Assembly: GCA_038087875.1 (NCBI GenBank)
Contig: CM075985.1
Span: 13,702,001 to 13,766,000, forward strand
Direction of reading: 5' to 3'
Source: Malacoraja senta
Taxonomy: Eukaryota
DNA: 64,000 bases
Within the stretch, counting starts at the first letter, position 1. Each line of letters starts with the position of its first letter. A program made the translations under genes and the position numbers. The notes beneath the pieces were generated by a model. It was not told where the DNA came from and ran no database searches. It saw only the letters and a list, made by a program, of their open reading frames with translations. Below are positions 1 to 64,000 of the stretch, piece after piece.

Positions 1-3000
1 CCTTTAAGGGGGGGGCGGGGTTAAAACGCGGTTTCTCCTTCCTTGTGCTGAATTATATTTTGTTGGAGTACCAGCCTCGGTGAAAGAATCGTTCCGGGTG
101 CCGTTTTGCGTAGTTTGTTTAAAAAATCTCCCAACAAGTTCAGCGTTGGAATCATTTTAAAATCATCTTCTGAAGCGTCAACGCCAACAACGGGGACGGA
201 TTTCACACAAGGGAAAGGTAAACGAATGTGCCTTATTTTAATGTATAAACGTTCTGCTTAAGAGGCCTTTAATTCACTTTTTTTCATGCGACACGGTGAT
301 TTTTCCCCCCGAATTAACGGCAGTATTTTTCATGCCAATACGGGGTTAAATTCACCGCAAATGAACGTTCCAAATAATCGCGTTCCAGAAATCCCCATTC
401 GCAAGATGATATAAATTCCCATTAATTTACAGGTATTAAACATTCAATTCCTTCCATTTGGCCTGTAAATTCATGAAAATTAGATTTAAAAATTATGTTA
501 TATTGTGAATTATTGTGTGAATGTTATTTGGACACTTAAGCTTTTTAAAAATGTTAAACTATTCTTAAATAAATGGATAGATGTTTAAATCTAGTAATTG
601 AATTTAGATGAAACTGATGATTTTCTTGTTGAGTATTTACTATTTGTTTTAGCATTTAACTTTATCATTTCTACCTTTTTTTCTAAAGCTGCAAATAATA
701 ACTTGTTTCTGTTAATGATGTTCAGTGTTTTTTTTTAAATTTACATTGTAAATAGATGTCTCCAAAGAAGAAATGCAAAATTGTCAATCCAAAAGCCCAG
801 GCAGGCATAGCTAGAGTTCAACTTGAAGAGAAGTTCTCTGTCATGCCTGAGTCTAAGAGGGATCTTAAAAATGGACACATCTTGTACTTGTATACCTCGT
901 TTGGAAAAAGTCTGCCTGAAACAGAGAAATCGCTGAGTTCACATTTCTCTTTGTCGGATGCAGAAGGCTATTCATTTGTTACTGTTAAGTTAAAAGTGAA
1001 GACTCTCGTTAACCGGACTTTGCTTAAGTTTAAAAAACTCACCAATCCCAAGGAACTTGGAGTATTTATGGAAATTTGTGATGAAACTTTTAAACTTCCG
1101 GAAGGCAGTCAACACATTTCTTTAGATGACATTCCACTGCCTGGTGCTCAAGATCCTGAATCCTTGACATCTGCCGAAAGCCAAGTGCCCATATTTCAAG
1201 ACACTGAGGACATGGGCGATGACAGTCATAGTCTGCATCCTCCACTGAATCTAGCAATGCCAACGACACCTGCTGCCTCACCTGAACCAATGCCATCGAC
1301 ATCTAGTGTTTCAAAAAGATGTACCAGAGAATTTCTAAGTCTTTCACCAGGGAAACAAAAATTGACGAAAAGACTAAAGTATATGTACGAATCCAGGGCT
1401 GCTCTTTCAACAAAGTATCACACAAAGATCAGTGAACTTAGGGCACGGTTGAAAACTCCCAAACGTATAGTTAATCAAGCCTTAAAGAGAAAGCAAAACC
1501 AAATAGATTTAAAGGACAGAAAGATTCAGGAACTCAAAACCAAATTACGTGATAATACTTCTGCACGAGTGCTTGCTAACACCAAGGCAGAGTTTTTGAA
1601 ACTTAAAAAAGCACACAGACAATTGCTGATGTTTCGTGGCAGTACGAAAAGGAGGAAAACTGTTTCAATTCACCAGTACAGAAAAGTTCATGAAAATTTA
1701 AAGGACAGGGAAGAGGATGTGAGACGCCTCGAATTTGACAATCTTGTCCTCAAAGAAACAATCGAAAATCTGCAGGCTGCCAGTATTGTCAAGGCAAAGG
1801 TGGGCCAGAAAACCTACTCCTCAACAATAAGGATGCATGTGTTCGACAGTATTGTAAACAAAACTCCCACAGCAAACATTCCAATCCTGATAAGCCAGTT
1901 CTACAAGCGGAGTGGACTTCATCTGGATTATGTTCCTCGACGCAGTGCAGTTGAAGTTATGGCCCGAGAATTGGGAGCTATTGCTGAGTTGCAAACAGCA
2001 GAGATGCTCCTTGCAACAAGCGGTTTGACTGTTGGGTTTGATGCAACCACCCAGGAAGAGACCCACATTAACAGTGTTCATTTCACCACCACAAACAACT
2101 GTCTCTCTGCAGCAGTTGATGAATTGGCTGGTGGGACTGCTGAGGACTATGCACAACATATTTGCGAAACAATTGACAATTTGTGTAAAACTTACATTTA
2201 TTTTAATGAGCAAACAAATTTTCAAGATACAAGACAAAAGATAATCGACAACATTTCAAACACAATGAGTGACAGGTGTGCAGCTAATCATGCTGCTATT
2301 AGAATTGTGAGTAGTGAGTGGGGTAAATATTTGAACGAGCTCTACTGCCACTTGCATCCTCTTGACTCCATTGCTACATCAGTTCGCTCAGCCCTAAAAA
2401 TGCAGAAACAATCCGGAGGACAATTCTTATTTGGGAAAGACTGTCTAGCAGTAAATGCCATACTGCAGATGAGCAAACTTAGATACAAAAACGGAAAAGG
2501 GGACCCAAAAGGATTTGTCGCATTTTTAGATGACAGGAACATCCCCCGAGGTGTCCTCCCACGGTACCGTGGCAACAGATTGCACATACTGTTTCATATT
2601 AGTGGCAAGCTGATAGAATATTATGATGACTTTGTTGCACTGCTGAATAGCGGAACATCCTGTGGGGGGTTGAAAAGCGCCATCCTCCATGACTTCACCC
2701 AGGCTGAAGCAAAAGTAGAACTTCAGATATTGGGCTTACTTGGCAAATATCTGACTGGGCCTTGGATGAAACGCTTCTACACTTCAAGCCAGAATCAGAT
2801 CAACCATGTTGATGGCATCAAAGTGGTTAAAGGGGTGATTGCTGCTCTAAAGGAAGCCACAGAAAATCCAGAGAACATCATATTGGCAAGGGAAGATTTC
2901 TTCGGTGAGGAGGTACATCTTGACGCCACATTGAAAAAACTTTGGGAGCTACCAATACATCCACAGTTCAGTTCAAAGATGAGGAGCTGTCTTCAAGCTG

Positions 3001-4203
3001 TCATCACTGTGTTGGAGAGGCAATATAGTAAATACTTTGAACTTGATGTTACTGAGAAACTGAAGGAGGAGACTGCATCAGCAAGATCACACAACATTGA
3101 TGCGGAGGAGATAATGGGGATGTTTAGCTCATCGAAACAGAAATCTCCCAATGCCACCATGTGTTATTTGTCATGTAGGATGCGGGCCTGCAAGAATAGA
3201 ACAGTCAATTACCTTGATAATCTCGAGGAGCATCGTAGGGAGGAGGTGCTCTGTAAGGCAATGAAATTGGGGAGAGTGCAGAGGAACAGACGGAAGAAAA
3301 AACAGAAGGAATTGAGAGCAGAAATCATCAAGCGACAGAAAGGCAAGGAGCATGCTCGGGACACGAAAGAGAGGAAAAAAATAGAAAAAAAATTGAAAGA
3401 GACTGATTTAAACAGCATTCGCAGAGATTATCCAAATTTGGACTACTCCAAATGTGATGATCTACAGGACATACTTAATGGGAAAGTAGTGGGCAGAAAG
3501 GCATGTCATGTGTGGTTTGAAGAGCAAAAACCTGTAGTTTACAATGCCAAAATTGAAAAGTTGAGGAAAAACAAGGTGTACAGAGTTGCTTATTGGTTGC
3601 AATCTGACGAGTATGATGATGCTACTGATTTTGATATGCCAATGTACCAGCTAGCAGCTGATCTTCTCCTTAAAGATTTGGTCTTTTGCTAGAAATTGTA
3701 AATTAATTACCTATCTGTTACGGACTTACAGCATATAATACAATAATATTAAAGTTCTGATCTTGAGAATATCACATTTTTGAATTTTCAAAGCAGTCTG
3801 GGTGTTTATTACTATTTCCGTCACATCGGTCAATTTTGTAATTAGCTACAATTAAGTAACTAACTAATTATATGCTGCAATTTCAGGTCATCCAAGTAAG
3901 ATTATTTTATATTTGTTTCAGAATGCTTCAATCTATAATAACTGAAAATTTCATTCAGTTCTCTTAATTTTTAAGAAAGTTATGGGCTTTTGACTGTCCT
4001 CGATCACAGCTTTTGAGACAAGTCAATGGAAAGGCAATAGGGAACAAGATGCTAATTTCCGAGTATGAAAATGGCCATAACTTTTTTAATACTGAAGATA
4101 TCAAAGTGAATTAGGTGTCAAATTAAACTTCTTGTAATGCTTTATCTGATGGGATAAATTACAGACTTGATTTTTAAAATCTCAAAATTTTGTAACATTG
4201 CTA
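1..4203 (+). mobile_element. Autonomous DNA transposon carrying the 978-aa ORF; left end lies outside the window
   Basis: AT-rich subterminal region 3700-4200 ends in ...TTTTGTAACATTGCTA (4203), which reads 5'-TAG on the minus strand as in hAT-type termini. The matching left TIR and TSD are not visible, so the right boundary is inferred. Confidence 0.55.
756..3692 (+). CDS. Intact 978-aa DDE transposase, divergent hAT-like (C/DxxH group), with C-terminal Spin/Ssty (Spindlin) Tudor-like domain
   Basis: Uninterrupted 2.9-kb ORF. Motif order GFD429ATTQ ... MSD506RCAAN ... C531HLH534 ... YRGNRLH ... N780IDAE784E matches the D-D-CxxH-(R)-E layout of hAT-group transposases. It has an N-terminal PKKKCK NLS-like motif and basic coiled-coil regions. 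Residues 911-978 resemble a Spindlin repeat. Confidence 0.8.
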   Translation: MSPKKKCKIVNPKAQAGIARVQLEEKFSVMPESKRDLKNGHILYLYTSFGKSLPETEKSLSSHFSLSDAEGYSFVTVKLKVKTLVNRTLLKFKKLTNPKELGVFMEICDETFKLPEGSQHISLDDIPLPGAQDPESLTSAESQVPIFQDTEDMGDDSHSLHPPLNLAMPTTPAASPEPMPSTSSVSKRCTREFLSLSPGKQKLTKRLKYMYESRAALSTKYHTKISELRARLKTPKRIVNQALKRKQNQIDLKDRKIQELKTKLRDNTSARVLANTKAEFLKLKKAHRQLLMFRGSTKRRKTVSIHQYRKVHENLKDREEDVRRLEFDNLVLKETIENLQAASIVKAKVGQKTYSSTIRMHVFDSIVNKTPTANIPILISQFYKRSGLHLDYVPRRSAVEVMARELGAIAELQTAEMLLATSGLTVGFDATTQEETHINSVHFTTTNNCLSAAVDELAGGTAEDYAQHICETIDNLCKTYIYFNEQTNFQDTRQKIIDNISNTMSDRCAANHAAIRIVSSEWGKYLNELYCHLHPLDSIATSVRSALKMQKQSGGQFLFGKDCLAVNAILQMSKLRYKNGKGDPKGFVAFLDDRNIPRGVLPRYRGNRLHILFHISGKLIEYYDDFVALLNSGTSCGGLKSAILHDFTQAEAKVELQILGLLGKYLTGPWMKRFYTSSQNQINHVDGIKVVKGVIAALKEATENPENIILAREDFFGEEVHLDATLKKLWELPIHPQFSSKMRSCLQAVITVLERQYSKYFELDVTEKLKEETASARSHNIDAEEIMGMFSSSKQKSPNATMCYLSCRMRACKNRTVNYLDNLEEHRREEVLCKAMKLGRVQRNRRKKKQKELRAEIIKRQKGKEHARDTKERKKIEKKLKETDLNSIRRDYPNLDYSKCDDLQDILNGKVVGRKACHVWFEEQKPVVYNAKIEKLRKNKVYRVAYWLQSDEYDDATDFDMPMYQLAADLLLKDLVFC

Positions 4204-4798
4204 ATTACTGTGCCATGATTAAGTTATGAAGCAATGTCCATTTTTTCTATTTCTCTGGCTTTTATCTTTTGGTGTGCACAAAACAGACGGATGAGATAAA
4301 GGTACTTAAAATGATAAAAGGTCTAGTAGGAGTAGGTAGAAAGCTCTTTCCGTTGGCAGAAGGGTCAAGAATCAGAGGACGTAAATTTTACCCACCACCT
4401 CGTCCATGCTGACCACGATACCAATCTAAAATAATCCCATTTGCATGGATTAGGACACATCCTTCCGCTCTTTTCCTATAAAAGTACCTGTCCAACTGCA
4501 CGCCAATTCTAAGAGGGCTGAGTTAAGTGGTGATCAAATATTTGTTTCAATGAAGTGGATTTTAAGGAGAATCTTCGATGCATAGTGTGATAAAGGAAGG
4601 AAATGGCCGGTACACATTACCCGCATATCCATGTGCCTATCTAAAAGTCTCTTAAACATCATTATTGTACCTGCTTCCACCATCACCCGCGGCAGCAGAT
4701 TCCATTCTTAGTCTTTTTCTTTTCTCTGTTTTATAGAATTCATGTGTAATTTATGTATAATTTAGGTTTTTTTTTATTGTCTGAGCTGACATGCCTGT

Positions 4799-5645
4799 GA
4801 TACGATACGATAGAACTTTATTTATCCCAGGAGTAAAATTGATCTGCCAACAGTCATAAAACACAAAAATACATGAAACATGAAATTAAAGTGACAAGTG
4901 CAAAGGATTGGGGATGTGCAAAGATTGGGGGGTTGGGGGAGGGAGGAGGTGGAGTCAGTCTACCCCACGACAGAAGGGGAGGAGTTGTACAATTTGATAG
5001 CCACAGGGAAGAAGGATCTCCTGTGGCGTTCTGTATTGCATCTTGGTGGAACCAGTCTGTTGCTGAAGGTACTCCTCAGGTTGACCAGTGTGTCATGGAG
5101 GGAGTGAGCTGTATTGTCCAAGATGCTCCACAGTTCGAGGAGCATCTTCTCATCCAAGACCACCTCCCATGAATCCTACACCGCTCCCAGGACGGTGCCA
5201 ACCTTCCTGATGATTTTGTTAATCCTATTGGCATCCGCGGCCTTCGCCCTGCTGCCCCAGCACACGACAGCGAAGAAGATATCACTGGCTACCACTGATT
5301 GGTAGAACATCTGCAGCATCTTACTGCAGATGTTGAAGGAGCGGAGCCTTCTCAAAAAGGACAGCCGGCTCGGTCCCTTCTTGTACAGAGCATGGATCTT
5401 CCTGGACCGATCCAGTTTACTGTCCAGGTACACTCCAAGGTATTTGTACTCCCTGGTAAACTGCACATTCACACCATTGATGGAGACAGGGGACAGGGGT
5501 GTTCCTCTCCTCCTAAGTTCACCACTAATTCCTTAGTCTTGTCAGTGTTGAGCTGCAGGTGAGTCAGTCCACACCATTCAACAAAGCCATTGACTACACC
5601 TCTGTATTCAGCTTCACTCCCCCCACTGATGCAGCCCACGATTGC
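4799..5645 (-). mobile_element. Rex1/Babar-type LINE, 5'-truncated and decayed
   Basis: Minus-strand fragments AIVGCI..EYRGVVNGFVEWC..LQLNTDKTKELVV, YKYLGVYLDSKL, RLSFLRRLRSFNIC and RRSFFPVAIKLYN. 3' tail with AATAAA and short tandem repeats near 4800-4825. Confidence 0.8.
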
Positions 5646-6215
5646 AGGTGCTACTGCAAGCATGATACCTGTACCTCAATATACTTGTGAATATGCAAAT
5701 AAACTCCACATGACTTGGATCAGTCTACCATGCAGAACCTTAAAGTCCATTTGGAAAACAGCTACCACCCTGCCTTTATTAATCTCCATGGTTACCTCCA
5801 CAAAAAACTCTGGTTTGTGAGACATGATCTCCCCTGCACAAAACTATGCTGATCCCACCTAATCAGTCCTTGCCTTTCCAAATGAACATAACTCTTATCC
5901 CTCAGAATCTTCTCTAATAATTGCCACAATACTTATGTAAGGCTTACTGGTCACTGCTCTTTTTCGACAAGGGAACAACATTAGCTATTCTCTAGTCTTC
6001 TGGTTCCTTATTTGTGGCTAAAGCGAAGCAAAAATCCCAGTCTAATCGGAATCCATTTATACAAACAATAAAAAGAAACAATTTTACCATTTTTGCAGCA
6101 TTTGGTAACTTGCAGGACAGCCAAAGTAAGTTGACTGTGTAAACGCCACTCAATGTTCAGAGTTGCTCTCACTTCTGTGGTCCCCAAACAATTGGGTAAG
6201 TCAATCAGAGCAGAA

Positions 6216-6300
6216 GGTACACAAAAATGCTGGAGAAACTCAGCGGGTGCAGCAGCATCTATGGAGCGAAGGAAATAGGCAACGTTTCGGGCCGAAACCC
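6216..6300 (-). repeat. Short solo Penelope pLTR remnant; other copies at about 10209-10297, 11527-11614, 20680-20779, 23323-23520, 50891-50982 and 57397-57492; fold-back variants at 21731-21920, 26829-27019 and 57268-57492
   Basis: Nearly identical to the terminus of the element at 55607-55700 (GGTACACAAAAATGCTGGAGAAACTCAGCGGG...CGTTTCGGGCCGAAACCC). Some copies have TSDs, e.g. CAGTGGAGGCC flanking the copy at 50891. Confidence 0.85.
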
Positions 6301-6703
6301 CAGACCCTGACTCATTTTTATTCATAGCTTACAATGGAAAGATGGCCACAGGTGAAAAGATATCAAGTTATTTATAAGCATGCCAATGGATGGTGTATTG
6401 TCCATTTGCTTGGTCAAGAATTTTCAGAGATGGTACATTTGAAACTTTCTGTCAGCTTTCCTAATTACTTGCTCGACCTACATATGATCAAAACATGTAC
6501 TATGCACCTCAGAGTTCTTCAATCTCTCGTTCAAAGAATTTCAAATGTTCCTGTTTGTGAAACAGAGCCTGATCACTTGATTCAGTAATGTGATTATAGG
6601 ATCTATTCCCTTCAGGTATGACAAATTGACAGTGGCACTAATAAACTTTTCTGTTATTCTTCTATGGCAAACCTTCCATTTTGAGCTAACAAGAATGAAG
6701 TTA

Positions 6704-7473
6704 AGGGGCTGTCCCACTTCGGCGACCTAATCTGCGAGTTTAGACGAGTTTGCCCTCGACTCAAACTCGCAGCATGGTCGATACGAGGTCCTAGGAGGGC
6801 CTATGAGGTCACTGGAACTCTCCTTCATGCTCGAAGGAAGTTCCCGAATACTCGTGGCCTCAAGTACGTTGCGGAAAATTTTTCAGCATGTTGAAAATTT
6901 TTCCGCGAGTAAAATTTGGTCGGCATGGTTCTTTTTGACTCGTAGTGCAGTGGAGTGGGGTCGCTATTTAGTTACAGGCAGTCGAGGGCAGCCGTATGCA
7001 ATCTCCTTCGATGACCGGGCATTTTGATTGGCTCATTGGAGTTTTCAGCACCAGGGAAAACCGACCGGTAAGTAAAATGCCCGCTAAACTTTATTATACC
7101 TTAAAAGTGTCTCCACGCCTTCTCCCCCCATCTCTCCCCCTCTTCCTCCCCTCCCCCCCCCACCGCGCTCTCTAAAGGACTTACCATACACTGTGGCAGC
7201 CGTTTACCTTCCTGTTCATCGCGGGTGTGAATTTCAGACAGCGCTCCCCCGCTTTCCCTGGCCCCCGCCTTTGCGATGTGTGTGTGTGTGAGTGTGTGTG
7301 TGTGTGTGTGTGCGTGTGCGTGCGTGCATGTGGTCGGCCGATCGATCCAGCTCGCGGTTTCAACGTGGACGGTCGATCCAGCTCGAGGTTTTCCAGGCGA
7401 GTGCCCTCAAGCTTGAAGGTCGAAGACACTCTTCTTAACTCGCGGATCAGGTCGCCGCAGTGGGACAGCCCCT
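6704..7473. mobile_element. PIF/Harbinger-type MITE
   Basis: TIRs AGGGGCTGTCCCACT / AGTGGGACAGCCCCT with further subterminal complementarity (CGGCGACCT / AGGTCGCCG). Left flank is TTA. Internal (TG)n; no transposase. Confidence 0.8.
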
Positions 7474-9134
7474 TTCCAGAGTTGTAGAGTTATATAGTGT
7501 TATAACAGGTCCTTCAGCCCATCTCATCCATGCCAACCAAGATGCCTGTGAAATAGTCCTATTTTCCTATATTTGGCCCATAATCCTTCTGATCCATGTA
7601 CCTGTCCAGATATTTCGTAGATGTCATTGGAGCTATCTCTATTACTGCCTCTGGCAGCTTCATCCATACAGGTACTACCCTCTATGGAAAAACGCACCCG
7701 AGGTCTCCTTTAAATCGCTCTCTTCTCACCTTAAGCCTATGCTCCCTAGTTTTAGACACCTCTATCTTGGGAGGAAGACTGTGACTGTCTACCCTATTTA
7801 TGCTCCTCATGATTTTATAATCATCTTTAAGGGCATATTGATTGAACAACCTCATTGACCATGGGAATCTTGTTTCCTTCATTCATTTTCTGCCAGTTTT
7901 CAAACTGTGCACTCTATCTGTTCGGTCTCCCCAGTTACATTTCAAGTAGAAATTTATTTTCCCAAATATGCTTAAAAATAATATTTAAATAAAAAAATCT
8001 GGAAAATGTTTTCCCATTTCTTAACGATCATAGACATTGGACCATTTTACCAATGGCAAACTTTTTAATATGCTGCTTTATTGATAAAAGTAATTATGGC
8101 TCCCTGATAAATCTGTCAATTATAATGGAAATAAAATCACCACATTAGCAATTAACATGTTAGAACAAGAAAACCTGAAGCACTCAATGGGGAAAATGTA
8201 ATAAGTACAGCATTACTTTGCTTGCCAATTGGACTCTATTGCATCATTTATGACAGAGGTCTTATACTGGTACTGCTTCCAGGCTTCCTCCTTGCTGTAA
8301 ATTTGAAATATTAGCTTTGCAGATCTCTTCTGGAATACAACTACATTCCATGAGTGTGTTGCATGTCCGAGATTTTAGTGCAACAAAAGTAATCTTTTAT
8401 AGACACAAAATGCTGGCGTAACTCAGTGGGACAGGCAGCATCTCTGGAGAGAAGGAATGGGTGACGTTTCGGGTCTGACCTATCTTCAGGCTCAAGTAAT
8501 AATTTTGTACATATTGAAGGAGACCAATGTGGCAGAAAGCAATGTAATGTTTCTCAAAATAATTTCTGACCAGCAGCCGCACTAAGTTAAGGGTGAAGTT
8601 ATAACATTTATCCGACTAACATGAAATTTATTTTCCCTCCATTTGGAACAGGAACTGCATAACAACAACTAATCTTCTGAGATATGAGCATTCCAATATT
8701 TCATATTAAGAGCCATAGATTTTTGCTGGTATGCCATTTCACAGTACAGAACAATATAGTTAAATGCAGGAATAGACATTCATCTCAATGTCAGTTCTGA
8801 CAAGAAGAAATCATGACTGAAGTATTTCATACAGTGATAGAAGCAATATCCTCTCGTGGATGGTATTAAAAAAAGTCAGAAGCAGAGTAAAAACTGGTCT
8901 TTCTGCAAATCTGGAAACTGCCAGTAATTAACTACAATGGAAATGTCAATTTAATAGAGCCCAATTTAAAACATATCTCAAACAGACTGACTCAGACTAC
9001 AGATCAACTACAACATATTGCAAAGGAAAGAAGTGCTGTGTGGTTGGTGATTAAATGTGCAACCACAGTGAAGTATCTGAACAGATGATGTAGCTCATGC
9101 AAATATATGTCTTTATGTTGATATGCCAAATTTC

Positions 9135-9411
9135 GTTTAATTTAGAGATACAGTGTGGAAAGAGGCTCTTCGGCCTGTCCATGCTAACCATCAATCACTA
9201 GTTCTATCCTACACACACTTTAGAGAAGTTAATTAACCTACAACCTGCACATTTTTGGGATGTGGGAGAAGACCAGAGCACCTGAAGGAAACCCAAGCTG
9301 TCACAGAGAGAACATACAAACTCCGTACTGATAGCACCCACAGTCAGGATCGAACTCGGGTCTCTGGTGCTCTAAGCCAGCAACACTACCGCTACGCTGC
9401 TGTGCTGCCCC
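9135..9411 (-). mobile_element. tRNA-derived V-SINE (HE1-like)
   Basis: Reverse complement of the SINE at 9557-9885, with B-box GTTCGATCC and the conserved V-domain core. Confidence 0.75.
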
Positions 9412-9556
9412 AAATCTCCACTGTCGTGTCCTAACCTGCATCAATTACCATTTAACCATCACCCAAATTCCAGTTACGTATTCTTTAAAATTCTCATCCT
9501 TGTTTTCAAACCCCTCCTTGGCTTGGCAATTCCCCATCCCACCAAAATAAATATGT

Positions 9557-9885
9557 GGGGCAGCATGGTGGTGCAAAAGTAGAGTTGCTGCCTTACAGTG
9601 CTTGTAGCGCCAGAGACCCGCGTTCGATCCCGACTATGGGTGCTGTCTGTATGGAGTTTATACGTTCTCTCCGTGACTTTTCACCAAGATCTTCGGTTTC
9701 CTCCCACACTCCAAAGACGTACAGGTTTGTAGGTTAATTGGCTTGGGTTTGTATACTTGGTCTAGGTGTAAATTGTCCCTAGTGTGTGTAGGCTTGTGTT
9801 AATGTGCAGGGATCGCTGGTCGGTGCGGACTCAGTGGGCGAAGGGCTGTTTCTGCGCTGTATCTAAACTAAACTAAACTAAACTC
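9557..9885 (+). mobile_element. tRNA-derived V-SINE (HE1-like)
   Basis: A-box-like 5' end, B-box GTTCGATCC (about 9622), V-domain ATGGAGTTT..GTTCTC..CGGTTTCCTCCCAC, CR1-like 3' end and (TAAAC)n tail. Confidence 0.85.
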
Positions 9886-11979
9886 TATACCAATGTCAGT
9901 CACAGGAAGAATTTACCATGTGGACAAAGGGAGGAACTCAAAGAGGTTCTCAAAACCTCCTTGAAAAAATGTAACATTTACACTGATTTAATACAGGAGA
10001 ATTATAATGCACTGAGTACACTGAGCAGACTGAAGGTCAGGAGAAATGGCAAAATGATAACATTGCCTCCCAAATTACCTACCTGCCTGTCTCACAAACA
10101 CCTCCTGACCCCATGGCAAAATTGTTGAGGCCACATTGGCCTCATTGGTTATTTCCAAACCCATGGATCAAGAGTTAAAGCAAGTATTTGCAAAAAGTCA
10201 ATAAAGGATGAAGGGTTTCGGCCCGAAACGTTGCCTATTTCCTTCGCTCCATAGGTGCTGCCGCACCCGCTGAGTTTCTCCAGGACTTTTGTCTACCAAA
10301 GGATGTGGATATATAGGGAGCAGGTAAGAATACAACTGGAAATTGTATAAGAATTTTAAACCAGATAGAGGATGAATTAAAAGATAATCAGTCAGAAAAG
10401 TATGACAAATTAGCCACAGAAGTCCCCTAAATTTAATAAATGACATTTTTTGCACAATGCCAAGGTGGTAATATGTGCTAAACCCTGGTTTTGTTAACTG
10501 CTGCTATAATTTAATCTTGGGAAAATATGATTTTGGCTTAAATGTAATGTAAATGCTATAACTGTACTGGTGTTGGTGTTTCCTTGAATCACTGATTTGC
10601 TCTGTAAAGGGCAAATTTGCCCAATCATCATTTCCCCAATCATGCTCTATTCCAAGGAGATTGTCCACTACTAAATCCATACCGAGCATAAGCTCTACTA
10701 GGTTTCCAAGTCAGCAATAAGTCCTTCAGCACCATACCACGTGGACAGTGGCAATTGAAAACTAATAAAAGCATTTATGACTTGCAGAATCATGGCAACA
10801 TCAGTTGAGAATAATAAACAACTAGCATGTAGGTAGCTTATGATCCCTTTAACATCACTGGATTGTGGGGAAAAGGGTGGACTTCTTTCTGCAGCTTCAC
10901 ATGTTCAGTCGATATTAAGAGGAATGATAAGCATTGAGTGTTGATATCATAGCCTTTCTGATCATCGTACTTCCAGCAAGTGTTCATTGTAAACTGTCTA
11001 TCATCAAGATCGCGCATGCCATGATTCACCATAAAAACAGTGAATTTCATTTTGAAGCTCTCAGAACAAAAGTAATACCCAAACAATGGGCACAGTCAAA
11101 CTCAATATTTTTCCAGGAAATAGTACACAGATGTGTAATTCACTGCTTCCGAATGAACTCTAATTGAACATTCAAGAAGTGATCATACTCGTTAATGAAT
11201 ACTTTGTTTTTCATGTAAAATAGGCAGCGATATTTGTGCAAACAATGATAATCTTGATTTGTTGCTTGCTATTCCAACAAGCCTTAGGGTCCTTTCCACT
11301 TGATCACCTGTATCTATTGAAAACATTAGGTCATTCAAAAACTACATATGTGAGTTTGCTGATATAGTAGTGGACAGTAAATTGACTGATGTTGTTAATT
11401 CTTACAGAGTGTCCTAGAGTGTATAATCTGATGGAATGATGTGCCTAAACCACTGCAATGATTAACATGGCTTTGGAGCAGAACTACCAGAAATACTAAG
11501 GGTATACTAAGGGTAAGGGTAAATACGAAGGGTTTCGGCCCGAAACGTTACCTATTTCCTTCGCTCCATAGATGCTGCTGCACCCGCTGAGTTTCTCCAG
11601 CATTTTTGTGTACCAGAAATACTAATCTTTGCTGAAGTTAAAACAGGCCGTATGGTGTGAGGCCCTATGCATCTTTCTCTCTTGGGCCCTTTGTTTCAAC
11701 CACAGCATAAAATCTCTGCTCTCTTTTTGCTGCTGTTCCTCTACATTCTTTAGCTACAGTGTGGATCAACCAAGATATCCATTTCTCACCAACTTACACT
11801 GGAGGATCTCTTCACACTTCAGTTCCATCCATTTTTATGAACAGAGAAAATACAAACAGTAGTCATCTAAGAAGATTGATTCGTGAATTAACTTACTGCT
11901 GATGTGACTGTGTTAAACGTCACATAACTACAGACTGTTAATGCTAAAGATTTTAGTGTCATTGGGATTCTGCGGACAC

Positions 11980-12153
11980 TGCTGTAATTTCTACATGGTG
12001 AAACCAAAATGTGTAAAATTGGCCTTTATTAAAATCTGACAATGTGCACTTTAACCACATGTAATTTTTTTCTATTACAAATCTCAAATTGTGGAGTACA
12101 GAGGCAAATAAATAAATGATGGGTCTTTGTCCCAAACATTATGGAGGGCACTG
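11980..12153. mobile_element. Solo terminal inverted repeat of the Tc1 family found at 39828-41127
   Basis: Near-identical to 40955-41127. Ends ...ATTATGGAGGGCACTG followed by TA. Confidence 0.85.
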
Positions 12154-12154
12154 T

Positions 12155-12490
12155 ATATAAGATAATGAGGGGGATGGATAGGGTGAAAGCACAGAGTAGG
12201 GGAATCAAGAACCAGAGAACATAGGTTTAAGGTGAGAAGGGAAATATTTAATAGGAACCTGAGGGGCAACCTTTTCATACAGAGGATGGTGGATATATGG
12301 AACGAGCTGCTAGAGGAGGTAGATGAAGCAAGGACTATAACAATATTTAAAAGATATTTGGACAGGTGCATAGATAAGAAAGTTGAGAGGAATATAGGCT
12401 AAACGCCAGCAGAGACTAGCATAGATGGGGTATTTTGGTCAACATGGACAAGTTGGGTCGAAGGGCTTGTTTCCGTGATGTGTGACTATG
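12155..12490 (+). mobile_element. CR1 LINE 3' fragment; similar decayed CR1 pieces at about 5710-6010, 7480-7825, 21100-21560, 22040-22760, 25150-25720, 26710-27480, 32790-33445, 33800-34000 and 43300-44060
   Basis: Typical CR1 ORF2 C-terminal motifs (SRTRGHSLR/K, FFTQRVV) and CR1 3' UTR with short tandem tails. Confidence 0.75.
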
Positions 12491-14966
12491 AGTGAAAATG
12501 TTCTATTATTGGTTGCACGATTAGCAAACATTTACACAAATGTGTTCAATTATATGACTCAAATATTAATTTTAAAAAGCTACAATCCTGCTGGAAGGAA
12601 CATAGTGAGATCAATATTTCTCACCATAAATTTCACAACATCCCAACATGTAACGTTTGTTGTATGCCACTGGCACAGTGTGCACTCCTTTGCATCCATT
12701 ATTTCAGCTTTTAAACACTGGAAGAACTGTGACATTGTCAGCACCATATTCAGTGTTTACATTAAGTACCACCCTTTTGAATTTCAAAATCAATAACCTT
12801 CATTGTCAATTATATTATAGAACATGCTGCTCAGCTTTCTTCTCAGAGTGAGTGTATTAACAACACCAAAATCTTGCATTCTGCGTTACAAAGTTGAAAC
12901 CTCTTAAGTGAATGCATTCACTGACAGCCACTGAATAGTGCAGTATAGCTTTACTCCAGTAAAGGACTATATCAATTAATCATTATCTACTGTATACTCC
13001 AAGCTCCAGTAGCAATATCAGTAAATAAGAATGAATAATGATGGTGAACTTGGTATATGATATGATTCTATATTGTTTTAATACTAAAGATGATGGAGAT
13101 CATGACAAACAGCAACACTTTTGTTAGTTTATGTACATGTTTCCCTGTGAAGCCACATTGGTTGTATTTTATGTCTCTGCTGATTACATCAGCAAGCTAA
13201 CCTCCAGAGATTTCAATGAAGGTTTGAATTCATTCATATTCAGAGGATGTCTAACCTTTCAGTTCAGAATGCTGCAGATACCGCCATAGTGTTCAATTTA
13301 TTTTGACAGTATCATTTTGATATTAGAATCTTCCCTGTACACATGTAACAAACCTTACTTAAAAGGCAATCACAACATAAAATTTCACGAACCAGTTTAC
13401 TTGTGTTCCAAATCTACATGTAAAGTAAAGATAGCGTGACCTTGTTTGCAATGTTACAAGAATGGAATTTGTCAGGACTATTTGCCTATCCAGAGCAAAA
13501 ATAAATCTAACCAATGCCTTTCCTCTTAAAATAGTAGATAATGCAGTCACCCTGTAATAGAATACATATAACCCTCCCTGTGGGAGGCATGTGGAAAGCA
13601 CTTAGTAGTTAGAGGAGCCTTACAGACAAGATGATTTAACTATTCTTTATCAGCAAAAATAAGTGTGTTCATCATGGCATATTTCATTCTTGACTATTAA
13701 GATAATAATATGATGTTAGTATTTGATTATGCACAATTTAATACTTTGTAGAGGGCAGATTTTGGAGCATTGCTCATTAAGTGTCAGTAAATACATTATT
13801 TTATTCCAAAATCAATATCCCATGCAAAAGACACTGATTTCACAAGTTCACGTTATCGGAGTAGAATTAGGCCATTCAGCCCATTGAATCTACTCCGCCA
13901 TTCAATCATGACTGATCTCTGTCTCCTAATCCCATTTTCCTGCCTTCTCCCCGTAACCCTTGACACCCGTTCTCTTGTATTTAGTTCAATTCTTGAATTC
14001 TCTTGTAATTATCTCAAACTCTGTAGTCCTATAGTTTTACATCAACTATTTTATCCAGCTTCTCATTATTACCAAACTATTCTGATATAAAGTAAATTTG
14101 GTCAACCAATCAGAAACTATTTCCATTGACAAATACTATTCGCGTGGAAATTGCAGGAAATGAGTGATGAAAAGAACAGAAATGCTTAGAATTCTGTTTT
14201 CAACCAATAATTTGAGTGTCCAACAGATCAGTACTTTTTGACCCATTAACATTGATATAGGAAACCCTTAACTGTGATACCTCAAATGGGTAAAAATAAA
14301 CACACATTGAATTTTGTGCATTACAGGAGAAAGTTCTCCTGACCCAAAAATATCTTTGCATTTAATTCTGACCCTTCAATGTCTCCCAACTTGAGTTCAC
14401 ATTCCTTCAATCTAATCTCTGCTAATTCCCCAACTCATTTATGGGATGGAGCCCACATATTTCCTGTTGTTCCTCCCCCACTGTGGTGTGCATGAAAATG
14501 GGCTCCTTTATGTTCACAGATATTTTGAATGTTAGAAAGATCATTTATTCACATTGAATTTGTTCCATTTGATTTTCAACAGAAATGTTTAGTGATGATT
14601 TTAACTCTTCTTGATGCTTTTTCTGTGCTTACTGAAATTCCAAGTTTAACATTAAAAATCTTCAAATTCTTTGATTTCTACGCCTATGCATAGCATGTCG
14701 AAAAACATGCATTAAATTAATATATTATGAAAGCTCCTCCAAAGGAATCTGAACAAATTACCCTATTGCTCAAGATTGATTCAATTTTATTTGCTATAAC
14801 ATTATGTACTGAACTTTGCATATAGTTCTTTCATAGCTTTTTAGCGTGAAAAGACAGGCAAAAGCCTTGACTTCAGACTAGAGCCGTCGTCTTCAAAAAC
14901 CATTGATAAATTTAATCTGCATCATGCAACCTTGACTAATGCAAGGCTAATTAATTCCGAAAATTT

Positions 14967-15302
14967 GAGTGGACGGGGAGTGTGGGAACTGTGGACCCGC
15001 TAAGCGGACGGAGATTGTGGGAACCGGGGACTCAACGAGTGCACAAGGAGTGTGGAAGCAGTGGACCCATTGAGTGCACAGGGAGTGTTGGAACCAGGAC
15101 ACAGCGAGTGGATGAGGAGTGTGTGAACTGTGGACCGAGTAGACGGGGAGTATGGGAACTGTGGACACAGCGAGTGGGGGACCCATGGAGCCTGCGTGTG
15201 GATAGGGAATGTAGAAACCGTGGCCCTGCTGAGTGCATGGGGAGTGTGGGGAATCAGGGACCCGGAGTGGACGGGGAGTGTGGGAACTGGGGACACAACG
15301 AG
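14967..15302. repeat. Diverged minisatellite, about 35-bp unit x about 10
   Basis: Recurrent unit GAGTGGACGGGGAGTGTGGGAACTGTGGACMC... Confidence 0.9.
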
Positions 15303-17235
15303 GGGAAGGGAAGACACAAGCTAAAATAAGAGATATTTGCAATATCCCATAATTTATTGCTCCATGTTGTTTAAAGGAAGTGGCTGAAGTCTCTATTCAA
15401 AAGTAGCTGAGTACACAGTTCCCTTTTCCATTTGAATGTATGAATTAGGAGCAGCAGTCAGCTGCTCAGTCCACCATTTAAAAGTATTCCTGTCTCCCTG
15501 TGGAAATCCATCCTTTTCTTGTTTACCAAGAATTAATCTATTGAAACACAAGAATCTTGAGCAACAAGAAACTGATGGAGGAACTCAGAAGGCCGTGCAG
15601 TATCTGAGGGGGAATGGACAGACGGCGTTTGGTGTTGGAAACCTTTTTCAGTGATGGAGTCGGCAGAGATAGCTGGAAAGGGGAGATGATGGTACAGCAA
15701 AGCCAGGCAAGTGATAGATAAATGCAGCCGAGGTGGATGGGGTGATTGGCAGATGGGTGGAGTAAGCCACAAAGGCCAGAGGTGAACAGGACACAAAAGG
15801 GTGTCAGGTGAAGAAAGAAGAGGTGTGAAGTATAAATCCAGAGAGAGGGATATGGGTGGAATAGGACAAATGGAGGCCAAAGAGGGGAGACAAGAGGGGA
15901 GATGCGGAGGGGGAAGAAGCATGGTGTCTTGGGTGGTGGAAGAAATGTGTGTGTACTGAGGTGGGAGTGGGGCAGGGGAAAGAGGTGTGAAATTGGAGGG
16001 GTATTACTTGAAATAGCTCAAATGGGCAGATATGCCATGAGAAAAGATTCAACATGTATAGAAGAATAAGAGGGGAGTTGATTGAAACACAAGATCCTGT
16101 GGGGTTTTGATTGGGTGGATGTAGATCGCAAAAGGGGTGTCAGAGATAGTCCAAATGATTTTGAAGCAGGGTGAAAGTTAGTAGTAAAGTTTATGAAATC
16201 AATGAGTTCTGCCCAGGTGCTGGAAACAGCTTCGATACAGTCATCAATGTGACAGTGAGAGAATTGGGGAATGGTGCCAGGGTACATTCAGAACAAGGAG
16301 TGTTCAATGTAAAACCAACAAAAAGACAAGCATAGTTGGGGGTCATGCAAGCGTCCCTAGCTACACCTTTGACTTAAAGAAAGTAGTGAGGAGTCAAAGG
16401 AGAAATTGTTAAGGACGAGGATGAATTCTGTCAGGCAGAGGAGAGTATTAGTTGCGGGGAACTGATTAATCTATCTCTGCCTCATAAATATTCAAGAATT
16501 TAGCATCCAATGGTCTTGAAGAAAAACAATCCTAGGTCTCACAATCTTATTGTATTTTTAAATGAATGATCCCTGATTTTTAAACAACTTTTATAGTTAT
16601 AGATTCCCTCACAAGAGGAAATATCCCCTCTACCTCCACCCTATCAAGACCCCTCATGATCTTATGTGTTTCAATCAACTCTTCTCATACTTCTGAACTC
16701 CAGCATGTTGAACCTTCTCTCCAGTCCTCAGTCATTCGAGGTGACCATTTCACTAAGCATTTCACTGTGTGTACCGATCTGCTGTCTTCTCATAGCGTAA
16801 TACTGCACCAAAGCACACCCCTTGAACCCTGAAACAGGCCCTTCAGCCCATTGAGTCGGTGCTGTCCCTCAAGCATCTACTTATAATCCTACGCTAACCC
16901 CCTCTGTTCTCCCATTCAATTTCTCTCAGATTCTATCACTCACTTGGAGTTGAAAGACATAAAGCTAACAACCACCTTGTAAGGGAAAAATAGCCGGCTT
17001 TACTGCAAGCAGATTGGAAAAGAGGGACATTTAGGACTTTCTCTGCCCCTAAAAAAGAAAATATTTGCTTTGGAAAGATTAATTCTTGAGGCAGGGAGGT
17101 TCTTCTTTGAAGAAAGATTGAGTAGCTTTGGCCAGTGTTCATAACAGGTTAGAAGAATGAGAGCTGGAAACCTCCTTTCCCTGATTGGAGAGTCTGCAAC
17201 CAAAAGGTACTGCTTCAGGGTAAGGGTTCAGCCAT

Positions 17236-17553
17236 TCAGTTTAATTTTGTTTAGCTTAGAGATACAGCATGGAAATGGGCCCTCTGACCCACTGAGTCCT
17301 CGCGGGCCATCAATCACTCATTCACACACTAGTTCTACACACACTCTATACACTTGGGCAATTTATCGAGGCCAATTAACCAACAAACCCACATGTCTTT
17401 GGGATGTGGAGGAAACCAGAGCACCTGGAGGAAGCCCATGCCATCACAGGAAGAAAGTAGAAACTCCACCCAGACAGCACCCAAGGTCAGGATTGAACCC
17501 GGGTCTCTGGCACTGTGGGGCAGCAGCTCTACCAGCTGCGCCACTGTGCTGCT
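17236..17553 (-). mobile_element. V-SINE (HE1-like); further copies at 24647-24947 (-), 25760-26086 (-), and partial copies at 32631-32790 and 61620-61790
   Basis: Same family as 9557-9885 in reverse orientation, with a (GTTTA)n tail on the plus strand. Confidence 0.8.
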
Positions 17554-18664
17554 CATTTGGGACTGAGATGATGAGAAAGTTGTTAATTTAAAGGGTTGAA
17601 CATCGTTTAGAATCTTTATTTTTTTACCCCCATAGAAATAAAGGGTTTGGGCAGGAAAATAAGGACCAGCTTTAACCTAACTGAATAGTGAAGCATGAGT
17701 GTTTTATGGTTCACTTCTACTCCTTTTTTGAATCTTATTATGTTCTTTAATATTTCATGGATTTTTAAGCAATGTTATCTATATTATATTCTTTTTATTT
17801 AAAAATTGACGTCACTCAAAAAACTAGTCTTAACAATGCTTGAAATATCTTCGTCGTTGGCAGTTACATGGAAATTGCAAAAAAAAGTATCTTGGCAACA
17901 TCTATTAATATAATTACTCACCCATTTTACTGCAGCCACTGCATTGTGTAATTACTTTTTTTTTGCTTTAAAGCCTTAGCATAGGAAGTGCTTATGCCAA
18001 TATCGAAGTAGAAAATACTGTCGCAGTTGACTGTGCATGTAATAAGGTTATTACCAGGATCCTTAACATCCTTTTCACAATTCAGTGCCATCTTGTGCCA
18101 ATACTTAACCCAAGATTAAATATACTCACAGCCACAAAACAATTTTGTATATACATATGAAGAAGTTGATAAGGTGAAGTGCTCTGGATGAATTTACAAA
18201 AAAGATTTACAATCTATTATTGTTAATCACTTAAGAATTGCAGTGAAAGATTTATTTTCACATCTGAGCTGTCCAAAGGAAATAATTGCTAGTGGCTAAA
18301 TTGTATAAAGTCAACTTCTATGCAGATTAAACTACAGATATTTTCATATTCTAAACAAACTGCAACAATCACTTACATTAAAACTGCATGTTTGGAAAAC
18401 ATAAATATCCCGAAACATTTCACAGAAGCATTATCCAACAAAATTGCATATCAAAAACACACGAGATATTACAGAAAATAACCAAAAGCTTGGGTAAACA
18501 GCTCGATTTTAATGAGCCTCTCAAAAGAAGAAAAGCAAAAGAGGGAGGTAGAAAGATTTACAGAGGAATTTCTAGAGATTATGGCAAAAGAATGTGAAGA
18601 TAAAACTTCCAACATTACAAAAATTGACAGGCAACTTTTTCACTCAGAAGGTGGTGGATATATA

Positions 18665-19620
18665 ATAATAATAATAATAATTCATTTTATTTGCTGGCGC
18701 CTTTCTAACACCCAAGGACACCTTACAAGGCATAAAATCACAAAAATACAAAACACATAATCGGAGTAAATTAAATATAAAAACACCACAATACACAAAT
18801 CAAGGACAGAATTCAATTACAAAAGCACAAAAAGAAAATTAGAAACACAATTTGAGGAGAGAGCAGCGGCAGCCAAACCGCACCAGCGTCCACTCTCCCC
18901 TCCGACCGCCATCTTGAACAAAGACCAACAGACACAGCACACAAAAATCATCCCCCCACAATGACCACCACTGTGGGGGAAGGCACAATGTCCAGTCCCC
19001 AACCCCAGTTCACCCAAAGTAAGGCCCAATGAGGCCTCCGCTATTGCCTCTACGGAGGCTCGATGTTCCTGGCCGTCGGGAGAGTCCTCGCAGCGGCTGG
19101 AACAGCCGGTTTCCCAGAGGAGTCGATGGCACCTGAAGCCGACAGGGCCGCGCCGATTTGGAGCCACGAGGCTCCCGATGTTAAAGTCGGCGCCGCCGCC
19201 CACGGCTGGTCGCTCCGCAGACCCGCAGCCCGGAGGTGTTGATCTCGGCGGTCACCGCATACCGGAGCTCCAGCGCGTCGATCCAGCGCGGCGACCCAGG
19301 CAAGGCATCGCCCGCTACGCTCTGCGATGGCGCTCCAGCGCTGTGCCGCCACCGAAGCTGAAGGTGCTGGGCGGTCCCCGCCAGGAAAACGCCGCTCCAT
19401 GCCCGCTGGTAGGCCACGAGGACGGGTCGACGGGGCAGCCTGGAGAAAAAGCTGCCTCACCGACCAGGTAGGGACCTAGAAATAGTTTCCCCCTTACCCC
19501 CCCACATTAAAAGTCAAAATTCCCCAAACAAACAAAGAAATAGAAAAGCTAAAAACTAAAAAAAAAAAGTGAATTTAACGGATGGCTGCTGGTTAGCAGC
19601 CGTTCCTCCAAGATGGCTCC
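18665..19620 (-). mobile_element. Non-autonomous GC-rich retroelement with L2-type 3' end, inserted into a CR1 fragment
   Basis: Minus-strand 3' end TGTAAGGTGTCCTTGGGTGTTAGAAAGGCGCC..AATAAA plus (TAT)n tail. CpG-rich body. The flanking CR1 sequence is continuous across the insertion. Confidence 0.6.
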
Positions 19621-22218
19621 TGTATATATGAAGCGAGCTGCCAGAGAAAGTAGTTCAGGTAGGTACTACAACAGCATTTAAAAGACACTTGGATAGGATA
19701 GGAATCAGATTATTCGAGGAATATGGGCCAAACACGGGCAAATGAGGCATCCAGGTCTCCATGGACGAGTTGATCTCTTCAATGTATTGCCAGTCAACAC
19801 CCCAAATCTGTCATTTCCCATATATTTTAAAATAAACTAGTTGTCCTTTTACTGAATGTGTTTATCCTCTTGTGAAACCTTTGATATTTTTCCACAATAA
19901 ATTTAATTTGCAACTTGGATACACAAGACACTGTAGATGGTGGAATCTTGAGCGAAAAACAAACTGCTGGAAGAACTCAGCGCACCAGGCAGCATCTGTG
20001 GAGGAATGTGGACTGACGGCATTTTGGATTGGGACCTTTCGTAAGTTTTGGTTGGTATTAACTCCATACATCAGGAGCACTTAAGATGCCTTGCACAAGG
20101 GGCAGACCACAAACTACCCACCCGTTCATCCAGTCAGGTTTGTCCAGCTTCATCTGTGGAAAACTCTGGAGTTCCTACTTTGGCTTCATGAGCCACTTCA
20201 AAACCCAGAAAACTTGGGTAGAAACAAACCATCCTTGATCCCAAAGTGTTGTGTAAGAATTTAAAGATCATCAGACCATTCCCAACTATCTTTCTTCTAG
20301 CCAGGAATTGTGATGTTCCTATATGCTGATTTATTTAGTTCAATCTCGGTTTGGATCTTGACTTTACTGATAGTCCGAATCTCACTTGGTTGTTTTCTGT
20401 CCAGGTTTTAATATTCTTAAGTTCAGAAAAGCAAATTTATGTGATTTTTTTGGACAGAATTTCTTGAAATTCTGTTCATTTCTGACAGTGTTGAGAATGC
20501 TCGATAATCAGATAAAATAAGTGTGAAAGAACAAATATGAAACTATCTTTCTTTGTCATAACCTACTTCTCTCATGAATATTCATTTTGATCAATGCCTA
20601 ATCTTACTCATATAGCCAGAGATTAATTGGAGTAATTGTTGTTCCCACTTTAGAAGATAATGGACATTGTTAATGACAAGGTACACAAAAATGCTGGAGA
20701 AACTCAGCGGGTGCAGCAGCATCTATGGAGCGAAGGAGATAGGCAATGTTTCGGGCCGAAACCCTTCTTCAGACTGATGACATCCTCTCCTGTTTGGCTA
20801 ATGGATTTAAAGCTAATCTACAAAACTCAATAAAAGAGCATTCTAGGTACCAAAAAAACCTCATTGATATGAATTTACATAAAATTAAACAGGCGAAAAG
20901 ATAGGCCATGGGGAAATAACTAAAACAGTTTCGTGTGCACCAAAAAGATAATATTTGTTATATTGAAAAGTAATGTAGAAATTATACTTGTGTATAGAAT
21001 GTTTAGAGCAATTATAGAGAAGCAAAATGACCCAGAGTGAAGGACTTCAATCAATTTTGTCATGGAAACATTTAGCTTGGAGATATACTTACTATAGAGG
21101 GAGAGAGATGAAATCACACCAGATTGGTTCCTGGGATGGTTGGTCTGCCAGGCAGGATTGAGTAGGCTAGGCTTTTCTTCTTTAGAGTTTAAGAATGAGA
21201 GGTAAATTCTTTATTGTGTACGCCAATTTTGAAGGGCTTTGGGGGGGGGACTTTTCCCCTTGCTGCCAATCAAGGTCACCCACCATCTCAAGGGGTCACC
21301 CTCTCAAAATAAAAGTTAGGCCATTTAAAACTGAAAAAAGGAAAATTAATTTACTTAGGCAAAGTTTTGCATTTATCAAGGAGACCAAATGATTGGGTAT
21401 TTATAAAATGGAGATTGATAGGTTCTTGTTTCGTAATGGTGTCAAAGGTTATGGGTGGAAGGCAGGAGAAAGGAGTTGAGAGAGAAAAATAGGTCATTAA
21501 AATAAGGCATAGCAGACTCGATGGTCCAAATGACCTAATTCTGCTCCCATGTCATAATCTTATAATCAATAATTTACCATTTTGGTGTAAACCTATGCAA
21601 GAAAGAAATACTGACAACTATCCTACTTGCTTAAAAGGCTTAATAACAGAGACACAACTTCATATATTTTGTGCTGGGCATTGGTGAATAATCATGATTT
21701 TGAAATATCTAAAGAATTGCACGTAGATTCAACTGCAGATGCTGGTCGACAAGAAAAGAGACAAGGTGCTGCAGTAACTCAGCAGGTCCGGCAGCATCTC
21801 TGGAGAACATAGATGCGTGATGATTTGGGCCAAGACCCTTCCCGTCCCGAAACATCTCCTATTCATGTTCTCCAGAGACGATGTCGGACCCGCTGAGTTA
21901 CTCCAGCACTTTGTCTCTTTTAAATTGCTGGGAGTTGCAAATAAGTAAAAAGCACACTGAGGAAGATTTAGTTCTAAACTCTGATTTAGTTCTAAATTAT
22001 CTTTAGCCGAACAATCCGTGGATAACGCTGCATCTCCAATTCTGTTTAAAGTGAGAACAGGGAAATTTAAAGGAGATCTGAGGGGAAATTTTTAAAACAG
22101 AAGGTAGCAATTATAATGAGCTTCAAGAGGACATGGTAATGGCAGATAGAATTACAAAGTTTAAAAGGCATTTGCATAGGTACTTGAATAGCAAAGGAAA
22201 GGAGGGATATGAGCCTAA

Positions 22219-22668
22219 TGGGCCTGTCCCACTTGGGTGACTACAGGAGACTATGCGGTCGCCACATGTTCGCAGGTGGTTGCTGGGGAGTCGCCTTCAT
22301 GGTCGTGAGTAGTTCCCGCATTCTCGGAACTAGTCGCGGTTTCATTGTGGTCGGCGCACATTTTTCAACATGTTGAAAAATTAGCCGCGATCAGAATGAA
22401 GTCGCCATGGAGAGTAGCGAGAATTCTCGTGCCGTAGGGGCAGTGGTAGTGGGTTGCCAGGAGGTAGAAGGTTGTCATAGGTTATCGTAGGTTGTTGCCG
22501 GTGCTGATTGGTGAATTTAATTGGCTCAATGGGAAAATAAAATGTAAACACCGATCGGTAATGTTTATAGCTGTGTATCTCTGGCTTCTTAAAAGTTGTT
22601 CACCAACCTGCTACAACTTGACAGTCGCCGGCAGTCGCCTGAAAAATCGCCTAAGTGGGACAGGCCCA
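22219..22668. mobile_element. PIF/Harbinger MITE with TAA TSD, inserted in a CR1 3' end
   Basis: TAA|TGGGCCTGTCCCACTT ... AAGTGGGACAGGCCCA|TAA. Confidence 0.9.
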
Positions 22669-25600
22669 TAATGCAGGTAAATGAGAATAGCATAGATCAA
22701 GGTCAACATGACCAATTATCTAAAGATTCTGTTTCTGTGCTGTAGAGCTCTATCACTATAACATTCCTCTGATGTTTCTATCATCACAAATGGAACTACC
22801 GGTATATAAATGCAAGGTATTGTTTCTTTGACCGTTAGAGAAATACTACCAATATTTGGGTCTCTGCTCTAATTCCTGAGTATATGACTCTGCAAATGAG
22901 AACTCCAATTCAAATCTCACCTTTAACCCACAGACTAATGCCGTAATGTCAATATTCACACTGAATAAATAAACTGGATTGACCAGAACTAAAAATAGAA
23001 GCTATTTAAACATCAAGAAAAGTTAGTTCTTATTGTCTAAATGTTCACTTGCCTATCAGTAAACTCTCAATATTAAGTTGTAAAATATGAAGCGCAGATC
23101 AACAAACTTCACAATGTCAGGGTCACCAGTAATGATGGTGAGATTCTTTAGGTGCTTGTGGAATTCAATTTGTAAGAGGATCATGAGCTTTCCGAGCTGA
23201 CAAGGTGCATAACAAGAATGCTGATCTATTGATATCTGCTACGGTCTAAAGGCTGCAGTTATATATGAAGGTGAAGTAGACCTTGAGAGCTGACACTGAA
23301 AAGCTGGTTAACTATTGCAAGAGTAGACAAATGTGCTGGAGAAACTCAGCGGGTGCGGCAGCATCTATGGAGCGAAGGAAATAGGCAAAGTTTCGAGCCG
23401 AAACCCTTCTTCAGACTGATGCAGGGTGGGGGGGGGGGGGGGGGCGGGAAGAAGAAAGGAAGAGGAGGAGCCAGAGGGCTGAGGGAGAGCTGAGAAGGGG
23501 AGGAGACAATAAGGGCTACCTGATGTAATCATCTGATTTCAAGATGTAGGCTTCCAAAGATAATTTCCAGCGCACACCATCTCCAAGATGCCAATACTAG
23601 CAGAGAGGTAAGCATCATAATAAATGGACAGAAGCTTAAGCATGATGCACTTCCAATTTTTACTTTAGTGCTACCCTTGACTGAACACTAAAATGTGACA
23701 TTTACGAGAGCTAGATAACAGCAAAAGTGAAGAGAAATAACAGCATTCTTAAAAAATGGGCAGAACCTTCATGGTTTTATTTAGTGGATAAAGGCAATGA
23801 CCAGCATATCCAATTGTTTGGCTTCAGGAGAGGAAGCATTAACATAAAACATCTGGGTACAAAAATAGACAAATATTTTTGGCATACCTATTACATCTAT
23901 GTATAATTTTTTGAAAGGAAGAAGTAACTCTTTATCAACTCATTAAGTTGGCATAATACGCCTCATTTTTAGAACGAAAGCTATGATGCATAGAGCTTAC
24001 TAAAAATGGAATAATTTGGCATAATTGCATTTTAACCAACTGCAACACTATTTAGTGTTAATAAGCTGCCAGAGAAAAGCTGTAGAAGTGGATACAATTC
24101 TGACTATTTCAACAAATACTGTATATAGAGAGGAAGGGTTTATGAAGGGTTTATGAGAGGAAAGGTAAATATGCCAATATGTCAACTTGGCCAGCATGAA
24201 CAAGGTGGGCCAAAGGGCCTGTTTCTGTGCTGTATTTACAATACAATATGAAAGGTTCTGCCAAAATGGAGGCATTTAAATTCATGCCTACTCTCATAAT
24301 TTCTCTCACGAATGGCATTATGGGAAGTAAATTGGATCTACATTCATTTTCTTTCTGACCAGTTTTCTCCTGCGAATGGCCAGTCCTGCCGCTTCAGAAA
24401 TAATTTATCAGTGATATCCTGTGATTAATCAGAATGTTGCATGGGTCAGTATTTATAAAGTCTGAGCCTATTCTATTATTTAGTCATCATAGAATGAATT
24501 AAAAAAATTCACGTGCAATTACGTTTTCTCCTTTAAGATTGGGGATAGGTACTGAAAAGTAGAACAAATTACATCTATTAACCCAGGAAATCAAATTACT
24601 CTGTTTTTAATGTAAAGTTTGGTGAAAATTTCAAGCCAAAATCATGTTGTTTAGTTGAGTTTAGTTTAGAGATACAGCACAGAAACAGGCGCATCAGCCC
24701 ACTAAGGCTGCGATTCCTATACACTAACACTATCCAACACACTAGTGACAATTTACAATTTTTTACTGAAGCCAATTAACCTACAAACCTGTCTTGGAGT
24801 GTGGGAGGAAACTGAAGCAACCCGAGAAAACCCACGAGGTCAAGGAGAGAACGTACAAACTCTGTTCAGACAATACCCGTAATCAGTATCAAACCGGGGA
24901 CTCTGGCGCTGGCAGGCTGCAACTTTACCGCTGTGCACCATGCCGCCATATGTTTCATTGAACTACAAGAGCATGAGAATTGGAACAAGAGTGGGTTATC
25001 GAGCCTGCTCTGTCATTCACCAGAATCATCATGGTTGATCTTCTACTTCAACTCTATTTTGCTGATTCCCACTGATGAAGGCAAGCATACCAAACGCCTT
25101 CTTTATTATTCTGTCTATTTGTGTTACTGCTTTTAGTGAATTATGGCCTTGGATACCACGATTCCTCTTATATCAATGTGGTTGAGGGTTCTGCCATTAA
25201 ATGTATATATTCCACCCATCCCAAAGTAAAAGTGCAACCTCTTCTTAACTTCTTATACCACTGGTCACAGACCTCCAGCCAGAATAACACCCTTCCACCA
25301 TCTTCTATGGGTAAGTCAGTTCTGAATCCATACTGGGAGGCACTGTAGAATTGTGGGTCTACCTTGCATCCATACTACCAAGTCACCATGGATACCATAC
25401 ATCTTAATCTGCAGCCTACCAGGGAGGATCTTATCAAATGCATCACTGATGTCCATGAAGACATCACCCACTGTCGTACTCTCATCTTTGCCATCTCCTC
25501 ACAAAACTCAATCAAGTTTTTAAGACAAATCCATGCTGCCTGCCCCAAATTAGACCTTTCTTTTCGAAATGCGAATAAATTCTACCCCTAAGAATACTCT

Positions 25601-28060
25601 CCAACAGCTTCCCTACTACTGATATGAGACTCACCAGCTTCCAATTTCCTCGATTATTCTTATTTCTGTTCTTGAACAAATGAACTTTGGTTACTCTCCT
25701 GTTCTCCAGCACTGCCCCTCTCTCAATAACCTGAGATAGATCGCAGCATGCCTTGGGGATTTAGTTCAGTTTTAGTTTAGTTTAGAGATACAGAGCGGAA
25801 ACAGGCCCTTTGGCCCACCGAGTCCGCACCGACCAGCGATCCTCACATTAACACTATCCTACACACACTCAGGACAATTTACATTTACACCACGTCAATT
25901 AACCTACCTAATTGTACATCTTTGGAATGTGGGAGGAAACTGAAGATCTAGGAGAAAACCCACGCGGTCATGGGGAGAACGTACAAACTCAGTACAGACA
26001 TCACCCGTAGTTGGGATCGAACCCGGGTCTCTGGCGCTGCAAGCACTTTTAGGCAGCAACTCTACCATTGCGCCACCTTGGCCGGCCCGTGACTGGGTTG
26101 CTTAACCTTCCTCAGTAAAAGCTCAGGAAAGATTTAGTAGGAAAGAGTTGGAGATTTGCCCATTGGTTGACCTACAAACATATTTCCCTTAACATCAATC
26201 CTTTCATTCAACACAAGATGCTCCATGGGCAATGACCTACCTTTGAGGTCAATTCTCTGCAGGAACTGCAGCAGTCAAAGGGTACGTGGTAAACTCCCGC
26301 TGAATGCAATTTAATATCGATCAGACATTCACTGTCTCAGTTGATTTTGATAGAGGACAAAACTGTCGACCAGACCATTGGATATTACTTCCCTGCTCAT
26401 GATCAAAGTGGTTTCAGGGCAGCATTTGCATCCATCCTTTGGGAGGAATTGACAGAGAGTTTGCTGAGAGCAAAGAGAAGTCCTGCCAAGCTGATGGGAG
26501 TGTTGGTGGAGGGGAACTGTTTGTTTCTTTGTTCCAGGAAGAAACCGAGGGCCTGAGGACTAGGGCTTTCCTGATGGGGGATGAAGTGGACAGATACTGC
26601 AGAATGACAAAATAGTGAAGATGAGTTGGTTGGGACCAGGGAAATGGAAGTTATTAAATTGATGGAGGGCATATGAGCTGTCCCAGGTGTGATTGGGAAA
26701 GGAATGGACAAGAGGATTGAGGATAACTTTATCCACTTTAGACAGCATTATCTCCTTGTTGATCTCAAAATGACCCAGCATATTAGTGTACCCCATACTG
26801 ATCTCACTATCCTTCATGTGTAGGGAGTGAACTGCAGATGCTGGTTTAAACCAAAGATAGACACAAAAAGCTGGAGTAACTCAGCAGGATAGGCAGCATC
26901 TCTGGAGAGAAGGAACGGGTGGCGTTTCGGGTCAAGACCCTTCTTCAGAAACGTCACCCATTCCTTCTCTCCAGAGATGCTGCCTATGCCGCTGAGTTAC
27001 TCCAGCTTTGTGTGTCTACCTCGCTATCCTTCATGTTCTTCTCCTTGGTGAAAACAGATCCAAAGTACTTGTGTAGTACCTCAACTTCATTATTTCATTC
27101 CAAACATAAATGACATCTATCCTTGAGTGGTTCTACCATCTCCCTAGTTACCCTCTTGTTTTTATTGTATGTATAAAAAGCCTTGGGAACCTCTTTAACC
27201 CAATGACATTTCATGGCCCTTTCTGGCCTTCCCAATTTCCTGTTTGGGTTTTTCCTGCATTCTTTATATTCCTCAAAGAGCCTATCTGATTTCATTTTCT
27301 TAAACATTACATATGCTTCCTTTTTCTCTTTGACCACATTTATAACCTCTCTCATCATCCAAGATTTCCATACCTTGCATTCCTTGTTCTATCTCCATAC
27401 TAGAACATGCCTGTCCTGAACTCTGATTAGCTGGTCTTTAAATAACTTCCACCTGTCAGATGTGTACTCACCCAATGACAGCTGCTTTCAGTTTAGTTTA
27501 GTTTATTGTCACGTGTACCGAGGTACAGTGAAAACCTTTTGTTGTGTGCTATCCCATCAGCAGAAAGACAATACATGATTACAATCGAGCCATTACAGAG
27601 TAGAGATACATGATAAGGGAATAACATTTAGTGCAAGGTTAAGCCAGCAAAGTCCGATCTAGGATAGTTCGAGGGTCACCAATGAGGTAGATAGTAGTTC
27701 AGCACTGCTCTCTGGTTGTGGTAGGATGATTCAGTTGCCTGCAATTTACCCTTCCCAGCTCCTGTCTAGTAAGACTGTAATTTCCCCATCCCCAATTTTG
27801 TACTTTCTCCCCTAAGGTACATACTCATCCGTACACATAAAACTATTTTGAAACTTACGGAGTTGTCAACACTGTTCCTAAAATGCTCTTCCACTGAAAT
27901 GCCTTCAGTTAGCTGGCCAGGCTTGTTTCCCAATACAAATTCCAATATGGGTTCCTCTTATCGTTGGACTATCCACATACTGTTTCAGGAAACCTTCTTG
28001 CATACACCTAAGAAATTCTGCCTCGCTTCCTTTAATTTCCTTAATATCCAGATATCTATC

Positions 28061-28902
28061 CATCATGGTTGGATGAATCACAGATGGGGACAAGTCAGAG
28101 TATAGAAGTGAGATCGACCAACTGACCAAATGGTGCCAGCACAACAACCTGGCTCTCAACATCAGTAAGACCAAGGAACTGATTGTGGTCTTTAGTAGGG
28201 GAAAGATGAGGACCAACAACCCTGTTTATATCAACGGGACAATGGTGGAGAGGGTCAATAACTTCAAATTCGTGGGCGTGCACATATCAGAAGATCTTTC
28301 CTGGACCCAGCACACCGATGCAATTGTAAAGAAGGCACATCAGCGACTCTACTTCCTGAGAAGATTACGGAGATTCGACATGTCGAATAGGATTCTCCTA
28401 AACTTCTACAGGTGCACGGTAGAGAGCATTCTGACTGGTTGCATCGTGGCCTGGTTCGGCAACTTGAACGTCCAGGAGCGAAAAAGACTACAAAAAGTTG
28501 TGACCACTCCCCAGTCCATCACTGGCTTTGACCTCCCCACCACCGAAGGGATCTATCATGTTCGCTGCCTCAAAAGGGCAGCCAAAATCCCACACCAGGA
28601 CCCACACCATCCTGGCCACACACTTATCTCACCACTGCCATCAGGAAGAAGGTACAGGAGCCTGAAGACTGCAACGTCCAGGTTCAGGAACAGCTCCTTC
28701 CCCACAGCCATCAGGATATTAAACACAACGAATAAGCTATGAGCTCTGAGCTGCAAGAGACTATATTATGATTTGTTATTTATTGAACTTTTTCTTTTTT
28801 TTCCGCATTATATACAATGTTTACATATTCTTTGTGCTGCAGCAAGTACAAATTTCATTGTCCTGTCCTGGACATATGGCAATAAAACACTCTCGACTCT
28901 TG
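28061..28902 (+). mobile_element. Rex1/Babar-type LINE 3' portion (RT C-terminus)
   Basis: ORF 28185-28742: FKFVGVHISEDLSW..KKAHQRLYFLRRLRRF..YRCTVESILTGCIVAWFG..LPSGRRYRS..RFRNSSFP. 3' UTR with AATAAA. Confidence 0.85.
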
Positions 28903-29071
28903 ATCACTGATGTGAATTAACTTAATAACTGAGCATTCACAGCCCCCTGGGATAGAGAATTCCAAAGATTAATCACTTGGAAATAAAAAAATCCCTTTGT
29001 TTCTCAGTCCTCAATGGCTTACTCCTTACAGTAAGACCCTGACCCCCAGTTCCGCAGGAGAATTGCCAAAG

Positions 29072-29800
29072 GTCTGTCTGTCTTTTCTTCTTTTGTTATT
29101 TTTAGTGTATTTTAAAAGTATGTGTTAATGTTCTCTGGTTTGTTTTATGTGGGGGCTGGGGGAGGGGGTTAGGGGAAACTTTTTTCCCAATCTCTTACCT
29201 TGCCGGAGATGCGATTGTTTTCCAGATCGTATCTCCGATTGCTCTGCGGCCGAACATCATGGAGCTGGCAGCCTTGCTCGAGACAGACTTTGAGCCCATC
29301 GCGGGGCCACGGACTTACCATCAGAGCCTGCAATCCCTTGCCTGGGATCGATACTCCAACCGCGGTCTGCGGATTTCAACATTGAGGAGCTCGCAGTCTC
29401 GGGTAGAGACTGATGGCCGGAAGCTCCAAAGTCGCAAGAGGTTCGACCAGTCCCGACCCGGAGTCCGATCGCCTGGTGCCAGGAGCCGAGATCCCCCCAA
29501 TTCCGGAGCTTGATCGCCCCAACGCAGAGGGCCCGACCACTGGATACGGTAGCCAAGATCGTCCCATCAACGGAAGACTCGAGGCCCCCAACCGCAGGAG
29601 AACAAAGAAAGGAAGAGATTGAACTTTTTTTTCGCCTTCCATCACAGTGAGGAATGTATAGGAGTCACTGTGGTGGATGCTTATGTTAAAATGTATTTTG
29701 TGTGTCTTGTTGCTTTTTGTTGGTATTACTGCATGGCAAATCAAATTCCTCGTATGTTGCAAAACATACTTGGCTAATAAAGTAAGATTATGATGATTAT
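29072..29800 (+). mobile_element. About 720-bp non-autonomous retroelement; copies at 42555-43296 (+) and 59046-59775 (-)
   Basis: Three alignable copies. T-rich head, CpG-rich core, shared 3' end AAATTCCTCGTATGTTGCAAAACATACTTGGCTAATAAA and a short-repeat tail. Confidence 0.75.
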
Positions 29801-32800
29801 GAATATGAAATAGATTGGGAAAAGCAGAATTGCTCAAGCCAGAGAATAACAATGTTATCAATGTATTTAATATTGTTGTCTACAGAAATATTTTTCTAGA
29901 CCCAAGAAAAGAGCAGGTAATGAGTAATATGGTGGAGTTTAATTATATAAAGCAGGAAACAAAGTGCTGGAGCAACACAGCAGGTCTATTGCATTTGTGG
30001 AAGGAAATGAATAGATGACGTTGAGGTTGGGACCCTTCTTCAGAGTTATGAAGCAGGGGGAAAAGCTGGAAAGAGGTAGGGCAGGGGCAGAGCATGATAA
30101 GACTGACTTGCTAGATTCTGCTCTAGCCTTACTTTTTCCCCCCCCAGTTTTTTTCGCATCTAGTCTATGTCTGAAGAAGGGTCCCAACTGAAACATCATC
30201 TGTCATTCCCTCTACAGATGTTGCCTGCCCCGCTGTTCTTCCAGCACTTTTTTTCCCTCAGGTTCCAGCATCTTCAAACTCTTTCGTCTCCAGACGTTGA
30301 TAATAACCTGACAGATTTTATTATGGACTCTAATTCATTGTTAGCTTCGTAAAGTAAAAATGTAACAGTTATTATTAAGATTCTACATGTTTGTAAAACA
30401 ATTTTAATGCACGAGTGCATGATTTATGGCAATAAATTGGGGACATTTTTTTTTCTGTGAAATATCCTAAACAGTGTGGTGTACAAAATAGAATTGTCAA
30501 ACAGACACCTGCTGCACACTTGGAAGTGGAAAGAGTTCAATTTAGTAATTAAAGCAGTCATGATTAACAAAAGAGCATGGAAACCACAAATGACTGGACT
30601 GAAATTTGTAAAGAATAGTTTAGTCCATGTTGATTCTGAAAGAACTGTAAAGAAAAATAAAGAAACCGTAGTGAGAAGTAGAATGAGTAATATACATAGA
30701 AAGTTAGCATCAAGATTAACATGAAAAGTATTCTCAATTATGTTTGAAGAAAATGTTTGATGTTTCTAAACAGAGATGGTTAATGCTGCAAATTAAACTC
30801 ATGATATGGTAGACTTCTGAACTGGTACTTTAGTCTTCATAGCAGAGGAGAACTGCTGCCAATTTCCACCCTGCTTTCACCTTCTCATCATCGATCTCTG
30901 ACTTTTCCTTTTTCTTTCTGAATCATTCTATGTCTATCTCAGGGGATTGACATTGCAAATATCCATTACAAGCCACAGATTATTGTGTTTTCCTACACCT
31001 ACCGTGACTGTACTTCCGCCCATGTTGCTTCCTAAAAGGATTCCATTACAATCTCCCAGTTCCTTTGTCTCATTGCATTCACTTTGATGATGAGACATTC
31101 CTCCAAGTTGCCTTCAAAATGCCTTCAGGAACCGTGGCTTCCTTTTTCCCATGGTGGACAGAGCCTTTGACTGCATCTTATCTGTTTCCCATACATCTGC
31201 TCTCGTCCCCTCATCTGGTGCAGGTGAGGGGACGAGAGCACAAGGCCAACAGCACAAGCTTGAAGAACAACGCTTTACATTCCATCCGGGCACACTGCAG
31301 CTTTCATACTTAATATCAAATTTTCCAACTTTAGGTAACTTGCTCCTTCTTGGCTACTAAAAACTACCTTGTTTTCTCTCTTTCCCGGTTAGGACGAAGG
31401 GTCTAGGACTTGAAACATAATATCTGTTTATCTTTCCATAGATGCTGTCTGATCGGCCGAGTACTTCCTGCAGATTCTGGGTTTATTTTAGATTTTCAGC
31501 AGCTATAGATTTACTTCTGATTTTTGTACATAACTGATGTGAGCCACATATCCAGTTTTGCTTACATATCTTTTCAGGCACAATATAATTTCCAGGCCAT
31601 CGTTCTATTCTTTAAGAAAATCTTTTCCAACATACCTTGCGTCTGACAAAAGATCTGAGAAATTAAATTGCAATATATATTTTAGATAGCTTGATTATTT
31701 ATGTTGTAGAAAATATTGCTGACACTTGAATTGGCAAGGCACTTCATCATACCTGGGAGTAGACCAATGGAAATGTACATATTTAGCGCGGCTTAGGAGG
31801 AAAGACATATTTAAATCAGCTTTTGTTCTTGTCATAAATAAAACAGAAAATATGGCCAACTCCTGGTAAATGCTGGAAGACTGAAATAAAATCAAAAACT
31901 GTTAGAAATACATAGATTAACCACTATCTGAAATACAGCTTTATTAGGAACGGTTTGGCAGAAGGGTTCTTATGAGGCTTACACTGTTTATTTACAGTAT
32001 ATCTTTTTAATCATTTTTGTTACTTTTATATTTGTATTTCAGAGACATAACATTTTCATTGATCAATAAGGCTGATTGGTTCAAAGATCTTGCAGGCTGA
32101 ATTTGACAGCCTCCAGAAATAGCCATTACTGAAGCACTTGCAGTTGAGCCCATGCCACAGCATGGATAAAACCACCAAAGCTGAGAGTGTTATATCCAAA
32201 CCTTTTTCTCACGTCCCATTTTTCTTCAACCCAAACTTTCTTGTGATTTACAAGCTGCAGCCAATATTAGCATCAATCTCTTTCATCTCCCTCCCTGAAC
32301 AATTATGTTACCCTGGTTCCCTTTTTTTTCATTTTAGGTACTAAAAAATAACTTAACCACATAGTGGAGGAATATCAAGACAGTGACAATGAAAATTGTT
32401 TCACCAAATTTCACACTCAGACCCATCAGCTCAGACACCATTACCGAACATCGTTTTGAGGACAGTTTAAAAATTGGATTGGCATGTTCGTGACACAAGA
32501 CTTGAATTACCTGCAGCCTACAGCAAAACATAGAAAATTCAGTGCCAAGTTCCTTAAGATTGCAGGACAGTAGAGAAGCAGGCTACCATGTTAATTTTCT
32601 ATTTGTCACTTCAAATTATAGAACTTTACATTTTAGTTTAGTTCTAGTTTTAGAGATACAAGATGGAAACAGGTCTTTCGACCCACTGAGTCCATGCTGA
32701 CCATCAATCACCCATTCACACTAGTGGTATGTTATCTTACCTTTCTCACCCACTTCCTTCACACGGGTCAATTTGCAAAGTCCAATTAACCTTCTGTAGC

Positions 32801-35800
32801 AATAAATTCCACAGATTCACCATACTCTGACTAAAGAAATTCCTCCTTGTTTCCTTTCTAAAGGTACGTCCTTTTATTCTGAGGCTTTGGCCTCTGGTCC
32901 TAGACTCTCCCACTAGTGGGAACATCCTCTCCACATCTGCTCTATCCAATCCTCTCATTATTTGGTAAGTTTCTATGAGGTCCCACCTCATCCTTCTAAA
33001 TTCCAGCCATCAAACGCTCATCATATGTTAACCTAATCATCCCTGGGATCATTCTTGTAAACTTCCTCTAGACCCTCTCCAATGCCAGCACATCCTTCCT
33101 CAGATATGGGGCCCAGAACTGCTCACATTACTCCAAATGCGGTCTGACCAGTGCCTTATAACGCCTCAGCATTACATCCCTGTTTTTATATTCTAGTCCT
33201 CTCGAAATAAATGCTAGCATTGCAATTGCTTTCCTTAATACCGATTCGACTTGCAAATTAACTTTTTGGAAATCATACACATCCACTGACTTTCCTTTGT
33301 CTATCCTGCTATTTACTTCCTCAAAGAATTCCAACAGGTTCTTCAGGCAAGATCTCCCTTTCACAAACCATGCTGACTTTGGAATATATTTTCATGAGCC
33401 TTTAAGTACTCATAAACCTCATCCTTTATAATGGACTCTAAAAATGTGACATGCTTCTGCCCCCACTAATATTTTAGGCAATGAGTTCAGGACCGCACCA
33501 CTTTTTTGGTGTAAATATTTGTCTTAATTCCTCTTTAATTTTTCTATTATCTACTTTAATTTTATATACCCTGGGCATAGACCAGTCTGCCAAAGGAAAT
33601 AAACCTCCCTTTGTTCTTCATGTGGAGCCTCATATAATTTTACCCTTGATTAAATTTCCCGTGCCACCTGAATTTCAAAGAAAATAACTCCAGACTCCAT
33701 AAATACCATTTTTCATCTGGCAATATCTTGTAAATCCCCTCTGTATTTTCACCATTACAACTATCCTATGATGTGGTGACCAAACTCCATACAGTTATCA
33801 TGTCATAAGTGATAGGAGCAGAATTAGGCTATTCGGCCCATCAAGTCTGCTCCGCTATTCAATCATGACTGATCTATCTCTCCCTCCTAAACCCATTTCC
33901 TGCCTTCTCCCCATAACCCCTGACACCCATACTGATCAAGAATCTATCTATCTCTACGTTAAAAATATCCACAACCTTCTGTGACAAAGAATTCCATAGT
34001 TCTACCATGATCACTCTGCACTCACATTCTCTATCGCAACCCATAGAGGCAAGTGTTCTAACCACTTCAATAAAAGATGGAAACACCCAGCAAGTCATGC
34101 AGCATCTGTGGAAAGATAAAAAGAGTTAATGTTTCAGGTTAAAGAAATATAACCTGAAATATTTATTTCATCAGAAATAAGATGTTAAGGAAACAAGTTG
34201 GCTTTAAGCTGCAGAGAGGCTGGCGAGGAGAAAATAGGACAGAGAATATCTCTGATAGATAGAGCTAGGTGATTCCACTGTTTAGGGAGCTATCTAGTTG
34301 ATTGATTAATTTATACAAGTTAAAGAAAAAGAAAACAAAAATACTTGTAATTGCTGTGATATGCACGCTGGAGCTATTGCTGAAACCAAATGGAGAATGT
34401 TTGAATAGTCAACAGATCGGACGCTGTCTGTGAAGAGATAAAACATTTAATAATATTACCTTACATGGATAAACTTACAGCAGAACTGCCAAATTTGACA
34501 TTAGCAGAATGAGGAAATTTAATGAAATTGGTGAATTCAAAATTGAGTCCAAAGGCTACATACAACATGTCCAGAAGGAAGATGAAATGTATTTCCAAAG
34601 CGTATGCAAGACCTCATTAGAACGATTGGAGATGTGGAGTTGGATGGAGCTCTCAGGTTGAGGCAGGGTGTAACTGCACTGATACTTGTACGTCATTCTA
34701 TTTACTGAATTTTGCGGCAGCAAAAATCTAATGTAGTTTAGTCAAGGTGAAACTCCTGATTTCAGTAGCTGTGCTATGGCAAGGTAAGATAAGTTCCCTC
34801 AGTATATTATCATATCTACCCAATCCATCCAGACATTTCAATTGATTGAAAAATATCAGAACGACCAGACAAAAGCAACAAATGCACTGCTGGAAGTTGT
34901 TATTTTGCAGGCTAATAACATAACAATGCATGTAGAAGTTCAAGGCCATCATCATCCATAGTAGCATGACCAGTACCAATCCACCACCACAATTTTTTGT
35001 CATTAATACAAAGCACATAGTAGAAGAAAAATGACAATTTTATTGAATTTAATATAATTTTCTTATGTTTTTATTCCTCTAGAAAGCAGACCGTATTCCT
35101 TAGGAAATTTAATTTTCTGGAGAGGATCTATAGGCATGTTTTTCAGAGTTATTGTATTTGTTCAATGGCACCAGATAACAGTTATTTGAAATAGCCCTCC
35201 ATTCTCAATGTTGACATGTATCTCCTGTACATCAGTACCTTTTATGTTTAGTTTTGTTATTCTTTTGCTGCAGGTCCTTTGTCCCCCTGGCCTCTTCAAA
35301 CTCACATTTTATTGGATGGCAAAATACAACTGCTGGTGCTAATGGACTGGATTATGAATCCTGGAATGAAGAGCATCGCCTCGACAGAAGTGAATCAGAT
35401 TTTTACATCTACAATTCAAAGGCATTGTCCCCAATAAATATAATGGTGAACAGGCCTTACTGCAATTACACTCTACTGCTTTGTAGGAATTCCAATTTAG
35501 GAAATTCAGCTGTGAATTCTAAAGGCAAATTTTGAATCCACGAAGGGTCTCGACCTGAAACATCACCTATTCCTTTTCTCCAGAGATGCTGTCTGATCCG
35601 CGGAGTTACTCCAGTATGCATCTAGATTGACAAATGGAAACCTGATAACCAAGAATGATTCACTAAACACTTGAAAAATATTACTGCAACAAGTTTCACA
35701 CTTTCCACCAAGTGTCAGAGGGGCCATACCAAATGCAACCATTACACTGCTAGAAGTCGGTATATTGCAGAATTATAATATAATGAATCATATAATATAT

Positions 35801-38480
35801 GCAGAAATTCAAGGCACTTTCTTCATGCTGAAAATCTTACAAATTATTTTTGTAGTTACTTGCTCATCTTATGCAAGTATGACAATATAAAAATCATGCA
35901 GAATCAAAGCTTAACACAGATATGCCTTGATGGCAAGGTAAAGATCTCAATTCTTGACACTGTCCACACCATAGACTCCCAAAAGTGGCCCAACTGTCGC
36001 CACCTCTTATGATCAGGCATTTCATCTTGCAGCTATAACAAACAGCTGCCCACCCATAGAAGATAATTATTGAAACAATTAATCAGTGTAGGTTAGTATA
36101 GTAACATAATTAGTCACAGAACTCTAGCCGAATGATATCATGAGGAACCTCATCTACTTAACCATTTCCTACTCGAGCAATGTGATTCAAACCAGATCCA
36201 AAACGTATTGTAAATTGTTCAGTTCTCTGCAATGTACCAAAATAGATGTCCACTCCTGAATATTTACAGGTTAGGACTCACTGAATTCTCAATGATAGCT
36301 TTGATAATCTGGTGTCAGAGTCAGGCAGCTTCATGATAGTCAAGGGGACTACAGATGAATGATTATCCAGCCTCGTTATTAAGGAGACCCAAGATAGTAA
36401 ATCTGCATCTTTAGTCCCAATGGCCTTATGTATATGTATGTACATTCATATACCTTCACAGGAATTATATTTCATATTCAACATTTATCTAAAGTTAAAT
36501 GAAGATAATTTGCCTTCAGCATCATTAAAAGTAACATACACAAGATAGCTTGTAAAGTCCCAAGCACTTGTTTGTTCTAAAAATCCTGGATGCCAAGCAT
36601 AATGCATTTCATTATTTCTTAAATATATCATTTATCTAAATGTCTGTGTAAAAATAATTTTATATTAAAATTATATGCCTGTACCAAATTATAATGACCA
36701 AATAACTAGGTAATCTAACCTTGCCTTATCCTGCTCTATATTCCAAACAGTACTTAACTTTCATTTCAGCAAGATATTGAACAGAAAGATTTTGCTTTTA
36801 ATTACTGGATGCTGCTAAAGTGATTGCATTATTTAAAAAAAATGATCTAATCCAGTTGCAGATCTCAAACTTGTTGAATATTTAGCACAATAATCTTTCA
36901 CCTGTAAACAACATTTGTAATATTGTGAGAATACCAACGATCTTACATAAGGAAAGAAGTTTCATTTGTTAAATATGCTGGAATACTAGCAGAATACAAA
37001 GCTATTTCAGACACATGTGGGACACTATAAATCTGTTTTATTAAAACAGTATAGCAGTATATAAATATGGTGGATTTATGATTAGATCAGTGCTCTATCC
37101 CAGGTTAGTGGAAAGTCCATTACATTATTTGCAATTCACGCATTTTTTCCAGTTGTTTAATTTTCACTTTTTAAACTTTTAAACATAGTGACTACTGCTG
37201 GGAACCAACCATAATTTCATAATGAAATCTTCAAAACTAAGTAACTGTTAAATCGCTGAATCTTTACTTACAAAGCATCGCAGAAAAATAACAATCCTCT
37301 CCATTCCTCATCGTATTAAATGGGGCACTTTTCAAACGTGTTGTTTGTGGATTCAGAACTACTACCTTTCTACATATATTCCACTGACATTGTAAATTCC
37401 TTATCATACACGAATCAGTGCACAAAAGTCAATGTTTCAGTTCATGTCAGGTACAACAGATCACCTGGTTTCATGAACCACATTGCCTTCTCATTATAGA
37501 ACACGCTAATTGATCGGCATATGACTATCTTTACACTTGACTCAAAAATATAATGTTGCAATAAAAAAGTAATAAATTATCAAATAAACGTTTAAAAATC
37601 ATATACCAACTATTTAGATCAAAGCAGTTGCACCAAATGAATATTTCACAACACATAAAAATCTTAGGTACAAATCATGTTTACTATAGATGCAACATGT
37701 TATAAACTTGAAAAGATCGAACAAATTAATGCGTTAGCAAGTTAAATTGTTAGAAAATTTGTTTCCAGGGTCTCCTAACTCGTAATACATAATAAACTCA
37801 GTCGCTAAAGTTCCCCTTGTCAGTACAAAGTATCCTTGTTTTTAATGCAGCCTATAGCTACAGATAGGTAAGCTTGAAATTGAAACGTGTTATCCACGGA
37901 TTACCCAATAGTCAAATGTCATTCGAGGCATCGGAATTTTAAAATATGAAATTGATCAAAATGTACATTATAATCGATTATTAAAAACGATGACAGCAAT
38001 GCTATTATTTTAATTTGAAATGTATTGAAACTCACATGAAGAGAGCAAAAAAGAGCGCTTCTATATGTTGATGAAGACCCAGAACTGGAAATAAGGAGGA
38101 AATGTCCTCTGCAGTCGCCCAAATATATATGATTGTAACAATAAAAAAATAAAATGTATTGTGATACACCAAGATGAGACCGTTGCTTAAAACATCAACA
38201 TCTTAAATGTCTTCATCTGTTTTAAGATTCACCATCTATTTACTCGATCACTTTCCCAGCTATCTTTCCTTTTATCGGTTACTGTATGTGTGTTAAAGTT
38301 TTGAATACAGACAAAATACCTGGCTGGGATAAGAAATGATTATATTTCGAAAGGAAACTGCCGCTGCGGAGATTTGCAATTTATGCCAGGAATTGACCTT
38401 AAAAAAATCTTTGCAATGTCCAATACGCCTGACTGAGGGTCTGGGCAATTCAGTGCTGAATGCTCTGCGTGTTCACTCAC

Positions 38481-38882
38481 CAGATGTAAGTTGCACCCAT
38501 CCGCAGATTTTGTAGACGGTGGCCGTATTACAGAAGAAGAAGAGAACGAAGCATGCGATGCAGCCCATGATGAGCGCCATGGACGTGGCGATGAAGAAAG
38601 AGGCGGCTTTGAAAGCCCCGGACGCAATGGTGGAAAAGTCAGTGAAGCTACCGCGACAGGTCAACTCCCGAGAGAGCCCGTTCCCGATGCAGTAATGAAA
38701 GAGTCCGAAGTAACCGGCTTGGGGGTGTCCACGCCATCCCCGATCCAATAAGGCTGGATGAAGCACACCACATTCACTATTGCAAAACAAATGGTGAAAA
38801 TAGCCCACAGTACACCGATCGCTCTTGAGTTCCTCACATAATTAGTGTGATAAATTTTAGCTGCCTCCTGAGCTGGCAACAT
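38481..38882 (-). CDS. LHFPL3: LHFPL tetraspan subfamily member 3, coding exon 1; apparent 1-bp deletion at G5 38721-38725
   Basis: [54 protein letters not shown] continues in another frame as [43 protein letters not shown]...[20 protein letters not shown]. It ends at a phase-1 donor TCTG|GTGAGT (38481/38480). Divergent from ORC5, as in human. Confidence 0.93.
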
Positions 38883-39827
38883 TCTGCTATTCGATATCGC
38901 CACCCCAACTCGGCAAAGATGATCTTCAATCTTCGCAGAAAAAAATACCTTCCGATGCAGAATATGTCGTCTGATATTGTCTTGAATCTGACATTATTCT
39001 GGAGTTACGATTCCAGGCTGTGATTTTAACCTCTCATTCCGATCTTCTTTTTGTCAGACTGATTATCTTTCCTTCCCACCGCTCATAGAGTGGAGATGCA
39101 GAGTGCGTGGATCAGCGACGCATACCTCACCCTGGTCGCGACTCAGTTCATACTCCGGTGCTGAAGAATTATTGGAGCATGGAGAACAGTCTTTAGCTTG
39201 CGAGCTGCAAAAGCCCCTGACACCAAGGACGGTATGAAACGGTTACCCGAACACCACATCCCACAAGCACGAATTACCAAGCGCGCTGTATGTTGGGACA
39301 TGTAGTTCTTGCTAAAAAAAAAGAAAATAGAATGATCACCGACCATTGTAAGACATTGCAATAATAATTACAAATACATTTCTAGCAACATATTACAACA
39401 TCAAGCAGTTGCCAATGAGCTTACGCTGCAGCATCATCAATCAAGGTTCTCCTATCCAATCCAGTTCTACACCGTGATCCAATCTAGCTCTTATGTTCAT
39501 TAACAGTATTTGGTATATGTGACTATTCCTACCTTATTACATCCATACCAATGTTCTTCCAATGCCATGTCTGAGTGTCCTATGATCTGAAAATGAAACA
39601 GACTATGAATCATTTGCCTCAAGGACACACCAAAGCACTTCACTGGAGGTAAAAAAAAAGAAAACAGCAAATGAAAATAGTAGATCAGAGTATAAACACC
39701 CACGTTTCCACAAAGAGCAAAAGACAAACTTCTGGAGGAGAACGCAGCGAGTCGAGCAGCACCTGTAGGAGGGGGGGGGGGGGGGGGGGATTGTCAACGT
39801 TTTCGGTTGACAAAGACACCTAATGTA

Positions 39828-41127
39828 TAGTGCCCTCCATAATGTTTGGGACAAAGACCCATCATTTATTTATTTGCCTCTGTACTCAATAATTTGAGAT
39901 TTGTAATAGAAAAAAATCACACGTGGTTAAAGTGCATATTGTCAGATTTTAATAAAGGCCATTTTTATTCATTTTGGTTTCACCATGTAGAAATTACAGC
40001 AGTGTTTATACACAGTCCCCCCCCCCCCCCCCCCCCCAATTTCAGGGCACCATAATGTTTGGGACACAGCAATGTCATGTAAATGAAAGTAGTCATGTTT
40101 AGTATTTTGTTGCATATCCTTTGCATGCAATGACTGCTTGAAGTCTGCGATTCATGGACATCACCAGTTGCTGGGTGTCTTCTCTGGTGATGCTCTGCCA
40201 GGCCTGTATTGCAGCCATCTTTAGCTTATGCTTGTTTTGGGGGCTAGTCCCCTTCAGTTTTCTCTTTGGCATATAAAAGGCATGTTCAATTGGGTTCAGA
40301 TCGGGTGATTGACGGCCACTCAAGAATGGACAATTTTTTAAGCTTTGAAATACTCCTTTGTTGCTTCAGCAGTATGTTTGGGATCATTGTCATGCTGTAG
40401 AATGAACCGCCAGCCAATGGGTTTTGAGGCACTTGTTTAAACTTGAGCAGATAGGATGTGTCTATACACTTCAGAATTCATTATGCTACTACCATCAGCA
40501 GTTGTATCATCAATGAAGATAAGTGAACCAGTACCTTCAGCAGCCATACATGCCCAGGCCATAACACCCCCACCACCGTGGTATGCTTTGAATCTTGGGC
40601 AGTTCCTTCTCTCCTCCATACTTTGCTCTTGCCATCACTCGGATATAAGTTAATCTTTGTCTCATCTGTCCACAACTTTTTCCAGAACTGTGGTTGCTCT
40701 TTTAAGAACTTCTTGGCAAACTGTAACCTGGCCATCCTATTTTTGCAGCTAACCAGTGGTTTGCATCTTGCAGTGTAGCCTCTGTATTTCTGTTCATGAA
40801 GTCTTCTGCGGACAGTGGTCATTGACAAATTTACACCTGGCTCCTGAAGAGTGTTTCTGATTTAAACACACCCGAGCAATTACAAATACCTGTGAAGCCA
40901 TATGTCACAAATATTATGGTGCCCTGAAATGGGGGGACTACGTATAAACACAGTTGTAATTTCTACATGGTGAAACCAAAATGTATTAAAAAATACCCTT
41001 TAATAAAATCAGACAATGTGCACTTCAACCACATGTGATTTTTTTCTATTGTAAATCTCAAATTGTGGAGTACAGAGGCAAATAAATAAATGATGGGTCT
41101 TTGTCCCAACCATTATGGAGGGCACTG
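39828..41127 (-). mobile_element. Tc1/mariner (IR-DR type) element, internally deleted, with a degenerate transposase
   Basis: About 230-bp TIRs (C/T)AGTGCCCTCCATAATG... with inner direct repeats. Flanks TA and CA. Minus-strand motifs WTDETKINL, GGGVMAWACM, LQHDNDP and SPDLNPIEH. Confidence 0.92.
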
Positions 41128-44100
41128 CATTCTCTCATCAGGAGTCCTGCTGACTCAAATGTCAACAATCCCTCTCCCCCACTAGACGCTGTTGGACCCT
41201 CTGAGTTCCTCCAGCAGCTCAAGATTACAGCATCAGCATTCTCTTAAGTCTTCATCACCTGCAAATGTGGTATTGAACCACAAACAATGGAACACTTGCT
41301 GAAATGCCCTCAACTGGGAAACCAACCTACAATGAAGATGCCAAGAAGTGTGTTCAGTTCAGTTATCCTATACCGCCTTGTTGGAGTTTGCTGTTCATGT
41401 ACTGGATACCATGTTTTTTAATACTACAATGATGAAAACACATCAAAAGCATTTAGACCGCAAAGCACTTGGGAAGTCCTGAGGTCCTTTATCTTGGTGT
41501 TACCAACATATATATCTCATCAACAAATGATCGACATACACTCTAAACATCGAACAAACTTACTCAATACTTTATATCCTATTAGGAAAAGGCACTTTTT
41601 CCACCAGTTGGGTTTGAGTACTACAGAACAAAGAAAATATAGTATATATAGAAAAGAAAGTATACAACAAAGAAAATAGTGTTTCTACAGACACGTCTAA
41701 TGTACTCTCTCTGAAAAAAAATAGTCACATGCTTTCTGTTATTGTTGTACTGATGGTCCGGGAGGTGAAGAATTTGACAAAGCCATCAGCATAACACTAT
41801 CAAAAAGTTATAACCTTCAATGGTACTTTATTGTCATATGTACATAAGTTGCCATGTTTCCGAAGTCATTTTGTATGATTCAAGTTCAAAGTTGTTCAAA
41901 AGGTTTACCATTACCAAGGACCTCTAACCAGTTTGTCAAAATGCTGGTTTTTGTACTCGATTAGAGAGCTACATCTTTGGGGGTATCACCAATTTTGATG
42001 ATCTTTGCACCTGCCAGAAGCTGTATAATGAGACCAGAGGTAACAATCAATAGGGAACCAGTATAGCTGCCCAGATGGAATATTCTTTCCAGAGATGCTG
42101 CCAGAATTGTTGAATGTGTCCAGTATTTTTTGTTGTAAAATCAATGCAATATTGGTTTTCATCCATCAAACTGGACCTTGTGCCTATTAGCTCCAGCACT
42201 TAGTGAATTTGCATTGATGTACTTTATTTGTACAATTGTGGGAAGCTGACATATTTAGGGTTCTTTAGGTATTATCTAGGCTATTGGAGTTTGTAATAAG
42301 TTTGTTTTAAGTGGCAGAGAGAATGGGGGAGGCTTATGTTGCCATAGTGATAAGCTATTAAAGACACCATCTGGATAGTAGGTATACCTGGGATTGGAAT
42401 GAGCGAATTCTGCTGTTGGTTGTCCATCTGTTATGCTTATTTCTTCCACTAACACTGCATGACTACTGGGTATTTCTCACTTTTAACTGATTAAGGAGAA
42501 TCCCATGGCTTTTTAGACAGACATGAAAACAAGAGGTTTTTTTTTACACCACCAGGGGGTGCTGCACGATGGCAGCCTCGCCAACAGTCTGTCTGTCTTT
42601 CCATCTTTTTTTGTTATTTTTAGTGTTTTAAAAGTTTGTGTTAATGTTCTCTGGTTTGATTTATGTGGGATGTGGTGGGTGAGGAAAGGGGTCGGGGGAA
42701 ACATTTTTTCAAACTCTTACCTTGCCGAAGATGTGATTGTTTTCCAGATCGTATCTCCGGTCGCTCTGCGGCCTAACATCATGGAACTAGAGGCCTTGCT
42801 CGGGACTGACTTTGAGCCCCACCGCGGGGATGTGGACTTACCATCGGAGCCGATCCCTTGCCTGGGATCGACGCTCCAACCGCGGCCTGTGGATTTCACC
42901 AGCGAGGAGCTCGCTATCTCGGGTAGAGACTGATATCGGGAAGCTCCAAACGACGCAGAAGGTTCGACCAGCCCTGACCCGGGGTCAATCGCCCGGCGCG
43001 GGGGAGCTGAGATTCCTCCCCGATGCGGGAGCTTGATCGCCTCGACGCGGAGGGCCCGAACGCCACCGGCTATGGGTGCCAATATCGTCCCGTCAACGGA
43101 AGGCTCGAGGTCCTTTGAACTTTTTTTCGCCTTCCACCACAGTGGGGAATATGGAGGAGTCACTGTGGTGGATGTTCATGTTTAAATGTATTTTGGTGTG
43201 TTTTGTTGCTTTGTAATGGTATGACTGCATGGCAAATCAAATTTCTCGAATGTTGCAAAACATACTTGGCTAATAAAGTATGGTTATGAATATGATTAAC
43301 TTGGGAGAAGGTAGAACCACTCAAGGATAAAAATGAGTTTATGTTTGGAATTCATCCTCTATGTAGGCAAGGAACTAAACAGGTATTTTGCACAGATATT
43401 CATCAAGGAGACGGACATGGAAGATAGTGAAATCAAAGTGGGCTATACTGCTATGCTGAGATTTTGAGGTCAAGAAGGAGGTGGTGCTATGCCTTTTGAA
43501 GAGCATTAAGGTGGATATGCCCCCAGATGTTTGAGTGAGGCAAGAGGGAATTGCATCTTGATGAAGATTGCATCTTGATGAAGATCTTTGTATCTTCTTT
43601 ATATATGATGGGCTCCTGGAGGATTGAAGAGTAGCCGATGTTGTTTCTTTATTTAAGAAGGGAAATAGGGATAATCCAGGAAATTATGGGATGGTGAGCC
43701 TCATATCATTAGTAGAGAAACAATTAGAGAGGATTCTTAGGGATAAGATTTATTTAGCAACAGTCAGTATGATTTTGTGTTGGGCAGGTCATTCTTACAA
43801 ACAATTTTTTTAAGATGGTGATAAAAGTGATTGATCAGGCAAGGTCAGGGGGTGTCTACATGGACTTTATTAAGACATTTGACAAGATCCCTCCTGGTAG
43901 GCTTATCCAGAAGATTAAAATGCATGGGATCCACAGCAACTTTATAGTTTGGATTCAGAACGGGTTTATCCACAGAAGACAGGTGAGTCGTGGTTCTGCT
44001 TGTAGGTCTGTAACCAAGGGTGTTGCACAAGGATTTCTACATCAACTTCTGTTGTTTGTGATGTCGAGTCAAGAGTGTTTCATTGTCATATGTCCCAGAT

Positions 44101-44208
44101 AGAGCAATGAAATTATTACTTGCAGCAGCACAACAGAATATGTAAACATAGTACATTGTAAGCAATATACTAAACGAGAGAGAAAAAAGTTCAGTGTGTG
44201 TATATATA

Positions 44209-44352
44209 CAGTGCATTCAGAAAGTATTCAGACCCCTTCACGTTTTCCACATTTTCCACAGCCTTATTCTAAAATGGATTAAATTCATTTTTTTCATCAT
44301 CAATCTACACACAATACCCCATTATAAAAAAGTGAAAACAGGTGTTTAGAAA
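44209..44352. mobile_element. Terminal fragment of a second Tc1 family
   Basis: TA|CAGTGCATTCAGAAAGTATTCAGACCCC, a typical fish Tc1 terminus. Truncated at the adjacent Helitron. Confidence 0.7.
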
Positions 44353-46120
44353 CACCTGGTCCCCCAACGCAATCCATTCCCCCAACGCAATATTCCACCA
44401 CTCACCCATAACCCCCAACTGTGCATTTCCCCTCATCCCCAGCACTCTCTTCCCTCCTCTTCACCGTCCCTCTTCTTTCCCCTATCCTCTTCCCCTCCCC
44501 CAATCCCTCCCTCTCCTTTCCCCTACCCTCAGTCATTCCCTCCCTCCATAACTCCTCTCCACTCCCTACCCCCCTAATATACCCCACATCTCACCCCCAT
44601 ATCCCCCCCCACTATCCCTCTATCCCCCTTCTTCCCCCACCTCCCTCCTCGCCCTCTATTCCCCACTTCCTACCTCCCCCACTCCCCTGCTCTCCGTCTA
44701 TTCCCCCTGCTCTCCGTCTATTCCCCCTGCTCTCCCTCCATTTCCCCTGCTCTCCGTCTATTCCCCCTCCTCCCCAACTCTCCCTCCTCACCTCCCCCTC
44801 TTCCTTTCCCTCTCCTCCTACCCACCCCCAGTCCCTACCTCACCTCTCCTTTCCCCTACTCAGTCACTCCCTCCCTCCATAACTCCTCTCCCCTCCCTAC
44901 CCCCTCCTCTCCCTCTATCCCCCCTCCTCCCCCACTCTCCCTTCTCACCTCCCCCACTTTCCCCTCCCTTTCGCTCCCTCCTCCTCTCCCTCAATCCCAA
45001 CTCCCTCCTCACCTCCCCCACTTTCTCCCCTCTCCCTCAATCCCCCCACATCTCCCTCATCACCTCCCCCAGGATCTCGAGGTTGCCGCTCCTCTCCCTT
45101 CTTCCATGCCCCGGAAGAGTGTCAGCCGTCGGCACCCACAGAACCAGGCCTCAGATCCTTGGCGCAGCCCTGGAGCCAAAGCAGCTATGGCCGCCGGCCG
45201 AGGCGGGCGGCGCAGGCAGAGGTGGGCACCGGCAGAGGCAGGCGGGTGTCGGTGATGACAGCGGACGTGGCCAATCAGTGCGGCGATGGTGCAGGAAGGG
45301 GCGTCGCCATCCCAGCGGTGACTGACAGGAGAGGAGACCAATCTGCGCATGTACAGTTTTTAAGATTTTGAAACCTTAATAACTTTTAAAATATACCACC
45401 GATCGGAACAAAACTTGTTGCACTTGCAGCACAGGAGAATGATGAGTAAGGTGCCGTAGCGTTATCGTATACCATTTTTGCGCAAATGTAAAAAAAAAAA
45501 ACCCGGTAGATAACAAGATGAGAGTTTTAGTTATGTACTAGACTAAGTGGGACCCGTTGGGTCCCAGCTTCACACGGGAGGGCTGGTCCCCCAACGCAAT
45601 ATTCCACCTCTCCACCAATTCCAATATTGCTGGCCAGTGGGGGGGGGGGGGCTTTCTGGAGCACTAGAGTGGGTGTTGTGGGCCAAAGGGACTGGTTTCC
45701 AGACCACATAAAACCACATAAGAGCACATAAGAGCAGATAAAGGGCACTCACAGTTCAGTAGACACAGTGTTGTGTAGATTCCCAGCTGAGACGGAGAGT
45801 CGTGGACTCTCCCTCACCATCTTGCAGCGACCGAGCCATGCCAAGACTTCCGGGTTTTATAGTCCTTCCCCCCGGAAGGGGCGTGGCCTTCATCGCGGTG
45901 ATTGACAGGAGAGAGAATCTCAAGATTTTTTTAACACTAAATCTCTTTTATTTTTCATTGATGAGAAAATTCCTCAGGGCCTGATCATCGGAGGAGGATT
46001 CTGAGTAAGATGGCCAAAACATCACAGCCATATATGGTAGCGTTTTTTCTAAAATCAAACAACAGCACAAACAGGAAGTGGTCAAGATGAAACTTTTAAT
46101 TATATAGATGTGTGTATAGA
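44353..46120 (-). mobile_element. Outer non-autonomous Helitron, 3' end missing, with C-rich low-complexity tract
   Basis: Shares CTGGTCCCCCAACGCAATATTCCACC, TGACAGGAGAG and CAAGATGA..TTTTA blocks with the inner Helitron. Its 5' terminal segment appears to resume after 46108 and to end near 46120. Confidence 0.6.
45538..46108 (-). mobile_element. Complete non-autonomous Helitron
   Basis: On the minus strand it reads A|TCTATATAATTAAAAG ... TGGGACCC-AAC-GGGTCCCA hairpin (45548-45566) ... CTAG|T. This is the canonical TC/CTRR, hairpin and A|T target pattern, with no TSD. Confidence 0.88.
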
Positions 46121-47096
46121 TAGATAGATATATGCATTGGCAGCTACTCAGTAAAATCAGTTCCTTCAAGTCAATTAAGTTTTATGCATCTTGATGGGTT
46201 ACATATTAATGACATTTAGTTGTTAACAGATATGATATAGTTGGGATTACGGAGACATGACTCCAGGGTGACCAAGGCTGGGAGCTCAAAATGCAGGGGT
46301 GCTCAGGAAGGATAGACAGAAAAGAAGAGGAGGTAGGGTGGCATTGCTGGTTAAAGAGGAGGCTAATGCAATAATCTCCTAATGAGAGACATTAGCTTGG
46401 AAGATATAGAATCAGTATGGGTAGAACTGCGAAATAGCCAAGGGCAGAAAACGCTTGTTGGAGTTGTGTACAGACCACCAAACAGCAATAGTGAGGTTGG
46501 GGATAGCATCAAACAGGAAATTAGTGATGCCTGCAGCAAAGGTACAGCAGTATCATGGGTGACTTTAGTCTACATATAGATTGGGCTAACCAAATTGGTA
46601 ACAACACTGAGGAAGATTTCCTGGAGTGTATACCAGGCCATCCGAGACTGGGTATTGTGTAATGAGAAAGGATTAGTTAGCAATCTTGTTGTGTAAAGCC
46701 CCTTGGGCAACAGTGACCATAATATAGTAGAATTCTGCATTAAGATGGAGAGTGACACGATTAATTCAGAGACATGGGTCCTGAAAAAGAAAGGTAACTT
46801 TGATGGAATGAGATGGGAATTTGGCTAGGATAGACTGACAAATTATTCTTAAAGGGTTGACGTTGGATATGCAATGGCAAAGATTTGTAATGTGTAATCG
46901 CATGGATGAATTACAACAATTGTTCATCCCTATCTGGCGTAAAAATAAAACAGGGAAGGCTGCTCAACCGTGGCAAACAAGGTAAATTAGGGATAGTGTT
47001 AAATCCAAGGAAGAAGCATGTAAATTGGCCAGAAGCAGCAAACCAGAGGACTGGGGAAAATTTAGAATTCCAGGGGAGGACAAAGGTGTTAATTAA

Positions 47097-48177
47097 TGGA
47101 GCTGACTGTTCAGATGACTGCAGGAGACTATGCGGTCGCCACATGCTGGTGGGTGGTTGCCGGGTAGTCGCCTTCATGGTCGTGAGTTCCCGCATTCTGA
47201 GAACTAGTCGTGGCCTCATTATGGTCGCCGCGAATATTTCAACATTTTGAAAAATTAGCGGCGACAAGAATGAAGCCACCATGGAGAGTAGCGAGAATTC
47301 CTGCGCCGTAGGTGCAGTGGTAGTGGGTTGCCATGAGGTCAAATGTTGTTGTAAGTTATCGTAGGTTGTAGTCGGTGCTGACTGGTGAATTTCATTGGCT
47401 CATTAGGAAAAAAAAACGTAAGCAGTAGTTTTCAGAACCAAGGATAACTGACCGGTACTGTTAATGTCCGCCGTGCTTCACAGCTATGTATCTCTGGTTT
47501 CTTAAAAGTTGTCTCCACTCCTTCTCCCCCCCCCACTTTTAAAGGACTTATGTGACCCTTCTCGTACACTGTGCTTTCACCGTCTTAATTACAGCACCAA
47601 CCTTCCTGTTCATCGCGGCAGTCGCCTGAAAAATCGCCTAAAGGGCCTGTCCCACGGGCATGCAACTCCATGCGGCAAGCGCGACCTAACCGCAAGCGGG
47701 GGCCGTGTGGGGGCCTGGCGGAGGTCGCGGGGCCGGTCCCACTTCGATCGCCGGAGCCTTATGGAGTTGTGCGGAGCTGGTCCCGACATCGCGCGGGGCT
47801 CCGAAAAACTGACACTGTTCAAAAATTCCGTGCGGCAACGGCCTGCCGCCCCGCAGCCGCATCGAGGCCGTGCGTGCCGCATCGGCGCCCATGTGCACCG
47901 CCTCGACGCCGGACGCAGCCGCCTCGAAGCCGGACGCAGCCGCATCGAGGCTGTGCACACCGCCTCACCGCCGTACGCACCGTCTTGACGTCACTCGACC
48001 TCCGCGCGGCCCCCTGCTTCCGATTTGGTAGCGCTTGCCGCATGCAGCCGCATGCTGGTGGGACCGGCCCTGTACGGGGATCACTCGACCTCCGCACGGC
48101 CCCCGCTTGCGGTTTGGTCGCGCTTGCCGCATGGAGTCGCATGCCCGTGGGACAGGCCCTTAAGTGGGACAGGCCCA
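47097..48177. mobile_element. Harbinger MITE of the same family as 22219-22668, inserted in CR1
   Basis: Body alignable with 22240-22668. Right end GTGGGACAGGCCCA|TAA, left flank TAA; left TIR degenerate. Confidence 0.8.
47642..48160. mobile_element. GC-rich Harbinger MITE nested in the right TIR of the previous MITE
   Basis: TAA|AGGGCCTGTCCCACGGGCATGC ... GCATGCCCGTGGGACAGGCCCT|TAA, with about 45 bp of near-perfect TIR. Confidence 0.92.
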
Positions 48178-49727
48178 TAAGAGGGGGAAAAAAGAACATG
48201 AAAGAAAGCTTGTGGGGAATATAAAAACTGGCTGTAAAAGCTTCTATAGATATGTGAAGTGGAAAAGATTAGTGGACAAATGTAGGTCCCTTACAGTCAG
48301 AAATAAGTGAATTTATAATGGGAAACAAGGAAATGGCTGACCAGTTAAAACAAGTACTTTGGTTCTGTCTTCACTAAAGAAGTCACAAACAATCTCCCAG
48401 AAATACTAGCGGACCGTGGATCTAGTGGGAGGGAGGAACTGAAGGAAATCCACATTATCAGGAAATGGTATTAGGTAAGTTTTGGGACTGAAGGCAGATT
48501 AATCCCTAGGGCCTGATGGTCTGCATCCCAGAGTACTCAAGGAGGTGGTCCTAGAAATCGCAGATGCATTGGTGATCATTTTCCAATGTTCTATAGACTC
48601 TGGATCAGTTCCTGTGGACTGGAGGGGAGCTAATGTAATCCCACATTTTAAGAAAGGAGGTAGAGAGAAAACAGAGAATTATAGACCAGTTAGCCTGACA
48701 TAGGTAGTGGGGAAGATGTTTGAGACGATTATTAAAGATGTAATTGCAGCGCATTTGGAAAGCAGTGTAGGATCGGATCCGATCGGTCAAAGTCAGCATG
48801 GGTTTATGAAGGGGAAATCATGCTTGACTAATCTTCTGGAATTTTTTTGAGGATGTACCAAGTAGAATGGATAAGGGAGAGCCAATGGATGTGGAATATA
48901 TGGACTTTCAAAAAGCTTTTGACATGGTCCCACACAAGAGATTAGTGTGCAAAATAAGAGCAAATGGTATTGGGGGTAGGGTGTTGACATGGATAGAGAA
49001 TAGGTTGGCAGACAGGAAGCAAAGAGTAGGAATTAACAGGTCCTTTTCAGAATGGCAGGCAGTGACTAGTGAGATGCCGCAAAGCTCAGTGCTGGGACCC
49101 CAGTCATTTACAATATATATTAAAGCTTTAGACAAAGGAATTAAATGTAACATCTCCAAGTTTGCGGATGACACAAGGCAAGGTGGCAGTGTGAGCTGTG
49201 AGGAGGATGGGTGACTTGGATAGGTTGGATGAGTGGGCAGATGCAAGGCAGATGCAGTATAATGTGGATACATGTGAGGTTATCTACTTTGGTGGCAAGA
49301 ACAAGGTGGCAGATTATTATCTGAATGGTGTCAGATTAAGAAAAGGGGGAGTGCAACGAGAACTGGGTGTCCTTGTAAATCAGTCACTGAAAGTACGCAT
49401 GCAGGTACAGCAGGCTGTGTACAAAGCAAATGGCATGTTGGCCTTCATAGCGAGAGGATTTGAGTATAGGAGCAAGGAAATCTTACTGTTGTTGTACACG
49501 GCCCTAGTGAGACCAGACCTGGAGTATTGTGCAGTTTTGGTCTCCTAATTTGAGGAAGGACATTCTTGCTATTGAGGGTGTGCAGCGTAAGTTTACCAGG
49601 TTAATTCCTGTGATGGTGGGACTGACATATGATGAAAGAAAGGATCGACTGGGCTTATATTCACAGGAATTTAGACGGAAAAAGAGGGGATCTTATAGAA
49701 ACATATAAAATTCTTAAGGGATTAGGC

Positions 49728-50723
49728 ATAGACATAGACATAAAAAATAGGTATAGGAGGAGGCCATTCGGCCTTTCGAGCCAGCTCCGCCATTCATTGT
49801 GATCATGGCTGATCATCCACAATCAGTAACCCGTGCCTGCCTTCTCCCATACCCCTTGATTCCGCAAGCCTCAAGAGCTCCATCTAACTCTCTTTTAAAT
49901 TCATCCAGTGAATTGGCCTCCACGGCCTTCAGTGAATACAAGCCATTTCCAATCTTTCCTCATATGACAATCCCGCCATCCCGGGCATTAACCTCGTGAA
50001 CCTACGCTGCACTCCCTCGATAGCAAGGATGTCCTTCCTCAAATTAGGAGACCAAAATTGCACACAATACTCCAGATGTTGTCTCACCAGGGCCCTGTAC
50101 AACTGCAGAAAGACCTCTTTACTCCTATACTCAAATCAAAAATGCCATTAGCTTTCTTCAATGCCTGATGCACATGCATGTTTACTTTCAGTGACTGGTG
50201 TACAAGGACACCCAGGTCTCATTGCACTTCCCTTTTTCCTAATCTGACGCCAGTGAGATAATAATCTCCCCCCTTGTTTTTGCCATCAAAGTGGATAACC
50301 TCACATTTATCTACATTATACTGCATCTGCCATATATCTACCCACTCGCGCAACCTGTCCAAGTCACCCTGCAACCTCCTAGCATCCTCTTTGCAATTCA
50401 CACTGTCACCCAGTTTTGTGTAATCTGCAAATTTGCTTGTGTTACTTTTAATCCCATCATCTAAATCATTAATATATATTGTAAATAGTTGCGGCCCCAG
50501 CACCGAGCCTTGCGGCACTCCTTGCCATTCTGACAGGGACTCGTTTATTCCTACTCTTTGTTTCCTGTCTGCCAACCAATGCTCTATCCAGGTCAATACC
50601 CTACCCCCAATACCATGTGCTATAATTTTGCCTACTAATCTCCTGTGTGGGACCTTATCAAAGGCTGTCTGGAAGTCCAGATACACTACATCCACTGTCT
50701 CTCCTTCATCTATTTTACTTGTC
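49728..50723 (-). mobile_element. CR1 LINE fragment inserted antisense within the long CR1
   Basis: ORF 50219-50725 VDVVYLDFQTAFDKVPH..GVPQGSVLGP..SKFAD. Tail (CATAGA)n near 49728. The host CR1 resumes at AGGCTAGATGCAGG. Confidence 0.85.
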
Positions 50724-51886
50724 ACAGGCTAGATGCAGGAAAAATGTTCCCCATGTTGGGGTAGTCCAGAACTAGGTGTCACAGTTCAAGAATAAGGGGT
50801 AGGCCATTTAGGACTGAGATGAGGAAAAACATTTTCACTCAGAGAGTTGTGAATCTGTGGAATTCTCTGCCACAGAAGGCAGTGGAGGCCCGAAGAAGGG
50901 TTTCGGCCCGAAACGTTGCCTATTTCCTTCGCTCCATAGATGCTGCTGCACCCGCTGAGTTTCTCCAGCACTTTTGTCTACCAGTGGAGGCCAATTCACT
51001 GGATGTTTTCAAGAAAGAGTTTGATTTTCAAGAAAGGGCTAACGGAATCAAGTGATATGGGGAGAAAACAGGAATGGGGTACTGACTTTGGATGATCAGC
51101 CATGATCATATTGAATGGCTTACTCGTGCACCTATTTTCTATGTTTGATAACTAGTACTATGTGAGCAATGTCACACTTTTACAGAGATTTATTCAAACA
51201 GGAAAATATAGAAAGGACCTATAATAACATTGATGTTAACTTGTAGAGGTGTATAGCATCTATGCTACTTGTTGAAATGACAGGAAGAACAAGATTTCAA
51301 GATTAAAGTAAAGATAAATGACCAGCCAGTGGAAATGAATGTAGAAAAAACAGTGGATTGTTTTATCATGGATAGAAATAGCTGCAGAAGGAATTACATC
51401 CACTACCTATGTCAAAAAGTACACTAGGTTTTAAGACATACTCCACTGACTTAAGGTATTGGTCAAATAAAATGCGCTTCATGTTATAATGGTCAACAAT
51501 TAGAATTGACAATAGAATAGCTCAAATCCAGAGTGACTGACATTAATAGGCAAAGATTTCCTAATTGATTGGAAATGCATATGATGTCCGTATGTAGATA
51601 TTGTAAAGTAACACTTGGAAAAGCTGTTAAACAATAAGAATTTTTGGTTATTTATATGGTAATACTCTCACACATTTGCATCTAAAGTATTGCCAAACCA
51701 GTACATTGTAAACCTTTGTTGGGGCCATGCTGCTTAAAACATCATGTCGAGGAAATTTTTTACAAGCTGAAGAAGAACGGAATCTGAATGGAACCAACTC
51801 AAAGTGAAAGAAAATGTGTAGTGCCCAAGACTACACAATGGTTAGATTATGTGGTGACTATACAATGGTCCTTAATAAGGCATTCA

Positions 51887-54575
51887 ATGGCCCGGATGGT
51901 TTAAATAGCGAATTTTATAAAAAATGTCATGACCTGATCTCCACACACTTAAAGACACTATATACTTATGCCTTCATGCAACAGAAACTACCAGAAACTT
52001 TAAACGAATCAACAATAATACTTATACCCAAAATGGATAAGGACCTTGAAGATCCAGGTTCATATAGAGCAATCGCTCTCTTAAACACCGATCAGAAAAT
52101 ATTAACTAAAATTTTAGCCCATAGATTAAGTTTAGTGATTCATAAATTAATACACCCTGACCAAACTGGCTTTATTCCAAAACGCTACTCATATTATAAT
52201 TTGAGACGATTATTTAATATTATATACTCAAACAGAATAGCTAATGTAGATTTAGCAGTCATCTCGTTAAATGCTGAGAAAGCATTCGATCAAGTGGAAT
52301 GGCCCTATTTATTTTCGGTGATGGAAAAATTTCAATTGGGTGAGAAATTTTGCACATGGGTTAAGCTTTTATACACTAACCCAACAGCTAGAATAATGAC
52401 AAATCAAATGCTATCAACAAAATTTGATTTATCTAAAGGTTGCAGACAAGGATGCCTGTTATCACCGTTATTATTTGCCCTTGCTATCGACCACTAGCAG
52501 AAAGAGTTAGAGCACATCCAGAAATATATGGGTATAATACTAAAAATACAGTTAATAAAATCTCTCTATACGCAGACGATGTATTATTATATATTACAAA
52601 CCCAGAAATCAGCATTCCAAACTTGTTAAATCTTATAACTCAATTTGGTTTATTTTCAGGATATAGAATTAATTGGAACAAAAGTGAGGTTATGCCAATA
52701 ACGGAATCTAATTCATATATATTGCAACATTCACCTTTTAGAATAGTTAATGAAAAATTTAAATATCTTGGAATTTATGTGACAAAGAAATATAACTCTC
52801 TATTTAAATCAAATTTCATGCCTTTACTTAATAAATGGCATAAGAATATTCAATACTGGAAAACACTTCTCATTTCAATGCTCGGTAGAATTAATGCTAT
52901 AAAAATGATTTTCCTTCCGCAATTGCTATACCTCTTTCAATCAATACCGATATATCTCCCAAAAAATGTCTTTAAAAAAGTAGATTCTATTGTGACAAGT
53001 TTTATTTGGGACTATAAGAATCACAGAATAAGCAAAAAACACCTATGTAAACCCAAGACCAAAGGAGGATTAGTTTTACCAAACTTTTTATTTTATTTTT
53101 GGGCAGTCAATGTCAAAAACATGAATTTTTGGTTGGAAGATATGGATCAACAACCAGACTGGTTAAAGATGGAAAAGGAAGATTGTTTACCTTTTGAAAT
53201 TGGTCCGATCCTGTTAGCTCCTACAAAACTGAATAAAAAAATCTATAATGAAAACCCTATAATATAGAGTGTAATTCGAATTTGGAAACAATTAAAAAAG
53301 ATTAAAATTGGATAATTTATCATTTTCTCTCCCCATTGCAAATAATCCTTCATTTAAACCCTCAGTGTTGGATAAAGGTTTTGTACAATGGAAAAATCAT
53401 GGAATTAAAAAGATGGGACATCTTTATAGAAACGGTATTTTTCTTTCATTTCAGGAACTACAACTGAATTATGGATTACATTCAAATAATTTTTTTAGAT
53501 ACTTAAAGATTATGTTAAATCACATACACAAGAATACAGAACTAGAGAACCAGAGATTCTAGATGAATGTTTGAATAAACACCCTAATACAGATAAATTA
53601 ACATCTTATATTTATAATATTCTTTTAGATAGTGAGACTCCGTTGACAGAATTATATAGATTAGCATGGGAAAAGATATTTGGGATGAAAGTTCACAACA
53701 TATACATCAATGTTCATTAAATACCAGACACTCTTTAATACAATTTAAAGTACTACATAGATTGCATTATTCAAAAACAAAATTAAATAGAATCTTTCCT
53801 AATATCTCCCCTATTTGTGATAAATGCCAACACTCATCGGCTAATTTAACCCATACTTTTGTAAATTGTATAAAAATTAAAAATTATTGGATGGATAATT
53901 TTAAAATAATCTCTGTAGTTGTTAATATTCAACTGGATCCCGATCCTAAATTAATAATATTGGGCATGTCAGAACAATACCTAAAACTTACAACAAACCA
54001 AAGAAATGTCCTTGACTACAGCATAATAATTGGGAAAAAATTAATATTAAAATTTTGGAAAAATCCTGCAACCCCCACAATTAAGATGTGGATTATGGAG
54101 ATGTCAGAGACCTTATATTTGGAAACAATTAGATACGTCTTAATTGACAAACCAGAATTATTTACTAAAATATGGTCTCCATTTATAGATTATCTGAAGG
54201 GGTAGACTGGGCCGGCGCGGAGGCCTGACTGAAACCTGAACCCAGGACTGGATGAATAGTTACGTTTTCTGACCTATGGACTTTTCTCCTAAGTTGTATT
54301 ATTGATAGTTTATCATACTTTTTTAATTTCTTCTTTTTATTTCTTTATTTCTTTATTTTCTTTATTTTTATTATTTGTAAATATAAATAAATAATTAGAG
54401 GCAACGTTAATATGTAACCGATAAAGGAGGACCCCAGCTGCTTTGGTAACTGGGTACCCGGAACCCTGGGTATTTAATATGTAATCGTTATACAAAGTTT
54501 GTAATGGGTTGGACTATGATATGCAGATACCTCTAATTAAAAATTTAAATTAAAAAAAATATATAATAAAAAAAT
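51887..54575 (+). mobile_element. L1-clade LINE, 5'-truncated ORF2 (RT + C-terminal CCHC) with frameshifts
   Basis: GPDG..EFYK, SYRAIALLNTDQKILTKILA, QTGFIPKR, AEKAFDQVEW, RQGC.LSPLLF, LYADD, FKYLGI and CDKC..ANLTHTFVNC. A-rich tail at 54540-54575. Confidence 0.92.
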
Positions 54576-55469
54576 AAGGCATTCAATGACATGCAATATA
54601 ATGACATGCAATATACATTAATGACATATCACTCATTCCTGCTACAGTGTTCCAATAAGCATCTGCTTGTAGTTTGATGAAGGGTTTCTCACCCAAAACA
54701 TTATTCAGTTTAAACCAGCATCTACAGTTCCTTCTTACATGAAACATTAACTGTTCTTCTTTGCACAAATGTTGCCTGACCTGTGTAGTTGTTCCTGTAT
54801 TTTCCATTTCCTGTTTTTCTCCTGTGATAGTCAAAACTGAGAGGTGAAAAGTGCTGCAGGTGGAATCTAAGAAGAAAGGAAAGTGATGAGTGAAATGTAG
54901 AACTAGAGGTAGCAATGTTGGGTAGATAGGCAGGGGTATGTAATAAGGGACCCAGAGGGGGGTAGTGGTGGACGATGAGCAGACGGGGAGATGGGAATAG
55001 GATTGGAAAGGTGTGCGGGTGGATAATAAGAGAGGTGAGGGAGTTATCTGAAATTAGAGAATTCAAATTCATGCCGATGGATGGGAGGCTACCCATAATG
55101 TATATTAGGTGCTGTTCTTCTATTTTATGTGTGGCCTCACACTGGCAATGGAAGAGGTTGGTATAGGATAGGTTGGTATAGGATTGGGATTTGTTGCGGT
55201 TTGCAACCAGTTGCTTAGTTCAACTGACTGTGGCGGACAGAGCGCAGGTGTTTGGCGAAGCAGCTACTGGGCTGCACATGGTATCATCAATGTAGCGAAG
55301 ACCACACGGAAAGCACTGGATGCAAATAGCATCCAAAGACCTGCTCAGCTGAATAGTTCTAGAATCAGATTATCATTTAAAACATTCCGAAACAATCTTC
55401 GTGCAGGTTGTGACAAAGGTGCGCATCGCGACCGTGCCATTGAAACAGTTAAAAATTCGCACTCCCAGA

Positions 55470-55508
55470 CAAAGATCGTAGAGATCATCGAGCGGAATAT
55501 GATCTTTG
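55470..55508. mobile_element. 39-bp mini-element with 7-bp TIR and 8-bp TSD (putative excision footprint)
   Basis: CTCCCAGA|CAAAGAT...ATCTTTG|CTCCCAGA. Confidence 0.8.
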
Positions 55509-55535
55509 CTCCCAGAGACGGACAACGGTTAACGC

Positions 55536-55569
55536 CAAAGATACTAGAGTAGCCGCTATATAATCTTTG
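55536..55569. mobile_element. 34-bp mini-element with the same TIR; its right TSD is displaced by the Penelope insertion
   Basis: GTTAACGC (55528-55535)|CAAAGAT...ATCTTTG. The duplicated right end (56805-56811) is followed by GTTAACGC (56812-56819). Confidence 0.75.
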
Positions 55570-55572
55570 GTT

Positions 55573-56799
55573 TTAAAGAAGGAACTGCAGATGCTGGAAA
55601 ATCGAAGGTACACAAAAATGCTGGAGAAACTCAGCGGGTGCAGCAGCATCTATGGAGCGAAGGAAATAGGTAACGTTTCGGGCCGAAACCCTTCTTCAGA
55701 CTGATAGGGGGTGGGGAGAAGAAAGGAAAAAAGGAAAAGGAGGAGGAGGAGCCCGAGGGTTGGGGGAGGGGAGGAGACAACCAGATGGCTGATGAAGGGG
55801 AGGGGACAGCCAGGGCTAGCAGAATTGGGAGAATTCAACGTTCAGGCCACCAGGGTGTAGACTGCCCAAGCGGAATATGAGGTGCATTTCCTCCAATTTA
55901 CGGTGTTGCTCGCTGTGGCCATGGAGGAGACCCAGGACAGAGAGGTCAGATACGGAATGGGAGGGGGAGTTGAAGTGCTGAGCCACCGGGAGTTCAGGTT
56001 GGTTATTGCGGACCGACCAACAAGTGATCCTCCGTCAGTTTCGCCACCTCCAACGTGACCCCACCACTCGCCACATCTTCCCATCTCCCCCTATGTCTGC
56101 CTTCCGCAAAGACCGCTCCCTCCGTAACTCCCTTGTCAATTCTTCCCTTCCCTCCCATACCACCCCCTCCCCTGGTACTTTCCCTTGCAACCGCAAGAGA
56201 TGCAACACTTGTCCCTTCACTTCCCCCCTCCACTCCATTCCAGGACCCAAGCAGTCGTTCCAGGTGCGACAGAGGTTCACCTGCATCTCCTCCAACCTCA
56301 TCTATTGCATTCGCTGCTCTAGATGCCAGCTGATCTACATCGGTGAGACCAAGCGGAGGCTTGGCGATCGTTTCACCGAACACCTCCGGTCGGTCCGCAA
56401 TAACCAACCTGAACTCCCGGTGGCTCAGCACTTCAACTCCCCCTCCCATTCCGTATCTGACCTCTCTGTCCTGGGTCTCCTCCATGGCCACAGCGAGCAA
56501 CACCGTAAATTGGAGGAAATGCACCTCATATTCCGCTTGGGCAGTCTACACCCTGGTGGCCTGAACGTTGAATTCTCCCAATTCTGCTAGCCCTGGCTGT
56601 CCCCTCCCCTTCATCAGCCATCTGGTTGTCTCCTCCCCTCCCCCAACCCTCGGGCTCCTCCTCCTCCTTTTCCTTTTTTCCTTTCTTCTCCCCACCCCCT
56701 ATCAGTCTGAAGAAGGGTTTCGGCCCGAAACGTTACCTATTTCCTTCGCTCCATAGATGCTGCTGCACCCGCTGAGTTTCTCCAGCATTTTTGTGTACC
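55573..56799 (+). mobile_element. Young 5'-truncated Penelope-like element (GIY-YIG endonuclease portion) with inverted pLTR and 15-bp TSD
   Basis: ORF 56006-56590: CNRKRCNTC..NLIYCIRCSRCQLIYIGETKRRLGDRFTEH..VAQHF..GLN. Arms 55607-56018 and 56388-56799 are 412-bp inverted repeats. TSD ATATAATCTTTGGTT at 55558-55572 and 56800-56814. Confidence 0.92.
56707..56735 (+). ncRNA. Minimal hammerhead-ribozyme-like core in the Penelope pLTR
   Basis: CUGAAGA-A-GGGU(UUCG)GCCC-GAAA-CGUU. Catalytic boxes, stem II and a palindromic minimal stem III are present; stem I is weak. Confidence 0.5.
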
Positions 56800-56814
56800 A
56801 TATAATCTTTGGTT

Positions 56815-56920
56815 AACGCCGAGTCGCCGACACCGGCCGGCGCATGCGCAGAAGGCTGGGGTGGAAGGTCACCGGCGAGGAAAAAAACTGGCGCGCGAGC
56901 GGCGAAAGCGAGAAAATCAG
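56815..56920 (+). promoter_or_regulatory. ORC5: Probable ORC5 core promoter and non-coding first exon
   Basis: CpG-dense non-repeat stretch with NRF1 consensus GCGCATGCGC (56840-56849) and a donor CAG|GTAAAA at 56920/56921. The downstream ATG exon has a splice acceptor. Confidence 0.6.
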
Positions 56921-58047
56921 GTAAAAACTGGACGTAGAGGAGAGGAGAAAAGAAAAGAAGAAAGGCAAGGGCCGTGAAGAGGTGTGTGGCGAAGGGACAG
57001 TGAGGGGGGGGGGGGGAACAGTGTGGGTGATTTGGGGAGTGAGAGTGCATGAGGAGGGAGCGAGGAGCAGAGAGCGGGGCTGCGAGTGACGGCGGGTTGC
57101 ACCGTGGGGAGATTAAACTGAAAAGTTGGTGACACTGGCGTGGAAGATGTGAGCTGGTGTTTGGGGTGGGGGAAGAAGGTAGAATTTGGTTGACGAGAAG
57201 GGAGTTGGGTAGGTGAGAAGGGGGGAGGGAGGGAGTGAGTTAGGTCCCTTACTAGTTTGTGTAAGAAGGAACTGCAGATGCTGGTTTAAACCGAAGATGG
57301 ACACAAAAAGCTGCAGTAACTCCGCAGGACAGGCAGCCTCTCTGGAGAGAAGGAATGAGTTGACGTTTCGGGTCGAGACCCTTCTTCAGAAACCCAGTCT
57401 GAAGAAAGGTTTCGGCCCGAAACGTTGCCTATCTCCTTCGCTCCATAGATGCTGCTGCACCCGTTGAGTTTCTCCAGCATTTTTGTGTACCTTCTCAGTG
57501 TCAACTGCTCTTCTATGTAAATACGTTGCCCAATAAATGGCTTGGCAAGTAAGATTTATCCACTATATTTAAGAGAGCTACTGTTTTACTTAAAATGCAG
57601 CCAATTTACATTCAGGATATTCCCCACAAAGGAGTGTGCAGCTGAAAATTCTGCCAGATTTTTTAAAAAGAGTAAAAGTAGTATTTTGCTTATGATTCTG
57701 TAGCAACATCTTTATGAACAAGACCTGTCCATGGTAGTTTTCACAGTATGTTCTGTAGAGGTTTGTTAGAGTATACATGCACAACTGTTTAAATGTCTAA
57801 AAAAGATTACATCCATGTACAATCTTCACTGAAGCCTCATGGCTATGTGATCAGTCCTCTGCTCCACTCTATCGCCAGACACAGCTCCAATGCCATCTTT
57901 CAATTCACTGACATTTTACAGGAGGAAGATTGAAATTCTGATTGAATGGTTTCAGAACAACAATCTTGCCCTCAACGTCAGTAACACCAAGAAGCTGATT
58001 GTTGACTTCAGGAGGGGATGTGTTTAACCCATTGACTTCAATGTTCC

Positions 58048-58247
58048 NNNNNNNNNNNNNNNNNNNNNNNNNNNNNNNNNNNNNNNNNNNNNNNNNNNNN
58101 NNNNNNNNNNNNNNNNNNNNNNNNNNNNNNNNNNNNNNNNNNNNNNNNNNNNNNNNNNNNNNNNNNNNNNNNNNNNNNNNNNNNNNNNNNNNNNNNNNNN
58201 NNNNNNNNNNNNNNNNNNNNNNNNNNNNNNNNNNNNNNNNNNNNNNN
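58048..58247. other. Assembly gap (200 N), followed by a G-rich tandem repeat
   Basis: Run of N. GGAGGACCCCGCGTGGGGG-like repeats at 58248-58460. Confidence 1.
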
Positions 58248-60442
58248 CCTGACTGAGGGAAGGAATAATGGAGGACCCCGCGTGGGGGGACGGCCGTGAG
58301 GGAGGGGCAAGAGCAACGGGGACCCGGCGTGGGGGGGACTGCCATGCGGGAGGGGGAAGGACAATGGAGGACCCAGCGTGGGGGGACTGCTGTGAGGGAG
58401 GGGGAAGGGGGGGGGGTGAGAAGAACAAAGGAGGAACTGGCGAGGGGGGGGGGGGGCTTTGACTTTGTAGATTTATGACTTTGTAGAGGATCCTTGACGG
58501 GCGACTATTTGCATACCATGGCAAGATATGCAAACTAAGAATTTTGCTGTGACTTGTCACATATGACAATAAAGTATTCAATTCAATATTCAATGCCCCT
58601 AGCAATGAAGCAAGTATGGCATATGCCTTCCTAACCCCCCCCCCCCCCCCCCTTTCTACTTGTGCTGTCATCTTCAGTGTGCTTCAGTTTTAGTGATACA
58701 AGAATAGATTTTTTTTTTAAAGCAACAAGGGCCAAATGCATAGATGGGGAGATCGTATCATATATTAATCTTGTGGGTGGCCTGTTCATTTGTTTGACAA
58801 CAGCAGGGAAAACCCTATTTGCGAATCTGGTTGCATGTGGTTCTTTTTATCTTCAGCCCAAGGGGGGAAGAGGAATTGACTGGGGTGTAAATGGTCCTTG
58901 ATTATGTTGGCTGCTTTTCTGAGGCAACCTGGTGGAGATGGAATCGATGGGGCAGTGGCTGGTTTGTGTGATGAACTGGGCTGCATCCACAACTCTCTGC
59001 AATATTTTTGCAGCCTTGCGCAGTGTACTTGGCAACAAACATCGCAATCACAATAATACTTTATTAGCCAAGTATGTTTTGCAACATACGAGGAATTTCA
59101 TTTGCCAAGTCAGTCATACAAATAAAAAGCAACGGAACACACAAAATATATTTTAACATAAACATCCACCACAGTGACTCCTCCACATTCCTCACTGTGA
59201 TGGAAGGCGAAAAAAAGTTCAAATCTCTTCCCTTCTATGCTCCTGTGGTGGGGGGCCTCGAGCCTTCCGATGACGGGTCGATCTTGACTCCCGTAGCCGG
59301 AGGTCGGGCCCGCCACATATGGGCGATCAGCTCCAGCATCAGAAGGATGTCAGCTCCCCTGCGTTGGGAGATCGGACCCCTCATCGGGGCTGGTCGAGCC
59401 TCTGCGTCGCTGGAGCTCCTGACTAACCTCTCCTGAGACTGCGAGCCCATGATGGTAAGCCTGCAGGCCGCGGTTGGAGAGATCCCAGGCAAGGGATCGG
59501 CTCCGATGTTAAGTCCACGCCCCGCGGTGGGGCACAAAGTCAGTCTTAGGAGGCCTCCAGCTGGTAGGCCGCAGAGCGACCTGAGATGCAACCCCAATAT
59601 TAATCGCATCTCCGGCAAGGTAAGAAACTGAAAAAAAAATCCCGGCCCCCTCCCCCTCCCCCCACATAAAACAAACCAGAGAAAATTTACACAGAATTTT
59701 AACACACACTAAAAATAAATATAAAATGAAAAAACAGACAGACTGTTGGCGGGGCTGCCAATCGTGCGGCGCCCGTGGTGGTCTCATATATGACACATCC
59801 TGATAGAATGTTTTACAGTGCATCTGTACAAGTCGGTAAGATTGATTGCCAAAGTTCCTTGGTGCGTTCTAGGCTATAGTTTCAGTGTCCATCGTCCAGG
59901 AGAAATTGTTGATGATATTTACACCCAGGATCGTGAAGCTCTTGACCATCTCCATCTGGTACCAAGGATGCAGACTTTGGTGTGTGCTCCACCTTCTTTC
60001 CTCCTTTGACTTGTTGACATTCAGGGAGAAGTTATTACCTTGACTCCATGTTACAAAGCTCTTTCTCCTTCCTGTATTCCGTCTTGTCATTGTTTGAAAT
60101 CCAGCCCATTGCATTTGCAAACTTGTAAATGGAGTTAGAGCAGAATTTGACTACAATCGTGAGTGTATAGGAAGTGTAAGGGGCTGAGAAGCCATCATTG
60201 TGAGGCATCGGTGTTGAGAATTATTGTGGAGGATGTTTTATCGCCTATCCTCGTTGAATGTGGTCGATGGGTCAGTCTCCTTGTTCATTTGTATCATAAT
60301 TAATAATATCAGTTATTCAGGCAAATGAAATATTATCTACAAGTTTAAGATAAAACATTTTTTTGAAGATATTTAACTTTGACATTTGCTAATTGTTTTT
60401 ACATTGTGGTCTTTACAGAAGGATTTTATTGGATATTTAGAG

Positions 60443-60553
60443 ATGTCTGAGATTGATTATGCTGAATATCCCAAAGACAAAATCATTTTGCTGAAAGAGA
60501 AACTAATTTGCCGGGACGCTCAGATTGTTACTCTGCTCTCACTGTTAGGAGAG
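60443..60553 (+). CDS. ORC5: Origin recognition complex subunit 5, first coding exon
   Basis: MSEIDYAEYPKDKIILLKEKLICRDAQIVTLLSLLGE, compared with ORC5 VLCRESQVSILQSLFGE. Acceptor TTTACAG at 60418, donor GAG|GTAATT. Confidence 0.85.
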
Positions 60554-60719
60554 GTAATTTTTATTTAAATGAATTAGTATGAAATGAAGGAACGTGTTTG
60601 TATATTATTCTATCATATTTTACATTATCAGTTTATCAAAAATGTAAGTGAAGATAATTTTACAGTGCTTCTAGTTCCTTTATTTTTGTCTTCATGTTAT
60701 CTTTATTTTTGTTATTTTT

Positions 60720-60881
60720 AAGTATTGTTCCATTGGTAAAACATATTACTGTAAAGTTACTGCTTGTTTTGGAAGTATTGTTCCATTGGTAAAACATATT
60801 ACTGTAAAGTTACTGCTTGTTTTGGAAGTATTGTTTCATTGGTAAAACATATTACTGTAAAGTTGCTGTTTGTTTTGGAAG
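60720..60881. repeat. 53-bp tandem repeat x3 in an ORC5 intron
   Basis: AAGTATTGTTCCATTGGTAAAACATATTACTGTAAAGTTACTGCTTGTTTTGG repeated; the first two copies are identical. Confidence 0.95.
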
Positions 60882-61429
60882 GATGGGAATCCATCGAAAA
60901 ATGCAGTCTCAGATGAGATCTGCAGTCTGAAGGTCAAAATGATACAATAGGTGTCAACCCCAGTTAATTGACTTCATACATTAGTTCTTGAGGATGTGAA
61001 CACTACTTCTTTACCTTTTAAAACTTTTCATTGTATTTTTCTAACTCTTGGTATTGTAGCCAATGTTTTATTCCTCAACTATAATCTGAAGTAACAAAGG
61101 ATTTCATTAGTAAAAGACAACAAAATGTTGTTATATTTCCCTGCAACAGTGATTGCTTGTTGGAAAAGTACTAGGTTCACTGCTAATTGCTTACGGGTCA
61201 CCTGAAATGCGATTTAAAAAAACCCTTCATATTTTCATTTAATTTCTATTTCTTTAACTTAATATTCCATGTTTCTGGCAGACATTCCATTTACTTTCTT
61301 TAGCCATAATTTTTTTGTAAAATTTGTCACAAATATCAGGATAATGCAAAAACAGCTCATTTTTTGATATTGAAATAAAGGCACAAATTAAATATTTCAA
61401 ATCTATAAATATTTTGTTTATTATTCCAG

Positions 61430-61522
61430 CCTCAACATTATAGCTACCCTTCCTTTTTCGTATATGGGCACACTGCAACAGGAAAAACCTATGTGATACA
61501 AACATTGTTGGAGACATGCAAG
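61430..61522 (+). CDS. ORC5: ORC5 coding exon 2 (Walker A)
   Basis: CCAG|[31 protein letters not shown]|GTAAAT; 93 nt, phase 0. Not listed in the ORF track. Confidence 0.95.
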
Positions 61523-61914
61523 GTAAATAAAAACAAATTTTGAGTCGTAATGGGAAATGTGATTAGTTCCAAAAGATTGTTGTATAACATCAATCAAATG
61601 GATTTCAACAAAAGCCTGCTTTAGATTTTACTTTAGACTAAAGAGATACAGCACGTAAACAGCTTCGGTCCACTGAGTTTGCACTGACCAGTGATCACCC
61701 CCTATACTAGCAGTATCCTACACACTAGGGACAATTTTACTGAAGCCAATTAACCAACAAACCTGTATATCTTTGGAGTGTGGAAGGAAAATTGCAAGTA
61801 GCAATTGAATAGCAAGGCTAGTTGGTATCTTTTTTTTTTAACACTTTACAGATTATTTTTTGATGTGTAAATTTAGGAATTCAGGTGGCAGTAGAATTAA
61901 ATGTTGTAAACAGA

Positions 61915-62537
61915 GGACCACCTCCTCTCCGGTCACTTTCCCTTGCACCCGCAAGAAATGCTACACTTGTCGCTTTACCTCCCCCCTTGACTCCATTCAA
62001 GGACCCAAGCAGTCTTTCCAGGTGCGGCAGAGGTTCACCTGCACCTCCTCCAACCTCATCTATTGCATCCGCTGCTCTAGATGTCAGCTGCTCTACATCG
62101 GTGAGACCAAGCGTAGGCTTGGCGATCGCTTCGCCGAACACCTCAGCTCGGTTCGCAATCAGCTCAGTCTCCCGGTAGCTCAGCACTTCAACTCCCCCTC
62201 CCATTCCGAATCCGACCTTTCTGTCCTCGGCCTCCTCCATGGCCAGAGTGAGGACCATCGTAAATTGGAGGAGCAGCACCTCATATTTCGCTTGGGCAGT
62301 TTGCACCCCAGCGGTATGAACATTGACTTCTCTAATTTCAGGTAGTCCTTACTTTCTCCTCCCCTTCTCACAGCTCTCCCTCAGCCCACTGGCTCCTCCT
62401 CTTCCTTTCTTCTTCCTGTGTGTCCCCCCCATCCTCACAACAGTCTGAAGAAGGGTTTTGGCCCAAAACTTTGCCTATTTCCTTCGCTCCATAGATGCTG
62501 CCTCACCCACTGAGTTTCTCTGGCATTTTTGTCTACC
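61915..62537 (+). mobile_element. Penelope-like GIY-YIG 3' fragment in an ORC5 intron; more decayed copy at about 63075-63350
   Basis: NLIYCIRCSRCQLLYIGETKRRLGDRFAEH..GMNIDFSNFR followed by the pLTR end. Confidence 0.9.
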
Positions 62538-62807
62538 AACAGATTCTAGTAGATATTACCTTCAACCTTTATATGAATGGCTTACATGCTGGATTTTGAT
62601 TTCTTCATGCTCCCAGGAAACTTGGTACTGCAGCCTCTGTATCTGTACTTAATCCACTAAAGAAAAGAAAAGTCCCGCTGTAGGGGTTGAACTTTGTTGA
62701 AGTGTAGTGTTTTCTGCCTTATTGTGAAAATTATATTTACAGTAATTGTGGCTTTCTGCTTTCTGTTAGCTTTGTGGCTATTATGATTTTTTTTTGTTTT
62801 ATTGCAG

Positions 62808-63011
62808 TTTCCCCACATAATTGTGAACTGTGTGGAGTGCTTTTCCTCAAGAATGCTTTTTGAACAAATACTTAACCAACTGCAGGGTAATTGGCTCTCC
62901 TCTGAGAATGAATGCATATCATATTTGCGGTGTAATACTCTTAATGAATTTGTTCTACTATTTAAGCAAGTGGTCCGTGAACAGAATCTGCTCAATCAAA
63001 CTGTCTACATT
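62808..63011 (+). CDS. ORC5: ORC5 coding exon 3
   Basis: TTGCAG|FPHIIVNCVECFSSRMLFEQILNQL...FVLLFKQV...NQTVYI|GTAAGT; 204 nt. Confidence 0.95.
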
Positions 63012-63762
63012 GTAAGTGATTTTGAAATTACACTGGATTTTTAAAACTTTTAGCTAGGGTTATCGCAGGAGATGTAACACTGTCACGAACATCTCCTCCC
63101 TCACCTCCATCCAGGAACCCCAGCAGTCCTTTCAGGTTAGACAGAGATTTACATGCACCTCCTCAAACCTCTTTTACCTGGGCGAGTCCGGAGTGTAGAC
63201 TAGGCAACCGTTTTGCCGAACATGCGCTCAAGGCTTGCTGGAACACCTCCATTACCAGAGTTAGGCCACATACAAACTGGAGGAACAGCATCTTGTATTC
63301 CGCCTGGGTATCTTACAACCAAAAGTACGAATATTGAATTCTCTAATTTTAGGAGAACCAACAATACCCCACCCCCACCACTTTTTTTTCATCACTCTCT
63401 TTCACATGCTCCATCTGGATGCCCACCGATTATTTCTACTGTCCAGGTGCACTTTTCTGATTATTTTTAGTCAAGTCCATTATTAAATAACCAGGAGATA
63501 GAACAAAGCTACTTTGCTTCTGTAATGATCTCTCATTAATGAATCTTTGATATCAAGACAATAACTGTTCCCCTTTAGTTAATTTATTACAAATACAATA
63601 GACAAAATGCTATTTTGTTAGTAAAATAGATTTCTAAAATTGTTTGCTTATGGATAAAATCGCAAAGTTAGAAACTGCATGTAAATGATTAGATTAGTAT
63701 GGACGGGAGGGAAATATTTATTATTTAATTATTTCATTCATTATTTGCATGTACCATTTAAG

Positions 63763-63837
63763 GTGTTGGACAATGCAGAACAGCTAAGAGAAATGGATGC
63801 AAACCTGTTGCCAGGATTTTTGAGGTTCCAAGAATTG
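63763..63837 (+). CDS. ORC5: ORC5 coding exon 4; gene continues beyond the window
   Basis: TTAAG|VLDNAEQLREMDANLLPGFLRFQEL|GTATGT; 75 nt. Confidence 0.95.
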
Positions 63838-64000
63838 GTATGTAACTCATTAAGTAACGGTAATTTATCTATACACTGCAATGGCTCGATTGTAATTATG
63901 TATTGTCTTTCAGCTGACTGGTTAACACGCCTTTGAGGGATAGATTGGTTTCATCAAAGAAATTGTTGAGGCAGGATCCATGATCGGGTGGATAGTGAAG

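Follow-up and report, generated by a model that had tools for sequence, protein, structure and literature searches.

Transposable elements that have captured reader domains are documented, mainly with Chromo and PHD domains, and sponge hAT elements fused to Chromo readers have been described (10.1101/2021.11.30.470311). The survey that reported these captures was built on Pfam domains (10.1101/2021.11.30.470311). In a 2025 paper, an Ectocarpus Gypsy element was presented as the first Tudor-bearing transposable element to its authors' knowledge (PMC12477816). In the full-text literature on Spindlin, Spin/Ssty or Tudor domains in transposases, transposons or hAT elements we found no account of the fusion analysed here, and the Gypsy element was the sole Tudor-bearing transposable element that we met. 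Chromatin-guided integration has its clearest natural examples in mobile elements that carry reader domains, which so far are for the most part chromodomains and PHD fingers.

Two histone readers are the closest described counterparts of the domain analysed here. The Spin/Ssty repeat fold of Spindlin consists of four core strands and one extra strand, and the K4me3 cage of SPIN1 is formed by F141, W151, Y170 and Y177 (PMC3967050). In the same protein, E142 and D189 anchor the N-terminal end of H3 (A1) and D184 anchors R2; a D184A substitution lowers the affinity approximately 90-fold (PMC3967050). RDM15 is a reader of H3K4me1 in which W616, Y623 and Y641 form the cage and D643 and D645 select monomethyl-lysine (PMC8184781).

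Here we describe an open reading frame from Malacoraja senta that encodes a hAT-like transposase with a single Tudor domain at its C-terminus. It lies in a window of 64,000 nucleotides, which is the whole stretch of DNA that was analysed and to which all nucleotide positions refer. As in chromovirus chromodomain integrases and in DNA transposons with Chromo or PHD domains, a royal-family reader is placed C-terminal to a DDE enzyme. Unlike in the chromodomain integrases, a cut-and-paste transposase here carries a Tudor domain as its reader. The principle of a reader on a mobile enzyme is already known; what is new is a Tudor domain resembling Spindlin repeat 2 and RDM15 on a hAT-like transposase.

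The transposase open reading frame

The open reading frame occupies positions 756..3692 of the + strand (978 aa, stop codon included) and runs without an internal stop. The M-x-PKKK start is shared by ten homologues at 40-66% identity, which makes the assigned start codon credible. The last 68 aa, which an earlier sequence-only reading had singled out, extend as quoted there from V911, whose codon begins at 3486, to the stop codon, which ends at 3692. Neither the full 978-aa protein nor its last 96 aa had a meaningful match to a Pfam model, and neither matched the Spin-Ssty profile at E-values up to 10. Against the PDB sequences, the single protein and its last 96 aa likewise yielded no meaningful match, and a profile of the whole protein retrieved only coiled-coil noise from them. 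A structure model of the whole protein, built with 28 sequences, had a mean pLDDT of 78.4, with the core mostly above 85.

In this model the protein begins with a folded helical domain (aa 18-108, 807..1079, + strand; pLDDT about 90). Searches with this domain matched no family, and we presume that it binds the transposon ends. A disordered stretch separates it from long coiled-coil-like helices (aa 198-342, 1347..1781, + strand), which are poorly conserved, with a mean identity of 31%. The hAT-like catalytic region follows (aa 352-824, 1809..3227, + strand), and it is joined to the Tudor domain by a basic helix (aa 825-882, 3228..3401, + strand) that was predicted as one helix of 58 residues containing 25 K/R and 10 D/E. 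This joint had been read from the sequence as a basic coiled coil. Its basic character and its helical nature are borne out by the composition and the model, but only a single helix was modelled.

The catalytic region was delimited from the model, from conservation and with Foldseek. It comprises RNase H-like strands and helices at aa 421-535, an all-helical insertion at aa 536-775 and a final helix that carries E784. Between aa 424 and 530 the modelled order is three strands, helix, strand, helix, strand, and the next helix after the all-helical block begins at aa 781. D429 ends strand 1, D506 comes after strand 4, C531-x-x-H534 comes after strand 5, and E784 lies in the helix that follows the insertion; D429, D506, E784 and the C531..H534 pair are kept in all or nearly all of the aligned relatives. 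Judged from the topology of the model, D429, D506 and E784 are the candidate catalytic triad.

Comparison with solved structures identified the lineage of the enzyme. The best PDB match found with Foldseek was the Hermes (hAT) transposase, with an E-value of 4.3e-6 over about 540 columns, and the P element transposase was the next PDB match (E 1.4e-4). Additionally, the structural neighbours of the nearest cluster in the ESM Atlas bear hAT-family Pfam domains. The fold match to Hermes and the conserved D/D/E and CxxH motifs together support the claim, made from the sequence, that this is a hAT-like DDE transposase. As in Hermes and other hAT enzymes, a large all-helical insertion domain interrupts the RNase H-like DDE core, the second Asp is followed by a CxxH motif, and the catalytic Glu lies near the end of the core in an A-E-E-x-x-x-x-F-S context. 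What sets the protein apart from these enzymes is an additional helical domain at the N-terminus, the long coiled-coil-like helices and a tail composed of the basic helix and the Tudor domain. In addition, neither a Pfam match to the hAT C-terminal dimerisation domain (PF05699) nor a BED finger was detected in the protein. The open reading frame is best explained as encoding an autonomous transposase of the cut-and-paste type, from a hAT-like lineage that escapes the current Pfam models.

A C-terminal Tudor domain and its nearest relatives

The last 74 aa of the protein (aa 905-978, 3468..3689, + strand) form a Tudor domain, as determined with AlphaFold2, Foldseek, VIA-align and a sequence profile. 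An exhaustive search with the last 96 aa against 1.84 billion cluster representatives returned 220 clusters at E <=0.001, and 92 of these made up the domain alignment that served as AlphaFold2 input. In the resulting domain model (mean pLDDT 92.6), two short helices precede four strands, which are followed by another helix and a short final strand. The Tudor strands span aa 915-922, 925-936, 941-948 and 957-962, the helix spans aa 963-971 and the extra strand spans aa 975-977. The domain is conserved within the family, with a mean identity of 48% to 26 relatives for the Tudor part, compared with 51-59% for the catalytic parts and 19-27% for the linkers.

In the PDB, Foldseek placed Spindlin-1, -2B, -3 and -4 on top, with E-values from 8.5e-3 and a probability of 1.0. 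When the predicted structure was aligned with SPIN1 in VIA-align, the match was to residues 123-193, that is, to Spin/Ssty repeat 2 together with its trailing helix and strand. The alignments covered 63-68 residues with an rmsd of 1.8-3.0 Å and a Z of 8.0-8.7, where the tool treats a Z of 7-8 as middling and a value of about 8 can reflect a common arrangement. Similarly, among 550,129 Swiss-Prot models, Spin/Ssty proteins were 16 of the 17 top matches, mouse Ssty1 included, all of them at repeat 2. Structurally, the Spindlins were followed by the RDM15 Tudor (Z 7.2, rmsd 1.8 Å) and the BAHCC1 tandem Tudor domain, and SMN, SETDB1, PHF20 and TDRD3 were also among the solved Tudor folds that matched. 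A search independent of Foldseek put the RDM15 Tudor level with Spindlin-4, at a Z of 7.2. In these comparisons of a predicted model, the structural margin of Spindlin over generic Tudor domains is small. The two best structural matches, Spindlin repeat 2 and the RDM15 Tudor, both read methylated H3K4.

A profile of the 92 relatives was also compared with 177,635 PDB sequences, and its top 16 matches were 16 Spindlin chains, with E-values of 0.0056-0.12 that are borderline as sequence evidence. A profile of 9 sequences did not retrieve Spindlin, and neither did a tail-only profile that ran from strand 3 to the end. In a language-model comparison, the neighbours of aa 900-978 were PTM/DIR17-Tudor and Spin/Ssty clusters, each at 0.82-0.83. 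Among the Pfam models, PTM_DIR17_Tudor matched 12 of the 92 relatives (best E 4e-6), Agenet 6, BAHCC1 Tudor 3 and Spin-Ssty one (E 0.014); one relative, P0053, scored 15.9 bits against PTM_DIR17_Tudor, under the gathering score of 27.2. A profile search of 5.8 billion proteins for short proteins annotated as Spin-Ssty returned only members of the transposase family. By the ranking of the 92-sequence profile and the structural matches of the AlphaFold2 model, the resemblance to Spindlin exceeds chance.

The sequence-only reading had called the domain a Spindlin-like Tudor. The Tudor fold and the rank of repeat 2 as the nearest solved structure agree with that name, but membership in the Spin/Ssty family (PF02513) was rejected, as the protein has no Pfam match and contains one repeat, not three interlocked ones. 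The match to the Spin-Ssty profile that had been expected did not appear, and the nearest Pfam model is PTM_DIR17_Tudor. With regard to the fold itself, the four core strands and the extra strand of a Spin/Ssty repeat are all present in the model, and as in SPIN1 repeat 2 the Tudor barrel of four strands leads into a helix and then the extra strand. Identity to SPIN1 repeat 2 is only 14-18%. Relative to SPIN1 the domain also has 9 inserted residues (aa 954-962) at the last core strand, and this insertion forms the fourth strand. Furthermore, whereas Spindlin is a free-standing protein of three interlocked repeats, the Tudor described here is a single domain fused to a transposase. We therefore regard it as a separate Tudor subfamily with Spindlin repeat 2 and RDM15 as its nearest solved relatives. 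The evolutionary link between Spindlins and transposons that had been suggested from the sequence is weak, because Spindlin-4 and the RDM15 Tudor score equally when the search is independent of Foldseek.

A candidate methyl-lysine pocket

In the profile alignment, the H-x-W motif of the domain (H918, W920) pairs with H-G-W62 of SPIN1 repeat 1 and with H-M-F141 of repeat 2, which makes W920 (codon 3513..3515, + strand) the equivalent of F141 at cage position 1. Cage position 2 is Y929 (3540..3542, + strand), paired with W72 and W151, and cage position 3 is Y946 (3591..3593, + strand), paired with Y91 and Y170. The three residues lie at the codons from which the sequence-only reading had numbered them, and their placement in the cage, made there by eye, is supported, since they align with the Spindlin cage and are aromatic in 96% (W920), 99% (Y929) and 99% (Y946) of the 92 relatives. 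The corresponding shares are 95% at position 947, 77% at 953 and 88% at 959. With SPIN1 repeat 2 the domain has in common an H-x-aromatic motif at the first cage position, an aromatic residue at each of the next two, and a further tyrosine at a spacing of +7.

That further tyrosine bears on the fourth wall of the cage, which had been described as not clearly aromatic. It may be aromatic after all: Y953 (3612..3614, + strand), the candidate for cage position 4, lies seven residues after Y946, with the spacing of Y170 and Y177, and in the profile alignment it pairs with Y98, the corresponding residue of repeat 1. By the alignment of the tail, P962 is opposite Y177, as against Y953 by spacing. 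Y953 or F959 is the candidate fourth wall, and the assignment is ambiguous.

Past the pocket, the segment from D969 to D974 (3660..3677, + strand) probably holds the equivalents of SPIN1 D184 and D189. Both structural alignments end with model residue 96 opposite SPIN1 residue 193, and D969 would correspond to D184 and D974 to D189 if the tail is ungapped. For this pairing the SPIN1 tail sequence was checked solely against the residue numbers in PMC3967050. On that basis the tail of the domain, Y-Q-L-x-x-D-x-x-x-(G)-D-L, would be colinear with SPIN1 179-190, both aspartates included. D969 is invariant (92/92), and position 974 is D or E in 90 of the 92 relatives. The retention of a MYQL..D...DL tail, as claimed from the sequence, agrees with the end-anchored structural alignments, but the likeness is not significant alone because the tail-only profile misses Spindlin. 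The second, pocket-side half of the domain contains 8 acidic residues and 1 basic residue, much as the surface with which SPIN1 binds H3 is negatively charged (PMC3967050).

The domain can also be compared with the Tudor of RDM15/PDS5C-type proteins of Arabidopsis. Like these, it is a single Tudor at the C-terminus of the protein and has a W/Y/Y cage. Unlike RDM15, it lacks the Asp pair with the spacing Y641-x-D643-x-D645, and for this reason the methylation state of a ligand is not predictable.

Tudor and SH3-like barrels are also used to bind DNA, RNA or proteins. It is possible that the barrel is a module for nucleic-acid binding or assembly, comparable to the SH3-like domain at the C-terminus of retroviral integrases, which together with the basic helix holds target or transposon DNA and reads no mark. 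The barrel follows the DDE core as integrase C-terminal domains do, the helix that precedes it has a net charge of about +15, and its structural neighbours at a Z of 5-7 include barrels associated with DNA or RNA, namely TnsB, the TraI translocation domain, CarD, the UvrD/PcrA Tudor and Sm folds. However, the best structural matches are histone methyl-lysine readers, the conserved residues are the aromatic ones of the pocket and acidic ones rather than basic ones, and the pocket half carries 8 D/E against 1 K/R. We consider a purely integrase-like role somewhat unlikely.

The Tudor might instead read methyl-arginine on non-histone proteins, such as the sDMA of PIWI or Sm proteins, as SMN and TDRD proteins do, which would link it to germline granules or silencing. 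Pfam SMN_Tudor matched one relative with an E-value of 0.0056, SMN chains matched the model at a Z of 5.1-5.3 with 24-25% identity, and Spindlin repeat 1 is itself a methyl-arginine reader (PMC3967050). These SMN-type matches lie well below those to Spindlin repeat 2 and RDM15, however, and in the end-anchored alignment D969 and D974 correspond to the residues with which SPIN1 anchors A1 and R2 of H3. A role of this kind seems very unlikely.

Family, mobility and proposed role

Relatives of the transposase were found in molluscs and echinoderms, with several copies per assembly. Those with a named source come from a chiton, a limpet, a crinoid and a sea urchin and are annotated as "uncharacterized"; the neighbours by language model and by fold again indicate molluscs, together with sponges. 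All domain relatives of at least 250 aa are collinear pieces of the same transposase, with the exception of P0053 and P0160. P0160, which gave four partial matches, was discarded as a junk tandem-repeat open reading frame. P0053 was considered as a Mutator/SWIM fusion to the same Tudor and is not counted as evidence, as its Mutator part was not confirmed by Pfam; its contig also carries rearranged pieces of the hAT-like core. In the AlphaFold DB, clusters with proteins from a leech and from mussels carry a similar C-terminal Tudor on proteins automatically named as THAP9-like, Mutator-like transposase and YqaJ recombinase, which hints that the Tudor module is common to several kinds of mobile element. 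Pfam recognises neither the enzyme nor its Tudor, so that a survey built on known domains would have overlooked this family.

The copies of the family bear on its mobility. The closest relative is present in at least three copies at >=90% identity, on different contigs of one assembly; the three copies have differing neighbours, yet they have small flanking open reading frames in common. No second copy of the transposase lies within the 64-kb window. Positions 1-8000, around the open reading frame, showed no convincing element ends: neither subterminal motifs nor terminal inverted repeats, which in hAT elements are short and go with an 8-bp target-site duplication, could be recognised there. 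The 5' end of the element may precede base 1 of the window. This result, the fully intact open reading frame amid decayed repeats and a possible 5' UTR intron, seen by eye, would fit a domesticated, transposase-derived host gene in which the Tudor has a host chromatin function and no part in transposition. In contrast, the relatives have kept the catalytic D/D/E and CxxH residues, the nearest relative has multiplied in differing surroundings, and the patchy spread over molluscs, echinoderms and Malacoraja senta fits a mobile element. Domestication is highly improbable as an account of this locus.

We favour a reading in which the transposase carries a histone-tail reader of its own that guides integration; we put it forward tentatively, at slightly less than an even chance, from the predicted structure and the alignments. 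According to this proposal, the pocket of W920, Y929 and Y946, together with Y953 or F959, would first take a methylated lysine of a histone tail, and methylated arginine would be a less likely ligand. The acidic C-terminal half, with D969 and D974, would hold this tail, which is basic, and the connecting helix, also basic, would lie on the nearby DNA. The transposase complex would in this way be tethered to marked nucleosomes, and the choice of integration sites would be biased. Chromodomains bias integration by chromovirus integrases in a comparable way, and by analogy the tethering of integration to marked chromatin would be the role that the Tudor has in common with them. Whereas the fold and conservation of the domain and the fold of the enzyme are shown by the models and alignments, we infer the ligand, the mark and any effect on integration from these resemblances.

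A broader hypothesis goes further. A hAT-like family widespread among metazoans might aim its integration at marked chromatin near promoters by means of a Tudor of the H3K4-methyl type, the module of basic helix and Tudor might have passed among unrelated superfamilies (P-like, Mutator-like and YqaJ-bearing), and it may share ancestry with the repeat that gave rise to the vertebrate Spindlins. Taken as a whole, we regard this hypothesis as unlikely. If the domain binds a defined mark, the family would provide a compact natural model of mark-directed cut-and-paste insertion, a new single-domain relative for comparison with Spindlin repeat 2, and a candidate module with which transposon tools could be targeted.

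N-terminal domain and flanks of the transposase ORF

The hAT-like transposase of the window opens with a helical N-terminal domain (window 807-1079, aa 18-108) that was predicted with a pLDDT of ~90. Searches of Pfam, PDB sequences and the ESM Atlas gave no recognisable family for this domain. Residues 18-108 presumably form the DNA-end-binding domain. Upstream of the ORF, inspection by eye revealed AG|GTAAAC near position 217 (window 210-225) and a pyrimidine-rich tract at 735-758, ending in ...aaatag, immediately 5' of the ATG at 756. Judged by eye only, this arrangement looks like a 5' UTR intron. On the other side, ~1.5 kb beyond the stop codon of the transposase, lie ORFs on the minus strand (window 5176-5663) that by eye resemble a LINE-type retroelement reverse transcriptase.

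Repeats in the window and near a relative

SINE-like repeats (families D1, D2, D4 and D7) are abundant in the window, occurring at many places within 6207-62538, and share the core ...GCTGGAGTAACTCAG...GGCAGCATCTCTGGAGAG..., which we take to be typical of cartilaginous fish genomes. Such repeats also compose an inverted repeat at 55607-56799, with perfect arms of 412 nt (100% complementary) and a spacer of 369 nt; either a recent inverted duplication or an artefact of the assembly could account for it. Downstream of the ORF of P0005, a member of the transposase family, a motif containing TGCAATAT occurs in dense direct and inverted copies (L002:5950-6520); in P0005 this cluster could represent subterminal repeats bound by the transposase.

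Similar Tudor domains on other proteins

P0053, another relative, is a 376-aa ORF (L001:238-1368) whose N-terminal part continues in frame into a basic helix and a Tudor domain of the same subfamily as that of the window transposase. By eye, its first ~230 aa have a Mutator/SWIM-like look; Pfam gave no confirmation of this identity. Because hAT-like core fragments lie downstream on the same strand (L001:1713-2356), P0053 may not reflect a true module swap but a copy that is rearranged or nested.

Outside the window, AlphaFold DB clusters contain other proteins with C-terminal Tudor domains that have the same shape, automatically named THAP9-like HTH in a leech and Mutator-like transposase and YqaJ recombinase in mussels. 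The Tudor module may be recurrent on several mobile-element proteins.
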